A program made the translations under genes and the position numbers. This document shows, piece after piece, positions 1 through 64,000 of a stretch of 64,000 nt of DNA. Positions within the stretch are counted from its first letter, which is position 1; every line of letters begins with the position of its first letter. The stretch comes from Limnochordia bacterium. Lineage in GTDB: Bacteria; Bacillota; Limnochordia; DTU080. Location of the stretch: positions 96,001 to 160,000 of the forward strand of contig JBMNJG010000003.1 in NCBI GenBank assembly GCA_050951545.1, in the 5' to 3' direction. Below the pieces are notes generated by a model, which was not told where the DNA came from, did no database searches, and saw nothing but the letters and a program-made list of their open reading frames with translations.

Positions 1-11183: not shown

Positions 11184-12206
11184 CTACGAGAACTGGCGCA
11201 GAAAGCGAACATCACTCTCATAGAGTAACCGCATGTCATCAATGCCATAGCGCAGCATCGCTACCCGCTCAACCCCTAGGCCGAAAGCGAATCCAGTCAC
11301 CCGCTCGGGGTCATAGTCGACAGCCTCGAACACACTCGGATGCACCATCCCGGCGCCCAAGACCTCGATCCATCCCTCGTGCTTGCACAGACGGCATCCC
11401 TCGCCCGCACACACAAAGCAGGAGATATCTACTTCAGCACTCGGTTCCGTAAAGGGGAAGTAGCTCGGCCGGAATCGCACACCGCGCTCCTTACCAAACA
11501 GCTCTCTGATGACCAGCGTCAAGACGCCTTTGAGATCGCCGAATGTGACATGCTCATCGACGAGCAGCCCCTCAACTTGATGGAACATCGGAGAATGCGT
11601 CGCATCGGCTGCGTCTACCCGGTACACCTTGCCAGGGGCTATCATCCGTACGGGAGGCTTCTGCGTCTCCATGGTCCTCACCTGAACCGGTGAGGTCTGC
11701 GTGCGCAAAAGTAGATCCTCAGTGATATAAAAGGTATCCTGCATATCCCGGGCAGGGTGGTGCTTCGGTTCGTTTAAGGCCTCGAAGTTATAGTAATCAG
11801 TCTCCACCTCGGGCCCTTCGACCACCTCAAAGCCCAAACCGACGAAGACCCTTTTGATATCATCCAGCGCCAATGTCAGAGGATGTCGGCTTCCCCAAGG
11901 CACTGGCCGCCCCGGCAATGTAACATCCACCGATTCGGCCAACAGACGCTCCTCCAAGGCGATGTTGTGGAGAAACGCCCCTCGCTCTTCCAGAAGCTGC
12001 TCCACCTCATCACGCACACTGTTTACCAGGCGCCCCATTGCTGGGCGCGCCTGCGCAGATAGCGCACCCATGCCTCGTAGCAGCTGGGTTAGCTTCCCCT
12101 TCTTCCCCAGAATCTCAACACGAACCTCGTCGAGGGCTGGTGTGGATGAAGCCCGTGAAATGCGTTCCCTTGCTATGCTTCTAATCTGCTCGACTTGTTC
12201 ATGCAC
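11184..12206 (-). CDS. pheS: phenylalanine--tRNA ligase alpha subunit
   Basis: HHPARDMQDTFY, FRPSYFPFTEPSAEVD, GFAFGLGVER; GTG start at 12206 after AGGTG. Confidence 0.98.
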   Translation of the reverse strand: MHEQVEQIRSIARERISRASSTPALDEVRVEILGKKGKLTQLLRGMGALSAQARPAMGRLVNSVRDEVEQLLEERGAFLHNIALEERLLAESVDVTLPGRPVPWGSRHPLTLALDDIKRVFVGLGFEVVEGPEVETDYYNFEALNEPKHHPARDMQDTFYITEDLLLRTQTSPVQVRTMETQKPPVRMIAPGKVYRVDAADATHSPMFHQVEGLLVDEHVTFGDLKGVLTLVIRELFGKERGVRFRPSYFPFTEPSAEVDISCFVCAGEGCRLCKHEGWIEVLGAGMVHPSVFEAVDYDPERVTGFAFGLGVERVAMLRYGIDDMRLLYESDVRFLRQFS

Positions 12207-12256
12207 AGCCAGGCTCACCTGCTTTCCCGATCTTTGCAGCGCTTTCGCATACATAA

Positions 12257-12515
12257 CAAAAAGCCACTTCCGTCAAAGGGACGAAAGCAGCTCTCACGTG
12301 GTACCACCCTATTTCTGGCTGCGCAACATGTACACAGCCCTTTATCGGCCTAGAGGATAGCCTACCCTTGTAACGGTGGGACACCGATACCGCCTACTAA
12401 GGATGTTCAGCGGATAGCTCAAGAGCGAACTTCATCCGGACGGTACGCCCGAGGGCTCTCAGTCTGCGACCCTCTTCCCTGTGACTCCTATGCCCGGACT
12501 ACTTCTCTCTTTCAT
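12257..12515 (-). promoter_or_regulatory. T-box riboswitch (Phe, UUC specifier) upstream of pheS
   Basis: AGGGTGGTACCACG T-box (~12297-12310), terminator with U-run, specifier loop GAAGTTCGC (TTC at 12427-12429). Confidence 0.9.
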
Positions 12516-12559
12516 TGCCTTTGGCACGCCAAATACGCGCGTTTTTACTCCCCGGGGTC

Positions 12560-12655
12560 CTAGTTGGCCTGTGCCTTAAGTTGCCTGTAGAGGAGATATG
12601 CGGCTACGGAGCCAGTTGCCTCAAAGATCTTCCAAAACAGCTCAGCGGCAGACAT
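12560..12655 (-). CDS. YqzL-family small protein (31 aa), not in the ORF track
   Basis: MSAAELFWKIFEATGSVAAYLLYRQLKAQAN matches the W..F..TG....YLLY YqzL pattern; purine-rich RBS. Confidence 0.75.
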   Translation of the reverse strand: MSAAELFWKIFEATGSVAAYLLYRQLKAQAN

Positions 12656-12701
12656 ATGAGGGACCCCACCCTTTCGATTGATCTCCGGGTGTGCTGGCCA
12701 C

Positions 12702-12730
12702 ATTATATCATACCGTTTCAGCGTTTACAA
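12702..12730 (-). promoter_or_regulatory. sigma-A promoter for yqzL-pheST
   Basis: TTGTAA-17 bp-TATAAT with extended TG. Confidence 0.65.
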
Positions 12731-12734
12731 CTCG

Positions 12735-13529
12735 TTAACAAGGATCCGCCCCGCGTTGGCGCAGTGACTCATATAAGACGATCGCAGCGGCCACGCCTGC
12801 ATTGAGTGACTCCGCTCGCCCCGGCATGGGTATGTGTACCAGAGCTGGATCAGCGGAACTCCAAGCACGTGCCGGCCCGTGGGCCTCGTTGCCTACAACA
12901 ACCGCCACGGATCCAGTTAGACTCACACCATGGTAAGGCAACGCGCCCGTAGCATCGCACACAATCGTGCGGTAGCCTCTGGCCAGTGCCGCCTCGATAA
13001 CCTCCGAGTAGTCAGCGCTTATCCATAGCGGAGCCGAGTACATGGCCCCTGCACTGGCCCTCACCACCTTGGGGCTCGTGAGATCCACGCAACCAGTTGT
13101 CAGGATCACCGCAGCCCCAACTGCTGCGGCGGTGCGCAGCATGGTGCCGAGGTTGCCCGGATCGGCAATTTGATCAGCAACCAGAACCAAGCGCCCGCCC
13201 TCGAGCACACCTTCTCGCATGTCAGTTGGTGCCGTGGCAACTGCCACCAAACCCTGAGGCGTGACAGTATCACCAATCGTGCCCATTACCCTCTCAGTCA
13301 CGCGGATCAACTCCGCGCCACTTCGCTCCAGCTCCTGCAGCAGTGACTGCCAGCGCCCTGAGGCGGCATCCGTGAAGAAGCAGCTGCCAATACTGGCTCC
13401 CGCCGTCAAGGCCTCAAGAATGAAGCGTCCCCCTTCGATCAAAAGCTCGCCGCACATCTGCCTTTGCCTGCGGTCGCGAAGGGATCTAGCGCTTTTCACT
13501 TTGCTGTTGTGGATGCTGGAGATACTCAT
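12735..13529 (-). CDS. TrmH/SpoU family RNA methyltransferase
   Basis: DPGNLGTMLRTA, VGNEAHG, IPMPGRAESLNAGVAA. Confidence 0.93.
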   Translation of the reverse strand: MSISSIHNSKVKSARSLRDRRQRQMCGELLIEGGRFILEALTAGASIGSCFFTDAASGRWQSLLQELERSGAELIRVTERVMGTIGDTVTPQGLVAVATAPTDMREGVLEGGRLVLVADQIADPGNLGTMLRTAAAVGAAVILTTGCVDLTSPKVVRASAGAMYSAPLWISADYSEVIEAALARGYRTIVCDATGALPYHGVSLTGSVAVVVGNEAHGPARAWSSADPALVHIPMPGRAESLNAGVAAAIVLYESLRQRGADPC

Positions 13530-13534
13530 CTAGC

Positions 13535-13891
13535 CTAGACAAGCTGACTTTTAGCCACTTCAGCTAGACCCGCGAAACCAGAGGCGTCATTGACCGCCAT
13601 GTCAGCCAGCATCTTGCGGTTGACCTGCACCCCAGCGCGCCTCAACCCATTGATGAAGCGGCTATACGAGATGCCATTCAAACGGCAGGCCGCATTGATG
13701 CGGGTAATCCACAGACGCCGAAAATCGCGCCTGCGATTTCGTCTGTCTCGGTATGCATACATCAGCGACTTCATGACCTGCTCGTTGGCTGGTCTATACA
13801 GCTTACTCTGGTGGCCCCTGTAACCCTTGGCGAGCTTGATGACTCTCTTGTGCCGGCGCCGGCCTACTACGCCGCCCTTTGCCCGTGGCAT
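13535..13891 (-). CDS. rplT: 50S ribosomal protein L20
   Basis: [29 protein letters not shown]. Confidence 0.98.
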
Positions 13892-13934
13892 CTTCATTAC
13901 CCCCTTGACCGGAAGCTGTCAGAGTCAGCTTCCA

Positions 13935-14132
13935 CTACGTATATGGTAGCATCTTGGCGACACGCTTCGCGTCGTTTTCACTGACCAATGCAGGTTGACG
14001 CAGATTCCGCTTACGTTTTGCAGTTTTCGACCCCATGAGATGACTTCGGAAGGAACTACCCCGCCTGAATTTCCCACTCGCCGTTCTCCGGAAACGCTTG
14101 GCTGCACCTCTGTGTGTCTTCATTTTCGGCAT
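13935..14132 (-). CDS. rpmI: 50S ribosomal protein L35
   Basis: [21 protein letters not shown]. Confidence 0.97.
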
Positions 14133-14181
14133 CGTGTTCTGCACCTCCATCCGCCTCTACGCGTAGCTCATTTTCTGTTAC

Positions 14182-14335
14182 GCAAACAGAAAGCGAGCGG
14201 TTTGGCCGCTCGCTTTACACGCAACATCCGTCCCACCATCATCGGCGTGACATGAACGTTTCTGTGCAAACGCCTGCTAGCAACTATTCTATAGCACTGC
14301 AGGGTGAGAAGCAAACGGCCTCTGCTTACGCACAT
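14182..14335 (-). promoter_or_regulatory. L20 ribosomal protein leader (autogenous attenuator)
   Basis: AAGCAGAGG...GCTTCTCACC at the 5' side and TGTAAAGCGAGCGG-CCAAA-CCGCTCGCTTT terminator hairpin, as in Firmicute L20 leaders. Confidence 0.8.
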
Positions 14336-14370
14336 AGTTAAGGGATCTAATCCCCCTCTAATGTCGCCTC

Positions 14371-14400
14371 AGTATATCACGCCTTCCGACCGGTGGTCAA
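14371..14400 (-). promoter_or_regulatory. sigma-A promoter of rpmI-rplT
   Basis: TTGACC-18 bp-TATACT with extended TG. Confidence 0.7.
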
Positions 14401-14403
14401 GCA

Positions 14404-16305
14404 CTACCTGCGCTCGGCAACTTCAGCTGTCACTTGTGCCACAAAGTCGCCCAGAGCCATGGTTCCCTTCTCGCCACCCGCGCGCAAGCGCACAGCTACG
14501 GTGCGTTCCTGTTTTTCCTTTTCCCCTACCACCAGCATATAGGGGATCTTCTGCAACTGGGCTTGCCGGATCTTGTACCCGATCTTTTCGTTCCGGTCAT
14601 CAACCTCTGTACGGACCCCCGCAGCTTGCAGCTGTTTTGCCACCTCCATGGCATAGTCGTTACAGGCATCGCTGATCGGCAAGACTTTGGCCTGTACGGG
14701 CGATAGCCATACAGGAAAGGCTCCTGCATAGTGCTCTACGAGTACGCCGATAAAGCGCTCTAGCGTACCCATGATTGCCCGGTGAATCATCACAGGACGT
14801 TTCTGCGATCCGTCGGCGTCCACGTAGGTGAGATCGAAACGAATGGGCAGCTGGAAATCGAGCTGAACGGTAGCACACTGCCAGGTGCGTCCGATGGCGT
14901 CCGTGACATCGAAATCGAGTTTGGGGCCGTAGAATGCTCCATCTCCAGGATTGAGCTCATATTCTCTGCCCAATGACTCCAGTGCCTCAACCAGCGAAGC
15001 TTCCGCCTGATCCCACAGGGCCAGCTCTCCCATGTAATCGTCAGGGCGGGTCGACAACTTGATCTTGTAGGGCATACCAAACGTGCTGTAGATCACATCG
15101 ACAATCTCCAGCACATCCTTTATCTGCTCGGCGATCTGATCTTCCCGAAGAAACAGGTGAGCATCGTCTTGGTGGAACCCCCGCACTCGCATGGCACCAT
15201 GAAGCGTACCTGACTGCTCAAAGCGGGCTAATGGACCATACTCCGACAGCTTAATCGGCAGATCCCTGTATGACCTAGTCTCTGCCTTGTAGAGCAAACA
15301 GTGCGCAGGGCAGTTCATCGGCTTACAGGCCATAGGCTCCTCTTCATTATCAATAAGAAACATGTCCTCTCTGTAATGATCCCAGTGTCCAGAGCGCTCC
15401 CACAACGTGGAACGCAAGATCCATGGCGTGAAGACTTCTTGGTATCCTCGTGCCGCCTGCAACTGCCTCGAGAAGTCTTCCAATAGGCGATAGAGCGTCC
15501 AACCCTTGGGGTGCCAAAACATGAACCCAGGGGCTTCCTCCCTAAACGCGAACAGATCGAGCTCACGCCCGAGCTTGCGATGGTCTCGTTTGGCAGCCTC
15601 CTCCAGCTGGTGTAGATAGGCGTCCAGTTGGCTTTTCTTTGACCAGGCAGTACCGTAAACTCGCTGTAGCATAATCCCTTGGGCGTCGCCTCGCCAGTAT
15701 GCACCCGCTACAGAAAGGAGCTTAAAGGCCTTCAGACGCCCCGTACTCGGCACGTGAGGGCCGCGGCACAGATCAACAAAATCACCCTGTTTGTAGAGCG
15801 TGATGTGCTTATCCTCGAGCTCCTCCAGGATCTCCAGTTTGAACGGCTCGTCCCGGAACAGCTCCGCGGCCTCATCCCTGCTGACCTCAACGCGGACAAC
15901 AGGCAAGTCCTCTTTGGCAAGCTGCTCCATCTCAGACTCAATGGCTGCGAAATCATCGCTGGTGATGCTCCTCGGACTCTGTACATCGTAGTAAAACCGG
16001 TTCTCCACAACAGGACCGATAGCCAAATGCGTACCTGGATACAGGCGCTGCAGCGCATGTGCCATCAGATGCGCAGCGCTATGGCGCAGGACCTCGAGAC
16101 CCTCAGGTGTGTCAGCAGTGACGATACTCACTCGAGCGTCTTCTTCGATCGGCTGGCTCAGATCGACGAGTTGGCCATTGACCTTGGCTGCTACTGCTTC
16201 ACGAGCCAAGCGAGCACCAATACTACTCGCCACTTCGTAAGCAGTCGTCCCTTTGGGGAACTCCTTCTGCGAACCATCAGGAAGCTGAACCACGACAACT
16301 GACAT
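14404..16305 (-). CDS. thrS: threonine--tRNA ligase
   Basis: TGS domain, RHSAAHLMA, DLCRGPHVP, KPMNCP, GAFYGPKLD; true start ATG 16305. Confidence 0.98.
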   Translation of the reverse strand: MSVVVVQLPDGSQKEFPKGTTAYEVASSIGARLAREAVAAKVNGQLVDLSQPIEEDARVSIVTADTPEGLEVLRHSAAHLMAHALQRLYPGTHLAIGPVVENRFYYDVQSPRSITSDDFAAIESEMEQLAKEDLPVVRVEVSRDEAAELFRDEPFKLEILEELEDKHITLYKQGDFVDLCRGPHVPSTGRLKAFKLLSVAGAYWRGDAQGIMLQRVYGTAWSKKSQLDAYLHQLEEAAKRDHRKLGRELDLFAFREEAPGFMFWHPKGWTLYRLLEDFSRQLQAARGYQEVFTPWILRSTLWERSGHWDHYREDMFLIDNEEEPMACKPMNCPAHCLLYKAETRSYRDLPIKLSEYGPLARFEQSGTLHGAMRVRGFHQDDAHLFLREDQIAEQIKDVLEIVDVIYSTFGMPYKIKLSTRPDDYMGELALWDQAEASLVEALESLGREYELNPGDGAFYGPKLDFDVTDAIGRTWQCATVQLDFQLPIRFDLTYVDADGSQKRPVMIHRAIMGTLERFIGVLVEHYAGAFPVWLSPVQAKVLPISDACNDYAMEVAKQLQAAGVRTEVDDRNEKIGYKIRQAQLQKIPYMLVVGEKEKQERTVAVRLRAGGEKGTMALGDFVAQVTAEVAERR

Positions 16306-16397
16306 CTCATTCACCCTTCTGAAAATCGAGTTCTGATGCTGGCGGCTACCGACTTTGGTTCGGCGACCGCCCAGGCATTGAGGCGATGCATCTGCAA

Positions 16398-16645
16398 CAA
16401 ACAAAAAAGCACACTCCTGGGACGAGTATGCCTCGCGGTTCCACCCGGGTTGACGAAAGAACCTTTCGCCCGCCTTGTGCTGCGGCATGGTATCGGACCG
16501 CTTCCGGTATCCTTACTTAGCTTTGCGCTTTTCGGACTACAGCTTAGAGGTGGTTTCGAGGTTACCTTACTCAACCAGGCTTTCAGCCAACGGCCCAGTC
16601 TCTCTTGGAGAGGTATGCTCCCCGACAGATCCTCATCATCGCCTT
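16398..16645 (-). promoter_or_regulatory. T-box riboswitch (Thr, ACC specifier) upstream of thrS
   Basis: CGGGTGGAACCGCG T-box (~16434-16447), terminator with U-run, specifier GAAACCACCTCT. Confidence 0.9.
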
Positions 16646-16661
16646 GCAGTATGTGGCACTT

Positions 16662-16690
16662 ATTATAGATCCCTGCCCTCAGCCTGTCAA
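16662..16690 (-). promoter_or_regulatory. sigma-A promoter of thrS
   Basis: Perfect TTGACA-17 bp-TATAAT. Confidence 0.85.
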
Positions 16691-16693
16691 TCC

Positions 16694-17299
16694 CTAACGC
16701 CAGGCGAGAATAAGGGCCGCCTGTATGACGCCGATCACGAAACCGAGAAGGGCGCCAAACACCTCAATGTAGCGCAGCTCCTGTCCACTAATACTGAGCA
16801 CCATCTTCTCGAGCTGATCAAGATCGAGCGCCATTACCTTTTCGAAAACGAGCTCGCCGACATGCAGATCCTGTTTGATACGCCCTCGCAGGTTTTCTGT
16901 GGCCGCCGCGACCATCTGAGAGGCTTCCCGACCTGCCATTTCGCACACGAAGGTGGCAATCGTGTCCTGCACTGGCAAAGGTAGAAAACCAGGCAGCACA
17001 GCTCGAACACGCTTGTCCACATGATCAGCAATGCTTCCAGTGATCGCGTCGTGATACTCGCCCGTATCGAACCTGTCCACCAAGCTATCGACCGGAAGCA
17101 AGTCTTTCTCAACGATGTCGCCGATGGCCCTGGCAAGATCGGCATGACGACGGGGGATAAGCCCCTGAAACGTAAGACTGGTACCAGGAATAACCAAGGG
17201 ACGACGCGGCCGAAAAAGCATACGAATGGCGATCACGTTCGTGAGATAGCCAATGAGGGCCCCTACAGTAGGCAACACTAACCACTCGGCGCTCAACAA
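16694..17299 (-). CDS. DUF445 (YheB-like) membrane protein
   Basis: GALIGYLTNVIAIRMLFRP, QGLIPRR, ELRYIEVFGALLGFVIG; start approximate. Confidence 0.88.
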   Translation of the reverse strand: MLSAEWLVLPTVGALIGYLTNVIAIRMLFRPRRPLVIPGTSLTFQGLIPRRHADLARAIGDIVEKDLLPVDSLVDRFDTGEYHDAITGSIADHVDKRVRAVLPGFLPLPVQDTIATFVCEMAGREASQMVAAATENLRGRIKQDLHVGELVFEKVMALDLDQLEKMVLSISGQELRYIEVFGALLGFVIGVIQAALILAWR

Positions 17300-17373
17300 T
17301 CCACGTCGCCTCCAGGTGATAGTATTGCCACTCGTATTCTCAGCGCAGACACAGACCTCCTGCCCCGCCTGCA

Positions 17374-18267
17374 TCAGTCATGTCTCAGGCCAAGCAATCC
17401 GAATCGCCTCCCTGCCCGCGCGCGTCGGACGCGCCACCAGTGACACCCCTGATGAAAGGTCACTCTCTCTTGAAACACGTCGCGAATCATGCTCATTACA
17501 GGCAGCTCAGTCTCACAGTAGCAATGGAGCTCGACTGGAGCTAGGGTGATGAGCGTACTGACGAGTAGATCGCCAGGGTCAACCGCACCGTCCCGCAGGT
17601 CTGAGACATAGCGTGCCAGATAAGCGTTGTCGACAACGTGCCCCGGCTTGTCCACAAGACGGAAACGCCCGTTCCGCTGCAAAAACACATCGACACGGTC
17701 TACATAGCTGTCGGCTGTCGCCACAAAGTAGCGTAACAGTTGCACGATGTCGTGACGAGTACGCTCGGTGTTCCACTCAGCGATGGCGATGGTGACGGCA
17801 TCGGATACCCGCTGAACATGGTCGTCAAGCCTGAAGCTCGCAAACCCCTCCAGATGCATAAAGTGGTGAGCAGCCAAGTACTCCATTACTCGAGCGAGTA
17901 TTTCTTCGCCAGGCACCCAGGCAGCCTCGGTTAACGTCTTGGTAGCCCGCGTTTGTAACTGGTGGCGCTCACTGGCAGATGCGTCGACAGCCTGGCGCAA
18001 CACCAGTCTCTGCACCCATTGACTTATGAGACTGCTGCGAACAATGCCGGTCACAGCCGAGGCGACATGATAGATCAGAATCTCGTATGCTGGTTCACCC
18101 ATCTCTTCGTAATCACATATGACTCGGATCTCCGTGGGCCATTCCATCTCCCGCCACCGCAGAAGGAGCCCGTCACGAAGCATAAGGGGCATCTGCTGCC
18201 CCAACTGTCTACGAAGAACGGATCCGTGGGATGCTGTGGCGATCACGAGCTCGCCCACCGAGCACAC
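17374..18267 (-). CDS. ytxC: putative sporulation protein YtxC
   Basis: LEGFASFRL, LLRYFV, DLLVSTLITLAP motifs; conserved position upstream of thrS; sigma-E-like GCATA...CATATACT upstream. Confidence 0.8.
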   Translation of the reverse strand: MCSVGELVIATASHGSVLRRQLGQQMPLMLRDGLLLRWREMEWPTEIRVICDYEEMGEPAYEILIYHVASAVTGIVRSSLISQWVQRLVLRQAVDASASERHQLQTRATKTLTEAAWVPGEEILARVMEYLAAHHFMHLEGFASFRLDDHVQRVSDAVTIAIAEWNTERTRHDIVQLLRYFVATADSYVDRVDVFLQRNGRFRLVDKPGHVVDNAYLARYVSDLRDGAVDPGDLLVSTLITLAPVELHCYCETELPVMSMIRDVFQERVTFHQGCHWWRVRRARAGRRFGLLGLRHD

Positions 18268-18400
18268 TCCCCCTTGCTAGCTAGTATATGTGTCGCTGTA
18301 TTGCCCTATGCTTCAGCTAAGCTAGCTGTACTGCAGGAGGCAGTAGCCCCGATCCGGAATGAATAAACGTTCCGCCAATGGTCCGCATGGAGTGAGATGC

Positions 18401-18859
18401 ATGTCCAAGTTCTGGTCGCGTGTGTTGTGGATTCTGGTCGCCCTGGTGTGTGTCGGGATGGTTGTAGTCTGGCTCATTCCCACGCCGGAAAGACCAGGCG
18501 ACGCTTCGCAAGAGGAAAAAGATGCTGTCATTGCAAGACTTGGCGAAGTGCAAGATGACTTACCTTATGCCAAGCTAGGCAAGATCAAGGCGCATCGTAA
18601 CCGGGTAGTCGAGCTTAACGTGACGTGGACCGGAGAGAACCCGCCTGCAAAAGCCGATCGCAATGCCTGGGCAGTAGAAGCCGACCGTATCGCCCTGCAT
18701 GTAGCCAAGAACTACCTTCCGGAAGGCTGGCAAGTCAACGTAGCCCTATGGCATCGACGCCTTCCTAGAGGTGTAGCGGGGCGCACAGCAGGTGCCGACC
18801 CCGAAGGTGGCCCTGCGTGGCTGTTTCAGGGAAGAGAACCTCAACAGGCGGTGAAATGA
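18401..18859 (+). CDS. hypothetical membrane-anchored/secreted protein
   Basis: ORF with an N-terminal hydrophobic segment, overlapping the start of the next gene. Confidence 0.65.
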   Translation: MSKFWSRVLWILVALVCVGMVVVWLIPTPERPGDASQEEKDAVIARLGEVQDDLPYAKLGKIKAHRNRVVELNVTWTGENPPAKADRNAWAVEADRIALHVAKNYLPEGWQVNVALWHRRLPRGVAGRTAGADPEGGPAWLFQGREPQQAVK

Positions 18860-20712
18860 TGCTCAGCAAGTGGTACGCCCATAGGGATCTGCAACGATTG
18901 ATCATCCCGCGCGAGCAGTATCGTCCCTTCCCCACAGTCGCAGAGCGGTGCGCCTGGGAGATCCTACCTGAGAGCCTTCAGACAGGGCTCCTGCAATCTG
19001 CGACCAAGTATCTCGGCTGGCAATGGCCAGCATTGCCGGCAACCCTTTTCATGGAGTTCCGGCGCTGCGGTGACCGTAAGCTCTACGAAAAACCACACTT
19101 CGCTCGGCGCCAGGCTCTGGAGGCTCTGACCGTAGCAGAGTGTGTGGAAGATCAAGGACGCTATCTCGACGACATCATCAACGGCATCTGGTGCATCTGC
19201 GAGGAATCGTTTTGGGGTGTCCCGGCGCATGTCTACTCGAGGGAACCATTACCCGATTCGGCGGAGCCGACTATCGATCTGTTCGCCGCTGAGACTGCAG
19301 CTCTTCTCGCTTGGGCTCTTTATCTGCTACAGCCTCGCTTGGATGCTGTAAGCCCTCTGATTGGCGAACGCATACGCCGAGAGACAAAGACGCGAGTTCT
19401 GGACCCCTTCTTGAACCGCGATGACTTCTGGTGGATGGGCCTATCCGAGCCAGCACGCCGTCTAAACAACTGGACTCCATGGTGTGTCTCTAACTGCCTC
19501 TCAGTGGATCTGCTGCTCGAGGAGGACCCTGAGCGCCGCATTCGTGCCATCGCCAAGGCTCTGCGCATCCTGGATGCCTTCCTTACACCATACCCCGAAG
19601 ACGGTGGCTGCGATGAGGGCACCTCGTATTGGAGCCGAGCAGGCGGTTCTCTTTTCGACTGTCTCGAGCTGCTTTACACAGCTTCAGGTGGCGAAGTGTG
19701 CGTATACCACAACCCACTTATTCAAGATATCGGGCGCTATCTGTACCGCTCATTTATCAGCGGCAACTACTTCGTGAACTTCGCGGACGGTGGAGCAGTG
19801 GTCAACATCGCAGCTGATCTGGTCTACCGCTACGGGCGCCGCATTGACGATCCGTTGCTCCGTGCCCTTGGCTCCAGTGCCCATCATGCGCGCAGAGAAC
19901 GCAGGTCACTACTGCATGGCCCCTTGCTTCGCCTTCTCCCTGCCATCTTCAACTTCTCAGACATCGAGAAAGCCTCCACCCGTCCGCAGTTTGTCAGGGA
20001 CGCCTGGCTTCCCCACATCCAGTTTATGACCGCCCGTGACACATGCTCAGATAAAGGCCTATACTTAGCCGCCAAAGGAGGGCACAATGCGGAAAGCCAC
20101 AACCACAACGATGTGGGTCAGTTCGTAGTGTATGCCAGCGGGCGCCCGATTTTGATTGACGTCGGAGTCGGAACCTACACCGCCAAGACCTTTTCGTCGA
20201 GGCGCTACGAAATCTGGACCATGCAATCCGCATTCCACAACCTGCCCACGGTCAACGGCGTGCAGCAGCAAGCAGGAGAAGCATTTCGTGCGCGGGCGGT
20301 GAGTTATCACAGCGATGACATCTGTGCGGAACTCCGCCTAGACATTTCCTCGGCCTATCCTAAGGCGGCTGGTATAGAGCACTGGCAACGCAGACTACGT
20401 CTCGAACGGCGCCCGAGCCCAGCAATACAGATTTTTGATGAATTCGCTCTATCCACTGTCTCGGCTGACATTGTTCTTTCGCTCATGACCCCACAGGAAC
20501 CACAGATGGTCGGAGCCGATGCCATTTTGCTCGACGAAGGGCGTGCCGTTCTGGCCTTTCGTGGTGAGGGTCTAAGCTCGCGCATCGAGCGTATCAGCGT
20601 CGACGATGAGCACCTAAGAGCGACGTGGGGAGACTATCTCTACAGAGTGCTACTTCAGCCTGACAGAGCTGTCCAGCGGGGTCTGTGGGAATTGCGACTA
20701 ACCGAGGTCTAA
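18856..20712 (+). CDS. heparinase II/III family (polysaccharide lyase-like) protein
   Basis: NNWTPW, DGGCDEGTSYW, KGGHNAESHNHNDVG, WTMQSAFHNLP. Confidence 0.88.
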   Translation: MMLSKWYAHRDLQRLIIPREQYRPFPTVAERCAWEILPESLQTGLLQSATKYLGWQWPALPATLFMEFRRCGDRKLYEKPHFARRQALEALTVAECVEDQGRYLDDIINGIWCICEESFWGVPAHVYSREPLPDSAEPTIDLFAAETAALLAWALYLLQPRLDAVSPLIGERIRRETKTRVLDPFLNRDDFWWMGLSEPARRLNNWTPWCVSNCLSVDLLLEEDPERRIRAIAKALRILDAFLTPYPEDGGCDEGTSYWSRAGGSLFDCLELLYTASGGEVCVYHNPLIQDIGRYLYRSFISGNYFVNFADGGAVVNIAADLVYRYGRRIDDPLLRALGSSAHHARRERRSLLHGPLLRLLPAIFNFSDIEKASTRPQFVRDAWLPHIQFMTARDTCSDKGLYLAAKGGHNAESHNHNDVGQFVVYASGRPILIDVGVGTYTAKTFSSRRYEIWTMQSAFHNLPTVNGVQQQAGEAFRARAVSYHSDDICAELRLDISSAYPKAAGIEHWQRRLRLERRPSPAIQIFDEFALSTVSADIVLSLMTPQEPQMVGADAILLDEGRAVLAFRGEGLSSRIERISVDDEHLRATWGDYLYRVLLQPDRAVQRGLWELRLTEV

Positions 20713-20719
20713 CTACAAT

Positions 20720-20755
20720 AGCAAGGGGTCCTACCTGTCGATAGGACCCCCTGCT
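20720..20755. terminator. intrinsic terminator hairpin (original tRNA operon terminator, likely bidirectional)
   Basis: GGGGTCCTA...TAGGACCCC inverted repeat next to the displaced tRNA 3' end. Confidence 0.7.
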
Positions 20756-20800
20756 GGTAGGGAAGAGCGGACTCGAACCGCTGACCTCCACGATGTCAAC
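20755..20800 (-). repeat. att site: displaced 3' half of tRNA-Val(GAC)
   Basis: GACCTCCACGATGTCAAC (20783-20800) is identical to 31079-31096; the rest forms a T-arm, acceptor strand and CCA. Confidence 0.92.
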
Positions 20801-21516
20801 TATATTCAGCTCAGAATTGCCTCTCTGCGCCCGTGTTCGCTTGCGTCCGAATGTGGCCTGTATGCTGGCCTTTGGTTATTCTCGCCGACTTCGTGTTGTT
20901 CGCTGGTGTCGCCCCGTTTCCGGTCTATTGGCAGTACTGTGGCAGTACAAAATAACGCTTTGTCATAGGTGCGCCCGCTACCGATACCTGTTGCCGCGCG
21001 GTGAACAGTGGCGCGGCCTACTTTGTTTTCCGCGGCAACCGCGTCAATGGTTTTGGGCAAGTTATCACTTTGAGAACTTGCCGCCGCCCGCCCGCTCCCG
21101 CTCGTGCCGCCGCTCGGGCGCCCGCTACCGCCGTCCGCGCGGTGACGTGGGGCCTTGTTTGAACGTCGATGCGCATCCGTCCAGCTTGACTTCTCACTCC
21201 CGCGGTCCCCGCCGTGACTTTGCCGTCGTTCGCGCCGCCGGGTATTCCTTCCCGTCCGAACCGGTGACTGTTGCAGGTGTAGACATTTGTCTACACCTTC
21301 GGCTGTCGGTCTGCTCGCACCGTGTCATGTGGCTGAACCCCCAACCGCCCCGCAATGCGCCGCAGGCTCCAGCCTTGTTGGCAAACAAATGGCCTTCATA
21401 GACGCCGTTTTGAGCCACGCAAGAAGGGCGCAGGTGTAAAGAGTGCCCCACGCCGTCTACTCGCCTAGAAAGGGCCTTCCTGTGCGCCTGGCAGGGTTCT
21501 CGCTCGCCAGACAGGG

Positions 21517-21544
21517 GAAGCCCCAAGGTTTCCCCTGGGGCTTC
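21517..21544. terminator. hairpin at the end of the element's leftward operon
   Basis: GAAGCCCCAAGG-TTTC-CCTGGGGCTTC-type inverted repeat. Confidence 0.5.
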
Positions 21545-21572
21545 GCTACTCCGTCCGTTTTGTGAGCTACAC

Positions 21573-22405
21573 TCAGGCGCCTTCTGCTAGGTGCTTACCG
21601 AACTCCGCCGCGAATTCATCAAGCAAGGGGTTCGTCACCGGGCCGTCGTCCGTTACACCCTCCGCCCACCATGTGCTTGCATCTGCTGCTGCGCCCTTCA
21701 CCGCGTTCTGTAGCAATAGACGGTCAAAGCCGAGCTTGTCATCTGTGTTCTTGTGCAGCTCTTCCTCGTATTGCTCCGCTCTGGAAACTAGGTCTGCGTA
21801 CTTTGGGAAGGTCTCAGCGAACGCCGCTTCACTCAACTGCTCCAGCTCCGCCCGCTTCGTCGTGATGGTCCGCAAGGTACGGTTTTGGGCGTCGATTCGT
21901 TGCTCTTGCGTTTCAGGGAAGAAGCTGGGGCCTTCTGTCGATTGTGTCAGCTCCTCGATTCGCCTTAAGGCCTTGTCCATGTTGCGAATCCAAGCATAGC
22001 GCTGCGCCTTGTTGGTTGTGTATGTTGTCCCTTCCTTGAATGCCGCTACCACGTCATCGGGCTTGCGCGCTAGGTTAATCTTTGCCTCAACTTCCCGGTC
22101 AAAGATTAGAATCTCGTTGCCGAACTGCGAAGGGGAAACCAGGTCACTAGCAGACTGCCGGAAGTCTCGCGCCACCGCTTCGCAGTAGTTTTGAGCTTCA
22201 CGCGCTAGGGCTACACTGTCGCCATATGCCTTCTCTAGCCTTTGGGCCGCCTGGCGTAGCGCCTCGAACTGGTCGTAGCGCTTCAAGTGACATATCAGAG
22301 TAGTACCGCCAGCGCGGATTGGCAAACACCTGCGCCACGTCCTCCTTAAACTCGTCGATAGCCTGTTGGATAAGCGCCCGCCGTTTCTACGCTCCACAAC
22401 TCCAT
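21573..22405 (-). CDS. hypothetical helical/coiled-coil protein (5' end probably frameshifted)
   Basis: 274-aa ORF; a plausible N-terminus (MELWSVE/KRRALIQQAIDEFKEDVAQ) lies in other frames after the RBS at ~22420. Confidence 0.6.
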
Positions 22406-22674
22406 TGCCACCACTCCGCTCCTTGTTGGTTTAGCGCCGAGACCGGGTTACCGCCAGTCCCGCCGGTCCCTTGCTTGTTTGGTGCCCACAAGCCGCCGCG
22501 GTCGCGCAGGGAACCGTCGATAACCTCATCAATGTTCGCCACGCCGCCCTTGTCGTCAAGCTGAACCTCGCCTTTGTGCAGGGCAACGATACTCTGGGGA
22601 GACTTCGCCCCGTGCTCTGCCGCCTTCGCCACCAATGCCGCCTTAACGATTGCGTCCTTCTGCCACTGCTCCAA
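22387..22674 (-). CDS. phage scaffolding protein-like (GP20-like C-terminal region)
   Basis: KAALVAKAAEHGAKSPQSIVAL...VQLDDKGGVANIDEVID...LW...GTGGNP resembles scaffold C-termini; AAGGAGGT RBS before TTG 22674. Confidence 0.55.
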   Translation of the reverse strand: MEQWQKDAIVKAALVAKAAEHGAKSPQSIVALHKGEVQLDDKGGVANIDEVIDGSLRDRGGLWAPNKQGTGGTGGNPVSALNQQGAEWWQWSCGA

Positions 22675-22687
22675 CCTCGCCACCTCC

Positions 22688-24172
22688 TTAGCGCTCATCA
22701 CCTGGAACGTGCTGAACACTGAACTCGTAGACATACACACCGTCCCGCCGCGCCCGTTTGCGCATGGTCTCCATCTGGTAAAGCAAGCTCGACACTTGGG
22801 AGTCTTCGTCACTCCAAGCAGGAGCAAGGTTAATCCTGCCCGTCTCTAGGGTGCCGACCTTGTGGGCTTGCTCCTCCGCCGCTAGGGCCGCCAGGGCCAC
22901 CGCCGTAACGTGGTCGTCGTGCCCGCCGGAAGGATGGTCAAGCCGCCAACTGTTGCGGTTTTGCACTACTTGCAGGCGCCGCAGCTCTTCCATCAGCTCT
23001 TCATGTGGATAGCACTTCAACAAGCCGTCCCGAATGAGTTGAAGCAGGTGGCTGTCGAGCTTTTGCCGGAAAGCCGTGGTAAAGCGCTGGTCTACGCATC
23101 GCAGACCACTTGCCTGCAAGCGCTCCACCAAGCCTGCCGCTTGCCAGAAGTCACAGGAAACTACCAACCTCTTGAACGCGCGATTCACTAGCAGGAGATC
23201 GTCCTCAACGTCCGAAAGAAGCACCCGCTCTTCTCGCGAACCTTGCCACGTCCTCAGACTGTCAACCACCGTCTTTTGCCCTTCGCGGTGAACAATTGCT
23301 CGCACCGTTCTGTCATGCACTAACCCCAGATCGACACCAACGAAATACGCAACGCCATGCTTGCCCTCCACCTGCCGGGTTAGAGTGTTGTCGAACACCC
23401 CCTGCACCTCGTCTTCTGTGAGCACAGAACCAGATGAGCTGACCCATTCGTTCAGGTGTAACCGCCGGAAAACCTCAGCAGGTAATAGGCGCCGCTGCTC
23501 CTCCAACCATTCCTCTTTGATCCAACTGGCACACTGGCCGCGGCTCTTGAAGTACCAGCCTGGCGTGTTCTGTGCCAAGTGGTACAGCTCTTCGGACCAA
23601 TGCCCAATCACTCCGCAGGTTCCGATAGTCACGAACCGGCAACCTGGAACCTTGCCTGTTGCTGAGAAAAGCGCATCGAATAGGCGCCTGTCGGGCCATT
23701 CGGCAAGCTCATCGCAGCATATCCAGGTGGGTAGAAGCCCGTAGGCCGAAGGTGCGTCCGACGATAGCACCGTTAGTCTGGCGCCCGTTGCTGGAACCGC
23801 AATGCCGTCCTTAGTTATCTCTGCGTTCATCGCCAGGAGCTGCGTCCGCCGAATGTAGCCTGTAGCCAGCTCATGCAGCAGACTAGCCTGGTCCTTGTCC
23901 ACCGCTGCTGCATAAAGACGCCCGCCCTTGGGGCCTAAAAATAGCTCCGCCACACACTCCGCCGCCAGGTCCGAGGTCTTACTGTGGCCGCGAGGTCGCC
24001 AAATGGAAGCATTCGGCAAGTCCTGCCGCCTGTCGAGCGCCGCCAAGTCCTCCGCTTGCCAGGGTTCCAGGGAGGCGCCGTAAGAGCGCCCGTCAGGCAA
24101 GACTAGCACCTCCCGCCGGAATGTCATTCTGTCATCCTTCCAGCGCTCTAGCGCCGCCGTTAGCCGCTCCAT
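22688..24172 (-). CDS. phage terminase large subunit
   Basis: Walker A-like RPRGHSKTS, Walker B ICCDE, IGT coupling motif, RNase H-like GVDLG...HDD; GGAGGT RBS. Confidence 0.88.
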   Translation of the reverse strand: MERLTAALERWKDDRMTFRREVLVLPDGRSYGASLEPWQAEDLAALDRRQDLPNASIWRPRGHSKTSDLAAECVAELFLGPKGGRLYAAAVDKDQASLLHELATGYIRRTQLLAMNAEITKDGIAVPATGARLTVLSSDAPSAYGLLPTWICCDELAEWPDRRLFDALFSATGKVPGCRFVTIGTCGVIGHWSEELYHLAQNTPGWYFKSRGQCASWIKEEWLEEQRRLLPAEVFRRLHLNEWVSSSGSVLTEDEVQGVFDNTLTRQVEGKHGVAYFVGVDLGLVHDRTVRAIVHREGQKTVVDSLRTWQGSREERVLLSDVEDDLLLVNRAFKRLVVSCDFWQAAGLVERLQASGLRCVDQRFTTAFRQKLDSHLLQLIRDGLLKCYPHEELMEELRRLQVVQNRNSWRLDHPSGGHDDHVTAVALAALAAEEQAHKVGTLETGRINLAPAWSDEDSQVSSLLYQMETMRKRARRDGVYVYEFSVQHVPGDER

Positions 24173-24377
24173 TACCGCCACCTCCCAACTCCCGCAAACA
24201 CTCTCGCAGACAGGCAATTAACTGTCCTTCGCCTTCTTGCGCTACACTCTGGGCAACCATCCGCGCCACAGGATTGGTTGTCGCTTCTAGGCCTTTCAGA
24301 GTATCAATGAGTACGCCGATAACATCGGTCATGTCCACCTGCACCGTCTCACCCGTTCTCAGTCTGAGCGAAGCCAT
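24132..24377 (-). CDS. hypothetical protein
   Basis: 81-aa ORF with GAGGTG RBS within the terS-terL operon. Confidence 0.6.
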   Translation of the reverse strand: MASLRLRTGETVQVDMTDVIGVLIDTLKGLEATTNPVARMVAQSVAQEGEGQLIACLRECLRELGGGGNGAANGGARALEG

Positions 24378-24481
24378 TGCCGCCACCTCGCCTTAAGATA
24401 CGCTTGCACATGACGCCGCTTCAGGCGCCACACAAGCCCCAAGCTCCCGCCGATGATTCCAGCCACCACCTGCACTGCCAT
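24359..24481 (-). CDS. small hypothetical protein (40 aa, hydrophobic N-terminus)
   Basis: AGGAGGT RBS; MAVQVVAGIIGGSLGLVWRLKRR...; overlaps the downstream gene. Confidence 0.5.
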   Translation of the reverse strand: MAVQVVAGIIGGSLGLVWRLKRRHVQAYLKARWRQWLRSD

Positions 24482-24493
24482 GCTCAGCACCTC

Positions 24494-24625
24494 CTACGCT
24501 GTCTTGCCCTTCGTCTTGCCGGGTACCATGCGCTTGCCGCACTTGGTGCAGATCGGCGCCGTCTTGCCGATGTACACCGTCACCGCCCGCTTACACTTGG
24601 GGCATGAGTACGTCTTGGCAGCCAT
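24494..24625 (-). CDS. small zinc-ribbon protein (43 aa)
   Basis: AAGGAG RBS; MAAKTYSCPKC...ICTKCGKRM. Confidence 0.65.
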   Translation of the reverse strand: MAAKTYSCPKCKRAVTVYIGKTAPICTKCGKRMVPGKTKGKTA

Positions 24626-24641
24626 GTGCTCGCTCCTTCCG

Positions 24642-24824
24642 CTAGGCCGATTCAACTAGCCTGCTCCTGTGCTGGTGCCCACAAGACAAGCAGCGAAGCT
24701 CCACAAAGGTAATGCCTGCAAGCTGTGGCGCCACACACTGTTTGCGCCGCTCCCGACAAGACTTAACGCCACACTCCGGACATCTAAGCCAAGTGTCAGT
24801 AATCTCGAATGTGCGTTTACGCAT
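24642..24824 (-). CDS. small zinc-finger protein (60 aa)
   Basis: CPECG...CLSCG; start overlaps the terS stop. Confidence 0.65.
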   Translation of the reverse strand: MRKRTFEITDTWLRCPECGVKSCRERRKQCVAPQLAGITFVELRCLSCGHQHRSRLVESA

Positions 24825-25314
24825 CGCGTTCCGCCTCCTTTCGACGTGTCTCCAGCTCAGCCAAGGCCTCAGCAAGTCCTGCCGCTCGCCCCTGTGTGAG
24901 TCCTAGCTTCGCCCGTGATGCCGGGCTTAGTCCTAGACGGTCAAGGAGCTTGGCTGCCGTCTCAATCGCTTTGAGCTGCATCTCCACCACAGGACGCAGC
25001 TTCCCCTGATCGTTGACAAGTCCGTGCTGCGCTATATACTCCTCAGCTTGCATCACCTTGCGAATCGCTACCGCCGCCAGCTCCAAGGCAACCTCGTCCG
25101 CAGGTCGTAGGTGTGAGATGTTATCACCTGCAAGCAAGTCCTTGATCTGTTGCGACACTGCCTGCACCTCGGGCTGTCCCGGGTTAATAACCGTCACCCC
25201 GTGCTGGTCTCGTTTCTCTCTAAACGGTTTCAGGTTGGCCAGCGCCCGCGCCTTGCCTTCTGGCGTCTTGGGTCCGCCCTTCCCCTTGCCTTGTTTCTTG
25301 CCTAGTTGTGTCAT
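24817..25314 (-). CDS. terminase small subunit-like protein (P27 family-like)
   Basis: GPKTPEGKARALANL N-terminus, P....Q....LGLSPASRAKL C-terminus; upstream of terL. Confidence 0.8.
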   Translation of the reverse strand: MTQLGKKQGKGKGGPKTPEGKARALANLKPFREKRDQHGVTVINPGQPEVQAVSQQIKDLLAGDNISHLRPADEVALELAAVAIRKVMQAEEYIAQHGLVNDQGKLRPVVEMQLKAIETAAKLLDRLGLSPASRAKLGLTQGRAAGLAEALAELETRRKEAERDA

Positions 25315-25334
25315 GTCAGCACCTCCGATGCTCT

Positions 25335-25359
25335 TCTATTGGCAGTACTGTGGCAGTAC
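25335..25359 (+). repeat. 25-bp exact copy of the att-arm repeat at 20924-20948 (tandem TGGCAGTAC; also 30974-30993)
   Basis: TCTATTGGCAGTACTGTGGCAGTAC at both loci. Confidence 0.9.
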
Positions 25360-25512
25360 GCCGTCCGTACACCGCTATTTGATGGGCTTTTTTCGCGACG
25401 TCTTAGGTGACTACTATGTGTTCGTACGCTTGTTCCCCCATGGGGAAGGCCGCCAAAACGTGCCCGCCTGCCAGCTAAGGACCTGTAGGCGCCGTCACGT
25501 TCTACTCGTGTT

Positions 25513-26055
25513 CTAGCTGCCGGGTTCTGCTCGATACGCAACGTTGTCAATCCTTTCTAATCCGTGCCCGTCGGTGAACAGTGCCCGCCCAAGGGCCGTG
25601 CAGAACCAGGTGGTATCGGGCGTGCCACCATCCACCTTCGTCACCATGACACCTGCCACAAGCAGCTTCGCCTTGATGACACTGTGTAGCTCGCCCGCTG
25701 GCAGATTCGCATCAATGACTAGCATGACTTCATCCATGGCGAAGGCTACTGTGCCATTGTCCAGGTGCTGCCGGGCCGCCGCCACGTCCCTGCATAGCGC
25801 CACCTGCTCGCCTAGTGCCGCCGAATCTAGTAACGCCCAACCCCTCGCATGGAGTTGCCGGGTAGCTTCGGCAACGTCCTCCGCTGTCGGGCCTCGAAGC
25901 AACTCCATCAATGCAGGCTTGTGGCGCCGTAGTGCTTCCCGCAGCTCGTCCGTCACCGCGCCCTGCGGGTCAGCTACCACGCGCAGCTTGTCGCCGTTTA
26001 CCGATAGCTCGATGCCACGCCGTCTACACTCCATCAGCAACTGCATGGGTGTCAT
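25513..26055 (-). CDS. hypothetical protein with a TubC N-terminal docking-like domain
   Basis: LLMECRRRGIELSVNGDKLRV...LREALRRHKPALMELL; start overlaps the helicase stop. Confidence 0.7.
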   Translation of the reverse strand: MTPMQLLMECRRRGIELSVNGDKLRVVADPQGAVTDELREALRRHKPALMELLRGPTAEDVAEATRQLHARGWALLDSAALGEQVALCRDVAAARQHLDNGTVAFAMDEVMLVIDANLPAGELHSVIKAKLLVAGVMVTKVDGGTPDTTWFCTALGRALFTDGHGLERIDNVAYRAEPGS

Positions 26056-27800
26056 AGCTCGAACACCTCCGAAGCCTTATTCCCCTCCGCGGCAGATAGT
26101 GTGTGTTTTCTTGCGTCAGATGTGTCAGTTGCGTCAGACATACCTTGTAAACCGCGCAACGAAGGGCTTTTCCTGTCTGACGATGTATCTGACGCAAGTA
26201 TGTTCGATGATGGGTTTGCGTCAGACGTTGCGTCAGACGCAGAAACCCCGTTGTTATCGCCTTTAGGGGCCACATCTGACGCATCTGACGTGTCTGACGC
26301 TACTTTGTGGGTACTATCTATCCTCACAAGTCGGGTCCCCTTTTTGTCGCCGGCGCGCCTGTCCAGGTCAACATTAATGCCAACCTGTCGCAAAGCCGTA
26401 GAGCTTCGCCGCAACCGGTTAGACAGACTTCGGGCCGAACCGGGCCACGTTTTGGCGTTTCGCATCTTATCGCTCGCGTGGTCCTCCAACTCATCCAATA
26501 GCTCCGTCATGGTGCCCTCGAAGCCGTCCGGTTTGTGCTTCAAAAGCTCACACACCGTGAATGCTACTGCGTCACTTTCGATGCCAAGATCTACGGCCTC
26601 GGCGCGGTTCTCGGCATACGCCTTAAGCGCTGTGCCCTCGGGCCACCCGAAAGCCTCTTCTGCTGCCGTTGCCCACACCGCAAAGTCAGCCATGCGCGGC
26701 TTGCGCGGCAGGTGGACAGAATCCACTCGCCGCAGCGCGGTCGATACGCCATCAAGCAACGCACCAAACACCCGCGGGCGAACAAGCTCCCAATCTCGCC
26801 AGAAAGTTGCCTCGGTTTTCCTCTCAGCATCGGGTATGGGTGGCAGAACCAAATTTAGCGAACGGTCTGCTAAGTCATGACGGGTTGCAATGTCGTCAAT
26901 GCCGTTAAGAATCACGGGCCGCTGGTAGTCGAACAGGGCTTCTTCGCTGTCTGTGTACAGCTCACGCGTTGCGAATCCGCCGCCCGTTGCCACGCGACAG
27001 ATAGCATCCGACAACCACACAGGAACACCCGACAAGTTGTCCAAACAGACCAACCAAGCGTTACTAGCATGAATCGCCAAATCCCGTTCGTTGCGCGGCG
27101 CCGTTCTAAGGGGTACGCTCGATGGGTCAATCAACGAAACCAATACCCGCGCCGTTATGCTTTTTCCCGAACCCTGTTCGCCTAGCAGAATCCATACAGC
27201 GTAGGGGCCGGTAGGTCGGTAGCACGAAACTAGCCCAGACACCACCAATACCCTTTGTCCTTCGTCGGGTATGTTGACGAAAGGCCACAGCTCATCGATG
27301 CTCCCGCCCGCCACAGGGTGAGGAAGGGGCGCCATGCCCCGCCCGCGCCGAAAGCGCACAGGAGGGTTAGATATGACTCGCCAACCTGTAGCGGTCACCT
27401 CTACCGCCTCCCAAGCATCGTTAGCCAAGTCAATATATATGCACCCCTGCGCCTCGCCCACGCGGATAAAGACGTTGTGCTGTTCGCCTTTGTAGCAAGC
27501 AATCGCAGTAATGGTGTTGCGCGCATCGGTCATCGCCTGCGAAGACGGGCCGTTCTCGTGCTGTTCGTAATATGTCGCCTCTAGCCATCGCCTAAAGCCG
27601 CTAGACATCACGGGCCAATGTTCCCGATGCTCATCACAAGTTACAGTCGCCCAAGGCTCGAAGTCCTGCGTGTGCCATAGCTCCGCTGTCTTGGCAATCT
27701 CAATCAGCAGTTCCCTTTGAGTAGGCTTGCCCTTCGCGGATTCGTCGTCTTGCTGCTCCTTCGCTTTGGCCAATGCATCCAGTCCGTCCAGCTCTTGCAT
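26052..27800 (-). CDS. P-loop NTPase / SF3-like replicative helicase
   Basis: Walker A GEQGSGKS, Walker B VCLDN, ILNGI, DLADRS arginine finger, C-terminal winged-helix-like region. Confidence 0.85.
   Translation of the reverse strand: MQELDGLDALAKAKEQQDDESAKGKPTQRELLIEIAKTAELWHTQDFEPWATVTCDEHREHWPVMSSGFRRWLEATYYEQHENGPSSQAMTDARNTITAIACYKGEQHNVFIRVGEAQGCIYIDLANDAWEAVEVTATGWRVISNPPVRFRRGRGMAPLPHPVAGGSIDELWPFVNIPDEGQRVLVVSGLVSCYRPTGPYAVWILLGEQGSGKSITARVLVSLIDPSSVPLRTAPRNERDLAIHASNAWLVCLDNLSGVPVWLSDAICRVATGGGFATRELYTDSEEALFDYQRPVILNGIDDIATRHDLADRSLNLVLPPIPDAERKTEATFWRDWELVRPRVFGALLDGVSTALRRVDSVHLPRKPRMADFAVWATAAEEAFGWPEGTALKAYAENRAEAVDLGIESDAVAFTVCELLKHKPDGFEGTMTELLDELEDHASDKMRNAKTWPGSARSLSNRLRRSSTALRQVGINVDLDRRAGDKKGTRLVRIDSTHKVASDTSDASDVAPKGDNNGVSASDATSDANPSSNILASDTSSDRKSPSLRGLQGMSDATDTSDARKHTLSAAEGNKASEVFEL
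26113..26300. repeat. mirror-symmetric array of ~10 GCGTCAGA/TCTGACGC iterons (putative origin)
   Basis: Copies at 26113, 26122, 26131, 26176, 26188, 26218, 26230, 26275, 26284 and 26293. Confidence 0.85.
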
Positions 27801-28417
27801 CACGCCACCCCCTCTGCATGGCGTTTGGCGACCCAATTGACGATGCCAAGCACCTCATATGCAGGAACAGGTGGCTCACATCGCATCCATGCCCACGCAA
27901 CCACCAATGCCGCCGTAACGTATGGGTCGACACCTCGGGCCAGTAGACTTCCGCTCAGAGATCGAATCGTCTTGTAACGGTCATCGCCCGTAGCTCCTAG
28001 AATGACATGCCGCCTCCAACCGTCAAGAGGGGAATGCAACTCCAGCGCTAGGGGAACAGGTTGCCGTCTTGGTTCATCGGGTTCACCCGCCGCTGTGATC
28101 GCCGCCGTGATAAGCTGCTCCAGCTCTTTATCGCCTAGAAGAAGGCCATGCTGTTGCTCTAGCTCAGTGAGAATTTCGCGCAAAATAGGCCGCGGTACGA
28201 AATACCGGGCCAGGCATTCAGCCACATGGATAAGGCGCTGCTTACCGTCCTTCCGGGCCGTCTCGCTAGAGCCGGTCTCCTCGCGCAGCAGGTCCATGAC
28301 TACCCGTTCAGCTACGGGTTCAGGTGCGCCGTTGTCGCAGCATGGCCGCGAATAAGCGCACATTCGCCTTCGCCTGTGGTAAACTGGTGGTGTGTCGCTG
28401 TCTCCACATGAAGGCAC
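27800..28417 (-). CDS. primase C-terminal (PriCT-like) domain protein
   Basis: GDDRYKTIRSLSGSLLARGVD...CEPPV...EV resembles PriCT-1; start uncertain. Confidence 0.6.
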   Translation of the reverse strand: MPSCGDSDTPPVYHRRRRMCAYSRPCCDNGAPEPVAERVVMDLLREETGSSETARKDGKQRLIHVAECLARYFVPRPILREILTELEQQHGLLLGDKELEQLITAAITAAGEPDEPRRQPVPLALELHSPLDGWRRHVILGATGDDRYKTIRSLSGSLLARGVDPYVTAALVVAWAWMRCEPPVPAYEVLGIVNWVAKRHAEGVA

Positions 28418-28477
28418 CTCCTGGCGCCACCGTTACCGCGGTGGCGCTCTGTCGTTGTTGTCGTTGTCAACAATGCA

Positions 28478-28690
28478 CTAACCATCACACTGCACCAACC
28501 CTCTGGCAGCCAACTCCACCAAGGCTTTCCTTGGGACTCGCCGGGAATTGCCGATCTTGACGTAAACCAACTCACCACTAGACATAAGCTGGTAAACCCT
28601 GGTCCGCCCAAACCCCAGCCACTCGCACGCCTCGTTCACCGTCATCAGTCCGTCTGACAAAAGAGCTTCCGTTCCTTTCTGCGCCTTCAT
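28478..28690 (-). CDS. excisionase-family helix-turn-helix protein
   Basis: LMTVNEACEWLGFGRTRVYQLMSSGEL..VKIGNSRRVP; AGGAGG RBS. Confidence 0.88.
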   Translation of the reverse strand: MKAQKGTEALLSDGLMTVNEACEWLGFGRTRVYQLMSSGELVYVKIGNSRRVPRKALVELAARGLVQCDG

Positions 28691-28818
28691 TATGGATAAC
28701 CCCCTCCTGTTACGTGTTGGTATGCGTTCACCATAACACACATGGACAAATTAGGCAACATGTGTTACTGTGTTTTTAGCGTAACGGCAACACCATTCAG
28801 CGATAGGAGAGGATTGCC

Positions 28819-29770
28819 ATGCCGAATGAACCTGTGTTCTTTGCCTGGAGTGTGCCTACGAGCGGCTACAAGTGGACCGACGCCAAGACGGTGGAAGGGA
28901 GAACCGGGCCGTTTTCTGATAGCACACCGGAATGTGACCGGAAAAGTCAAACGTTACCAGCCACTGCAACTGCACTCAGCGCTTTTTCGGTCGTTTGCGG
29001 ACATCACACCAGACAGAGGACGACATCCTGCTCATTTGCTAATGAGTACGGAAGGCTTACTGCACCGGGCGAGATGCTTATAGTGCCATCGGAAAGGAGC
29101 CCCAGAGAAGGCACCCTCGATGCCGGGGAACCGCTCTCGTTGTGGGTGTCTGAAATTGCTGATATGAACCAAGCGCTTACCTTGTGGGATATGGCGCAGG
29201 ACCGCGATGTTACTGGCCTTAGCGATTTCATTCACTGGTCAGGGAACAGTGTGCATTACGATAGTGGGCCAGGGCTAGAACGAACCACCAGGACCGTTGC
29301 ACACCTTGACGAGGAACCCCGCCTGAGTCGGTATTCTGCTGCATGGTGATCTTGTTACCCCCGCCCTCTTCCAGGTCCAACACGTTGTAAACCAGCACCT
29401 TGAAGGGCGACTATCGCCAAAGGTACTTTGGGACACAGACTATACGCACTTGAACCTGCACTTCATGCCGGAATCGCTCATAGGCGCCCTTTGGCTGCAG
29501 TTCGCCCAAGCCATTGACGGCAACAAGACTTACCGCCGTTGTGACGAATGCCGGGCATGGTTTGAGCTTTCGCCGGAGGTAGCGCGCACAACCAAACGCT
29601 TCTGCTCAAATGCCTGTAGGGTAAAGGCCTACCGCAACCGTAAAGCTACCGCCCGCCAACTCCATAGCAAAGGGGTTCGGATTGAAGAAATAGCTACCCG
29701 CCTTGACTCCGATCCTGAAACGGTTGCAGGTTGGGTATCCGACACTGAAGGTAACACAAAGGAGGAATGA
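28819..29770 (+). pseudogene. CGNR zinc-finger (ABATE-like) regulator with C-terminal HTH, multiply frameshifted
   Basis: Pieces in different frames: YQPL...ALFRSFADI, FANEYGRL, LIGALWLQFAQAI..RRCDEC...RFCSNACRVKAYRNRK. Confidence 0.7.
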
Positions 29771-29774
29771 CGGC

Positions 29775-30959
29775 ATGGCAGCCAAGAAGGGGCAAGGTTC
29801 TGTGAGATTCCGGGCTGACAAGGGCCTTTGGTGTGGCCAAGTCAGTCTAGGGTACCGCACAGACCAAGCGGAAAGCGCACGGTTCGTAAGACGTTTTACG
29901 GCAAGACTCAGCAGGAAGTACTCGATGCCATGGCGCGCCTGCAGGGCGACATTCTAGCAGGCAAGCCGATCCCCAACGACAGGCTTACCGTGAAGCAGCA
30001 CTTTGAAGACTGGTTGCGCTCCAAGAAAGCTGGCGTCGCCAGGAGCACCTATACGCAGTACGAAGGGCATGTTCAGACTCACATTATCCCTTCCTTGGGA
30101 CGTATCAAACTGAAGGACTTGGATTACCGCCGCATAAACGCCTTCTACGATGAGCTACACAACCGGGAAGACAAACTCGCCCCGCGCACCATCTACGACA
30201 TTGGCGCCATCCTACGCTCAGGACTTGAAGACGCAGTGCGCAAAGGGCTTGTACCCTCCAATCAAGGGAAACTGGCTGCAAAGCTCAGTAGGGGAGACAA
30301 GGAAGCTCGCTTTCTCAACCCCCAGGAGCTGGCCAGCTTCCTCGAAGCCTGCAAGGGCGAACGTCTAGAGAATGCATTCATTCTAGCCATCAATACCGGT
30401 ATGCGTCCCGGCGAATGGCTTGGCCTGTCGTGGGATGCCGTCGATCTGCAACAGGGAAAGCTCACTGTCAGGCAAGCGCTTCACGAAGTCTCGGGGAAGG
30501 TATATCTGGGCGACGTGAAAACGAAGGCCAGCAGGAGAACCATCTCTTTGCCGAAGGACGCCGTTCAAGCATTGCGCCGACAACGCAAGCATCAGACTCG
30601 AAGAGCAGCTTGCCTCTGGTGGCAGATGGGTCAATGAAGAGAACCTAGTCTTCACCGATACCCAAGGCGGTCTCCTACGCCGCACCAACGTATCTAAACG
30701 TGATATGAAGCGCATCGTCCGCCGTGCCGATCTCGAAGACGCAACACTGCACACCTTCCGCCATACTCACGCCAGCCTGCTGATCGCCGCAGGTGTCGAC
30801 ATCAAGACAATCTCCCGACGCCTGGGCCATGAGAATATCACGATCACGCTTCAGACCTACGGCCACTTGATGCCGGGCCAAGACGAACGGGCCGCCGACG
30901 TGATGGATACCATTCTCGCCGGGCTGCCATCTGTACCTCCCATGGCCTCCCGCCTCTAG
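29775..30959 (+). pseudogene. tyrosine integrase with two frameshifts (~29865, ~30596)
   Basis: KKGQGSV arm-binding N-terminus, TGMRPGE, VKT, HTFRHT, RLGH and TYGH catalytic motifs. Confidence 0.92.
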
Positions 30960-31010
30960 CTACCAAAACCTAATGGCAGTACAATGGCAGTACAGAAGCA
31001 ACAAATGCTG

Positions 31011-31037
31011 AAAGCCCTACCGCTTGGTAGGGCTTCT
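31011..31037. terminator. element-supplied terminator downstream of tRNA-Val
   Basis: AAGCCCTACC-GCTT-GGTAGGGCTT. Confidence 0.75.
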
Positions 31038-31050
31038 AGCTGCTGTTTTC

Positions 31051-31127
31051 TGGTGGGGAAGCACGGACTCGAACCGTGGACCTCCACGATGTCAACGTGG
31101 CGATCTAACCAACTGATCTACTTCCCC
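31051..31127 (-). tRNA. tRNA-Val(GAC), integration target
   Basis: Cloverleaf GGGGAAG...CCACG-TTGACAT-CGTGG...GTTCGAG...CTTCCCCACCA. Confidence 0.96.
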
Positions 31128-31161
31128 ACGTCTTTCCTCACATTACTGTGTTGGAGATATA

Positions 31162-31236
31162 TGGAGGCGGCACCCAGATTCGAACTGGGGAATAGAGGTT
31201 TTGCAGACCTCCGCCTTACCACTTGGCTATGCCGCC
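31162..31236 (-). tRNA. tRNA-Cys(GCA)
   Basis: GGCGGCA...GAGGT-CTGCAAA-ACCTC...TTCGAAT...TGCCGCCTCCA. Confidence 0.96.
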
Positions 31237-31258
31237 CAATAGCATCAGACGCATACAA

Positions 31259-31287
31259 AGTATATGTCAGGTACACAGCGGTGTCAA
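31259..31287 (-). promoter_or_regulatory. sigma-A promoter of tRNA-Cys/Val
   Basis: TTGACA-17 bp-TATACT. Confidence 0.8.
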
Positions 31288-31425
31288 GGCCCTCCCAGGA
31301 AATCGTGTTACGCTGATCGTGCATGTCGACGGCCAACCACACGCACTCACCTCAAAAGGAGGGTTTGGACAGGTTCCACTGGATCCATAGCGAATCAATC
31401 GCTTAATGCGAGGAGGTTTCAGAGG

Positions 31426-32298
31426 ATGAACCACTATAACACGCCAGCTGAGATCGGCGCGATGATGTTGACCACCAGTGAGAAGAAGGCCAACATGGCG
31501 CTTCGTGACCTCATAGTCCTAGGTATCTTGGCAGGTGCCTATGTAGCTATGGCCGGTAATCTGTCGACTGTCGTCACAGCTGATTTGGGCCAATACGTGG
31601 GAGCCGGACTAAGCAAGTTCCTTGCCGGAAGCGTCTTCTCCATGGGTCTGACCCTGGTCGTCATCGGAGGCGGCGAGCTTTTCACCGGAAATGCACTCAT
31701 GATCATAGGCCTGCTATCTAAGCGGATCACCGCAAGACAGCTTGTAAGAAACTGGATAGTGGTTTACCTCGCCAACTTCCTGGGATCACTCGTAGTCGCC
31801 GCACTAGTCTATCTTTCGGGACTCTGGAAGACCGAAGGAGGCTTAGTAGGTGCTAGATTCGCCTTAACTGCCCATGCCAAAGTAAGCCTACCTTTCGTAG
31901 CCGCCATGGTGCGAGGGGTCTTTGCGAATTGGCTGGTGTGTCTCGGCGTATGGCTCGCCATGGCCAGCCGGGATGTGGCTGGCAAGATCCTCGCCATCTA
32001 CTTCCCTGTGATGGCCTTTGTGGCCTGTGGTCACGAACACTCCATAGCAAACCAGTTCACGGTCCCCATGGGCATCGCTCTGAAGGGTCAGCCTGCCCTA
32101 CAGGAAGCCTTGGCAGGAGCGAATCTTGCGCAGCTGAATTGGGGTAGCTTTGTCATCCGTAACCTGGTACCCGTCACTCTGGGCAATATCATCGGTGGGG
32201 CGTGCTTTGTGGGTGCGCTCTACTGGTATGTCTATCTGGCACCAACTGGCGTTGAACAGTGCGTGGATACAACCAGGGTCCAAAAAGGCCGTCATTAA
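31426..32298 (+). CDS. formate/nitrite transporter (FNT) family protein; C-terminal tail derived from the IS
   Basis: GILAGAYVA, GGELFTGN, ANWLVCL, EHSIAN, VTLGNIIGG. Confidence 0.93.
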   Translation: MNHYNTPAEIGAMMLTTSEKKANMALRDLIVLGILAGAYVAMAGNLSTVVTADLGQYVGAGLSKFLAGSVFSMGLTLVVIGGGELFTGNALMIIGLLSKRITARQLVRNWIVVYLANFLGSLVVAALVYLSGLWKTEGGLVGARFALTAHAKVSLPFVAAMVRGVFANWLVCLGVWLAMASRDVAGKILAIYFPVMAFVACGHEHSIANQFTVPMGIALKGQPALQEALAGANLAQLNWGSFVIRNLVPVTLGNIIGGACFVGALYWYVYLAPTGVEQCVDTTRVQKGRH

Positions 32299-34209
32299 GC
32301 CATTTCCGGCACATGACGGCCACTTTTCGGTTGTAGCTACATTTTCTGGGTCTATGGCTGCGTTGGTGGCTTGATGTCTAGATAGCGCGGAGGGGCCTCT
32401 AGCTGCAGTTTTTGCAGGAAATCCTTTTGAACTTCACCGGGTTTGGTGGTTTGCCAGACCTCCCCACAATCCGTTGAATGGATGCCTACCTGCATGGTGT
32501 CAAAAGCCTTTTTCATCTGATGCCATGTGGCCTCCGTAGCATTTTCCGCCACGCGAATCAGCAGCAGTGAAAGCCAACATAGTAGAGCGTGAGCGCGGAT
32601 GCGTTCGTCCTTGCGATGGTAGACAGGACGGATGTCTACTACATGCTTCAGGTCGTCAAACACGCGCTCAATGTCCCAGAGCTGCTTGTAGCCCAGGACG
32701 ATGTCCTCAGCACTCAGCTTGTCGTCTGAGCTACTGACCAGGTATTTGCCGTCGAGCTGAGTCTCCTTGCGAATCTTCGCCTTGTCCAGGCTAAGCACGC
32801 CTGCTCGATTCTGCTGCAGATAGCGCCCGAAGGTGGGGTGCGAACGCAACTCGCACGCTCCCTTGGTGTGGGCTTCGCCCTCGAGCTGTTCTAGGGCCTC
32901 CAGGCAGCGTTCGATCTCGGCAACGATGTCGTCACGCTTCAAACGATCACGTTTGGCCTCCGTAGGATTACGTACGACTACGAAGCGTCTTTGGGCTGCA
33001 CCACCCTCATCAATCAGTACTTCCTTGATTTCGAGACCGTTGGCCAGTTTCTTGTACCTGCCGCGGCGGCTGAGGGCTTCCGCTGGCTCGGCGCCTGGTC
33101 CTAGGCACATTTTCTCACCAATGATGTAGTGACCGCCCGCGCCCTGTAAGACGCGCTGGTTGGCGGCCGAGTTGAACCCTGAGTCCATAACCATCACGAC
33201 CCGGCCCAGCTGCCAATCGTTCAGGTCCTTCTTTACTGCCTCGACTAGGTTCTGATCACAGCTATTGCCGGGGAAGGACCAGCATCTCACGGGTATGCCG
33301 CTACGAGTGATGGCGAAGGCGATGGTAACCTGCGCTAGGTCGTGCCGTTTCTGCTTGTTTCGACCGCGCTTACGCAGCCCTTCCCAAGTCGGCTCGCCAT
33401 CGTCGCCACAAATGTCGTCATCCGTATGCTCGATTTCGAAGTAGACGTTGGTCGTATCGACGAAGATCAGATCAACCTCGAGGTTGAAGAGGTTGACCAC
33501 CGAGAAGAACACGTCATGCTGAATCTTTTCATCGGCCTCGAGAAGGAAATCCATCGCCCGGTAAAGCTGATGAACCTCAACTTCATCAAGCCCTGAGATA
33601 TGTACCTTTTTGGCTACCCAGTGCTCGAGTCCAAGCTTACTGCATGGAGCCAACGCCCGATTCGCCACCATGGCGAAGATAAGCCGTTCGATCGGCGTAG
33701 CAGACTCTCGCTTACGCAGAAGAGTCTCGAGCACCTTTCGGATGCCCAAACGTTGCCACAGACCGTCTAGCAGCCATGTTCCGCCCAACTCCCTAGATCC
33801 CTTGAACTCAAAGGGCTGGACGTTGCCCGCTACTACCTGCGCTTCAGCGGCTTCATCCGGCTCCAGATATCTGGAGATGCTATTGACCAGACGTCGCAGA
33901 GCTTCCGTATCCAGGGCATCGGCCGGGCCAAGGTTATGAAGCACCTTGGTCTTTGAAACTCCCTTCACAGGGTCTCTATAGTTATGACAGAGTTGCACAT
34001 ACCGAAAGGTCTTGTGACTCTTTTTGACGGATACGGTTCGCATATACATTGTAACTATATTATACCACAGGTAAGCGATTAAGGGAAGGCCGAAAACAGA
34101 TAGGGTTGTAACTACGCGTTTTGCGGTTGTGGCCACACGTTCGCGCCCAAAAAACGCTATACTAGGCCATTTCGCATTTCGGTTGTGCCCCTCAACTGTT
34201 CAACGCCAG
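32246..34209 (-). mobile_element. IS1634-family insertion sequence
   Basis: Perfect 15-bp TIRs CTGGCGTTGAACAGT (32246-32260 / 34195-34209), extendable to an imperfect 29 bp; flanks ACCAA/ACCAG. Confidence 0.9.
32352..34049 (-). CDS. IS1634-family DDE transposase
   Basis: FVDTTNVYFE, VMDSG, YKQLWDIERVF, RPVYHRKDERIRAHALLCWL. Confidence 0.93.
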   Translation of the reverse strand: MYMRTVSVKKSHKTFRYVQLCHNYRDPVKGVSKTKVLHNLGPADALDTEALRRLVNSISRYLEPDEAAEAQVVAGNVQPFEFKGSRELGGTWLLDGLWQRLGIRKVLETLLRKRESATPIERLIFAMVANRALAPCSKLGLEHWVAKKVHISGLDEVEVHQLYRAMDFLLEADEKIQHDVFFSVVNLFNLEVDLIFVDTTNVYFEIEHTDDDICGDDGEPTWEGLRKRGRNKQKRHDLAQVTIAFAITRSGIPVRCWSFPGNSCDQNLVEAVKKDLNDWQLGRVVMVMDSGFNSAANQRVLQGAGGHYIIGEKMCLGPGAEPAEALSRRGRYKKLANGLEIKEVLIDEGGAAQRRFVVVRNPTEAKRDRLKRDDIVAEIERCLEALEQLEGEAHTKGACELRSHPTFGRYLQQNRAGVLSLDKAKIRKETQLDGKYLVSSSDDKLSAEDIVLGYKQLWDIERVFDDLKHVVDIRPVYHRKDERIRAHALLCWLSLLLIRVAENATEATWHQMKKAFDTMQVGIHSTDCGEVWQTTKPGEVQKDFLQKLQLEAPPRYLDIKPPTQP

Positions 34210-34273
34210 ACCAGAGAAGATGAGTCAAGCCGGATCTCCGCACGGCCAGTGATCGTACCAGCTTGTGATATGG

Positions 34274-34305
34274 AAGACGCCGACCTGCTTTCAGGTCGGC
34301 GTCTT
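34274..34305. terminator. bidirectional terminator between the original FNT end and tRNA-Gly
   Basis: AAGACGCCGACCTG-CTTT-CAGGTCGGCGTCTT. Confidence 0.85.
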
Positions 34306-34309
34306 CATT

Positions 34310-34385
34310 TGGAGCGGGCGACGAGATTCGAACTCGCGACCCCAACCTTGGCAAGGTTGTGCTCTACCAACTGAGCTACACCCGC
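34310..34385 (-). tRNA. tRNA-Gly(GCC)
   Basis: Cloverleaf, anticodon loop TTGCCAA, CCA end. Confidence 0.97.
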
Positions 34386-34388
34386 ATC

Positions 34389-34464
34389 TGGTGCCAAGGG
34401 CCAGAATCGAACTGGCGACACCGTGATTTTCAGTCACGTGCTCTACCAACTGAGCTACCTTGGC
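34389..34464 (-). tRNA. tRNA-Phe(GAA)
   Basis: Cloverleaf, anticodon loop CTGAAAA, CCA end. Confidence 0.97.
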
Positions 34465-34512
34465 TTACTAGCTTAAGTTTTAGGGTTGGGACCTTTGATA
34501 AGGCCCCAACCA

Positions 34513-34590
34513 TGGCGGAACCGACGGGACTCGAACCCGCGATCTCCGGCGTGACAGGCCGGCGTGTTAAACCAACTACACCACGGTTCC
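34513..34590 (-). tRNA. tRNA-Asp(GTC)
   Basis: Cloverleaf, anticodon loop CTGTCAC, CCA end. Confidence 0.96.
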
Positions 34591-34604
34591 CTTTGACATT
34601 TTGT

Positions 34605-34633
34605 ATCCTATCATGGTGCTTACTAGCTGTCAA
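34605..34633 (-). promoter_or_regulatory. sigma-A promoter of tRNA-Asp/Phe/Gly
   Basis: TTGACA-17 bp-TAGGAT with extended TG. Confidence 0.7.
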
Positions 34634-34705
34634 GCACTTCTCGGTGTAGACTACTCACCATCTGCACATGCCCCGCAAGACGCTTTATACCACTCTAGGA
34701 CCAGG

Positions 34706-34782
34706 TGGTGGACGCTGCGGGACTCGAACCTGCGGCCTCCGCCTTGTAAGGGCGGCGCTCTAACCAGCTGAGCTAAGCGTCC
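34706..34782 (-). tRNA. tRNA-Val(TAC)
   Basis: Cloverleaf, anticodon loop CTTACAA, CCA end. Confidence 0.96.
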
Positions 34783-34815
34783 ATGACCCAACCTAGTGTG
34801 CAAGGGGCAAGAATT

Positions 34816-34844
34816 ATTGTATCCAAGATTGCCGTCACTGTCAA
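34816..34844 (-). promoter_or_regulatory. sigma-A promoter of tRNA-Val(TAC)
   Basis: TTGACA-17 bp-TACAAT. Confidence 0.8.
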
Positions 34845-35451
34845 TCGTCTCTTCGCGAAGGGATACACACACACGTGAAATCGCGGCGAACACCCGTTCC
34901 TGATCATGCTGCCTCCCGCCTCTCCCAGAAATCGTCCCACTGTTCACCGTGGGAGTATGCTGCAACGTTTAGCATCTGCTGTGCCCTAAGTTGGCTCCAA
35001 CGCGATTGCTTGTGGCGCCTAACAACAACCTGCTTACAGGCGCTTTCTACGCATCCGCTGCCAATGGGGTAGCCAGCGGCCTCCAGCCTCGGATAAAGGG
35101 TTCATCTCCTCCTGCGAAAGTGCCTCTTGAGTGCGTGTCAACCCACGAGTAAATCTTACCGAAGACCGTATGGCTCACTCACCAAAGATCTAACCCAACG
35201 CTTGCCTAAGTCAGAGCAGGCATAGGCTCACGACTACTGCTACGGACTCTCTGGGATGCATCGGTGGCCTCGGCCACCGATGCACTTGGTGGGCCTTGGC
35301 CGATCAGTTGTTCAATCCTGTGGTGCATAGCCAGTGGGTTTGGCTCACGTTGTCGCTTCTGCACGATCGCCAGCGGCGGGTGGACGCGCACTAACATTGG
35401 CTGCACGGCTGATGTGAGCACTAATGAAACGGACGAGGTGACCCAGGGTGA

Positions 35452-36555
35452 TTACTCGTCTTGCGTTTCGTCAGATTGGCTGGCGGTTCCCCAGCCGCGC
35501 TCATCTATTCTTTGCTGGTATTCACCGCATCTACACTCGAGATAGTTGATGAGCTTCCGGTTGAAGTCCTGACCGCGCCGGAATGGCAGCCGCCTGTGAA
35601 TCTTGCGCTTGATGATCTTGCAGGACAGCTCGTGAGCCTGAATCACGATCAGCTTGATCTTCTTCTTAGCGCAGATCTGCTGTTTGGTCTGGTCACGGCA
35701 TTGCTGCTTATGGACCTGCTCAGCCGAATTCCGCTCCGTGACGCGGTAGTGTTGCGCCCCATTGAACTCCATGGCCGTATTGTGCAAGTAATAGAAGAGA
35801 TCGACCTCCAGACGCTTGCCAGTTGCTGGGTTCCTCATGAAACCTGGGCGCATTCCGTCGTCGAAGTCAAGGCAATCGACAAGCGCCAAGAAGATAGCCT
35901 GCATGAGAGCCTCTCCGAGGTGCGTAGCGCGGTGGAGCTCATCCTGCACGTCTAGTATTTCTTTGACATTTCGCTTATCAACCGGGTTGTGGAGAGTGAA
36001 GCGAATCGGTGCCCGCTTGTGCGCCTGCTCCATCTCCAGCCAACCATGCTTGGCCAACTGACGAGCCGCGTGTTTGATGGTCTGGGGGCTCAGACTCATC
36101 CGGCCGGCTAACTCAGCGTATGTGAACTGCCTTTTGCGAGGTGGGTCCGTAGGTTTGGACAGCAGTAGGGCATAAACCAATTTGGCCTGTGCATGGATTT
36201 CAGTAGCCATGACTAACTCCACAGGTACGGAGACCCTATCCGGGGATGGCTTCTGTGCCGCGGTCTGGCTAGGTCCCCGCCTAGCCGGTGGAGCAAACCA
36301 GCCCTCGGTGGTTAACTTGGCTGTCGCCCTGCGAACGGTAGGCCGGGACATACCCGTGCGCCGCCCCAGGCGGCTGGGCGAGAAAAGGAAACTTTCCTCC
36401 AGCTGATCATCCATCGTTAAGGCCATCCAAACGATCTTCTCGCTGGCTTTTAGCTCGCGAGTCAGTAGCAGTGAGAGCGGCACGTTCACCTCATCTACAT
36501 AGAGAGAGTACAAGGGCCTCACCTCACATAACGACCATGTGTTCGATTGATTCAA
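35452..36555 (-). CDS. uncharacterised protein: two winged-HTH domains + C-terminal PD-(D/E)XK/Vsr-like nuclease domain
   Basis: Two wHTH repeats (LGRRTGMSRPTVRRATAKLTTEGW; LAGRMSLSPQTIKHAARQLAKHGW), then LEVDLFY..AMEFNGAQHY...QQCRDQTKQQIC; start may be TTG 36513. Confidence 0.8.
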   Translation of the reverse strand: MNQSNTWSLCEVRPLYSLYVDEVNVPLSLLLTRELKASEKIVWMALTMDDQLEESFLFSPSRLGRRTGMSRPTVRRATAKLTTEGWFAPPARRGPSQTAAQKPSPDRVSVPVELVMATEIHAQAKLVYALLLSKPTDPPRKRQFTYAELAGRMSLSPQTIKHAARQLAKHGWLEMEQAHKRAPIRFTLHNPVDKRNVKEILDVQDELHRATHLGEALMQAIFLALVDCLDFDDGMRPGFMRNPATGKRLEVDLFYYLHNTAMEFNGAQHYRVTERNSAEQVHKQQCRDQTKQQICAKKKIKLIVIQAHELSCKIIKRKIHRRLPFRRGQDFNRKLINYLECRCGEYQQRIDERGWGTASQSDETQDE

Positions 36556-36677
36556 TGCTGAATTCTATGTGCGGCTCCAGAATCCTTCCACAGACAATAG
36601 TTCTTCGCTGACTGCGCGTGCATTGCCGACTAAGACCCGGTGGCCACTGGGAGTCGACAGCATTTCCCCCTCGGATC

Positions 36678-37655
36678 ATCGGCTGAGTGGGAAAAGGCTG
36701 TCGCCACCGTCCGGTTATGTACTGCCCAGTAGCCCCAGAAGGGCCGCCGAGACGAGAAAACGCGCTCTTGGCCGGGGAAATGAGCCCTTCGGGCGGTCAA
36801 GATGAGCAAAAAAGGCTTCGCGAAGACCGCATCGCTGCACTTTTACCACGTACATTGGGCCCGGGGGTTAATGAGGCGGCTCTTTTGCCATCGCGGTCGG
36901 ATCCTTGGCCCCCACTTCACGTACCAATCCGGGTAAATCCCGTCCGACTACCGAGCCAGTCTCGCGAGCGTGTGCATGGTGCATGGTATTCGTCCAGCCT
37001 TTTCGAAACACACCGACCGGGCTAACACTGAAGGGTCGGTCCACAGAGGGACCCGAGTGAGCCCGCCGTGATCGCGCACTGGGGAGCTGACCCCATCGGC
37101 TGAGTGGCAAAAGGCTATCGACACTGCCGGGTTATGTACCGCCCAGTAGCTCCACAAGGGCCACCAGGGCGGGAAAGCGCGCTCTTTTGGGGGGAAAAGA
37201 GCCCTTCAGCCGGTCAAAATGAGCAAAAAGGGCTTCGCGAAGACCGCATCGCTGCACTTTTACCACGTACATTGGGCCCGGGGGCTAATGAGGCGGCTCT
37301 TTTGCCATCACGGTCGGATCCTTGGTCGCTACTCGCATGCCAATGCGGACAAATCCCGTTCGGCGAGCGAGTCTCGCAAGCGTGTCCATGCGCCCATTCT
37401 TTTCGAAACACACCGACCGGGCTAACACTGAAGGGTCGGTCCGCAGAGGGACCCGAGTGAGCCCGCCGTGATCGCGCACTGGGGAGCTGACCCCAATCGG
37501 CTGAGTGGCAAAAGGTATCGACACTGTTCGGTTATGTACTGCCCAGTAGCCCCAGAAGCGAAATCAGGGCGGGAAAGCGTGCTCTTGGGCGGCGAAATGA
37601 GCCTGTCGGGCGATCAAAATGAGCCTGTCGGGCGATTCGCGAAGACCGCATCGCT
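36678..37655. repeat. ~410-bp tandem repeat, ~2.4 copies
   Basis: Units begin ATCGGCTGAGTGG at 36678, 37095 and 37496 (periods 417 and 401 bp). Confidence 0.95.
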
Positions 37656-37835
37656 AGGTTGTTACCACCAACCCAAGCGAACGCAGAGAGATTACCGCAG
37701 TTTTTTGCGTGGCCCCTTCGCGAAGAGCCAAAGGCTGCCGATGGTAACAACATGTTCCGGTCTGCTTCGTCGTGATCCGGAGCCATTCGGGGTACCGTAA
37801 TGGTAGAGCAACGAACTTTTTTCCGGAGGTCAACC

Positions 37836-38681
37836 ATGCGTAGCCTATGGAAAGGCGCAGTCAGTTTTGGCTTAGTGAACATCCCCGTACGCATGTATGC
37901 CGCTACTGAAGATAAGGATTTGAGCTTCAGTCAGCTACATCGAGAGTGTCATACCCCTATTCGCTACGCCAAGTTCTGTCCCACCTGCGAACGGGAAGTG
38001 CAGCAAGAGGAGATCATTCGAGGTTATGCATACGACAACCGGGGCTTCGTCGTCCTGGAAGAAGACGATTTCGCCTCTCTTCCTGTGCCAACGCTTAAGA
38101 CAGTGGAAATCCTAGATTTCATTGATCTGGTGGAGATCGACCCCATCTACTACCAACGAAGCTACTACCTCGAGCCCCTGGAAGGCGCGACAAAACCCTA
38201 TTCGCTTCTGCTGCGAGCCATGCAGGAGAGTAGTAAGGTAGCTCTCGGCAAGATCACCATCCGGACACGAGAATCCCTGTGCTGTCTGCGCGTCTACCGT
38301 GATCTCCTGTCTGTAGCTACCATGCACTACCCCGACGAAGTGCGTTCTATTGAACAACTGCAGCCTCTACAGACCCACCCCGAGGTAGCCGCGGGGGAGC
38401 TGCGCATGGCTCTGCAGCTCATCGAAAGCCTGACGACCCCGTTCGAACCGAGCAAGTATACAGATGGATATCGTAGCGCTCTGCTGGAGCTGATCCGGAC
38501 CAAAGCCGCTGGCCACCAGATACACGAGGCGCCGACGCCGACGCCGTTGGCGGGTGATGTCATGGATCTGATGGCGGCTCTTGAGGCAAGCCTTAGCGCG
38601 GTAGAAAAGGAAAAGGTAATGTCCAAGACCGAGGTGGCTAGCTCCGCCAAGTTGGCTACCGGTCGACGACGCAAGGGCTAG
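37836..38681 (+). CDS. ku: non-homologous end joining protein Ku
   Basis: MRSLWKGAVSFGLVNIPV, IDPIYYQRSYYLEP, DLMAALEASL. Confidence 0.97.
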   Translation: MRSLWKGAVSFGLVNIPVRMYAATEDKDLSFSQLHRECHTPIRYAKFCPTCEREVQQEEIIRGYAYDNRGFVVLEEDDFASLPVPTLKTVEILDFIDLVEIDPIYYQRSYYLEPLEGATKPYSLLLRAMQESSKVALGKITIRTRESLCCLRVYRDLLSVATMHYPDEVRSIEQLQPLQTHPEVAAGELRMALQLIESLTTPFEPSKYTDGYRSALLELIRTKAAGHQIHEAPTPTPLAGDVMDLMAALEASLSAVEKEKVMSKTEVASSAKLATGRRRKG

Positions 38682-38689
38682 AGCAAGCC

Positions 38690-39676
38690 ATGCCCCTCCC
38701 CCCGTTTATCCCTCCGATGCTCGCTACACCAGGTCCTCTGACTTACTCCAAGGAGTCTTTGTACGAGCCAAAGTGGGACGGCCTGCGTTGTCTAGCTTTC
38801 AAGGATAAGAGGCTTCGCCTCATGAGCCGTAACGGTCGGGACATGACCGCTCACTTCCCGGACCTGGCGGATCTGGCACATTGCCTTCACGGTGAACCCT
38901 GGGTCTTAGACGGAGAGCTTGTCATCTTTGACGACACCGGAAAAGCAAGCTTTGATCTGGTACGCGATCGCAATCTGACAGCTACCCCTACACGCATTAC
39001 TCATCTGGCGCAGCGCCATCCCGCAGTTCTTATTGTCTTCGATCTTCTCTACCACCGCGGGATTAGCCTGATGGACAAGATGCTGCGTGCCCGTCGCAGC
39101 TTGCTTGAGCAGCACCTAGAGCCGGGGCAACACGTGGCACTTTCACCTGCAGTGGTTGGCGCGGGGCCTGGTTTTCACCAAACAGTGGTACACCACGGAT
39201 GTGAGGGGACGATGATTAAGAGGTTAGAGAGTCCGTACGCGCCTGGATCGCGAAGCCCTTATTGGATCAAGGTCCGCAATGTCAAGGAAACCGACTGTGT
39301 GATCGGCGGCTTCGTACAAAGAGGCCCTCAGCAGCTGGCAAGTCTGCTACTCGGACAGCATCTGCTCCCTGCGAAGACACTGCACTACGTTGGCCGCGTG
39401 GGCGCGGGTTTCTCCGAGAACCAGAGCCAAACCCTTCTGAATTTTCTTTACCGCATCCTGACCCATGCGCCACCCTTCACGGCGATTGCCCCAAATCTAG
39501 CTCGCGGAGCCTCCTGGGTTCGACCCATAGTGGTCTGCCGTGTCGAGTACCTAACATGGACCGCCAAAGGCCTACTGCGCCATCCGGTCTTTCGCGGCAT
39601 CCGTACGGATAAGCCACCTCTTGAGTGCCTATTGGCGGCCGATCATCCGTCCAGCACAGGAGCCTCTTCCCTATGA
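38690..39676 (+). CDS. ligD: ATP-dependent DNA ligase (LigD ligase domain)
   Basis: YEPKWDGLR, LDGELV, EGTMIKR, YVGRVGAGF, LRHPVFRGIR. Confidence 0.92.
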   Translation: MPLPPFIPPMLATPGPLTYSKESLYEPKWDGLRCLAFKDKRLRLMSRNGRDMTAHFPDLADLAHCLHGEPWVLDGELVIFDDTGKASFDLVRDRNLTATPTRITHLAQRHPAVLIVFDLLYHRGISLMDKMLRARRSLLEQHLEPGQHVALSPAVVGAGPGFHQTVVHHGCEGTMIKRLESPYAPGSRSPYWIKVRNVKETDCVIGGFVQRGPQQLASLLLGQHLLPAKTLHYVGRVGAGFSENQSQTLLNFLYRILTHAPPFTAIAPNLARGASWVRPIVVCRVEYLTWTAKGLLRHPVFRGIRTDKPPLECLLAADHPSSTGASSL

Positions 39677-40575
39677 CCAGGTACCCCGTAAAAGTAGGTG
39701 AGCGGCATCTTGAGCTATCCAATCTTGACAAGGTACTGTGGCCAGACAAAGGCATCACCAAAGGTGATCTCATTCACTACTACGCCTCAGTGGCCGAAAG
39801 ACTTCTACCTCACCTCAGAAGACGCCCCCTTACCCTCACCCGCTATCCCGATGGGATCACGGGTGACATGTTCTACCAGAAGGACACACCCCTGCATGCC
39901 CCTGACTGGTTGCCGACATACGCCGTTGCTTCCTCAATCCCCGGGCGCATGGTGCGTTACCTCTTGGCCGAGGAAGCCGCAGCTCTTGTCTGGTTAGCCA
40001 ACCAAGCAACCATTGAGATTCACCCATGGATGTCAACCGTAGAGCATCCCGCCTATCCTGACTACGCAGTCATTGACCTCGACCCTGCCGAGGGTGCCAC
40101 GTGGGCTGATGTGGTAGAGATCGCCAGATTGGTGCGAGTTCTGCTTGAGAGGCTGGACCTTGTTGGATTCCCCAAGCTTTCGGGGGCTACAGGCATCCAC
40201 ATCTATGTCCCGCTAGCCGCTCGCTATAGCTTTGCGCAGACCAGCCAGTTTGTCGGTTTCCTAGGGAGACTCTTGGTCAAAGCCTATCCGGAAAAGGCGA
40301 CCAATGAACGTCTTGTCCAGTGTCGCAACGGGAGAGTGTATATCGATCACCTTCAGAATCTGCCTGGAAAGACCATCGTGGCACCATACGTGCCCAGACC
40401 CGTCGCTGGCGCCCCTGTCTCGGTCCCCGTCTCCTGGGCGGAGCTCGGCGAAGTGACACCTGAGCAGTTCAGTGTAGATCAACCCCAGCTTATCCTGAAA
40501 CGCCCCAAAGATCATGACGCCATGTATAGTCTCCAGCAAAGCCTCGATGCTGTACTTCCTTTGCTGAATCTGTGA
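39673..40575 (+). CDS. ligD: LigD polymerase (primase-polymerase) domain protein
   Basis: LSNLDKVLWP, RYPDGI..FYQKD, IDLDP, KLSGATGIHIYVP. Confidence 0.92.
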   Translation: MTRYPVKVGERHLELSNLDKVLWPDKGITKGDLIHYYASVAERLLPHLRRRPLTLTRYPDGITGDMFYQKDTPLHAPDWLPTYAVASSIPGRMVRYLLAEEAAALVWLANQATIEIHPWMSTVEHPAYPDYAVIDLDPAEGATWADVVEIARLVRVLLERLDLVGFPKLSGATGIHIYVPLAARYSFAQTSQFVGFLGRLLVKAYPEKATNERLVQCRNGRVYIDHLQNLPGKTIVAPYVPRPVAGAPVSVPVSWAELGEVTPEQFSVDQPQLILKRPKDHDAMYSLQQSLDAVLPLLNL

Positions 40576-40629
40576 CTGATCTGCTTTGCCAGCAGGAGAT
40601 CCACCGTCGCTTGACCTATTCTTCCTCAG

Positions 40630-40686
40630 GTACGCATGTCGACGGCCAACCACACGCGGAAATCGAGGCAACTGTGGCAGGTGTTC
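40630..40686 (+). repeat. 57-bp dispersed repeat, copy A (copy B 43222-43278; partial copy 31321-31344)
   Basis: 50/57 identity between A and B; 24 bp identical between A and the partial copy. Confidence 0.85.
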
Positions 40687-40716
40687 GCTGAATTAGCAAG
40701 GGGGTCCAATCGTCTC

Positions 40717-41157
40717 GTGCACAAGAGGGTTTCTATAGCTGTGACTCTTCTGGCGCTTCTCGCTGTGTGTACAGGTTGCCGTTCTAGCCATACAGGGAGC
40801 CATACTGTCAGATTCCGCGGATACGACGCCTACGTCTACCGTGGCGAATCGTCCGCACAGGCAGACTACATCCGTTTCCGTCAAGCGGATGGAGTTGAGG
40901 AGTTTGAAATCGTACTGCCCCGCCAACTCCCCCGTCTCGTGGTGGAGTTTCGAGCAGCAGTGAAGGCAGGAAAGATCGTCTTTAGGATCATCAACCCTGA
41001 AGGGAAGGCGATCATCGGGGGTTACACAGACTCGGAAGGTCACCTTAAGCTCTATCACTCTTTACGCGTCCCACCGGGCACCTATACCGTGAGGACTGAA
41101 TACCAGCAAGCCCGGCGGGGGGAAATCAGCTATACGCTCTATGGCTATCACCGATAG
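40717..41157 (+). CDS. hypothetical lipoprotein/secreted protein
   Basis: Basic-hydrophobic signal peptide ending in a lipobox-like VCTGC; start approximate. Confidence 0.6.
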   Translation: MHKRVSIAVTLLALLAVCTGCRSSHTGSHTVRFRGYDAYVYRGESSAQADYIRFRQADGVEEFEIVLPRQLPRLVVEFRAAVKAGKIVFRIINPEGKAIIGGYTDSEGHLKLYHSLRVPPGTYTVRTEYQQARRGEISYTLYGYHR

Positions 41158-41182
41158 CCGCCACTCCCTACGTTGCAGGCTA

Positions 41183-43096
41183 TTACTGCACCTGGTAGCG
41201 ATATACTGCATAGGAGAAGGGGTCTGGCAAGGAGAAGACCGCTTCTCCGTGTGTATCGACATGGATACTCCTTTGCACGCCCCTACCCAAAACGGGCTTG
41301 AGTATCACTTCACAATCGGCCAGTTCCCACAGTTGGAGGCGGTGAGAACTAGCCGGATGCAGCTCCCGATAAAGAACTAGGTAGCCAGAAGACACTGATG
41401 CCATGGACTGAAACCCGGTCCACCTAGTGCCGTTAGGCTCCTGGCCTATCGGAAGCACCGTTCCTTGAAGCAGCTCCTCTTGAAAAGAGCGATAGGTGCT
41501 TACCAACGCGCCTAACTCCAGCTGCTCTTGCGGATCCATGTCGGAAGGATGCATCCAGATCAGTGGGTTTGAGCACATCGTCACCGCAAAAGCATAGGCC
41601 TGGCCACAGACTGCGGGCGCCAATGGGTCATTGGCATACTTCTCCTGGTTGCGGAGCACGTTTGGCACTTCCATGAGAAGGTAGCGAGTAGGAAGAAACC
41701 GCGCCAGTGTCCATAGGTTACGCAGTACGCGATGTGGATGGTAGTTTGCCCAATCGGTATAGCGGTTTTCCAGGAAGTACGTGCCATAGTGAGCTCTGCC
41801 GAAGAAGCCCAGACGAGTGCCGTTTGTAATGTCCAGGTTGAATGCCACATTGCCACCTGATTCGGCAATCACTCGACGCAGCATGCATACTAGCCTCTCC
41901 TCGGCCAACTTGTTTGGAAGCTTCACATCATCGATTTTAAAATGAGTCACGCCCTCATTACGGTACAGGCCCAGCAGTATCTCTGCATCATCATTCCAGT
42001 ATGCATAATCGTCTTTCTTTGTAGGCACGAACCATAGTCCCAGCTTCATACCTAACGACGAAGCCAAATGCTTGATGGGCTGCAGACCTCGGGGGAAGCG
42101 AACAGGGTCAACCTCCCATGTGCCACGGCGGTACCAACCAGCATCGATCTGGTACACATTGACACCTAGACGCGCCGCATGAGGCAGGTCGTGCATGATA
42201 AACTCCTCATTTATCCGCGTGTCTTGCGTGCGATCTCCCCATGTGTTGCTCATGACGCAGATCTCTCGACTCGGCTCAAAGCAACGTACAGAGCGATGAT
42301 ACCTATGCAGAGCCTGCAGTGCACCAGCTTCACCGCCCTGGCTCACGCCAACGGCCACGCCATAGGAAGAAACAGGTTGGCCCGCTCTGCAATCACCTGC
42401 GGTAAGCCCGCTTCCACACACATGAACGGAAAAGGCGTTGATGGCAAAGTCGTGTCCAGGGTACGAGAGATGTCCCAGTGGTGTAGGTGCTTCCTTTACC
42501 ACGATCAGGCTATTGTGATCCAAAGAGTCCTCCATGAAGAGCAAGTTGCCCTGTGCAGTACGTGCTTCGCCGCTGTAGAGGAGTCCGTGTTCCTCTTTGA
42601 GCAGATTGTCCCAGTGATCCGTACGGTCGCGAAGCATGACACTGCGCCACTCGACATGGGTAGGCGCAAGCGCAAACCTGTCAAGAATGCCTGGGTCTGC
42701 CAGTGTAGCTAAGTCCGCAGCCACCGAGTCTGGCGCCGTTGCGCCGGGTCTGATCTCCCACGAGCTACGGATAAACGCTGCAGAAGGGTAAATACAGTGA
42801 ACCCAAACGACATCACCCCATGGATGGGCAAAGACGACTCTAATGCGTACGGCCTCTTCGCCTAACCCTAGGTCGTCGTCACGATCGATATCGACCTGGC
42901 CCGTGAACAAACCCTTCAGCGGATAGGGTTCTGCTTGCGTTACATTTAGCCATTGCTTACCGCTTATCTTGTCGATAATGTGTGTAGCCGCAGGCAACCC
43001 AGCCACAAAGGACCACTTGCGCTCGATGTACCCGTTGCCAATCGCTAAGGAATCCGTATCGCTCTGCACATAGCATGAACCCACATTTGTGTACAC
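41183..43096 (-). CDS. alpha-galactosidase-like glycoside hydrolase (GH36/clan D)
   Basis: SNTWGD, QIDAGW, RFPRGL, KLGLWF, FKIDD; AAGGAG RBS before GTG 43096. Confidence 0.85.
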   Translation of the reverse strand: MYTNVGSCYVQSDTDSLAIGNGYIERKWSFVAGLPAATHIIDKISGKQWLNVTQAEPYPLKGLFTGQVDIDRDDDLGLGEEAVRIRVVFAHPWGDVVWVHCIYPSAAFIRSSWEIRPGATAPDSVAADLATLADPGILDRFALAPTHVEWRSVMLRDRTDHWDNLLKEEHGLLYSGEARTAQGNLLFMEDSLDHNSLIVVKEAPTPLGHLSYPGHDFAINAFSVHVCGSGLTAGDCRAGQPVSSYGVAVGVSQGGEAGALQALHRYHRSVRCFEPSREICVMSNTWGDRTQDTRINEEFIMHDLPHAARLGVNVYQIDAGWYRRGTWEVDPVRFPRGLQPIKHLASSLGMKLGLWFVPTKKDDYAYWNDDAEILLGLYRNEGVTHFKIDDVKLPNKLAEERLVCMLRRVIAESGGNVAFNLDITNGTRLGFFGRAHYGTYFLENRYTDWANYHPHRVLRNLWTLARFLPTRYLLMEVPNVLRNQEKYANDPLAPAVCGQAYAFAVTMCSNPLIWMHPSDMDPQEQLELGALVSTYRSFQEELLQGTVLPIGQEPNGTRWTGFQSMASVSSGYLVLYRELHPASSHRLQLWELADCEVILKPVLGRGVQRSIHVDTHGEAVFSLPDPFSYAVYRYQVQ

Positions 43097-43221
43097 GGCG
43101 ATCTCCTTACCCTCTGGGTATTGGCTCTCACTTCCACGTCTAGCATCATAGCCCTGCCATACGCTCATGGCGATCATTGATAGAGAAGAAGCTGCGTAAG
43201 TGTAGACATGTGCTCCGTTGA

Positions 43222-43278
43222 GTACGCGTGTCGGCGGCCAACCACACGCGGAAGTCGAGGCGGCCGCGGCAGGTGTTC
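43222..43278 (+). repeat. 57-bp dispersed repeat, copy B
   Basis: Matches 40630-40686; CGCGTGT...ACACGCG stem. Confidence 0.85.
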
Positions 43279-43388
43279 TCCGCAGCGTATACCATGGGTA
43301 GGAAGCTTGTGTCGCAAGCGGCGAACACTGAGGGCAGCCTCCGACATGCCCGCACAGCATAACACGATTTCCTAGGGGGGCTATACGT

Positions 43389-44087
43389 ATGCGGCTGGTC
43401 CTATGGTGGGCGGGCCCGCACAAGCCTGCGACGAAAACAGCCTTCTGTATCGTCATAGGCATGATAATGGTGGTAGTCGCTTTTTCTCTCACTCAGCGCT
43501 TGTGGCCTATGGTCTGGCCGGTTCTATCGATAGCCATTGACGCCGGACACGGAGGCATTGATCCGGGAGCCGTCGGCCCACACGGTCTCAAAGAGAAGGT
43601 GGTTACCCTCGATGTAGCCCTCCGCGTGCAGGCACTGCTTCACGCAGCGGGCGAGCCAGCTTTTCTGACGCGTGAGGATGACGGGAGGCTGGGAACCTCC
43701 CAGGGCAGGGATCTGCGAGCACGCGTGCGAGTAGCCCATGATCAGCAAGTCGATATACTGGTAAGCATTCACTGCAACAGCTTCCACTCGCACGCCGCAA
43801 AAGGTCCGCGCACCTACTATCAGCCTGGTTCGCAGCAAGGCCAACTTCTGGCCACGTTCATTCAAGATAACCTGCGCTCTGCTGTAGGCTATGGTGCAGC
43901 AAAGCCAACGCCAGAAGACCACCTGATTACCCGGGAAAGCAAGATGGTAGCGGTTATCGTGGAGTTGGCTTATATCAGTAACCCCGATGAAGAGCAGCTT
44001 CTTCGCACCCCCGCCTTCCGCAGGAGAGTGGCAGAGGCAGTGGCAAAAGGAATCCTGATGTACCGGGACGCTAGTCAACCGAGCTAA
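43389..44087 (+). CDS. N-acetylmuramoyl-L-alanine amidase (Amidase_3, CwlD-like)
   Basis: IDAGHGGIDPGA, EK, SIHCNS, VELAYISN. Confidence 0.93.
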   Translation: MRLVLWWAGPHKPATKTAFCIVIGMIMVVVAFSLTQRLWPMVWPVLSIAIDAGHGGIDPGAVGPHGLKEKVVTLDVALRVQALLHAAGEPAFLTREDDGRLGTSQGRDLRARVRVAHDQQVDILVSIHCNSFHSHAAKGPRTYYQPGSQQGQLLATFIQDNLRSAVGYGAAKPTPEDHLITRESKMVAVIVELAYISNPDEEQLLRTPAFRRRVAEAVAKGILMYRDASQPS

Positions 44088-44499
44088 CTGCGGCCTCCCC
44101 GAGTGTTTCGTCAATCAACTGAAGCAGCCGTGACGTTTCGGCCTCGCCCTGATCGAGAAGCGATGAGAACTCCTGTAAGAGCGTACGCATGCGACGGTGA
44201 AAACCCATTGTCTCCTGACGAATGGCCGCCAGACGCGCCTCCTCTTCGGTAGCCTGCTCCCGCGCCGCGGTCACGATCACCTCGGCTTGCTGGCGCGCTT
44301 GCTCCAGCGTCTGTTCAGCTGTTTCGGATACCTGGGCTGGCTGCGGTACAGCCTCGCCCCCCTTGAGCTTGGCATTCTCGCGGACGAGCTCTTCGTACTC
44401 GCCTATGAGACGGCGTATGAACTCGTCAACCTGAGCACGGTTGTAGCCACGCAATGCAGGTTCAAACTGCACGCGCAGAAGATCACGCGGTGTAAGCAA
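44071..44499 (-). CDS. divIVA: DivIVA domain protein
   Basis: LTPRDL...F...LRGYNRAQVDEF followed by coiled coil; end of the ylm cluster. Confidence 0.88.
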   Translation of the reverse strand: MLTPRDLLRVQFEPALRGYNRAQVDEFIRRLIGEYEELVRENAKLKGGEAVPQPAQVSETAEQTLEQARQQAEVIVTAAREQATEEEARLAAIRQETMGFHRRMRTLLQEFSSLLDQGEAETSRLLQLIDETLGEAAVSSVD

Positions 44500-44596
44500 G
44501 AGGCATCCTCCTCCATGTGGAAATCGACTGTGCTTAGATACATGAGCACCTCTCTACTGATGAATGATGGCTCAATCATGCGGCGGAGATGCCCTA

Positions 44597-45394
44597 CTAG
44601 AACGCTCGTTTCAGTAACAGGGCGATGCGCCCTTTGCGAGTGGTACCTGTCACCTGATCAACAGAAACCCGTCCTCTTCCACGCATAGAGATCACATCGC
44701 CCTCAGCCACTGCATGCGCTGGATCAGTAACCACCTTCCAGTTCAACTTCAGCCGCTCTGCTCGAATCTCACGGACCATCTTGGTGCGCGACATGCTGAA
44801 CCCGAAAGCCGCTACGGCATCCAGGCGCATCGAAGCTACGGTAGTACGCAACTCCTTGACTCTCTGCGGTGCTACGGCCAACTGCTCCAGATCTATCTCG
44901 CCTACCTGCACTGAAGCCTGGCCAACCTGCCGTAGCTCCGCAAGAACGGCTCTAAGAGCGGTCTCTGATACGATCACCTGGCAACCGCTCTCTTGCAGCA
45001 GAATATCACCTACCTGGCCTCGATCAAGGCCTGTGCCCAATATGGCGCCGAGATAATCCCCATGCCCTAGCTCTTGATTCTGGCCACCAATCTTTACCTC
45101 GAGCGCTCGAAGAGGAGGCTCCAAGAGTTCAATCAAGTAGTGCTCAGGGTAGACAAGCAGTCGCTGCCGCTCAGCCTCGGCATATCCCCCATACGCTCGC
45201 TTGGCGACAGGCATGGCCCCTAGAACACCCAGGGCTATCTGACGTGCATGCGGATCGAGGAAATCAGTGGCCACCGGGCAATCCTGCGTCAGACTTTGCG
45301 TAGCCGTGTCGATGATCCGCGCCCCAAGCAAGCGTTCCTCTTTGCCCTCCAAGTGAGCGAGCAAGCGCCCCTTGTCGTGCATCACTGCTACCAC
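44597..45394 (-). CDS. ylmH: YlmH/Sll1252 family S4-domain RNA-binding protein
   Basis: TDFLDP, HGDYLGAILG, SMRLDAV, GDVISMRGRGR. Confidence 0.9.
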   Translation of the reverse strand: MVAVMHDKGRLLAHLEGKEERLLGARIIDTATQSLTQDCPVATDFLDPHARQIALGVLGAMPVAKRAYGGYAEAERQRLLVYPEHYLIELLEPPLRALEVKIGGQNQELGHGDYLGAILGTGLDRGQVGDILLQESGCQVIVSETALRAVLAELRQVGQASVQVGEIDLEQLAVAPQRVKELRTTVASMRLDAVAAFGFSMSRTKMVREIRAERLKLNWKVVTDPAHAVAEGDVISMRGRGRVSVDQVTGTTRKGRIALLLKRAF

Positions 45395-45415
45395 GCCCCT
45401 TTGTAGCCCACAGAC

Positions 45416-45676
45416 CTACAGACCAATCCTAATGAGGTTGATCACTAGGAACCGACGCAACCAGCCTAGCACCAGAAAAACGAGAATCGGTGAGAAGTCG
45501 ATAACCCCTACGCTCGGGATGGCACGGCGAGCTGGTTCCAGCACGGGATCCGTCACTCGTACCACAAAACGAACCGCCGGATGATAGGGGGACGGCCGAA
45601 TCCACGACAAAATCAAACGTATGAGAATGAGCCACTCGTACACTGTGAATAACGTCGCCACGAGCTGATGTAGCAC
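45416..45676 (-). CDS. ylmG: YggT family membrane protein
   Basis: ILSWI..TDPVLEPARRAIP..IDFSPI. Confidence 0.92.
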   Translation of the reverse strand: MLHQLVATLFTVYEWLILIRLILSWIRPSPYHPAVRFVVRVTDPVLEPARRAIPSVGVIDFSPILVFLVLGWLRRFLVINLIRIGL

Positions 45677-45688
45677 AGGCTTCGCCCC

Positions 45689-46549
45689 TTAGTCGTTATC
45701 TCTCAGACGCGAACGGCGGGCCTGCATTACCGCCAAGCCCAGCTCCTCTGATCGAGCTGCAGCAGCCAACACGGCTTCGATTAGCTGAGCCCGCAGGGCC
45801 CCCTTTTCCAGAACCCGAACCCCTGCTGCAGTGGTGCCAGCCGGAGAGGTGACCGCCTCGCGCAACCGTGCCGGATGCTCCTTGGTTTCGAGGACCATCT
45901 GTGCCGCCCCCAAAACGGTCTGAGCAGACAACTCCAGTGCCACGTCTCGGGGCAGACCAGCGGCTACTCCCCCTTCTGCCAGCGCTTCTATCATCAAATA
46001 GACGTAGGCCGGACCCGATCCGGAGAGTCCGGTAACGGCATCCAAAAGGCTTTCGTCTAGCACGAAGGCCCTCCCAACAGTCCGAAAGAGTTTCAGTACC
46101 AGCTCAGTCTGGGCAGCCCTGGCTCGCTTGCCAGGGCTTAGCGCGGCTGCCGAACACCCAACAAGGCAAGGTGTATTCGGCATGACGCGGACCACAGCCG
46201 TGTCAGCACCCAGTCCCTCTTCCAGCAGTGCCAAGGGTACACCAGCAGCAATGGATACCACGAGAGTATCGGGGCTTAGCCCTGCACGGATATCAGGAAG
46301 CACATCCATCACGTGCTGTGGCTTGACCGCCACCAACACTACCTGCGCTCGCGCCACCCCAGCAGAAACGGAATCGCTGCTACGCACGCCCAGCTCCTCT
46401 TCAAGGGCCTGACGTCTGGCCGGGAGTATGTCGACCGCTACGACGCTTTCCGCCTTGAGCAGGCCCGCTCTTAGCCAGGCTCTAAGCAGGGCACTCGCCA
46501 TCGCCCCCGCACCCACACTTGCCAGCGAAGGGATCGGTATCTGGGTCAC
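45689..46549 (-). CDS. proC: pyrroline-5-carboxylate reductase
   Basis: GAGAMA, LVAVKPQ, RVMPNTP, GLSGSGPAY, VTSPAGTT. Confidence 0.96.
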   Translation of the reverse strand: MTQIPIPSLASVGAGAMASALLRAWLRAGLLKAESVVAVDILPARRQALEEELGVRSSDSVSAGVARAQVVLVAVKPQHVMDVLPDIRAGLSPDTLVVSIAAGVPLALLEEGLGADTAVVRVMPNTPCLVGCSAAALSPGKRARAAQTELVLKLFRTVGRAFVLDESLLDAVTGLSGSGPAYVYLMIEALAEGGVAAGLPRDVALELSAQTVLGAAQMVLETKEHPARLREAVTSPAGTTAAGVRVLEKGALRAQLIEAVLAAAARSEELGLAVMQARRSRLRDND

Positions 46550-47019
46550 TATGATTCGTCCTCCTCCCACTGCCGTCTGATGAACGCCTCGATCACCACA
46601 TTGCTTGGAGCAAAAACGAAGATGCCGTCGCCGACGCGCTGCACCTGGCCATCGATAGCATAGGTGGTACCGCTGACAAAATCGATCACGCGCCTGGAGA
46701 GCTCTTTATCAAGTGCTTCCACTGACACGATCACTGGCCGTCGCTGCTTCAGATGATCACAGATAACCTGAACGTCGTCAAACGAGTGTGGCTCCAAGAC
46801 TGCCATCCGCCACTTGCTAGTGGGGACGGCCGAGACAGGTGCACCTGTCCCAGGCTCAGGCTGCGCCCCTGATTTCGCGGGGAAGCTGACCAACCTACCA
46901 CGCCGAGTGCGCCCTGGGGTCTCTGTTTCCGCGTCCGTCTCGGATGGTAGATCCTGTTCGTCCTCTTCATCCTGAATGCCCATGAAATCGAGGACTCTGT
47001 CCAAGAAGCGATCACTCAT
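46549..47019 (-). CDS. sepF: cell division protein SepF
   Basis: EPHSFDDV, RRVIDFVSGTTYAIDG. Confidence 0.94.
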   Translation of the reverse strand: MSDRFLDRVLDFMGIQDEEDEQDLPSETDAETETPGRTRRGRLVSFPAKSGAQPEPGTGAPVSAVPTSKWRMAVLEPHSFDDVQVICDHLKQRRPVIVSVEALDKELSRRVIDFVSGTTYAIDGQVQRVGDGIFVFAPSNVVIEAFIRRQWEEDES

Positions 47020-47043
47020 ATTCCTCTACCCCCCGGCTACCAT

Positions 47044-47739
47044 CTAGGTCCGTCGTGGTCCAAAAACCGCCGAGCCCAACCGTACTAAGTCCGCTCCTTC
47101 TTCAATCGCCACCTCAAAATCACTGGTCATCCCCATCGACAGATGCTTTGGATCAATCCCAGGAAGGTTCATGTCTCGAAGACGACACGCCAGAAGCCGC
47201 AGCTCGCGAAACACCGGGCGCACATCCTCAGGGTCATCAACCCAAGGTGCCACAGTCATCAGCCCAGCCAACTGCAGACCCTTTTCGCTCATCTGTCGAG
47301 CGAGTTCGGGGGCTTCCTCAACACTCACCCCATGCTTTGTGGCCTCGTCAGCCACATTCACCTGCATCAGTAGCGATCTACCGACAGGAACCGCTCTAGC
47401 CAGAGCATGGACCAGACGAGGCCTATCAACTGAGTGGATGCAATCGAACAAAGAGAGCGCTCTCCTCACCTTATTCGTCTGAAGGGTACCGATGAAGTGC
47501 CACTTTCCTATGTCAGGTAGCTGTGCGATTTTGGATTCGGCCTCTTGCACTCGGTTCTCACCGAAATCGGTGACTCCACATGCGGCGGCGGCTTGCACTA
47601 ACTCGACGGGCACCGTCTTCGTTACCGCGACAAGCGTTACCTCCTCTGAGGAACGCCCCACCCTCTCACAGGCCTGGGTTATGCGTTCCCGGACCGCCTG
47701 AACGTTCTCAGCTATGAACTGCAAGCATAAGTCCTCCAT
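47044..47739 (-). CDS. YggS family pyridoxal phosphate homeostasis protein
   Basis: LVAVTKT, FGENRVQE, WHFIGTLQTNK, LSMGMTSDF. Confidence 0.96.
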   Translation of the reverse strand: MEDLCLQFIAENVQAVRERITQACERVGRSSEEVTLVAVTKTVPVELVQAAAACGVTDFGENRVQEAESKIAQLPDIGKWHFIGTLQTNKVRRALSLFDCIHSVDRPRLVHALARAVPVGRSLLMQVNVADEATKHGVSVEEAPELARQMSEKGLQLAGLMTVAPWVDDPEDVRPVFRELRLLACRLRDMNLPGIDPKHLSMGMTSDFEVAIEEGADLVRLGSAVFGPRRT

Positions 47740-47798
47740 CCATACCAGTTTCTTCGGGCTGAAACCGCCATTCCGAGCAACTGGATCAGCCTGTACAG

Positions 47799-48707
47799 CT
47801 ATTTGCGGTATCTTCGGGGCAAAGCGCGAGGATTGGTGACCACGCGTGCCCCCACAGGTACACCCGTCACCAGGGCCGATTCCTCGTTAGCTGCCAATAC
47901 GTCTAAGCGGCGGTAGAGCGGGCTCTTTTCCACAAGCATAAACACCCCACGGCGGCCGTTCTCCTCGGGCACCAGGCTCGCGACAGGCACAACCACGCCT
48001 TCGCGTCGATCTGCGACCAATCTGACGTCAAACGACCGTATGTATAGGCACTCAGCCGGAAGATGATCTCCTGTCAATTGCGCGAGTAGCTTGTCCTCGC
48101 GCTCCTCAGCCCTGTCGACCCGCATCTGCACTTCCCCTGTGGCAAACCGAACCACAACGCTTCGGCCAGTCGGCAGAGGCTGCGCTCCACGTACTGCCAC
48201 GTATAGGTGCCAAGAGAAATCATCGACGAGACGAAACAGGGGTGTACCGAGGCTTACCTGCTCCCCGTCAGCCAAAACCCGTGCTGGTTCCTCCCTCTTG
48301 GGTACAGTTACACCATGCAAGAACGAATCAGCTGACGCTGTTTCCTCTAAGCCATCCAAGGAGAAGCTGACCACCCCAGGCGAGGGAGCCCGCACGTTGG
48401 AGGAGCCAATCTGGCACACAGCAACGCCAGCTCGGACTCGGGCTCCTTCAGGAACAAGCAGTTTGACACGGCCCTCAGCAGGAGCACGTTCCACGGTCTC
48501 CTTGCGCACTGCGAAGGCACTCCCTGTCCACTGCTGTTCAACGACATCCCAACGAGCCACTGTGGTACGCAAGCGCAACGGCAGCATTAGTCCACTTGCT
48601 TTTACCAAGACAAACCAAACAATGATGACGGCTAAACCCAGGATAGCCACCATGATTGGCGAAAACCGCCGTCGAATCCGACGTCGCGGGGGGATTGGCT
48701 GCCCCAT
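47799..48707 (-). CDS. HlyD-like membrane fusion/adaptor protein
   Basis: N-terminal TM, lipoyl-like hairpin (APAEG...EGARV; APSPGVVSFSLDGLE); usual position upstream of yggS. Confidence 0.75.
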   Translation of the reverse strand: MGQPIPPRRRIRRRFSPIMVAILGLAVIIVWFVLVKASGLMLPLRLRTTVARWDVVEQQWTGSAFAVRKETVERAPAEGRVKLLVPEGARVRAGVAVCQIGSSNVRAPSPGVVSFSLDGLEETASADSFLHGVTVPKREEPARVLADGEQVSLGTPLFRLVDDFSWHLYVAVRGAQPLPTGRSVVVRFATGEVQMRVDRAEEREDKLLAQLTGDHLPAECLYIRSFDVRLVADRREGVVVPVASLVPEENGRRGVFMLVEKSPLYRRLDVLAANEESALVTGVPVGARVVTNPRALPRRYRK

Positions 48708-48752
48708 GGTTTCCCTATCTCCTACTGCAGTGTCAATGTCAGAACCGAGATC

Positions 48753-49556
48753 TCATATGCCGACATACGCCATGAGCAGAACCAGCGCTCCGACAACCCA
48801 CGTGTAATAGGCGAAGACGCGCAAGCGCCCTTGCCGAATGAAGCGCTGCAACATGGCGATCGCCAGATAGCCTGTAACGGCAGATGTCAGTACCCCAGCG
48901 GCAAGCACAGACGGTGAAGGTCCCGTTCCTGCCTTAAGGGTAGCTGGCAGTTCGAGGACCGCTGCCCCCAGAATGACCGGAATAGCCAGAAGAAAAGAGA
49001 ACCTAGCAGCGTCCTCACCAACGACTCCTCGCGCAAGGCCTGCACTAATCGTGGTTCCGGACCGCGACAAACCTGGCATCACCGCTAGCGCTTGACCGCA
49101 GCCAATAACGAACGCATCTGAGGTTCGAAAAGACCTCAGTCGCCGAGCATCCGTCTTGGCCCGCTCTGACGCAAACAGAAGCGTTCCAGTGACGAGAAGC
49201 ATTACGCCTGTGACAGCGATCGATGAGAAGAAACCTGTGATAATGTCGCTGAACAGCAGCCCTACCACAACCGCCGGGACTGTACCTATGACGAGCAGCC
49301 AGATCAGCCGCCGACCACTTCTGGCCTGCGGATCGTGCCCTGGTCTAAGACCAGCTAGCACAAGCGCGACATCGTCACGTAGTGCGATCAGTACCGCAAG
49401 CAAAGTGCCCATGTGAACCGCAATGTCAAAGGCAAGTACGCCCTCTGAGATGCCGAACAGGTGCTGTGCTATCACTAGATGCCCCGAACTCGACACAGGC
49501 AGAAACTCAGTAAGTCCCTGCACAACACCCAGCACTAGCGCGTGGAATAGGCTCAA
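48753..49556 (-). CDS. uppP: undecaprenyl-diphosphate phosphatase
   Basis: QGLTEFLPVSSSGHL, PGLSRSGTT, FSFLLAIP. Confidence 0.96.
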   Translation of the reverse strand: MSLFHALVLGVVQGLTEFLPVSSSGHLVIAQHLFGISEGVLAFDIAVHMGTLLAVLIALRDDVALVLAGLRPGHDPQARSGRRLIWLLVIGTVPAVVVGLLFSDIITGFFSSIAVTGVMLLVTGTLLFASERAKTDARRLRSFRTSDAFVIGCGQALAVMPGLSRSGTTISAGLARGVVGEDAARFSFLLAIPVILGAAVLELPATLKAGTGPSPSVLAAGVLTSAVTGYLAIAMLQRFIRQGRLRVFAYYTWVVGALVLLMAYVGI

Positions 49557-49657
49557 CGCTATACCCCTCCGACCAGTCCATGTTGCTCCGCTCTCTTAGT
49601 TTTCCTCTTTGCCCCTGATGTTCCTGCCATGCGGAAGGGGTAACCAACAAAACGCAA

Positions 49658-49680
49658 GAAGAGCAGCAAGGCTGCTCTTC
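49658..49680. terminator. terminator after ypeB
   Basis: GAAGAGCAGC-AAG-GCTGCTCTTC. Confidence 0.75.
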
Positions 49681-49704
49681 TCCCCAATCAGCACCCCCAA
49701 CCTG

Positions 49705-51087
49705 CTAGATAGCCTGGGGGCCCTCAGGTGTGTCGACAATCTGAAGAATCCTTATTAGCTCACCGGAGAGAGCATCAACGTAGTTTGCATAGGTCTGATC
49801 ACCGATCTGGCCCTTGACCTCATAGGTAAGTACCTCTTCCAGCGTTTCTAGCGGGATCAACGCCAGATGAGGCTCACCGATCAAGTTCAGCTCGGGGCTG
49901 ACGCTCTTCAGGGCCTCTTTAGCAGTAACCTTTGGCTTGGCCAGACTGCGCTCGTGATGGTTCATGATATAGCCTACGGCTTCGAAACCTGCGATGTCGC
50001 CACTATCCAAGGCGACTGTCACCTTGATCAGGTCTGGATAGATGATGACGCCCTCTTGCACAGGTGCGAAGGGGATGACAGCCCAGCCATCTGCCTTGTT
50101 GGCATAGGTGGGCACGATGTGCTGGAAACCCATGGCCACAAGGAAATCCTTCGCTTTGCGCCCTGCCTCCTCCAAAGTGAGTGTGGGTCTCTGAACCTGC
50201 CTGGGATTGAGCATCCAGATCACATGGCCACCTGTACGCGTGATGTCTAGACGGGCGATCTCCTGGCCTTGGCCTACCCGCCGTATGCGCATCTGATAGG
50301 CAGGGAGTGGTCCATCAACCTTTCCTATTACCTCGGATACGAAGCGCTCCTTCGTCGCCTTCTCCATGAAACTCACAGCAATCTCATCTGCCTTCGTCTC
50401 GGACACAGGAGACCCAGTCAGGCCTTTAGGTTTTTGCTGCACCACATGGTCGGAAAAGGGTCCATCGTAGATGATCGTGGGGAATTCAGCCGCCTGCTTC
50501 TCAAGACGGGCAAACTGGTCCTCATCAACTTGCTTCGACCGTTGCGAGAGACGCGTATTCGTCTTCTGCCGCAGGTCAGACCAGGGCATAGTCCCACGTG
50601 CAGCGCTGACCTGTGCTTGTTGCATCGCCTCATTTATGACGGCTGCGTCGCGACGAAACTCCTCCAGTTTGGCCAATTCCTCTGTATCGACTGACTCTCC
50701 CGCACCGATCTTGCGGGCGAGCATGTAGCCGAAGTCGCCAACCTGCGTAAGGTACTTCCCTGTGCGCATCAGCGTCCCCTGGAGAAGAGGTAGTTGCGTC
50801 AGGTTCGCCTGAGCGGCAAACGCTTGGCGCCACAGGTCCGAGAGTAGAGTCACTGACAATTCATTGCTCCGTTTGGCCGGGGCCAGGGCCACTACCGCCT
50901 TACCAAGCAACACCTCAATGTTCTCCACATGAGCAACCGCCTCAAAGAAGCGTTCTTGGTAGCCCGCTGCCAGCTGACGCTCTGACGCCCTGCGAGCGCT
51001 AAACTGTGAGACACCCCAGGCCACGGTCAACACCAGCACAACCCCTGCTACCGCTGCCGCAATCCGCCCGTATCGCTCCACGATCAT
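49705..51087 (-). CDS. ypeB: germination protein YpeB
   Basis: YLTQVGDF, PTIIYDGPFSDH, YPDLIKVTVALDSG; directly downstream of sleB. Confidence 0.93.
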   Translation of the reverse strand: MIVERYGRIAAAVAGVVLVLTVAWGVSQFSARRASERQLAAGYQERFFEAVAHVENIEVLLGKAVVALAPAKRSNELSVTLLSDLWRQAFAAQANLTQLPLLQGTLMRTGKYLTQVGDFGYMLARKIGAGESVDTEELAKLEEFRRDAAVINEAMQQAQVSAARGTMPWSDLRQKTNTRLSQRSKQVDEDQFARLEKQAAEFPTIIYDGPFSDHVVQQKPKGLTGSPVSETKADEIAVSFMEKATKERFVSEVIGKVDGPLPAYQMRIRRVGQGQEIARLDITRTGGHVIWMLNPRQVQRPTLTLEEAGRKAKDFLVAMGFQHIVPTYANKADGWAVIPFAPVQEGVIIYPDLIKVTVALDSGDIAGFEAVGYIMNHHERSLAKPKVTAKEALKSVSPELNLIGEPHLALIPLETLEEVLTYEVKGQIGDQTYANYVDALSGELIRILQIVDTPEGPQAI

Positions 51088-51103
51088 CGCACCCTTCTTC
51101 CGA

Positions 51104-51628
51104 TTAGCGGGCAAATACATGTTGTCCGATGCGCAGGACAATCTGACGAGACCAGATCCACGGACTCACTGGCTTGCTCGGGTTCCAGAAAAAAGTAGCT
51201 CCGTAGGTGGGGTCCCAACCATTCATTGCCTGTCTGGAAGCTGATACCGCTGTCACATCCGGTGTTCTATGCCAGATGAGGCCGTTGGAGACCGATTCAA
51301 AAGCGTGTGGTTGGTATATCACACCACTGAGGGAATTTGGAAAAGACGGATGACGTACGCGATTGAGGATCACTGCGGCCACACCCACCTGACCCGTGTA
51401 TGGCTCTCCCTGAGCCTCTGCAGCCACAACCCGAGCCAGCAGATTGACATCCCAACCCGTCGTAGACTGTGCCTCGATCGGCGCGGGTCGAACCCCAAGC
51501 ATGTGCCCGCCGATAACTGCCGTAACACTAATGACCAGCAACACAACGATCAGCCTCGGTAATCCGTGTCGCACGTTACGCACCGGGTTGTCAACCCCTA
51601 AGAACCAGTATGTGTATCGGAGTACCAT
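51104..51628 (-). CDS. sleB: spore cortex-lytic enzyme SleB (catalytic domain only)
   Basis: LLARVVAAEAQGEPYTGQVGVAAVILNRV, GWDPTYGATFFWNP; true start probably GTG ~51583. Confidence 0.88.
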   Translation of the reverse strand: MVLRYTYWFLGVDNPVRNVRHGLPRLIVVLLVISVTAVIGGHMLGVRPAPIEAQSTTGWDVNLLARVVAAEAQGEPYTGQVGVAAVILNRVRHPSFPNSLSGVIYQPHAFESVSNGLIWHRTPDVTAVSASRQAMNGWDPTYGATFFWNPSKPVSPWIWSRQIVLRIGQHVFAR

Positions 51629-51635
51629 CCGCCCC

Positions 51636-51664
51636 TATTCTGCCCGTAGTTTTCACCCCTATAC
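51636..51664 (-). promoter_or_regulatory. sigma-G-like promoter of sleB-ypeB
   Basis: GTATA-17 bp-CAGAATA. Confidence 0.55.
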
Positions 51665-51679
51665 GAGACTAGGAACCGC

Positions 51680-51708
51680 GCACCAATCCACTAGTACCCC
51701 CATACTAT
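51680..51708 (+). promoter_or_regulatory. sigma-K-like promoter
   Basis: GCACC-16 bp-CATACTAT. Confidence 0.6.
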
Positions 51709-51785
51709 GTAGCAGCTCGTGAGCAAACCGTGCCGTGAGGACTTCCCGCGGCAGAGGCTTTGCACGAAGGAGGGAGAAGACCCCC

Positions 51786-52427
51786 ATGGCAAGAAGCAGC
51801 AGCCTTAATCTCAGCTATTGGCAACAGCAGCGTACAGAGAGTCTGCCACCCATTGCAGGGGCCGAGGGCGAAGATTACCGTCCGGAGTGCATCATGGCAG
51901 AGAAGGTGTACGACGAATGCACGGTATGTGAGTGTCCGACAGTTCGCTTCGCTGACCTGTGCCCCGAACCGGCCAACGTAGTTGCCTGCGACGTAATGGA
52001 AGTGCGTGTAGTATCGCCGGGGATTCCGCGCGACGGCGAAGTCGAGTTCACCTTGGAGTGGGTGCAGGAGATACTCTATACCGACTCCGAGGGCGTAGAT
52101 CACACCGCTCGGAGGACGTTTAAGTTTCGCAAGCGCATCCGGATGCGCGGCGCCCGTCAGGGCATGAAGCTGCAGTTCTTCCACCTCGTACGCTGCCTCA
52201 ACTGTCGGGTGCGTGAGATCGAAGAGACTCGAGGTATCGTGGAGTGCGAAGTTGGGATCTTCATGGTCATCAAGGTCACGTTCATGGTGCAGCTGGAAAT
52301 CGAGAGGGCTCGTTTCTGTCCGCAACCGCCCGAATGTGTGCAAGTGTCACCGATTGGCTGTCCCGAGTGGGCCGATCTTTGCGAACGCGGGGAGTTCTGG
52401 CCGCCGTTCCCGCCCCAACTGGATTAG
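51786..52427 (+). CDS. cysteine-rich putative spore coat/exosporium protein
   Basis: CI.AEKVYDEC N-terminal motif, 13 Cys in 213 aa, PPFPPQ C-terminus, sigma-K-like promoter. Confidence 0.7.
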   Translation: MARSSSLNLSYWQQQRTESLPPIAGAEGEDYRPECIMAEKVYDECTVCECPTVRFADLCPEPANVVACDVMEVRVVSPGIPRDGEVEFTLEWVQEILYTDSEGVDHTARRTFKFRKRIRMRGARQGMKLQFFHLVRCLNCRVREIEETRGIVECEVGIFMVIKVTFMVQLEIERARFCPQPPECVQVSPIGCPEWADLCERGEFWPPFPPQLD

Positions 52428-52438
52428 CCAACCACATG

Positions 52439-52470
52439 AGGAAGGCCCTGCCTTGGCAGGGCCTTCTCCT
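52439..52470. terminator. bidirectional terminator
   Basis: GAAGGCCCTGCC-TT-GGCAGGGCCTTC between convergent genes. Confidence 0.8.
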
Positions 52471-53092
52471 ACCGAGGTTTCATAAACATCTGCGATTCGT
52501 ACACGCGATTGCCTTTCGCATACACCCCTACACCAATTTCGGTGTAGCCAGCAGATAGGATGTTGTCGCGATGGTCCTTACTCTCCATAAAGGCGTCATG
52601 GGCTATTGTGACCGATGATGCCCGGGCAATGTTCTCACCCCACCACTTGAAGGAGAGCCCAGCGGCCTGCATCATCTCGGTGGGCGAGCCATAGGTAGGA
52701 GAGATATGGCTGAAATAGCCATTTTCTGCCATGTCTTTCGCCTTTAAGCGAGCCAGTCTAACCAGAGTATCGTTCACCTTAAGTTCATGGATGCCTCTGG
52801 CCTTGCGTTCGGCATTGACCTTCGCCACAGCCAGGTTCTCCGCACTGGTCAGATCTCCATTCTGTACCGGGGGTTTCACCGGATCGGGTACTGGCTTGGG
52901 ATCAACAGGTTTGGGGCTGGGTTTGGGCTTGTACCAACCCCAGTCGATGTTCCAGCTCGGGCGACTGCCAGAACCCGTGTCAAAGGTGCTAAAGCCGTAA
53001 CTGAAAGATGCTGCCTCACTGAGTGTGGCTACCCCCACCAAGATAACAAGGGCCAACGTCATCCATCCACTTTTTCTCGCGATCAAGATCAA
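52469..53092 (-). CDS. secreted CAP/SCP domain protein (YkwD-like)
   Basis: Signal peptide, Pro-rich linker, VNAERKARG, YFSHISPTYGSP, GENIA, HRDNIL. Confidence 0.9.
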   Translation of the reverse strand: MILIARKSGWMTLALVILVGVATLSEAASFSYGFSTFDTGSGSRPSWNIDWGWYKPKPSPKPVDPKPVPDPVKPPVQNGDLTSAENLAVAKVNAERKARGIHELKVNDTLVRLARLKAKDMAENGYFSHISPTYGSPTEMMQAAGLSFKWWGENIARASSVTIAHDAFMESKDHRDNILSAGYTEIGVGVYAKGNRVYESQMFMKPR

Positions 53093-53282
53093 GAACCTCC
53101 TCAGACGGCAGATATTAACTGCACTTCACACCGCTCGAGGAATTCTATGTAAGAACCGAAGGCACCTCCAGCTGGCATTTTGGTAAAATATGCCCTGTAC
53201 GGCCAGATCGTGGTCATCCCAGAGCATGACGGTTCACTCGGAAGCATAGATATCAAAGGGTATATATGACGTCAGGAGGAAG

Positions 53283-54362
53283 GTGCACACCATGCAACAA
53301 CCAGTGTCGGGCTCGGGGTGGTGCGAACGTCTTGAGCTTGTACTGGAAGGCGGCGGGAAGTTGCCTGGTGCTATTCGGATAGTAGATATCCGCGACAAAG
53401 TGCTTGCCTGCACTGCCGACCGCGAGGATGACAAGGCCTTGGTACGCGGGCAGCTACAGGTCTTCGTATACTACAACATTGACGGCTGCGACCGGGTGCA
53501 AGGTCAGGGTGCGGAGATCCCCTGGCATTTTGAAGTGCCTATCCCTCCAGCCGTAGAAGGAGCGCTAGAGGCACGCGTAGTGGAGGTAAGACATGATCAT
53601 TCCTATGATCCCAAAAGCGAACAGCTACGCCACACTATGCATGTGGCCTTTGAAGTCTGGAATATCGACGCCCAACCCGCCGAGCAACCCGTCTGTCATT
53701 CAGCGTGCGATGGGGCAGCCTCGAGTGATGCCATAAAACCTATTGGAGCGCCTTTGTTTGAGCCAGAGCCGGCTGCTAATGCACTGGAACTGGAGCTATC
53801 CGAAACCAGTGATTCGCCAGATTCTGAGGCTGTGCTGACTGACCCTGACAGTGAGGACATTATCGAACCTCACCCAAGTGACAGTGACGAGCAATCAGTT
53901 CCTGCGGGGAGCACAACCCGCGATGATCCGTCTGAGATGCCTTGCCTGGATCACGAGTTATCCTTGGAAACCTCGGATTCATCGGTCACGCCTGAGCAGC
54001 ACGAACTGCAGCCAACGGATGTCGTCATAGCGGACACCGTCATGAGCGAGCGTCTTGACGACCTGGAAAACCAACTGCACCAGATGAGAAGCGAGTTCAT
54101 CGCCTTGCGCAAGGAGCTAGAGAGTCTGCGGGAGTGGGCCAAGGTAGAGACCATGGTTGAGACTAGTGTGGAGTGTGCAAAAGAGCTAGCGCCTGTGGTT
54201 GAAGAGCTAGCGCCTGTGGTTGAAGAGCTAGCGCCTGTGGTTGAAGAGCTAACGCCTGTGGTTGAAGAGCTAACGCCTGTGGTTGAAGAGCTAACGCCCC
54301 AACCTGCGAAACCGAAACCAGAGCGTGAGGTTCTTGTCTGGCGCCCCTTCCCGAGGATCTAG
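53283..54362 (+). CDS. hypothetical spore coat morphogenetic-like protein (SpoVID/SPOCS-like N-terminus, acidic linker)
   Basis: Beta-rich N-terminal domain (VRGQLQVFVYY), acidic low-complexity middle, sigma-E-like CATAGAT upstream. Confidence 0.55.
   Translation: MHTMQQPVSGSGWCERLELVLEGGGKLPGAIRIVDIRDKVLACTADREDDKALVRGQLQVFVYYNIDGCDRVQGQGAEIPWHFEVPIPPAVEGALEARVVEVRHDHSYDPKSEQLRHTMHVAFEVWNIDAQPAEQPVCHSACDGAASSDAIKPIGAPLFEPEPAANALELELSETSDSPDSEAVLTDPDSEDIIEPHPSDSDEQSVPAGSTTRDDPSEMPCLDHELSLETSDSSVTPEQHELQPTDVVIADTVMSERLDDLENQLHQMRSEFIALRKELESLREWAKVETMVETSVECAKELAPVVEELAPVVEELAPVVEELTPVVEELTPVVEELTPQPAKPKPEREVLVWRPFPRI
54181..54299 (+). repeat. 21-bp in-frame tandem repeat, ~5.7 copies (EL[A/T]PVVE)
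   Basis: AAGAGCTA[G/A]CGCCTGTGGTTG units at 54181, 54202, 54223, 54244, 54265 and 54286. Confidence 0.95.
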
Positions 54363-54368
54363 GACTGA

Positions 54369-54617
54369 TCAAGGCTCTGCGTCATCATCAATGCGTTCGC
54401 TCAGATCATGGGCCGTTAGGCTTACGGTGCTCCCAGGCTGCCAGCGAGGATCAAGGTAGTCTTGTGGATCCGTAGAGAAAATCCTGAGCAGACGAGCATA
54501 CGGCGCCTCCACTGGCTCTACCTCCATAAGCAGTCCTCCCCTGAAGATTGTGATGAATCGACGTTCAGCATGGAACCCGTCGAGTAGCAGCTCGTCCGGA
54601 ACAATCGTGTAAAACAC
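54369..54617 (-). CDS. YlzJ-like protein
   Basis: FYTIVP, RIFSTDPQDYLDPRWQPG; downstream of tepA. Confidence 0.88.
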   Translation of the reverse strand: MFYTIVPDELLLDGFHAERRFITIFRGGLLMEVEPVEAPYARLLRIFSTDPQDYLDPRWQPGSTVSLTAHDLSERIDDDAEP

Positions 54618-54646
54618 GTTATCAGCACCCTTTCACTGCTGGCTCG

Positions 54647-55369
54647 TCACGACCACGGAAATCCGGTGGCCCTCATGGTGAAAGACGCCTCACGACTTCG
54701 GATCAGCTCCTCCAGTTTGGCCATGGCGTGTGACAGACCTCCCAGCCCGTCGATCAAGCCTGCATTGACGGCTTCTTGTCCCACCAAGACGGTTCCTACG
54801 TCTCGCATCAGCTCACCAGTGCGAAACATCAGCTCGCGCAGGGTAGCTTCGCTCATCCGCGAGTTAGTGACGATGAAATTGATCACGCGATCCTGCATCT
54901 TGCTCAGGTATTCATAGGTCTGCGGCACACCGATTACCAGGCCGCTCAGTCGAATAGGATGGATAGTGATCGTAGCAGAACTAGCCACAAACGAGTAGTT
55001 GGCAGCGACAGCGATGGGGGCCCCAATAGAGTGTCCTCCACCAAGGACGAGAGACACAGAGGGCTTAGACAACGTTCTGATCATTTCAGCAATAGCTAGA
55101 CCCGCCTCGATGTCGCCGCCCACAGTGTTTAGGATCAATAGGACACCCTTGATCTTGGGGCTTTGCTCGATAGCTACCAGTTGAGGGATAATGTGCTCGT
55201 ACTTCGTGGTCTTGTTCTTCGGAGCCAGCAGCATGTGCCCTTCGATTTGCCCGATAATCGATAGGAGATGGATGCAAGACTCCATCCTGGGAGGAGGTTG
55301 TACTTGTCCGAATTGCTGCAAAAGGGCAGGGGTGGCAGATTGCTCCTGATTCTGGTCGTCGCACACCAC
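54647..55369 (-). CDS. tepA: translocation-enhancing protein TepA (ClpP family)
   Basis: [35 protein letters not shown]. Confidence 0.92.
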
Positions 55370-55462
55370 GCGTCATCCTCTCCGGATACGTATCAGGTGT
55401 TCCCCAGCCTAGTATCCTCGTCTGCTGCACGGTTCATGTCGGTAGGTGACTACTGTAAGTAC

Positions 55463-55496
55463 CAGAGGGGCCTGCAGTAAACTGCCGACCCCTCTG
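55463..55496. terminator. hairpin downstream of rnj
   Basis: CAGAGGGG...CCCCTCTG inverted repeat. Confidence 0.6.
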
Positions 55497-55553
55497 TACG
55501 CTACTCGTGTCTGGCCCACCGCCACAAGCTCAGGCAGCCATACACGAGGCCCA

Positions 55554-57218
55554 CTATGTTTCCATCACCACTGGCAGAATCATCGGCCTACGCCTAGTGC
55601 GCTCCCAGAAAAAACCGGAGAGTGTGTCTCGCACCTGGTTTTTCATCACATTCCATTCGCCTAGCACAGGCTCGCACGACTCCAGGGCCACCTTCACGCG
55701 TTGCTTGGCCTCCTCGAACAGTCTCTCTGACTCTCGTACGTAGACGAACCCCCGAGAGACAAACTCCGGTCCTGCTAGGATCTCACCGGTCTGCTTGTCA
55801 ATACTGACCACCACAACCAGAATGCCATCCTGAGCAAGCTGCTGTCGGTCACGCAGGACGACAGTACCTACATCGCCCACGCCAAGACCGTCAACCATCA
55901 CCGAGCCAGCCTCAACCTTGGCCGTCTTCTTGAAGCTCTTGGCAGAAATCTCCACCATGTCGCCAATCTCAGCGATCATCACGTGCTCTGGTGACAGACC
56001 AGCCTGCTCAGCCAACCGAGCGTGGTGCACCAGCATTCGGTACTCACCGTGGATCGGGATGAAATAGCGCGGCTTGATCAGGTTGATCATCAGCTTAAGC
56101 TCTTCTTGGCTGGCGTGACCTGACACATGGACCCCTGACACCGCGTGATAGATCACCTCGGCGCCCTGCCGGAACAGGTGGTTGATGGTCCGTCCAATCA
56201 GCCGTTCGTTGCCAGGAATGGGCGAAGCACTGATGATCACCGTATCACCTGGGACAATCTCAATGCGCCTATGTTCGGCCATCGCCATGCGTGTAAGAGC
56301 CGCCATGGGCTCCCCTTGGCTGCCAGTCGTGATGACCGCCAGCCTTTCTGGAGGGTAGTCCTCCATCTGTTCCACATCGATGATGAGCCCCTCCGGCACA
56401 TGAAGGTAACCTAGCCGAGAAGCGATGCCCACATTGTTCACCATGCTCCGACCCATCACGCAGACCTTACGGCCAAAGCGGGCACTGGCAGCCATCACCT
56501 GCTGAATGCGATGCACGTTCGAAGCAAAGGTAGCCACAAGAATCCGGCCCTGGGCGCGCCTAAAGGCATCCATGAAGGTCTCGCCGACGATCTTCTCAGA
56601 CAATGTATACCCAGGACGCTCCGCATTTGTGCTGTCCGAGAGCAAACAGAGCACCCCGTTGGCTCCTAGAGCTGCGAGCCGCTGAAGATCGGTCACCCTG
56701 CCATCAATTGGGGTGTGATCAAACTTGAAGTCTGTGGCATACACAATCGTGCCTGCCGGCGTATGCACTGCGATAGCTACAACATCGGCCAGACTATGAT
56801 TGACATGCACAAACTCGAGAGTCATTGCACCCAACTGCAGGGACTGTCCGGCCTGGACTTCATGCAACTCAGCGTTCTTGCCGAGCCCGTGTTCATCCAG
56901 TCTCCCTTTTACCAGCCCCAAAGTCAGTCTCGTCCCGTACACGGGAACATCGAGTTGCTGCAGAACGTAGGGCAATGCCCCTACGTGATCTTCGTGGCCA
57001 TGTGTCAGGACGATGGCTCGTACGCGATCACGATTCTCTACCAAATAGCTAATATCCGGGATGACGAGATCCACCCCGAGCATGTCCTCTTCAGGAAACA
57101 TGCCCCCGCAATCTAAGACAACGAGATCATCACCGTACCCAACTACCCACATATTCTTGCCTATCTCGCCCACTCCACCGAGTGGAACGAGAACAAGGCT
57201 ATCGCCTTTACTACTCAC
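55554..57218 (-). CDS. rnj: ribonuclease J
   Basis: LGGVGEIGKN, THGHEDHVG, TGSQGEP, HVSGHA. Confidence 0.97.
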   Translation of the reverse strand: MSSKGDSLVLVPLGGVGEIGKNMWVVGYGDDLVVLDCGGMFPEEDMLGVDLVIPDISYLVENRDRVRAIVLTHGHEDHVGALPYVLQQLDVPVYGTRLTLGLVKGRLDEHGLGKNAELHEVQAGQSLQLGAMTLEFVHVNHSLADVVAIAVHTPAGTIVYATDFKFDHTPIDGRVTDLQRLAALGANGVLCLLSDSTNAERPGYTLSEKIVGETFMDAFRRAQGRILVATFASNVHRIQQVMAASARFGRKVCVMGRSMVNNVGIASRLGYLHVPEGLIIDVEQMEDYPPERLAVITTGSQGEPMAALTRMAMAEHRRIEIVPGDTVIISASPIPGNERLIGRTINHLFRQGAEVIYHAVSGVHVSGHASQEELKLMINLIKPRYFIPIHGEYRMLVHHARLAEQAGLSPEHVMIAEIGDMVEISAKSFKKTAKVEAGSVMVDGLGVGDVGTVVLRDRQQLAQDGILVVVVSIDKQTGEILAGPEFVSRGFVYVRESERLFEEAKQRVKVALESCEPVLGEWNVMKNQVRDTLSGFFWERTRRRPMILPVVMET

Positions 57219-57367
57219 AAAAAAAACACCACCTCATTTGATGCGCACTTAGTCGTACCCACGGCGGTCCGGCCGACCAGCGCGCGTTGGTCCTCTTCTG
57301 GCTTCAGCGCACCCTCTACGAGAGATTATACATAAAGAACACGCTGAAGCCAGGAAATCTTGTTCCA

Positions 57368-58246
57368 TCAAGCCAGCAAGTCGAGGCCTCGCATAGCAGC
57401 AACTATCGTAGCCTGCTCAGATGCGCTAGGCGCCACGAGAGGCTGGCGCGTCGGCCCGCAGTCGATCCCAATCAGACTCATCGCCCACTTCACGGGGATG
57501 GGGTTGGTCGTGACAAACAGAGCCTTGAACAGAGGGCTGAGTCGATGATGTACCGCTGCTGCTTCCTTCACTCTTCCGGCCTGGAAATGCTCCACCATTG
57601 CCCCTATTTCATTGCCTGCGAGATGAGAAGCGACGCTTACTACCCCTACACCGCCAACTGAAAGGATGGGCAACGTCAAGCTGTCATCCCCAGAGTATAC
57701 CGCAAAGTCCTCCGGCACCTGGCCACATACAGCAGACACCTGATCCAGGTTGCCGCTGGCTTCCTTAACAGCCACAATACCAGGCACCTGTGCCAGTTTG
57801 GCGAGTGTCTCGGGAAGAAGATTTACCCCCGTCCGACCAGGAATGTTGTAGATCATGCAGGGCAGATCGACGCTATCAGCAATTGTCTTGAAATGCTCGT
57901 ACAGCCCCTGCTGCGGTGGCTTGTTATAGTAGGGCACCACTAGCAGAAGCCCGTCAACCCCAACGTCCTGTGCTCGCCGAGCCAGTTCAATGCTGTGCCG
58001 GGTGTCATTGCTACCCGTGCCCGCCATCACCTTAGCCCGCCCGTCTATGGCCTGGACGACTGTCGACATGAGGCTCAGTTTCTCATCATCAGAAAGCGTA
58101 GGCGATTCACCCGTTGTGCCACTGACCAATACGGTACTGGTTCCATTATCTACCAAATAGCGTGCTAGCTGCTCTGTTTTCGCCATATCCAGTGCTCCGT
58201 CTTTCCGCATCGGAGTCACCATCGCTGTTACCACAGAGCCAAACAA
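57368..58246 (-). CDS. dapA: 4-hydroxy-tetrahydrodipicolinate synthase
   Basis: GTTGESPTL, PYYNKP, YNIPGRT, VKEASG. Confidence 0.97.
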   Translation of the reverse strand: MFGSVVTAMVTPMRKDGALDMAKTEQLARYLVDNGTSTVLVSGTTGESPTLSDDEKLSLMSTVVQAIDGRAKVMAGTGSNDTRHSIELARRAQDVGVDGLLLVVPYYNKPPQQGLYEHFKTIADSVDLPCMIYNIPGRTGVNLLPETLAKLAQVPGIVAVKEASGNLDQVSAVCGQVPEDFAVYSGDDSLTLPILSVGGVGVVSVASHLAGNEIGAMVEHFQAGRVKEAAAVHHRLSPLFKALFVTTNPIPVKWAMSLIGIDCGPTRQPLVAPSASEQATIVAAMRGLDLLA

Positions 58247-58356
58247 GGCAATTCCTCCCTTGAAAACGGTCTGAACGTTACGACGAACACCTGCCGCAGC
58301 TGCCCCGACTGCCGCGAGTGGTTGGCCGCCGACACGCGTTCCTCTATCCCAGATGC

Positions 58357-59595
58357 TCATCTGTCTGAACCGACAACGTGCAACTGGAATTCACTATGCA
58401 GCGTGGCAATCGCCAACGCCGCCTCTTCCTCTCGCACCAGGCAGGAGATGTTCGCGTGTGAGTCAGTACTCTGGTAGATAAGCACGCCGACGCTCGCCAG
58501 AGCCCCTGCCACCCTGGCCATCACGCCAGGTACGCCATGCATGCCTGCCCCAACCACCGATACCTTGGCAAAGCCAGGCACTATCTCTACGGGTAGGCTG
58601 AGTCGCCCTAGGACCCCCCTTGCCATCTCCACGTGCGAGCTGGCAATGGTCACTCGGAGCTGACTTGGCGACACCCCGATCATATCTACGCTGATCCCTG
58701 CGTCGCCCAGGGCTTGAAAAAAGGCAGCCGGAACAGCCTCTTGGGTCGCCGCCGTCATGTCGAGGCGGATCTGAGCTCGACCCGGCACGTGAGCAATGCC
58801 GACCACCAGCCGATCATTCGTCACCTCACCGTTTCGCCCCGGAACACGCCCATCTGTGATCAACGTGCCGGAGCCATCGCCCGCCGTGCAGCGTATCTTT
58901 AGCGGGACTCGCCCCTCGCGGGCTATCTGCACAGCCCTTGGGTGAACAACTCTGGCACCCAAGAGAGCCATCTCGACAACCTCGGAGTAAGTCATACGCT
59001 CCAGAGTCACGGCCTGAGGAACCACGCGAGGATCGGCAGTCTTCACACCATCGACATCTGTGAAGATCTCCACCAGCTCGGCGCCGAGAGCCACCCCGAC
59101 AACAGCGGCAGACGTGTCGCTGGCTCCGCGTCCCAGCGTAGTGATATCCCCATTTGTGGTGATTCCCTGAAACCCCGTGATGACTGGTATATTCCCGTCT
59201 TCCAGTTCGCGCAGAAGGCGATCAGTACTCACCCACAGGACACGGGCCTCGCCGAATTGGTTATCTGTCGTGATGCCTGCTTGGGCACCAGTCAGGGCCA
59301 CAGCTGGCAACCCCCTGCGCTTCATGGTGAGGGCCATGATGGCCGCTGAGACAACCTCTCCACAAGACATCAGCAGGTCGAGTTCCCGAGATCCGTCAGA
59401 ATCACCAGCCTCCCGAGCCAAGCCAACCAGAGTGTCGGTCGCGTAGGGATCACCTTTGCGCCCCATCGCAGACACCACTACTACTGGCCTCAGCCCCTCC
59501 CCCATAGCCCGTGACACGTGCCTAATCGCATTCTCACGTAACGGCGCGGTAGCCACAGAGGAACCGCCAAACTTCTGCACGACGATCTTCAACAC
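58357..59595 (-). CDS. dapG: aspartate kinase I
   Basis: QKFGGSSV, VVSAMGRKGDPYATD, TTLGRGASDT; spoVF-asd-dapG-dapA order. Confidence 0.93.
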   Translation of the reverse strand: MLKIVVQKFGGSSVATAPLRENAIRHVSRAMGEGLRPVVVVSAMGRKGDPYATDTLVGLAREAGDSDGSRELDLLMSCGEVVSAAIMALTMKRRGLPAVALTGAQAGITTDNQFGEARVLWVSTDRLLRELEDGNIPVITGFQGITTNGDITTLGRGASDTSAAVVGVALGAELVEIFTDVDGVKTADPRVVPQAVTLERMTYSEVVEMALLGARVVHPRAVQIAREGRVPLKIRCTAGDGSGTLITDGRVPGRNGEVTNDRLVVGIAHVPGRAQIRLDMTAATQEAVPAAFFQALGDAGISVDMIGVSPSQLRVTIASSHVEMARGVLGRLSLPVEIVPGFAKVSVVGAGMHGVPGVMARVAGALASVGVLIYQSTDSHANISCLVREEEAALAIATLHSEFQLHVVGSDR

Positions 59596-59619
59596 CGCAT
59601 CACCACCGCACATGAGGAT

Positions 59620-60654
59620 CTACACCATATCGTGCTCCACCATATGCTCTGCGATCTGCACACTGTTAAGCGCAGCACCCTTGCGGATCTGATCACCCAC
59701 GACCCAGAGATTGAGGGCGTTTGGCAAGGAATTATCCTCGCGAATGCGTCCCACAAAAACGGGGTCTTGACCAGCGGCATCTACAGGCATCGGATATTCC
59801 ATGTGGTCGGGATCATCTTGTACGACAATCCCAGAAGCCTCGCCAAGGATTCGCCGCGCCTCCTCCGCAGAAACTGGTCCGGAAAACTCGATATTGATGC
59901 TCTCTGAATGACTGCGAAACACTGGCACCCGTACTGTGGTAGCAGTCACCTTCAGGTTGGGCTCTCGGAGGATCTTCTGTGTCTCATAGACCATCTTCCA
60001 CTCCTCGCGGGTGTAACCCATATCCTGGAAGGAATCAATGTGTGGTAGTAAGTTAAATGCTATCTGGTAATGCTTGCTCGCCCCCGCACATGGCAGAAGA
60101 CGGGCTTGCAGAGGCTGGCCAGCCACGTAGGCCTGAACCTGCTGCTCCAGTTCCTCGATAGCTCGAGCACCAGCCCCTGACACCGCCTGATAGGTGGAAA
60201 CCACAACTCGCTTTATCGGCATGGCCTTATGCAGGGGACCCAGCACCATTGCCATGATGGTCGTTGAACAGTTGGGGTTGGCAATGATGCCCTTGTGACT
60301 GGCTATATCATCAGCATTCACTTCGGGAACGATCAACGGCACCTCGGGATCCATGCGGAAAGCACTCGTATTGTCAATGACGACAGCTCCAGCAGCAAGG
60401 GCATGCGGCACGTACTCAAGGCTGACACTGCCTCCGGCACTAAAAAACGCCACCTTGATGCCAGCGAAACTCTGCGGGCTCAGAGCCTCCACAACGTACT
60501 CACGGTCACCCACTGCCAGCCTTCTGCCAGCACTGCGCGGCGAAGCTAACAGCCGCAGCTCGTCACAGGGAAAGCCTCGTTTGACAAGCAGCCCTAGAAG
60601 CTCCTCTCCTACCGCACCAGTTGCTCCGACAATTGCCACATTACGCTTGCGCAT
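59620..60654 (-). CDS. asd: aspartate-semialdehyde dehydrogenase
   Basis: GATGAVG, IANPNCST, STYQAVSGAG, DQIRKGAALN. Confidence 0.97.
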   Translation of the reverse strand: MRKRNVAIVGATGAVGEELLGLLVKRGFPCDELRLLASPRSAGRRLAVGDREYVVEALSPQSFAGIKVAFFSAGGSVSLEYVPHALAAGAVVIDNTSAFRMDPEVPLIVPEVNADDIASHKGIIANPNCSTTIMAMVLGPLHKAMPIKRVVVSTYQAVSGAGARAIEELEQQVQAYVAGQPLQARLLPCAGASKHYQIAFNLLPHIDSFQDMGYTREEWKMVYETQKILREPNLKVTATTVRVPVFRSHSESINIEFSGPVSAEEARRILGEASGIVVQDDPDHMEYPMPVDAAGQDPVFVGRIREDNSLPNALNLWVVGDQIRKGAALNSVQIAEHMVEHDMV

Positions 60655-60683
60655 TAGCTTTCCCCCACTCAAACCACCCTGAG

Positions 60684-61295
60684 TTACAGCACCACCCGCT
60701 TGCTGCGCTCCACGAGCACAGGCTGCAGCTGTCGACCCTCCAAGGCGGCCTGTATTGTCTCTACGATCTTGCCGAAATCGGCCACACATGAGTTTGGCTT
60801 GGCGTCCGGATTGTCTTGCCCAAAAGGCACTACATAGACGTGACGCATATTGAGCACATTTCCAAGATTGCGGGCGTTGGCCCCTAAAGCATCATTCGTC
60901 GAGATGGCCAGCACTACGGGGCGCAGATTTCGCAGAGTACCCTTTGCCGCCATCAACACGGGCGTATCGGTCACAGCGTTCGCCAACTTGCCCAGCGTGT
61001 TACCCGTGCAGGGTGCGATAGCAAAGCAGTCAAACAGCAACTTCTGACCTGTCGGTTCTGCCTTGACGATGCTCGTGATCGGTTCCCGACCCGTAAGCTG
61101 AACCAAACGCTCTACTAGTGTCTTAGCTGTACCGAACCGAGTATCAGTCTCGGCCACTGCTGGAGATAGCACTGGTATCACACGTGCCCCCTCGCGCATC
61201 AGGCGTTCCATCTGGGGCAGAACTTCCTCGTAGCTGCAGTGTGACCCTGTCAAACCCCATCCGATGCACTTGTCCGCCAGTTGCACTCGCCCCAC
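60684..61295 (-). CDS. spoVFB: dipicolinate synthase subunit B
   Basis: GLTGSHCS, APCTGNTLGKLANA, PFGQDNP. Confidence 0.95.
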   Translation of the reverse strand: MGRVQLADKCIGWGLTGSHCSYEEVLPQMERLMREGARVIPVLSPAVAETDTRFGTAKTLVERLVQLTGREPITSIVKAEPTGQKLLFDCFAIAPCTGNTLGKLANAVTDTPVLMAAKGTLRNLRPVVLAISTNDALGANARNLGNVLNMRHVYVVPFGQDNPDAKPNSCVADFGKIVETIQAALEGRQLQPVLVERSKRVVL

Positions 61296-61331
61296 CCCCT
61301 ACTCGTTAGGTGAGGGCGGAATCTCTTGTCC

Positions 61332-62219
61332 TTAGCGACGGCATAGATCAGCGATCAATCGTGGCATGGTATGAGCTAGGACCTCGCCCGCTGTCTGCGG
61401 CGCCACCTTGCCCGGTATCCCCAGATCGAGAAAGGCCTTGATCCCCTTGCGATGCGCTGCAGCAAAATCAGTACCGCCAGGCGCTGAGGCAATGTCCACG
61501 ATAAGTGCTCGCGGCTGCAAGGCTTCTATCACATCTTCCGTGAGTACAAGAGCTGGCACCGTATTATACACCACATCAGCGTCTTGCACCGCCTGTGAGA
61601 TATCCTCTAGGCGTTTGGCGGACAGACCCATTTCACGCGCCCGCGCCAACTGCGCTGGATTGCGTGCCACTACCACGACCTGAGCTCCCATGCCGTGCAG
61701 CATGCGAGCCAAGGTCATGCCGCAGCGCCCAAAACCAACAACGACGCTGCAGCTTCCGTGGATGGTGATGGGCAGCTCCTTCATCGCCCGCAAGATCGCC
61801 CCTTCAGCACTGGGAATTGAGTTAAGAATAGCTATCTCGTCATTTTCGGCTGTCTCCACGACGCGCACGTGGTGACGATCTGCTAATGCTTGCACGATCG
61901 GCTTGGCCATTCCGATGCAGAGCGTTTTTTCGGCCATGGCTGCAAAAGCAGCGTCGTCTAGCTTGAGCTCCACAGTAGAGTCCGGCCTGGCTCTGATACA
62001 TCCCTCTTCATCTGTATTGCTCATGGGTGCAACCACGACATCTGCCCTCTGCACCGCAGCTAGTAAATCGCTGTGCACAGCGCCAGCAAGGTTCGGGCGT
62101 TCATCATAGCCAACCAAAAGCACCTGCGCCCCCTGCTCAAGCAGAGCCTGCGCTAAGATCACTTCGCGCTCGTCACCCCCCAAGAGCGCCACCGTTTTCC
62201 CTTCCAGTATGCGAAGCAC
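61332..62219 (-). CDS. spoVFA: dipicolinate synthase subunit A
   Basis: GGDERE, AILNSIPSAEGAI, DIASAPGGTDF, GIPGKVAP. Confidence 0.95.
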   Translation of the reverse strand: MLRILEGKTVALLGGDEREVILAQALLEQGAQVLLVGYDERPNLAGAVHSDLLAAVQRADVVVAPMSNTDEEGCIRARPDSTVELKLDDAAFAAMAEKTLCIGMAKPIVQALADRHHVRVVETAENDEIAILNSIPSAEGAILRAMKELPITIHGSCSVVVGFGRCGMTLARMLHGMGAQVVVVARNPAQLARAREMGLSAKRLEDISQAVQDADVVYNTVPALVLTEDVIEALQPRALIVDIASAPGGTDFAAAHRKGIKAFLDLGIPGKVAPQTAGEVLAHTMPRLIADLCRR

Positions 62220-62312
62220 CGCGCTTCCCCCTCCGCCAGTGCGCAGGCTCTAGAGATCGCTTGATCCACTGACCACAGCCGCGCTAGCGACCACGCCCCC
62301 ACGGCTGCTAGT

Positions 62313-62340
62313 AATATATGTCTGGCCAAAGAGGCGGTGC
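62313..62340 (-). promoter_or_regulatory. sigma-K-like promoter of spoVF
   Basis: GCACC-15 bp-CATATATT; spoVF is sigma-K-dependent in Bacillus subtilis. Confidence 0.6.
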
Positions 62341-62361
62341 TTGTCTGCCTGAGAGGGGACC

Positions 62362-63168
62362 TCAGCTATCAAAAAGCAGGTGCTCTAAGCCGTACACAAG
62401 CCCCTGAATACTACCGACGCGTCTGATCGCCACAAGAACACCGGGCATAAAAGACTCCCTGCTCATTGAGTCGTGCCTGATGCTAAGAGTCTGCCCCAAC
62501 CCACCAAAGAGCACCTCCTGGTGCGCGACCAGACCGGGAAGGCGCACACTGTGGATATGTACCCCGTGAAAATCTCCGCCTCGTGCACCTTCCACGAGCT
62601 CCTCACTTAGTCCAACACTTCGGTTATGCACGCCCTGCCAGGTTTCGCGGATCATCTCTGCTGTCTTAATCGCCGTACCAGAGGGAGCATCTTTCTTCTG
62701 ATCATGGTGGAGCTCAATGATCTCCACGCCTGGAAAAAAGCGGGCCGCCTCACGAGCGAAGCGCATCATTAGTACGGCTCCTAAAGCAAAGTTCGGAGCA
62801 TGTACAACACCGAGTCTTCGAGTCCGAGCACGCTCATCAAGCTCCAGAAGATCATCACTGCTCAATCCCGTCGTGCCTATCACAAGACTAGTACCGGCCC
62901 CTAAGACGACCCGAGCGTTCGCCATAACAGCTCTGGGCGCAGTGAAATCGACTACGACTTCGGGGCGCAGAGCAGCCAGCGCCTGGCCCAGATCGGATGC
63001 GATAGACAACTCTATTCCGTCTATGCCCGCCAATGTGCCGACGTCTTCACCTACATACCCTGGGTCAACTGCACCTACCAGTTCCATGTCCTTGGCGCCA
63101 TGCACCGCCTTAGACACTTCCCGTCCCATCTTTCCGCCTGCCCCAGAGACGAGAACCCGCAATGCCAT
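62362..63168 (-). CDS. dapB: 4-hydroxy-tetrahydrodipicolinate reductase
   Basis: GAGGKMG, VIGTTG, ELHHDQKKDAPSGTA, HSVRLPG. Confidence 0.97.
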   Translation of the reverse strand: MALRVLVSGAGGKMGREVSKAVHGAKDMELVGAVDPGYVGEDVGTLAGIDGIELSIASDLGQALAALRPEVVVDFTAPRAVMANARVVLGAGTSLVIGTTGLSSDDLLELDERARTRRLGVVHAPNFALGAVLMMRFAREAARFFPGVEIIELHHDQKKDAPSGTAIKTAEMIRETWQGVHNRSVGLSEELVEGARGGDFHGVHIHSVRLPGLVAHQEVLFGGLGQTLSIRHDSMSRESFMPGVLVAIRRVGSIQGLVYGLEHLLFDS

Positions 63169-63222
63169 ATTCAGCACCTCTTTGACCGACTTGTCCATTC
63201 CTAGGGCACGCCGAAAAAACAC

Positions 63223-63654
63223 CTAGCGTCCGCTGCGCCGCCGGAATGATCTTTTGTCCTCCATGATATCAGATTCGGCAGACGCAAGGTACGATTCCTC
63301 ACCGTCGCTGGGAAAGGAAGCTTCTGTGGAGTTGTCCTCGTCAGCAGCAACACCGGGAACGAAGTGCAGAGTCCGCCTCGGGCTGTGTAGCCGTGATACT
63401 CTTGACCGCCCTGTCATCGGCTCTGTTGCTGCGCTTATGTCAACAATGATCAGGTCCTTGCCAACCTTCTTGACACCGTCCCACGGCACGGTGATCTCAT
63501 GTGTGGCAAATAACCCAGTGCGCTGGAAAATAACTATAGCCTCCAAAGAGCCCGTGACTGTATCGATCACGAGATCAGTTCCGGCTACGAGCCCCAGACG
63601 CATTCCCGCAGAGATGTCAACAATCTCTTTTCCCGCCATCTCGGAGTATCTCAT
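63223..63654 (-). CDS. YlmC/YmxH family PRC-barrel sporulation protein
   Basis: MRYSEMAGKEIVDI..G.RLG...VPWDGVKKVGKDLIIV; sigma-E-like GTATA...CATAAAGT upstream. Confidence 0.88.
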   Translation of the reverse strand: MRYSEMAGKEIVDISAGMRLGLVAGTDLVIDTVTGSLEAIVIFQRTGLFATHEITVPWDGVKKVGKDLIIVDISAATEPMTGRSRVSRLHSPRRTLHFVPGVAADEDNSTEASFPSDGEESYLASAESDIMEDKRSFRRRSGR

Positions 63655-63712
63655 GCCTGTCACCACCAGAGAACAAAATGACCTACAGCACTTTATGCTC
63701 TCTGGGTGCAAG

Positions 63713-64000
63713 CTATACTCCAGTCGAGCCAAACCCTCCGCTGCCGCGCTCCGTCGACTCCAACTGCTCGACTACCCGTAAAGTGGCAACGGCCACAGGC
63801 ACGAAGACCAGCTGTGCAATACGATCACCAGGATGCACTACATAAGGTTGCTCCCTGTTATTCTGGAGCACACAGACAATCTCGCCGATGTAGTCGGAGT
63901 CAATGACTCCCACCCCATTCGCCAAGTTAATGCCATGACGGGCAGCGAGGCCGCTACGAGCAAAGACTAGGCCCATGATATTCCGTTCGGGGATCTGGAT
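63713..64000 (-). CDS. dut: dUTP diphosphatase (5' end outside window)
   Basis: RSGLA, GVIDSDYIGE, GDRIAQL, RGSGGFGSTG. Confidence 0.95.
   Translation of the reverse strand: MQIPERNIMGLVFARSGLAARHGINLANGVGVIDSDYIGEIVCVLQNNREQPYVVHPGDRIAQLVFVPVAVATLRVVEQLESTERGSGGFGSTGV

Follow-up and report, generated by a model that had tools for sequence, protein, structure and literature searches.

In the phage-satellite schemes considered here the large terminase subunit (TerL) is either borrowed or comes with a whole head, and an island in a Limnochordia genome, found in a window of 64,000 nucleotides (the whole stretch of DNA analysed), sits in neither scheme. It encodes both terminase subunits, TerS and TerL, and no recognisable capsid, portal or tail. 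We consider that this tRNA-Val island is likely a phage satellite that would fill helper-built heads with its own motor, and give this reading a probability of about 0.55.

Boundaries and integration site

The element was predicted to be complete at ∼10.3 kb with both att sites, and this was confirmed by two 47-nt direct repeats (89% identical) with a spacing of 10,296 bp, the right one coinciding with the 3′ half of tRNA-Val(GAC) (Table 1). The left copy is matched at 96% over 50 nt by a genome of the same family (G005). In a genome of the same genus, a Wadjet defence cluster occupies the same tRNA-Val site. Contigs end at 20800 in four of four sequencing runs, and in those four also at 31108; these are the branch points expected from an empty site, and the element is therefore polymorphic in the host population. 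No attP joint was present among the matches listed for the sequencing runs, and no RNA holders of the element were among the matches listed. One X13 piece stops at 31096, as expected from a circle, but another tRNA could also cause this end, and P0121 lies on a 10,354-nt contig, which is consistent with a contig of the whole element and is no demonstration of a circle.

Table 1. Features of the element and its flanks (window coordinates).
Feature	Position	Strand	Remarks
Hairpin, 16-bp	20720..20755	-	likely original host tRNA terminator, just beyond element
Left att repeat	20754..20800		displaced tRNA-Val 3′ half, T-stem intact + CCA; 18-nt identical core 20783-20800
TGGCAGTAC dyad 1	20929..20948	+	likely integrase arm site; similar dyads close to both att sites in L001, L107, L145
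Helical ORF	21573..22405	-	276 aa (as P0132); in assembly the 5′ end is frameshifted; no family
Scaffold-like ORF	22387..22674	-	95 aa; homologous to central-to-C-terminal part of Gp20-type (PF06810) scaffolds
TerL	22688..24172	-	494 aa; PF03354 9e-8, phrog_9 1e-28
81-aa ORF	24132..24377	-	no family
43-aa hydrophobic ORF	24359..24490	-	doubtful gene
Small zinc-ribbon ORF	24494..24625	-	homologue in sister element
Small zinc-ribbon ORF	24642..24824	-	homologue in sister element
TerS, P27-type	24817..25314	-	PF05119 2e-11, phrog_83; TIGR01558 6e-8 (below cut-off)
TGGCAGTAC dyad 2	25340..25359	+	inside 25 nt identical to left-arm copy; may be a fossil end or operator; ∼25-45 nt upstream of terS
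TubC_N-domain protein	25513..26055	-	PF18563 2.7e-13
P-loop NTPase	26052..27800	-	probable replicative helicase; identity 93% with sister element, 47% with L191
Primase C-terminal-like ORF ('PriCT')	27800..28417	-	tentative label; 5′ end shifted in assembly
Excisionase-family HTH (xis)	28478..28690	-	HTH_17
Regulator	28819..29770	+	C-terminal zinc finger + HTH; frameshifted in assembly
Tyrosine integrase (int)	29775..30959	+	two frameshifts in assembly
TGGCAGTAC dyad 3	30974..30993	+	likely integrase arm site
Hairpin	31000..31047		likely terminator supplied by element to restored tRNA
Right att repeat	31050..31096		
tRNA-Val(GAC)	31051..31127	-	integration target

Integration, regulation and replication genes

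The gene order is as originally read, with int and a regulator transcribed one way and a divergent xis-replication-terminase block, and the xis, TubC_N and integrase assignments also held. The 'PriCT' and 'helicase' labels lack HMM support, neither ORF having a Pfam, PHROG or NCBIfam match at E≤0.001; their basis is a P-loop motif, gene position and a single weak phrog_695 match (E 0.049). Candidates for the primase-replicase expected of a PICI are this P-loop ORF and the primase-C-like ORF. As in PICIs, there is an integrase with site-specific chromosomal integration. What had been overlooked is that int is split over three frames in the assembly (29775-, 29828-30637 and 30705-30959) and the regulator into two pieces (28819-29349 and 29450-29770). 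The helical ORF and the 'PriCT' gene also have shifted 5′ ends, so that four genes are affected.

Such frameshifts would suit a decaying remnant, that is, a capsid-forming satellite or prophage that has lost portal and capsid, in which the scaffold piece and both terminase subunits are only carried along and movement, if any, occurs through the integrase and replicon alone. We regard this as rather unlikely. The checkable breaks in int and regulator are missing in four other studies, and the four extra letters that the assembly has in the regulator are absent from four other runs.

Terminase

The TerL is full length, and its motifs (Walker A-like RPRGHSKT, Walker B CCDE and nuclease residues D281/D287/D419/D420) are conserved in alignments and kept at 99, 72 and 60% identity. 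Among the best-supported 40 of 452 variant rows, 12 of 13 SNPs in TerL are synonymous, by which measure the gene looks to be under selection, a point against decay. The P27-type TerS together with the best PDB match, 6z6d, which we take to be the HK97 TerL, suggests cos packaging. Such packaging can require an HNH protein; none with a significant match is found in the element, which, if packaging is by cos, counts against the satellite reading. The C-terminal zinc finger of the regulator, which lies outside the packaging block, matches two HNH families of PHROG weakly (E about 1e-4).

That TerL is selected in the absence of a portal to match would also be accounted for if the terminase acted mainly on incoming phages, by cutting DNA or blocking portals, and so protected the host population, with packaging of the element itself incidental. 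Satellite proteins aimed at packaging motors are reportedly known, and the Wadjet cluster at the same tRNA-Val site also counts in favour of such a role. However, there is no direct evidence for it, and the retention of TerS with TerL, beside a replicon and xis, is a better fit to self-packaging, so that we consider a mainly defensive terminase unlikely.

Head, tail and lysis genes

When the 21 ORFs were scanned against Pfam and PHROG, none gave a significant match to capsid, portal, tail or HNH families, in agreement with the original prediction. The element has the TerS of PICIs together with a TerL, which PICIs lack, and shares both subunits with cf-PICIs, whereas no ORF matches a major capsid protein or a portal and no unassigned ORF is near the 368-563 aa of the relatives' portals. 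There is no match to a head-tail adaptor, connector or HNH protein in the packaging block, where HMMs can miss small divergent ORFs, and between the att sites there is no head, tail and lysis gene set of a complete prophage. The rest of the host genome, which is 94% complete, likewise yielded no head or tail gene, and no helper was found in it.

A capsid or portal fold was also sought among the hypothetical proteins, and none was found. The helical ORF, the longest without an assignment, is shorter than the relatives' portals and capsids and is predicted to be all-alpha at low confidence (pLDDT 52); it has no Atlas match and, from this poor model, no Foldseek match at E≤0.001. Core genes of the Sid, Psu, delta and PLE type gave no Pfam or PHROG match, and nothing at E≤0.001 in Foldseek with the low-confidence model. 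A single Sid-like family for all helical proteins encoded after terL was considered and not supported, since only subfamilies link; for one of these, a good model (pLDDT 83) had generic hairpins as its only matches (best Z 6.6).

The scaffold-like gene is related to PF06810 as predicted (3.6e-5, under the curated cut-off), but is a short fragment. With its most likely start at 22674 it encodes 95 residues, which align with positions 117-203 in a scaffold of 266 aa; missing is the far C-terminus, which is described as the capsid-binding part of the phage 80alpha scaffold (PMC5644958). It matches the scaffolds of five of five tested prophages of the same class (best E 1.9e-7) and PF06810 clusters of 107-108 aa, with no match in the cultured-phage collection and no longer homologue found. 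That only part of a scaffold is present would be expected of decay. A comparable short satellite protein in a packaging block, SaPI1 CpmB, is also related to the helper scaffold; according to the account of that system, CpmB copies the C-terminal capsid-binding hook, whereas the 95-aa protein matches the preceding domain and no hook was identified (PMC5644958).

Relatives

Relatives were gathered through TerL and 12 are att-complete: six have neither capsid nor portal, one has a portal only and five have both. The six headless elements (L067, L079, L104, L107, L145 and L191) are tRNA-integrated and span 9.4-14.6 kb, so the layout is not a one-off, and elements with only a motor are found in several phyla. 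L191 belongs to the same class; it branches as sister to the window's TerL group (support 100/97) and shares the helicase (47%), TerS (37%) and TerL (45%); both are headless although ∼1.5 TerL changes per site apart. The window TerL lies in a well-supported clade in which a capsid gene is seen in no member, and of nine loci in the close clade that extend 3.5 kb or more downstream, eight have neither portal nor capsid. A prohead protease is often kept in headless relatives and is of four types, XkdF (L191), Mu-gpI-like (L145, L122), DUF2213-like (L079, L051, L154) and HK97 type (L012), with the flanking portal (before) and capsid (after) both lost, so that decay would need two deletions every time. 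The shared headless state of the window element and L191, the close-clade counts and the protease all speak against a remnant.

Other features of the family favour it. L004, nested in the window's clade, carries a portal; L035, with portal and MuF and no capsid, is a plausible intermediate; and the genes after terL vary among relatives. On the TerL tree, 5-6 changes are required to account for the headless label and a single origin is rejected (p-AU 1e-5), so that, as judged from this tree, the headless state is polyphyletic and arose several times. Descent from head-encoding elements, the alternative originally raised, is borne out in part: capsid-forming elements and prophages occur in the wider TerL family, and the headless elements are not one lineage. 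Moreover, a sister element has the same replicon, with the replication block in common, and no terminase. The broken int and regulator, the partial scaffold, the polyphyly and this terminase-less sister are points against the satellite reading.

The five capsid-forming relatives (13-15 kb, with capsid, portal and MuF genes) suggest another source of heads, in which the island would be a satellite of a satellite, its heads being supplied by capsid-forming islands with a TerL of this family and its tails by a third element. A related TerL would fit such portals more readily than those of an unrelated phage, and the headless L067, L079, L104 and L154 fall in the same half of the tree. However, the capsid-forming elements come from Planctomycetota genomes and metagenome contigs, with none found in the host genome; the window TerL occurs in only two (G000, the host, and G042) of 95 genomes of the class; and the window scaffold points to SPP1-like prophages. 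We therefore consider this arrangement very unlikely. The A2 profile at 1e-40 was found in 0 of 400 other genomes of a phylum-wide sample, scans of viral contigs with the window TerL, its closest relatives and its helicase gave no close relative, and no cultured-phage TerL covers 80% of the query (best 26-33% identity).

Proposed mode of packaging

We propose that, as a satellite using its own motor, the element would respond to helper infection by excision through the regulator, Xis and Int, and that the circle would be replicated by the helicase block. TerS would bind a putative packaging site of the element, which TerL would cut before docking on the helper portal, while the 95-aa protein may direct the helper's capsid and portal proteins into proheads that the satellite fills; the helper would supply tails and lysis. 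The likeliest candidate helpers are siphoprophages of the SPP1-like kind in the same host class; their scaffolds are the closest matches among those tested. However, the TerLs of five candidate helpers have no significant similarity to the window TerL (E≥0.18), which leaves docking on their portals unexplained. Such an element would need its TerL to function with a portal of foreign origin, so that what sets motor-portal specificity becomes directly testable.

It is possible, though we hold it only tentatively, that motor-only satellites are widespread and evolved repeatedly, as tRNA-integrated 9-15-kb elements with TerS, TerL and a single part of the head interior (either a scaffold fragment or a prohead protease of any of four families), whose TerL docks on portals of unrelated helpers. 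If so, they would bridge PICIs, with TerS alone, and cf-PICIs, with a complete head.

Comparison with known elements

As described in the available accounts (PMC10085698; 10.1101/2022.09.08.507074), PICIs and SaPIs resemble the element in size (∼10 kb), in an integrase with a divergent xis-replication-terS block, in site-specific integration and in having no tail genes. They use the helper TerL, whereas the element encodes its own, and their Stl or AlpA pair, not recognised here, contrasts with its zinc-finger regulator. According to the same sources, cf-PICIs (EcCIEDL933) likewise have their own TerS and TerL, a P27-type TerS and no tail; they differ in the capsid, portal, head-tail connector and HNH protein, none of which was found in the element, which has a scaffold fragment instead. 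VEIMEs and PICI-like tycheposons are likewise small integrative elements, and they are found in virions, VEIMEs without capsid genes; their descriptions mention TerS, or a capsid gene, and assume that the large terminase comes from the helper, although the datasets could include TerL-bearing members (PMC9618062; 10.1101/2020.12.28.424599).

Similar in gene content is NitKor-E1 of Ca. Nitrosopumilus koreensis AR1, which is integrated and has a tyrosine integrase and TerS and TerL as its sole tailed-virus genes; it is archaeal, a single case and, in its authors' interpretation, likely a relic (PMC6563490), which lends weight to decay. The suggestion of an intermediate, undescribed satellite class is upheld in part: no such class was found in the literature and six relatives are headless, but the similar NitKor-E1 has been called a relic. 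In SatelliteFinder, terL is the component reported to separate cf-PICI from PICI (PMC10085698). Its models would probably miss or misfile motor-only elements, which surveys of viruses based on TerL would take for phages.

Other sequence features

None of 227 extracted CRISPR spacer records matches the element, and a promoter scan gave fewer sites than in shuffles. An internal dyad was rejected as a general feature, dyads at both ends being present in only four of 13 elements and a third copy in the window only. In the window element the TGGCAGTAC dyad is present three times, against 0.01 expected by chance.

Boundaries and integration site

The prediction that the element is real and complete end to end is borne out by a 47-nt repeat pair (89% identical, 10,296 bp spacing) that bounds it, the right copy of which completes tRNA-Val(GAC). 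When folded, each copy is a valid tRNA 3′ half, with compensating T-stem changes. Because it matches a same-family genome at 96%, the left copy probably represents the end native to the host. A 9-nt dyad occurs once near each end and once internally, directly upstream of terS (3 copies observed versus 0.01 expected), and these copies are the only ones in the whole genome. The internal dyad may be an old element end or a terS operator. The tRNA-Val site is an integration hotspot, because a same-genus genome (G001) carries a Wadjet (JetABCD-type) cluster there, between tRNA-Val and a heparinase-like gene, and genome G004 carries an integrase 57% identical to that of the element. In a third (G005), Val-Cys tRNAs directly adjoin the Gly-Phe-Asp-Val tRNAs.

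Features of the window element and of compared loci
Location	Feature	Content
20754-31096	Element	Island in tRNA-Val(GAC)
20929, 25340, 30974	Dyad	Three copies
21573..22405 (-)	Helical ORF	276 aa
22387..22674 (-)	Scaffold-like ORF	95 aa
26113-26300	Helicase gene 3′ end	Clustered short TCTGACGC-type repeats, direct and inverted
28819..29770 (+)	Regulator	
32352-34136	Transposase-like ORF, 594 aa	Formate/nitrite transporter gene on one side, tRNA-Gly-Phe-Asp-Val cluster on the other
L001:3285-9933	Sister element (host contig C11)	6.35 kb, at tRNA-Lys
L002:11477-12616	Another host integrase (contig C10)	At tRNA-Lys(CTT), with cargo genes after it
L035:4598-16911	Complete tRNA-His element, Desulfarculaceae genome	12.2 kb; terL, portal, MuF, HNH; no capsid match
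L107:12800-13078	Ribosomal S21-like gene	Downstream of terL, headless element
L114:5518-11638	Headless relative	Family A DNA polymerase adjoins integrase
L191:12789-13727	Sigma-70-like gene	Downstream of terL, headless element
L253:1259-7989	Wadjet cluster	G001

Gene content

HMM matches confirmed TerS, TerL, xis, TubC_N and the integrase, in agreement with the initial gene calls, and the 'helicase' and 'PriCT' labels are putative. The TCTGACGC-type repeat cluster, also present in the sister element, is a possible replication origin. As anticipated, none of the element's ORFs is a candidate capsid or portal; the helical ORF, for which no family assignment was found, has two relatives only, both near-identical, and its predicted structure is all-alpha (pLDDT 52). 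The scaffold-like ORF scores under the Pfam cut-off. Atlas groups it with PF06810 clusters 107-108 aa in length (0.94, with 174 features in common), and it matches the scaffold in each of the five same-class prophages compared (best E 1.9e-7), which were chosen for having a PF06810 match; PHROGs verify terL, portal, scaffold and capsid in four of the five. Relative to the prophage scaffolds, it lacks the N-terminal coil and the final ~60 residues.

TerL looks functional from its sequence, with conserved ATPase and nuclease motifs and 12 of the 13 listed SNPs synonymous. Full-length relatives occur at 98-99%, 71-74% and 60% identity, and its profile matched 1,524 clusters at 1e-30.

Relatives and the headless state

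The TerL relatives compared comprised 23 viral loci, 80 of 123 genome loci, 80 of 138 metagenome loci and L191, the majority of them too short for gene content to be judged. Head-gene absence was assessed with eleven local HMMs in all six frames and by PHROG and Pfam scans of selected ORFs, which covered small and alternative-frame ORFs in part. Twelve of the listed loci are att-complete (an att pair of at least 40 nt, 7-17 kb apart, enclosing TerL and integrase): six are headless, without portal and capsid (L067, L079, L104, L107, L145 and L191), five have both, and L035 has portal and MuF only. Among listed loci with at least 37% identity and at least 3.5 kb downstream, eight of nine lack portal and capsid.

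In five att-bounded elements of 13-15 kb (L015, L018, L028, L065 and L071), terL is accompanied by a capsid gene, a conserved gene of 170 aa, a portal gene and MuF, and in some of them also by a tape-measure gene. They are a capsid-forming satellite lineage in hosts outside those named for cf-PICIs in the portions of the literature consulted. That the window element takes its heads from capsid-forming islands is very improbable. Related TerLs also occur in L030, L033, L042, L044, L058, L082, L087, L099 and ~20 other Planctomycetota loci, directly downstream of a conserved ABC-type ATPase, a GNAT and a 130-175-aa gene. No integrase or head gene was found within their available flanks, and these loci may represent either what is left of prophages or a packaging system that has become domesticated and dispersed.

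In a TerL tree (IQ-TREE, 45 rows selected out of 101), the window's TerL falls within a 22-row clade (support 99/97) in which a portal is seen in two rows and a capsid gene in none of those with context; one member contig, L004, ends early. Its sister is L191, which is likewise headless and encodes a helicase and a TerS of the same families. The headless label requires 5-6 changes on the tree, and a single origin in one clade was rejected (p-AU 1e-5).

Most headless elements have a helical ORF of 155-290 aa near terL; by comparison these are not one family. Several also have a prohead protease, which is of XkdF type in L191, Mu-gpI-like in L145 and L122, DUF2213-like in L079, L051 and L154, and HK97-type in L012. 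L067, L104 and L107 gave no match to protease or scaffold, and a protease or window-type scaffold is not universal among headless elements. In ordinary head operons, protease and scaffold genes lie between portal and capsid; their retention where the flanking portal and capsid are gone suggests selection.

Condition of this copy and the sister element

The copy in this assembly is damaged or mis-assembled, with int spread over three frames and the regulator split. The element stretch was found in 19 sequencing runs at no less than half of its words (20 element-containing rows, 15 studies), all from digester, bioreactor or sludge samples. In runs X1, X3, X6 and X13, the close allele has neither the regulator's four extra letters nor the single one at the second integrase break. 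At the first break, piece-length arithmetic on the listed differences gives net indels of +4 (X1, X13) and -8 (X3), each of which would restore one frame. The single-base extras have the look of long-read errors, but part of the variation may be genuine, since the X4 allele lacks the 22387-22441 deletions. Decay of the element, weighed between these broken frames and its conserved TerL, seems unlikely. Contigs end at 20800 and at 31108 in each of X1-X4; judged with 31-letter words, these are the branch points of an empty site, so occupied and empty alleles probably coexist. No attP joint was among the matches listed.

The sister element has the window element's replicon, at 89% DNA identity across 2.8 kb, together with both zinc ribbons, an intact integrase, a zf-CGNR regulator and no terminase, with ~300 nt of the integrase end duplicated at its far end. 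This makes the packaging block a module that was gained in the window element or lost in its sister. No phage genes follow the other tRNA-Lys integrase (L002) in the stretch examined.

Classification and proposed mechanism

Within the portion seen of PMC10085698, terL is what separates cf-PICI from PICI. The gene content of the window element differs from that of both and places it outside each; on that basis it appears to be a phage satellite variant that is neither. Comparison extended to the available parts of the cf-PICI preprint, PMC9618062 (VEIME), the tycheposon preprint, PMC11389934, PMC5644958 and, for the element NitKor-E1, PMC6563490; a haloarchaeal satellite preprint, as far as seen, was not relevant. 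No description of a class with TerS and TerL but without capsid and portal was found in the accessible full-text literature, which included few subscription papers and excluded supplements. The observation is confirmed, and the original interpretation as a possibly undescribed class that borrows proheads is partly supported: the gene content recurs in the six headless relatives, but the headless state lacks a single origin.

We give somewhat better than even odds (about 0.55) to a satellite, known here from its genes, that supplies its own motor: TerS and TerL would package DNA into proheads from a helper, which would also provide tails. No helper phage was found in the host genome. One weak point is that TerLs of candidate helpers show no significant similarity to that of the element. 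An interference role for the element is less likely even than decay. A further weak point of the satellite reading is that no HNH was found in the element, though TerS and the best PDB match of TerL (6z6d, the HK97 TerL) lean towards the cos type.

Follow-up and report, generated by a model that had tools for sequence, protein, structure and literature searches.

The locus is a bounded mobile element that occupies unrelated loci in the genome of a Limnochordia bacterium and is accompanied by 9-bp target-site duplications. The element is 2,856 bp long, contains a single gene, and covers positions 34861-37716 of the window, i.e., of the whole 64,000-nt stretch of DNA analyzed here. In our reading, it is an IS-like transposon that is autonomous and SOS-controlled and that would be moved by the encoded nuclease, a protein with two winged helices (WH) and a Vsr-type domain; the probability assigned to this reading is about 0.6. 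The original prediction for this gene, made from the nucleotide letters, had proposed a stand-alone nuclease acting with the adjacent long repeats as a selfish or homing element, an RNA-associated nuclease, or a defence module. The selfish element was borne out by the multiple copies, the defined ends, the 9-bp duplications, and the empty sites in two genomes of the same genus (G001 and G002). The gene does not stand alone; it is the only gene of a larger unit.

Boundaries, duplications, and empty sites of the element

Homology between the copies of the element begins sharply at window position 34870 and ends at position 37716. The left and right ends, herein referred to as Lend and Rend (Table 1), form an imperfect inverted repeat. 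This repeat is weak, with 13 of 24 anchored matches, a value reached by a fraction of 0.003 of random 24-mers. Both ends were identifiable in eight copies. Target duplications in these copies are perfect (9/9) in five cases, nearly perfect (8/9) in one case, and missing in two. All five perfect duplications differ in sequence, and the chance of one perfect 9-bp duplication is about 4e-6. For the subfamily-B copy at C7, a possible 7/9 duplication was recognized by eye. The weakness of the inverted repeat and the two copies without a duplication are points against the preferred reading.

The site occupied in the window is element-free in both same-genus genomes, where the tRNA-Val gene and ku are separated by 72-112 nt. 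The second of the two loci tested, the insertion C4:114374-118428, is likewise absent in G001 and G002. No homologue of the protein was found in these two genomes at E<=1e-5, the assemblies being fragmented into 280 and 380 contigs.

Between its ends, the element has no second conserved ORF and encodes no further protein. The predicted tRNA cluster beside the gene consists of four tRNA genes. The absence of an adjacent transposase, also predicted, holds for the element itself and not for its surroundings: a single-copy ORF of the DDE_Tnp_1 type was found at 32352-34136, 1.3 kb off and outside the element.

The ORF of the gene is present at 35452-36555 on the minus strand and has 367 aa in its longest frame. 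The start was assigned to the TTG at 36513 and not to the longer frame because 9 of the 15 subfamily-A paralogues carry a TGA at codon 7 of the latter. This TTG is preceded by the Shine-Dalgarno sequence GAGGTGAGG, and the database homologue P0001 has a length of 353 aa. Contigs from four metatranscriptome libraries span 35440-36394, although the data consist of contigs and may include carried-over DNA. No contig of these RNA libraries covers the array or positions 34942-35397, which, for contig data, says nothing of silence.

Table 1. Features of the element and its surroundings (window positions) and predicted domains of the protein (353-aa numbering)
Feature	Position	Strand	Details
Four tRNA genes, clustered	34310-34782
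Target-site duplication, left copy	34852..34860	.	TTCGCGAAG, 9 bp, identical to 37717-37725
Left end (Lend)	34861..34890	+	GGATACACACACACGTGAAATCGCGG, 4 nt longer than the canonical GGGTGCACACGTGAAATCGCGG
Left-end module, non-coding	34870..35134	+	Found 3' of the gene at 11 other genome places
Variable middle segment	35135..35364	.	Common to 3 other copies only: C4:114379, C5:129034, C12:188951
CDS	35452..36513	-	TTG start at 36513, 353 aa and stop
Predicted LexA (Cheo-type) box	36532..36545	-	CGAACACATGGTCG, 18 nt upstream of the TTG start
Tandem unit 1	36677..37095	+	419 nt
Tandem unit 2	37094..37495	+	402 nt, 85% identical to unit 1
Terminal partial unit	37496..37668	+	Unit positions 1-173
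Right end (Rend)	37669..37716	+	..ATTACCGCAGTTTTTTGCGTGGCCCC, kept at 11 further array ends
Target-site duplication, right copy	37717..37725	.	TTCGCGAAG
WH1 (predicted)	aa 8-92
WH2 (predicted)	aa 93-176
Vsr/EDxHD-like nuclease domain (predicted)	aa ~196-338

Copies, repeat arrays, and relatives

The host genome has a size of 3.64 Mb, is distributed over 16 contigs, and is 93.9% complete. A tblastn search of this genome with the protein gave 34 matches, corresponding to about 28 genes and otherwise to fragments. The genes belong to subfamily A (15 loci with 94-100% identity, 13 of them intact and 2 frameshifted), subfamily B (4 genes, about 55% identical to the A protein), and subfamilies C1 and C2 (2 and 7 genes, respectively, with 46-50% identity to A). 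When ORFs of at least 250 aa were grouped at >=80% identity, 15 copies were found for A, 6 for C2, and 4 for B, and at most 4 for any other family. Gene-less derivatives also exist among the amplified copies.

In the 13 intact A copies (78 pairs), the coding sequences share 98.3% nucleotide identity, with dN of 0.0085, dS of 0.049, and dN/dS of 0.17; variable sites at the three codon positions number 18, 7, and 43. Substitution patterns of this kind indicate purifying selection on the element gene in every copy. The non-coding parts of the element are 86-87% identical between copies, as against 98.3% for the coding sequence with its dS of 0.049, and simple recent copying of whole elements therefore fails to explain the data, which counts against the preferred reading. 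The left part of the A elements is a mosaic with at least four variants. The left-end module is found at the other places with 95-98% identity in 10 cases and 70% in one case (subfamily B), and the remaining copies have different segments in place of the variable middle segment. Two copies contain an internal head-to-tail junction, Rend-17 nt-Lend, which is a feature of one of the variants of the left part.

Subfamily B has the Lend (GGGTGCACACGnGAAATCGCGG) and the Rend (ACCGCnGTnTTTTGCGTGGnCCC) of subfamily A, and C1 has this Lend too. Subfamilies A and B have proteins of 55% identity and different arrays, yet their ends are common. In the distant subfamily C2, for which the ends were placed approximately, both ends and arrays differ from those of A and B. 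Extended matches to Lend and Rend were found in the genome at these elements only; no conventional transposase gene with the same ends and no other gene type between such ends was found there. In G009, neither motif was found next to the 10 diverged copies inspected, another point against the preferred reading.

The long repeats noticed beside the gene form a tandem array at 36677-37668, in which a direct repeat of ~400-417 nt is present as two full units and one partial unit. The unit of about 408 nt has 85 blastn matches in the host genome. Each of the 15 subfamily-A genes is accompanied, about 120 nt upstream, by an array of 1.4 to 6.4 units in the opposite orientation, which confirms the suggested link between the gene and the repeats. 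Most complete arrays are terminated by the partial unit 1-173. The 54 full-length units from 20 arrays have mutual identities of 77-99.5% (mean 87%), are conserved along their whole length, and show no positional orthology between arrays. Each unit contains phased 21-22-nt sub-repeats, GGGCGG(G/T)nAAA.., at a density of about 100 times the genome average, and the units carry hairpin-like motifs. No 3-periodicity indicative of coding was found in the units, and their lengths, 381-435 nt, do not keep to multiples of 3. Neither the left-end module nor Rend resembles the unit, the scores being equal to those of shuffles.

The array period is 408 nt in A, about 270 nt in B, and 94 nt in C2. The order of parts in subfamily A is Lend, gene (reversed), array, and Rend, and in subfamily B it is Lend, gene (forward), array, and Rend. 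Hence the orientation of the gene relative to the ends is opposite in A and B, and the array adjoins Rend in both. In C2, the array is located 3' of the gene and the unit motif is found once more at the other end of the element. From these layouts it follows that the array belongs to one end of the element, not to the promoter. The expectation that homologues are preceded by tandem repeats is correct for all 15 A genes and incorrect for B and C2, in which the arrays are 3' of the gene. For relatives in public metagenome-assembled genomes (MAGs), 22 of 80 loci have a tandem repeat (period 40-700 nt) no farther than 2.5 kb from the gene; the control, random windows of the host genome with the elements left in, gave 16 of 150. 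Arrays are therefore a frequent, though not a universal, feature of the family.

A search of representative sequences identified 1572 proteins at E<=1e-3. At E<=1e-30, these include 149 clusters (50% identity), nearly all of them 320-360 aa long with full-length alignments. The names of all relatives are either 'hypothetical' or 'MarR family regulator'. The family was found in 13 of the 40 genomes of relatives, with up to 17 matches per genome, and in at least 15 of 300 other genomes of the phylum at E<=1e-25, with 7 candidates scored per genome. The 110 confirmed loci are from MAGs titled Limnochordia, Symbiobacteriaceae, Thermaerobacter, Fermentithermobacillaceae, and other Bacillota. Near-identical element DNA occurs in bioreactor, sludge, and landfill metagenomes of many studies. 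The distribution of the family is patchy, multi-copy, and non-syntenic, and, together with the absence of homologues in G001 and G002, this refutes the possibility of a single-copy syntenic housekeeping gene.

The predicted nuclease and its probable SOS control

According to its model, the protein consists of two winged helices and a nuclease domain of the Vsr/EDxHD type, for which catalysis is predicted. The AF2 model has a pLDDT of 92.4 and a pTM of 0.87. The two wHTH repeats seen originally are supported by Pfam matches to aa ~55-90 and ~119-180, including HTH_36 (4.7e-9) as well as HTH_Crp_2, MarR, GntR-, and IclR-type models, and the fold agrees. A match to DnaD_N was below the threshold, and none to Rep_3 was obtained. 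The resemblance of these repeats to replication initiators was also confirmed. PHROG replication-initiator families match the N-terminal part at about 1e-7, residues 4-177 can be aligned to the pi initiator in complex with its iteron (2nra_C; Z 8.4, 166 aligned), and the whole model matches RepE54 (1rep_C) with a Foldseek probability of 1.0 and E of 0.018 over 223 columns.

The C-terminal third of the protein is covered by no Pfam or NCBIfam model. The motif ..MRPGFMRNPATGKRLEVDLFYYLHNTAMEFNGAQHY..QQCRDQTKQQIC, quoted in the original prediction, is present letter for letter and represents the conserved core of the family. Residues D238, E249, N251, G252, Q254, H255, Q270, D274, and K277 (353-aa numbering) are invariant or nearly so. 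Near-invariant residues in the 89-row alignment are D238, E249, G252, Q254, H255, Q270, R273, D274, and K277, and the 21-row alignment of the nuclease domain agrees with it on the conserved residues. Four residues, D238, N251, H255, and D274, never vary and E201 is frequent; they follow the order expected for EDxHD enzymes, the order alone having been compared with 3R3P.

The assignment to Vsr/DUF559-like nucleases is supported by fold and by PHROG families, and not by Pfam: neither the DUF559 nor the Vsr model matched the full-length protein or any of 21 C-terminal domains at E<=1. Weak matches to DUF2726 were found in 11 of these 21 domains (best E 1.8e-4). PHROG families of homing, HNH, or intron-encoded endonucleases match aa 212-332 at 1e-11 to 6e-6. 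Since the Pfam models are silent, the nuclease call rests on these PHROG matches and on the fold. Residues 196-334 were aligned to Vsr (1cw0_A; Z 8.2, rmsd 3.4, 107 aligned, VIA-align), to the homing endonuclease I-Bth0305I (3r3p_B; Z 8.0, rmsd 2.9, 93/98 residues, 18% identity, VIA), and to 3hrl_A (Z 7.5). A Foldseek search with the domain-only model (pLDDT 84.4) also pointed to a nuclease fold, with probabilities of 0.92 for 3r3p and 0.95 for Vsr at poor E values of 0.17-0.2; lower down are TnsA (1f1z_A, probability 0.44) and R2 RLE (9dou_A, probability 0.28). With the whole model, Foldseek found wHTH proteins and Rep initiators only and no nuclease. No solved nuclease was reached by searches of PDB sequences with the protein, the 89-row profile, or the 21-row nuclease profile; this and the poor Foldseek E values also count against the preferred reading.

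No RNase-H/DDE, HUH, serine, tyrosine, or DEDD domain was found by Pfam, NCBIfam, and PHROG scans or by fold. The protein fits none of the enzyme classes by which bacterial insertion elements are known to be mobilized.

A LexA box with at most one mismatch to CGAACN4GTTCG was found shortly before the start codon in 27 of the 28 paralogues (A, 15/15; B, 4/4; C, 8/9). The host lexA gene has a perfect box, CGAACTTTTGTTCG, upstream. For relatives from other genomes, the box was found at 12 of 46 loci versus 5 of 1058 control windows. The gene is probably SOS-controlled through this predicted LexA operator.

Proposed mobilization of the element and comparison with known systems

We infer that the nuclease is the mobility enzyme because it is the product of the only gene in the element, because this gene is kept intact under selection in three independently amplifying subfamilies, because A and B have their ends in common and the distant C2 has others, and because no conventional transposase with matching ends is present. 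In the proposed mechanism, DNA damage would lead to removal of LexA and synthesis of the protein. The Rep/pi-like winged helices would then bind repeated sites of the element, which may be the conserved ends or the 21-22-nt sub-repeats phased within the ~408-nt units next to Rend, and the Vsr/EDxHD-type domain would cut or nick the element ends. The same nuclease domain would introduce two nicks 9 bp apart into the target. Host polymerase and ligase, or end-joining, would complete the joints and fill the 9-nt gaps, producing the duplication. The array would serve as a DNA-level platform for loading several protomers at one end and not as an RNA gene. We know of no strand transfer or joining activity of a hydrolytic Vsr-type nuclease; because of this, the joining step is conjecturally assigned to the host. 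The protein may even represent a further class of prokaryotic transposases, SOS-controlled, with Rep-like winged helices and a Vsr/EDxHD nicking nuclease, cutting the ends of a putatively TIR-bounded element and the target with a 9-bp stagger, dependent on the host for joining and on the array as a loading platform, a tentative suggestion with odds slightly short of even. Full-text searches of the literature found no element or transposase class of this kind.

The main rival explanation is a non-autonomous element moved in trans by a conventional (e.g., DDE) transposase, with the nuclease as a maintenance factor or a regulator. It holds this position because a hydrolytic nuclease alone has no known joining chemistry. 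In one variant, the nuclease cuts empty or damaged sites and repair copies the element back; such a maintenance role has reportedly been proposed for TnpB in IS200/605. Mobilization in trans would account for the 9-bp duplications, which are typical of DDE transposition. DDE-type ORFs do occur in the genome, including the one at window positions 32352-34136, several ORF families are present in sets of three copies, and, at 93.9% completeness, a helper could sit in the missing part. These candidate helpers, however, have at most 3-4 copies versus about 28 elements, and the extended Lend and Rend were found only at these elements, with no other gene type between them. Furthermore, each of the three diverged subfamilies retains an intact gene under purifying selection, and the ends and arrays of C2 differ from those of A and B, as expected if the ends are recognized by the element's own protein. 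Mobilization in trans is thus unlikely, although it keeps an appreciable share of the probability.

An integrated mini-replicon would have a Rep-like initiator, units acting as iterons of an origin, and a nuclease that nicks for replication or for the integration and excision of a circle. The alignment of the N-terminal part to the pi-iteron complex and RepE54, the replication-initiator PHROGs, the phased sub-repeats in each unit, and the internal Rend-17 nt-Lend junction in two copies agree with this explanation. Nevertheless, it is improbable: no homologue was found among 72,556 plasmid records, Pfam gave no Rep_3 match, the array periods differ between subfamilies, and no array is detectable at 58 of the 80 loci of relatives. 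The 9-bp duplications at random sites likewise speak for transposition and against site-specific integration.

A classical free-standing homing endonuclease gene, which cuts the cognate empty allele and is copied by homologous repair with the repeats as passengers, is highly improbable. The nearest counterpart of the nuclease domain, I-Bth0305I, is a homing endonuclease of the EDxHD group, and PHROG families of homing, HNH, or intron-encoded endonucleases match this domain, but homing yields neither insertions at unrelated loci, nor different 9-bp duplications, nor sharp common ends. Moreover, the gene is located outside introns, inteins, and phages, and the phage collection gave matches to the nuclease domain only.

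Tandem structured-RNA genes that guide the nuclease or are processed by it, as in an RNA-associated nuclease or a defence module, might be suspected from the length of the units (~408 nt), their conservation over the whole length, their hairpin-like motifs, and their position divergent from the gene at about 160 nt, but this reading has very little left to recommend it: Rfam at E<=0.1 detected only tRNAs over 28000-42000, RNAalifold gave just -58 and -54 kcal per 410 columns for the two strands, 2 covarying pairs were found on either strand compared to 0-3 in shifted controls, the B and C2 arrays are unrelated and placed 3' of the gene, and the PADLOC matches are marginal, partial (E 1e-3 to 8e-3), and mostly on the wHTH part.

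If the reading as an autonomous transposon is true, a hydrolytic nuclease of the repair or homing type, together with host repair, can drive bacterial transposition, and homing endonucleases would be linked to transposons otherwise than via the TnpB/IscB systems. The family is sizeable and wholly unannotated. The element is the dominant repeat of the host genome and so shapes genome structure and MAG assembly, an effect that concerns Bacillota of digesters and bioreactors, namely Limnochordia, Symbiobacteriaceae, and their relatives. Given its compact size and modular winged helices, such a sequence-reading nuclease may prove useful in practice as well.

Among known systems, insertion sequences of the IS4/IS1 type have DDE transposases and produce 9-bp duplications. 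The element is similar to them in its size class (2-4 kb), single gene, apparent, though weak, inverted symmetry of the ends, 9-bp duplications, multi-copy amplification, and gene-less derivatives. It differs from them by the lack of a DDE, HUH, serine, tyrosine, or DEDD domain in the scans described above and by the long tandem array at one end. TnsA of Tn7 and the R2 RLE, which are Foldseek neighbours of the nuclease domain, are PD-(D/E)XK superfamily nucleases cutting element ends or targets in transposition. Both have a second catalytic partner, TnsB or the reverse transcriptase, whereas no such partner is encoded in the element.

The initiators pi (R6K) and RepE (mini-F) are similar to the protein in two consecutive winged helices, which superpose, and in the direct repeats that adjoin the gene. 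Unlike them, the protein has a C-terminal nuclease domain, a chromosomal location, no match to the Rep_3 profile, and no plasmid relatives. Plasmid iterons are about 20 bp long, and the repeat units of the elements, 94-408 nt, are far longer. Vsr and DUF559-type proteins are alike in fold (Z 8.2 for 1cw0_A and 7.5 for 3hrl_A), and the nicking chemistry of Vsr leaves a 3'-OH. In contrast to these proteins, the gene is multi-copy and not a single-copy repair gene, and its product has no match to their Pfam models.

EDxHD enzymes are described as a Vsr-like catalytic domain with N-terminal NUMOD motifs, encoded in introns or inteins (PMC3239194). Among these defining features, only the Vsr-like catalytic domain appears, by modeling, to be present here. 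Two Rep/MarR-like winged helices take the place of the NUMOD motifs, and instead of a group I intron or an intein, the gene's setting is a bounded multi-copy chromosomal element with 9-bp duplications. Sequence searches gave no match to I-Bth0305I (PDB 3R3P). The predicted domain appears to have the same catalytic fold and the same order of conserved acidic, Asn, and His residues. Both the protein and the EDxHD enzymes are modular, with DNA-binding modules N-terminal to the nuclease, and both are products of selfish genes.

Neighbourhood of the insertion site

The element lies 8 nt away from a near-consensus sigma-70 promoter of the tRNA operon (see table). Genome-wide, tRNA genes were found within 3 kb of 5 of the 28 elements, compared with 5% of random positions. 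A set of NHEJ genes begins 75 nt from the right target duplication. This closeness is possibly a coincidence; end-joining, the role of this set, is the host function that the proposed mechanism of the element would require.

Features near the element, in window coordinates
Feature	Position	Strand	Remarks
Tyrosine-recombinase (phage integrase) gene	29828-30637 and 30705-30959		broken into two ORFs in different frames
tRNA-Val and tRNA-Cys genes	31051-31236
DDE_Tnp_1 transposase ORF	32352-34136	-	594 aa; single-copy
Sigma-70 promoter of the tRNA operon	34816-34844	-	TTGACA-17-TACAAT; 11/12 match to consensus
Ku, ATP-dependent ligase and LigD primase-polymerase (NHEJ)	37800-40575		separate, slightly overlapping ORFs

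Transposase and integrase genes in the window

The DDE_Tnp_1 transposase ORF is flanked by a formate/nitrite transporter gene on one side and by the tRNA cluster on the other. No second copy of this ORF was found in the genome, and its ends show no relation to those of the element. The split tyrosine-recombinase gene adjoins the tRNA-Val and tRNA-Cys genes; it probably represents an integrase that decayed at a tRNA attachment site.

Derivative and composite copies

Head-to-tail junctions, in which a right-like end is followed by a 17-nt spacer and a second type of left end, were found at two loci of the same genome (G000:C7:457695-457725 and G000:C16:2079-2109). Both junctions are internal to elements, each of which is itself bounded by one 9-bp duplication. 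A circle junction or a tandem insertion could have left such an internal junction behind as a fossil. A deletion derivative was found at G000:C14:234-360, where the left end and 32 nt are fused to the gene interior (window joint 34901->36105). Three RNA libraries (X15-X17) yielded contigs with the same joint; thus, the deletion copy exists in other samples, where it is perhaps transcribed.

Family range and divergence

Some MAGs that contain family-member contigs (loci L110, L114, L134, and L065) bear the titles Mycobacterium leprae, Bacteroidota, Ignavibacteriales, and Actinomycetales. Because all other family members are confined to Bacillota, these contigs look mis-binned.

Among all 15 copies of subfamily A, the CDS is 98.3% identical (dS 0.049), whereas identity between copies is only 86-87% in the upstream spacer, in the array units, and in the 90 nt that follow the stop codon. 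The CDS may have undergone gene conversion, the non-coding modules may have been reassorted, or the array may turn over fast; any of these could account for this contrast between coding and non-coding parts.

Follow-up and report, generated by a model that had tools for sequence, protein, structure and literature searches.

A tandem array beside a winged-helix nuclease gene of a Limnochordia bacterium: recombining DNA modules of constrained geometry as putative nuclease docking sites

As judged from sequence comparison, the tandem array upstream of a nuclease gene in a Limnochordia bacterium appears to be a real, recombining set of DNA modules that are constrained in their geometry, do not act as RNA and are tied to an unstudied nuclease family; the mechanism put forward below is a proposal. 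The stretch analysed (64,000 nucleotides of contig JBMNJG010000003.1) is called the window hereafter, and the genome to which it belongs is called G000. We give an even chance to the reading that the array consists of docking modules for the adjacent nuclease, which would nick them once the SOS response is on and thereby bring about recombination. Docking by this nuclease, taken alone, is considered probable and is rated above the full model, because the sponge and origin rivals share docking.

A ~410-bp tandem array upstream of the nuclease had been reported by the first-pass annotation, and this was confirmed: the units start at 36678, 37095 and 37496, giving spacings of 417 and 401. By homology with the other copies, the array extends from ~36677 to 37668, and the surrounding element ends at 37716. 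The repeated region begins 10 bp ahead of GTGGGAAAAG at 36687 and stops exactly at an inverted GTGGTAAAAG-type arm at 37668. As the edges are set by arms, the array is made up of three modules of 163-164 bp with two linkers of ~245 bp between them (Table 1), which is a better count than the '2.4 units' given earlier. Most of the unit lengths, which range over 387-436 bp, cannot be divided by three, and on this ground of length a decayed coding repeat was rejected. The identical 20-mers of unit 3, at 37595 and 37617, are present too. Here an internal repeat of 22 bp that was already there (37595-37636) has been overwritten, and since the third module measures 164 bp instead of 163 (1 bp gained), the presumed duplication brought no added length.

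The two near-identical blocks attributed to units 1 and 2 were found as described, with 2 differences between the units in the block at ~36814-36908 and 1 difference in the block at ~37000-37095. When every pair of the 48 genome units was compared, the mean number of differences in the same two blocks was 9.4 and 8.0, and just 3.3% and 1.9% of the pairs, respectively, were as similar as units 1 and 2 of the window. The pi of the two conserved blocks was 0.09-0.10 versus 0.15-0.18 in the remaining two blocks. Because unit pairs across the genome differ far more and the block pi is only moderately low, the near-identity of units 1 and 2 reflects mostly recent homogenisation over moderately conserved blocks. 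Elsewhere in the window (54181-54298), a 21-bp tandem repeat of 5.6 copies with 98% matches was observed.

Table 1. Features of the element and its insertion site, in window coordinates
Feature	Position	Strand	Remark
Host sigma-A-type promoter of tRNA-Val cluster, TTGACA-17-TACAAT	34816..34844	-	11/12 matches
Left 9-bp target-site duplication TTCGCGAAG	34852..34860	+	same 9-mer at 37717-37725
Left terminal inverted repeat	34861..34886	+	outer bases altered here vs ten other copies
ISKra4-family transposase remnant, last ~65 codons	34904..35101	-	NF033572 positions 363-413, E 1e-11
353-aa protein, TTG start (36513)	35452..36513	-	two initiator-like winged helices plus Vsr/EDxHD-like nuclease domain
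LexA-box-like site	36532..36545	.	just upstream of ribosome-binding site; one mismatch in GAAC-N4-GTTC core
Module 1	36687..36849	-	163 bp; inverted 10-bp arm cores GTGGTAAAAG / GTGGGAAAAG; likely docking unit
Linker 1	36850..37103	.	254 bp
Module 2	37104..37266	-	163 bp
Linker 2	37267..37504	.	238 bp
Module 3	37505..37668	-	164 bp; variant outer arm; contains 22-bp overwrite 37595-37636
Right terminal inverted repeat	37695..37716	-	22 bp, imperfect match to left repeat
Right 9-bp target-site duplication	37717..37725	+	copy of left 9-mer

The nuclease gene of the window has relatives at 31 dispersed chromosomal loci of G000 with differing flanks, its own locus included. Family A comprises 17 close copies, family B has 4 copies at 54% identity, family C has 7 at 47-49% and family D has 2 at 46-47%; the remaining locus holds a fragment. 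A partnership of the array with the wHTH-nuclease had been suggested, and genome-wide co-occurrence bears it out: each family-A locus (17/17) carries one nuclease gene with its own array, with 2-6 unit starts upstream. Tandem units lie downstream of the gene in family B (~260-bp) and family C (~94-bp). Nuclease and array also occur without the ISKra4 shell described below, namely in family C and in a group of related genomes (f3). The alternative of a dispersed MITE was rejected; no solo family-C units were found, and about 21 of 113 module matches in G000 lie more than 4 kb from a gene, several of them in truncated or interrupted copies. Some of the loci have neighbours of their own. At G000:C6 ~154700-159100, a 4-kb stretch with ~59-bp periodicity, which may be a CRISPR array, lies next to a fragment of the nuclease gene that is accompanied by an incomplete array. 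An ORF resembling, by eye, a group II intron reverse transcriptase (L010:160-936, on C8) is located just upstream of a family-B copy, and the family-B copies of C8 and C9 have ~920 bp upstream in common.

Divergence among the family-A copies amounts to 1.7% in the ORF (synonymous 4.6%), 3.2% in the ISKra4 remnant and ~13-14% in the units. No two family-A loci have the same array, and variants occur in shared blocks. At distances above 40 bp, every second pair of sites violates the four-gamete condition, with no difference between units and ORF, and linkage disequilibrium (LD) is gone within 20-40 bp, in agreement with the gene conversion that had been considered at the outset. Hypermutation of a DGR-like kind was rejected, as the singleton spectrum is mixed and the rate is not raised (0.006 per base per sequence in the units, n=48, versus 0.009 in the ISKra4 remnant, n=9). 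Old unit diversity is thus being shuffled by recombination over short tracts, and the units are recombination mosaics; this shuffling accounts for the alternating conserved and variable blocks.

The family-A module measures 163 bp in 40 and 162-164 bp in 54 of 63 cases, the sole large variant being 184 bp (+21), and the family-A linkers range from 224 to 254 bp with a mode of 242-245 bp. It is homologous to the 162-bp core of the family-B unit (z 11-12) and related to the upstream repeats of family D, which are 151-153 bp in length (z 5-8). The B elements end with a D-like module, which at 163 bp is one turn longer than that of D. The length class (152/162/163 bp) is held across three paralogue families, of which the proteins are only 47-54% identical. 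No clearly homologous module was found in family C (z at most 4.9), where the candidate spans are 174 and 186. One family-A arm is nearly invariant, with a pi of 0.037 versus 0.132 for the whole unit; the other has a 10-bp core with a pi of 0.081 and a variable outer half (pi 0.197). The two arms share only ~10 bp, and within 410 bp chance alone would supply an inverted match of 9/10. The putative centre (pi 0.118) is not clearly above the unit in conservation. At distances of 6-30 bp, r2 was 0.061 in the module versus 0.151 in the linker (locus-bootstrap difference 0.025-0.119); no sharp LD dip was seen at the module centre, and a breakpoint hotspot there was rejected. A model built from the G000 modules (R2) gave 74 matches in G000 and none in 39 other genomes.

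In the f3 group, a 19-bp motif was found in alternating orientation upstream of the homologous genes in G009 and G011, the proteins of which are 49-87% identical mutually. In the f3 module, two 19-bp arms in inverted orientation flank a fixed central motif; its length is mostly 149 bp and varies by about one turn of the helix. Convergent arm pairs (n=21) span 149 bp in 10 cases, 150-151 bp in 4, 138-140 bp in 3 and 159-162 bp in 4, and the divergent gaps (n=14) extend from 46 to 243 bp. Among the distinct spans there is phasing at 10.5 bp (R 0.81), whereas the gaps are unphased (R 0.10); few independent indels underlie the phasing. When seven 149-bp modules from 7 loci were compared ungapped, the arms were 73% and 69% alike, the central 15 bp 64% and the interiors 31-32%. 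Aligned in a set of 32, the f3 modules showed no arm covariation beyond shuffles.

A held-out set of 17 further regions was picked by one 13-mer match, the central motif being left out of the picking. Ten of these regions held 24 arm pairs spanning 130-168 bp and 7 held none. The spans were 149-152 bp in 17 pairs, 138-140 bp in 4, 130 bp in 2 and 168 bp in 1, and the distinct spans gave an R of 0.58-0.70, those of 130 and 168 bp falling outside the classes. In 18 of the 23 held-out modules checked, the central AGC(A/T)G(G/C) was located at position 69-73. Nine of the 10 regions with pairs contained no nuclease gene within the 2.3-5 kb examined. Many gene-less arrays were observed in G011, though on short contigs. 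Two intergenic ones are L227:512-2145 (G011:C58) with 5 modules and L223:1622-3334 (G011:C34) with 6 modules; L227 has a period of 416-419 bp, like the 417 bp of the window, and the sequences are unrelated.

A model of the f3 module (R1) matched four f3 genomes, with at least 34 matches each in G009 and G011, 7 in G010 and 6 in G007. Elsewhere it matched G085 once (both strands) and three other genomes weakly; G085 has this one module and no nuclease match at 1e-25. R1 gave no match in G000, the window module included, and pairwise comparison found no sequence homology between the G000 and f3 modules (z at most 3.8). Because of this, their equivalence rests on the position by homologous genes, the A-run-rich inverted arms and the length classes about one turn apart, from which we infer that both are the same device. 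A blind inverted-repeat scan outside f3 returned scattered hints close to background. Downstream of the gene at L016/L236 (G004:C111), a perfect 14-bp inverted pair with an f3-arm-like core spans 156 bp and is possibly a third module lineage. Of the functions named in the first-pass annotation, binding sites would be the likelier one, given the fixed-span modules with inverted arms and a central motif in the relatives.

Array and nuclease gene sit in a 2.86-kb shell, and homology among the family-A copies ends sharply at 34870 and 37716. According to the accessible text of PMC3942029, members of the ISKra4 group have terminal repeats of 18-39 bp, produce 8-9-bp duplications and insert 13-17 bp upstream of sigma-A promoters. 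The ends of the shell are imperfect 22-bp inverted repeats, within the 18-39 bp range of the group, and the window element is inserted 16 bp upstream of the -35 box of the tRNA-Val cluster promoter. Among 9 two-ended copies, the 9-bp duplication is 9/9 in 5, 8/9 in 1 and absent from 3; the perfect ones belong to the copies C4a, C5a, C7a and C11 and to the window, where the left end is altered and the duplication was read directly from the sequence. TTGA(C/A)N was present at base 17 from a junction in 7/9 two-ended copies. The ISKra4 C-terminal remnant was found in 10 copies, and a 479-aa full-length relative, 69% identical to the remnant of the C11 copy, scored 245 bits against an ISKra4 cut-off of 205. 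An intact ISKra4 partner was found neither in G000 (94% complete) nor in 11 other genomes of the order, and the search of metagenome and genome contigs for an autonomous ISKra4 yielded only 39-67% relatives over short stretches. The end pattern of the shell was found in 1 of 41 genomes. Because the ends, the duplication, the transposase tail and the promoter targeting match the group and no intact partner was found in these genomes, the shell is, by its sequence features, a non-autonomous ISKra4 derivative, of a known kind.

Two other mobilisers were considered and rejected: ISLre2, whose three intact G000 copies have ends different from those of the shell, and IS256, which is represented by fragments only. 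The near-identical intact ISLre2-type elements (G000:C16:149588, C2:219351 and C9:24296) show short target duplications and a TTGA hexamer near the right junction. A 43-bp stretch of the window (35133-35175) matches DNA beside an IS256 fragment at G000:C3:81202-81244. At G000:C16:2079-2332 and C7:457695-458150, an inner right and an inner left repeat are nested in the left part of the copies, which suggests a shell-in-shell insertion or the capture of flanks. Directly past the right end of the window element (37800-40575, +) lie Ku, ATP-dependent ligase and LigD primase-polymerase, that is, end-joining functions; these neighbours are probably there by chance, because other copies have different flanks. 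A 594-aa DDE_Tnp_1 transposase just past the tRNA cluster (32352-34136, -) shows no link to the shell ends, and a tyrosine integrase apparently in two frames beside tRNA-Val and tRNA-Cys (29828-30959, +) is likely a remnant of an integrated element.

The predicted structure of the 353-aa protein reached a pLDDT of 90 and a pTM of 0.85 from a 114-sequence alignment. In this model, residues 18-191 (the wHTH pair) superpose on the pi initiator 2nra with a Z of 8.6 over 161 residues and an rmsd of 4.0, and residues 210-324 align to I-Bth0305I 3r3p and Vsr 1cw0 (Z 8.0; 3r3p over 93 residues, rmsd 2.8). Structural Z-scores near 8 are middling, yet they agree with PHROG matches to initiator and homing-nuclease families. 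Conservation of D252, E263, H269 and D288 reaches at least 90% across the 114 sequences; by the aligned ranges, these positions would correspond to catalytic residues. Pfam and NCBIfam returned HTH families only; the PDB searched by sequence, as well as Foldseek, gave nothing at E up to 0.001, 1rep being a weak Foldseek row, and no defence family could be assigned from PADLOC. Thirteen of the 15 full-length family-A copies have open frames, and a pN/pS of 0.18 indicates purifying selection. Of 89 genomes in the class, 15 contain homologues. Unnamed proteins of Bacillota form the nearest Atlas clusters, and with an E of up to 1e-30 the nuclease family comprises at least 239 clusters. At G004:C5, C74, C51 and C31 the homologues are 437-661 aa in length because the two winged helices are separated by long insertions; the C5 copy has short internal repeats.

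GAAC-N4-GTTC with at most 1 mismatch was located at the gene start in 28/31 G000 loci and 21/42 loci in relatives, where ~0.1 per locus would be expected. The box of family A carries a mismatch. Similar boxes precede lexA in G000, and no such box was found within 1.5 kb upstream of recA. SOS (LexA) repression of the nuclease gene is thus likely on the evidence of these boxes.

In the proposed mechanism, each tandem-wHTH unit would bind one arm, as RepE and pi bind their iterons, which are 19-22 bp in length. The tandem-wHTH nuclease is put forward as the docking protein because it is the sole candidate travelling with the sites and changing lineage with them. With two proteins bound at a distance of whole helical turns, the DNA would form a loop in which the nuclease domains reach the central site. 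A conserved length with a free interior, inverted non-covarying arms and a fixed centre is the mark of a looped protein-DNA complex, as in attP and P1 parS, and the central CWGG-type word is one that we take to resemble a Vsr-like preference. The SOS response would lift the repression, upon which nicking of the modules is predicted. Such nicks would trigger conversion over short tracts as well as unequal exchange from one module to another, leading to mosaics, copy-number change and orphan arrays. The recent spread of the family-A subfamily may have been brought about by an ISKra4 transposase in trans, now lost or unassembled. A bolder version, possible but doubtful in our judgement, is that of a new class of self-spreading element, in which an SOS-switched, initiator-like wHTH pair with a Vsr-like nuclease would assemble on and cut a 150-163-bp arm-centre-arm site, copying modules and its own gene by recombination without a transposase, the ISKra4 capture being secondary. 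Its site spacing would be fixed in helical turns, in the manner of phage attP, and such an element would be the functional counterpart of REPIN-RAYT, though made from unrelated parts.

Among the rivals of the docking-and-nicking proposal, the one that survives best, though unlikely, takes the modules as a DNA sponge or operator array that titrates a toxic SOS-induced nuclease (an addiction or suicide module) and stays uncut, the shuffling being ordinary repeat recombination. An array does accompany every family-A gene, an SOS-like box and purifying selection on the nuclease would suit such a module, and the singleton rates, not higher in the units than in the ISKra4 remnant, give no sign of local hypermutation; a sponge would, however, have no obvious need for a fixed span or a central motif, orphan arrays lie far from any gene, and the PADLOC matches are weak and at HTH level only.

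Ranking below the sponge, and improbable in our view, the repeats could be functionless passengers, old element DNA multiplied within the shell by unequal crossing-over, with a constant length that reflects short divergence time. Counting against this are the f3 modules, where length, arms and centre persist at 31-32% interior identity, and the module length class of G000, which is kept across proteins 47-54% identical, although the family-A units are still 86-88% alike, their linkers too show a modal length (242-245 bp) and the ORF recombines as freely as the units.

Next in rank, and also improbable, is a replication start for an excised circle or local re-replication, at which the wHTH pair would bind the arms and the nuclease would make the priming nick. 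The pair resembles pi, RepE and phage initiator families, but the arms are inverted and ~110-140 bp apart rather than direct iterons, and no joining step is known for a Vsr-type hydrolase. The alignments show no obvious AT-rich region at which unwinding could begin, and viral contigs gave just two distant partial matches, even though p-MULT elements form circles and TnGBS circles replicate, as stated in the accessible text of PMC3942029.

The array of structured ncRNAs (guides or scaffolds for the nuclease) that the first-pass annotation had offered is disfavoured and very improbable, since Rfam gave nothing for 34780-37850 at both thresholds, the mean folding z was -0.5 to +0.8 (120-nt windows, 6 sampled units, both strands) and the proposed covariation check found two-sided change in only 4/77 and 2/70 consensus pairs (48 of 49 full units, one 577-bp unit being dropped). 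The hairpin-like words and palindromes noted earlier do exist in the units. In f3, arm mismatches lean to G-U on the ORF strand (37 vs 18) and arm pairing is slightly above shuffles (8/500), but 32 f3 modules gave a consensus energy of -0.21 kcal/mol with 4 pairs, and the interior folding z was near 0 in most of 21 f3 modules, with three L037 copies as the exception. The units contain no hypervariable spacer-like segment. In assembled contigs of 4 RNA runs, which cannot rank expression, a few short low-depth pieces touch the array and more touch the ORF.

Under the docking reading, the nuclease and its modules can be set beside several known systems. REPIN-RAYT, in the accessible text of PMC3337134, likewise shows inverted motifs, discrete spacer classes of diverse sequence, tandem arrays, clustering at the cognate enzyme gene, lineage-specific motif-enzyme pairing and orphan copies elsewhere. 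REPINs form hairpins and REPs are palindromes, whereas here the interior is unfolded and the central motif fixed; RAYT is an HUH tyrosine transposase, whereas here a multi-copy tandem wHTH plus Vsr-like nuclease is found. The pair is organised like REPIN-RAYT but is not a member of it, as neither the hairpin nor the HUH enzyme was found. The shell resembles the ISKra4-group p-MULT 4 and mobile insertion cassettes in its 22-bp imperfect repeats, 9-bp duplication, distance of 16 bp from the -35 box, passenger gene and transposase tail, as far as the accessible text of PMC3942029 describes them; it differs in that just the last ~65 transposase codons are left and in carrying, as cargo, a nuclease gene together with the array that belongs to it.

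EDxHD homing endonucleases, with I-Bth0305I as the prototype (PMC3239194, accessible text), share with the protein the catalytic fold, the conserved acidic and His residues and an N-terminal DNA-binding part. Their genes lie in introns or inteins or stand free in phages, and they home to an empty allele. Here, in contrast, the gene is free-standing, multi-copy and chromosomal, in neither intron nor intein (no Rfam intron was found at the locus), an initiator-like wHTH pair takes the place of NUMOD repeats, and a putative 150-163-bp site by the own gene stands against the 60-bp site in the intron-less allele given in that text. The iteron initiators pi (R6K, 2nra) and RepE (F, 1rep) offer tandem winged helices, putative ~19-bp sites and helical phasing, but the sites here are inverted far-apart pairs instead of direct repeats, and the protein is fused to a nuclease and chromosomally encoded behind an SOS-like box. 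Searches of the open literature listed no description of the nuclease-module pair. Any novelty would lie in this pair, the shell being of an already known kind.

If the proposal is true, the array would be an interspersed bacterial repeat conserved in its DNA geometry, that is, in inverted arms, a central site and a turn-quantised length, and not in sequence or RNA fold. The two lineages with different arm sequences would provide a built-in specificity swap, and the site is predicted closely enough for binding and cleavage to be tested directly, which could reveal a long-site nickase together with a transposase-free route for genes and repeats to multiply.
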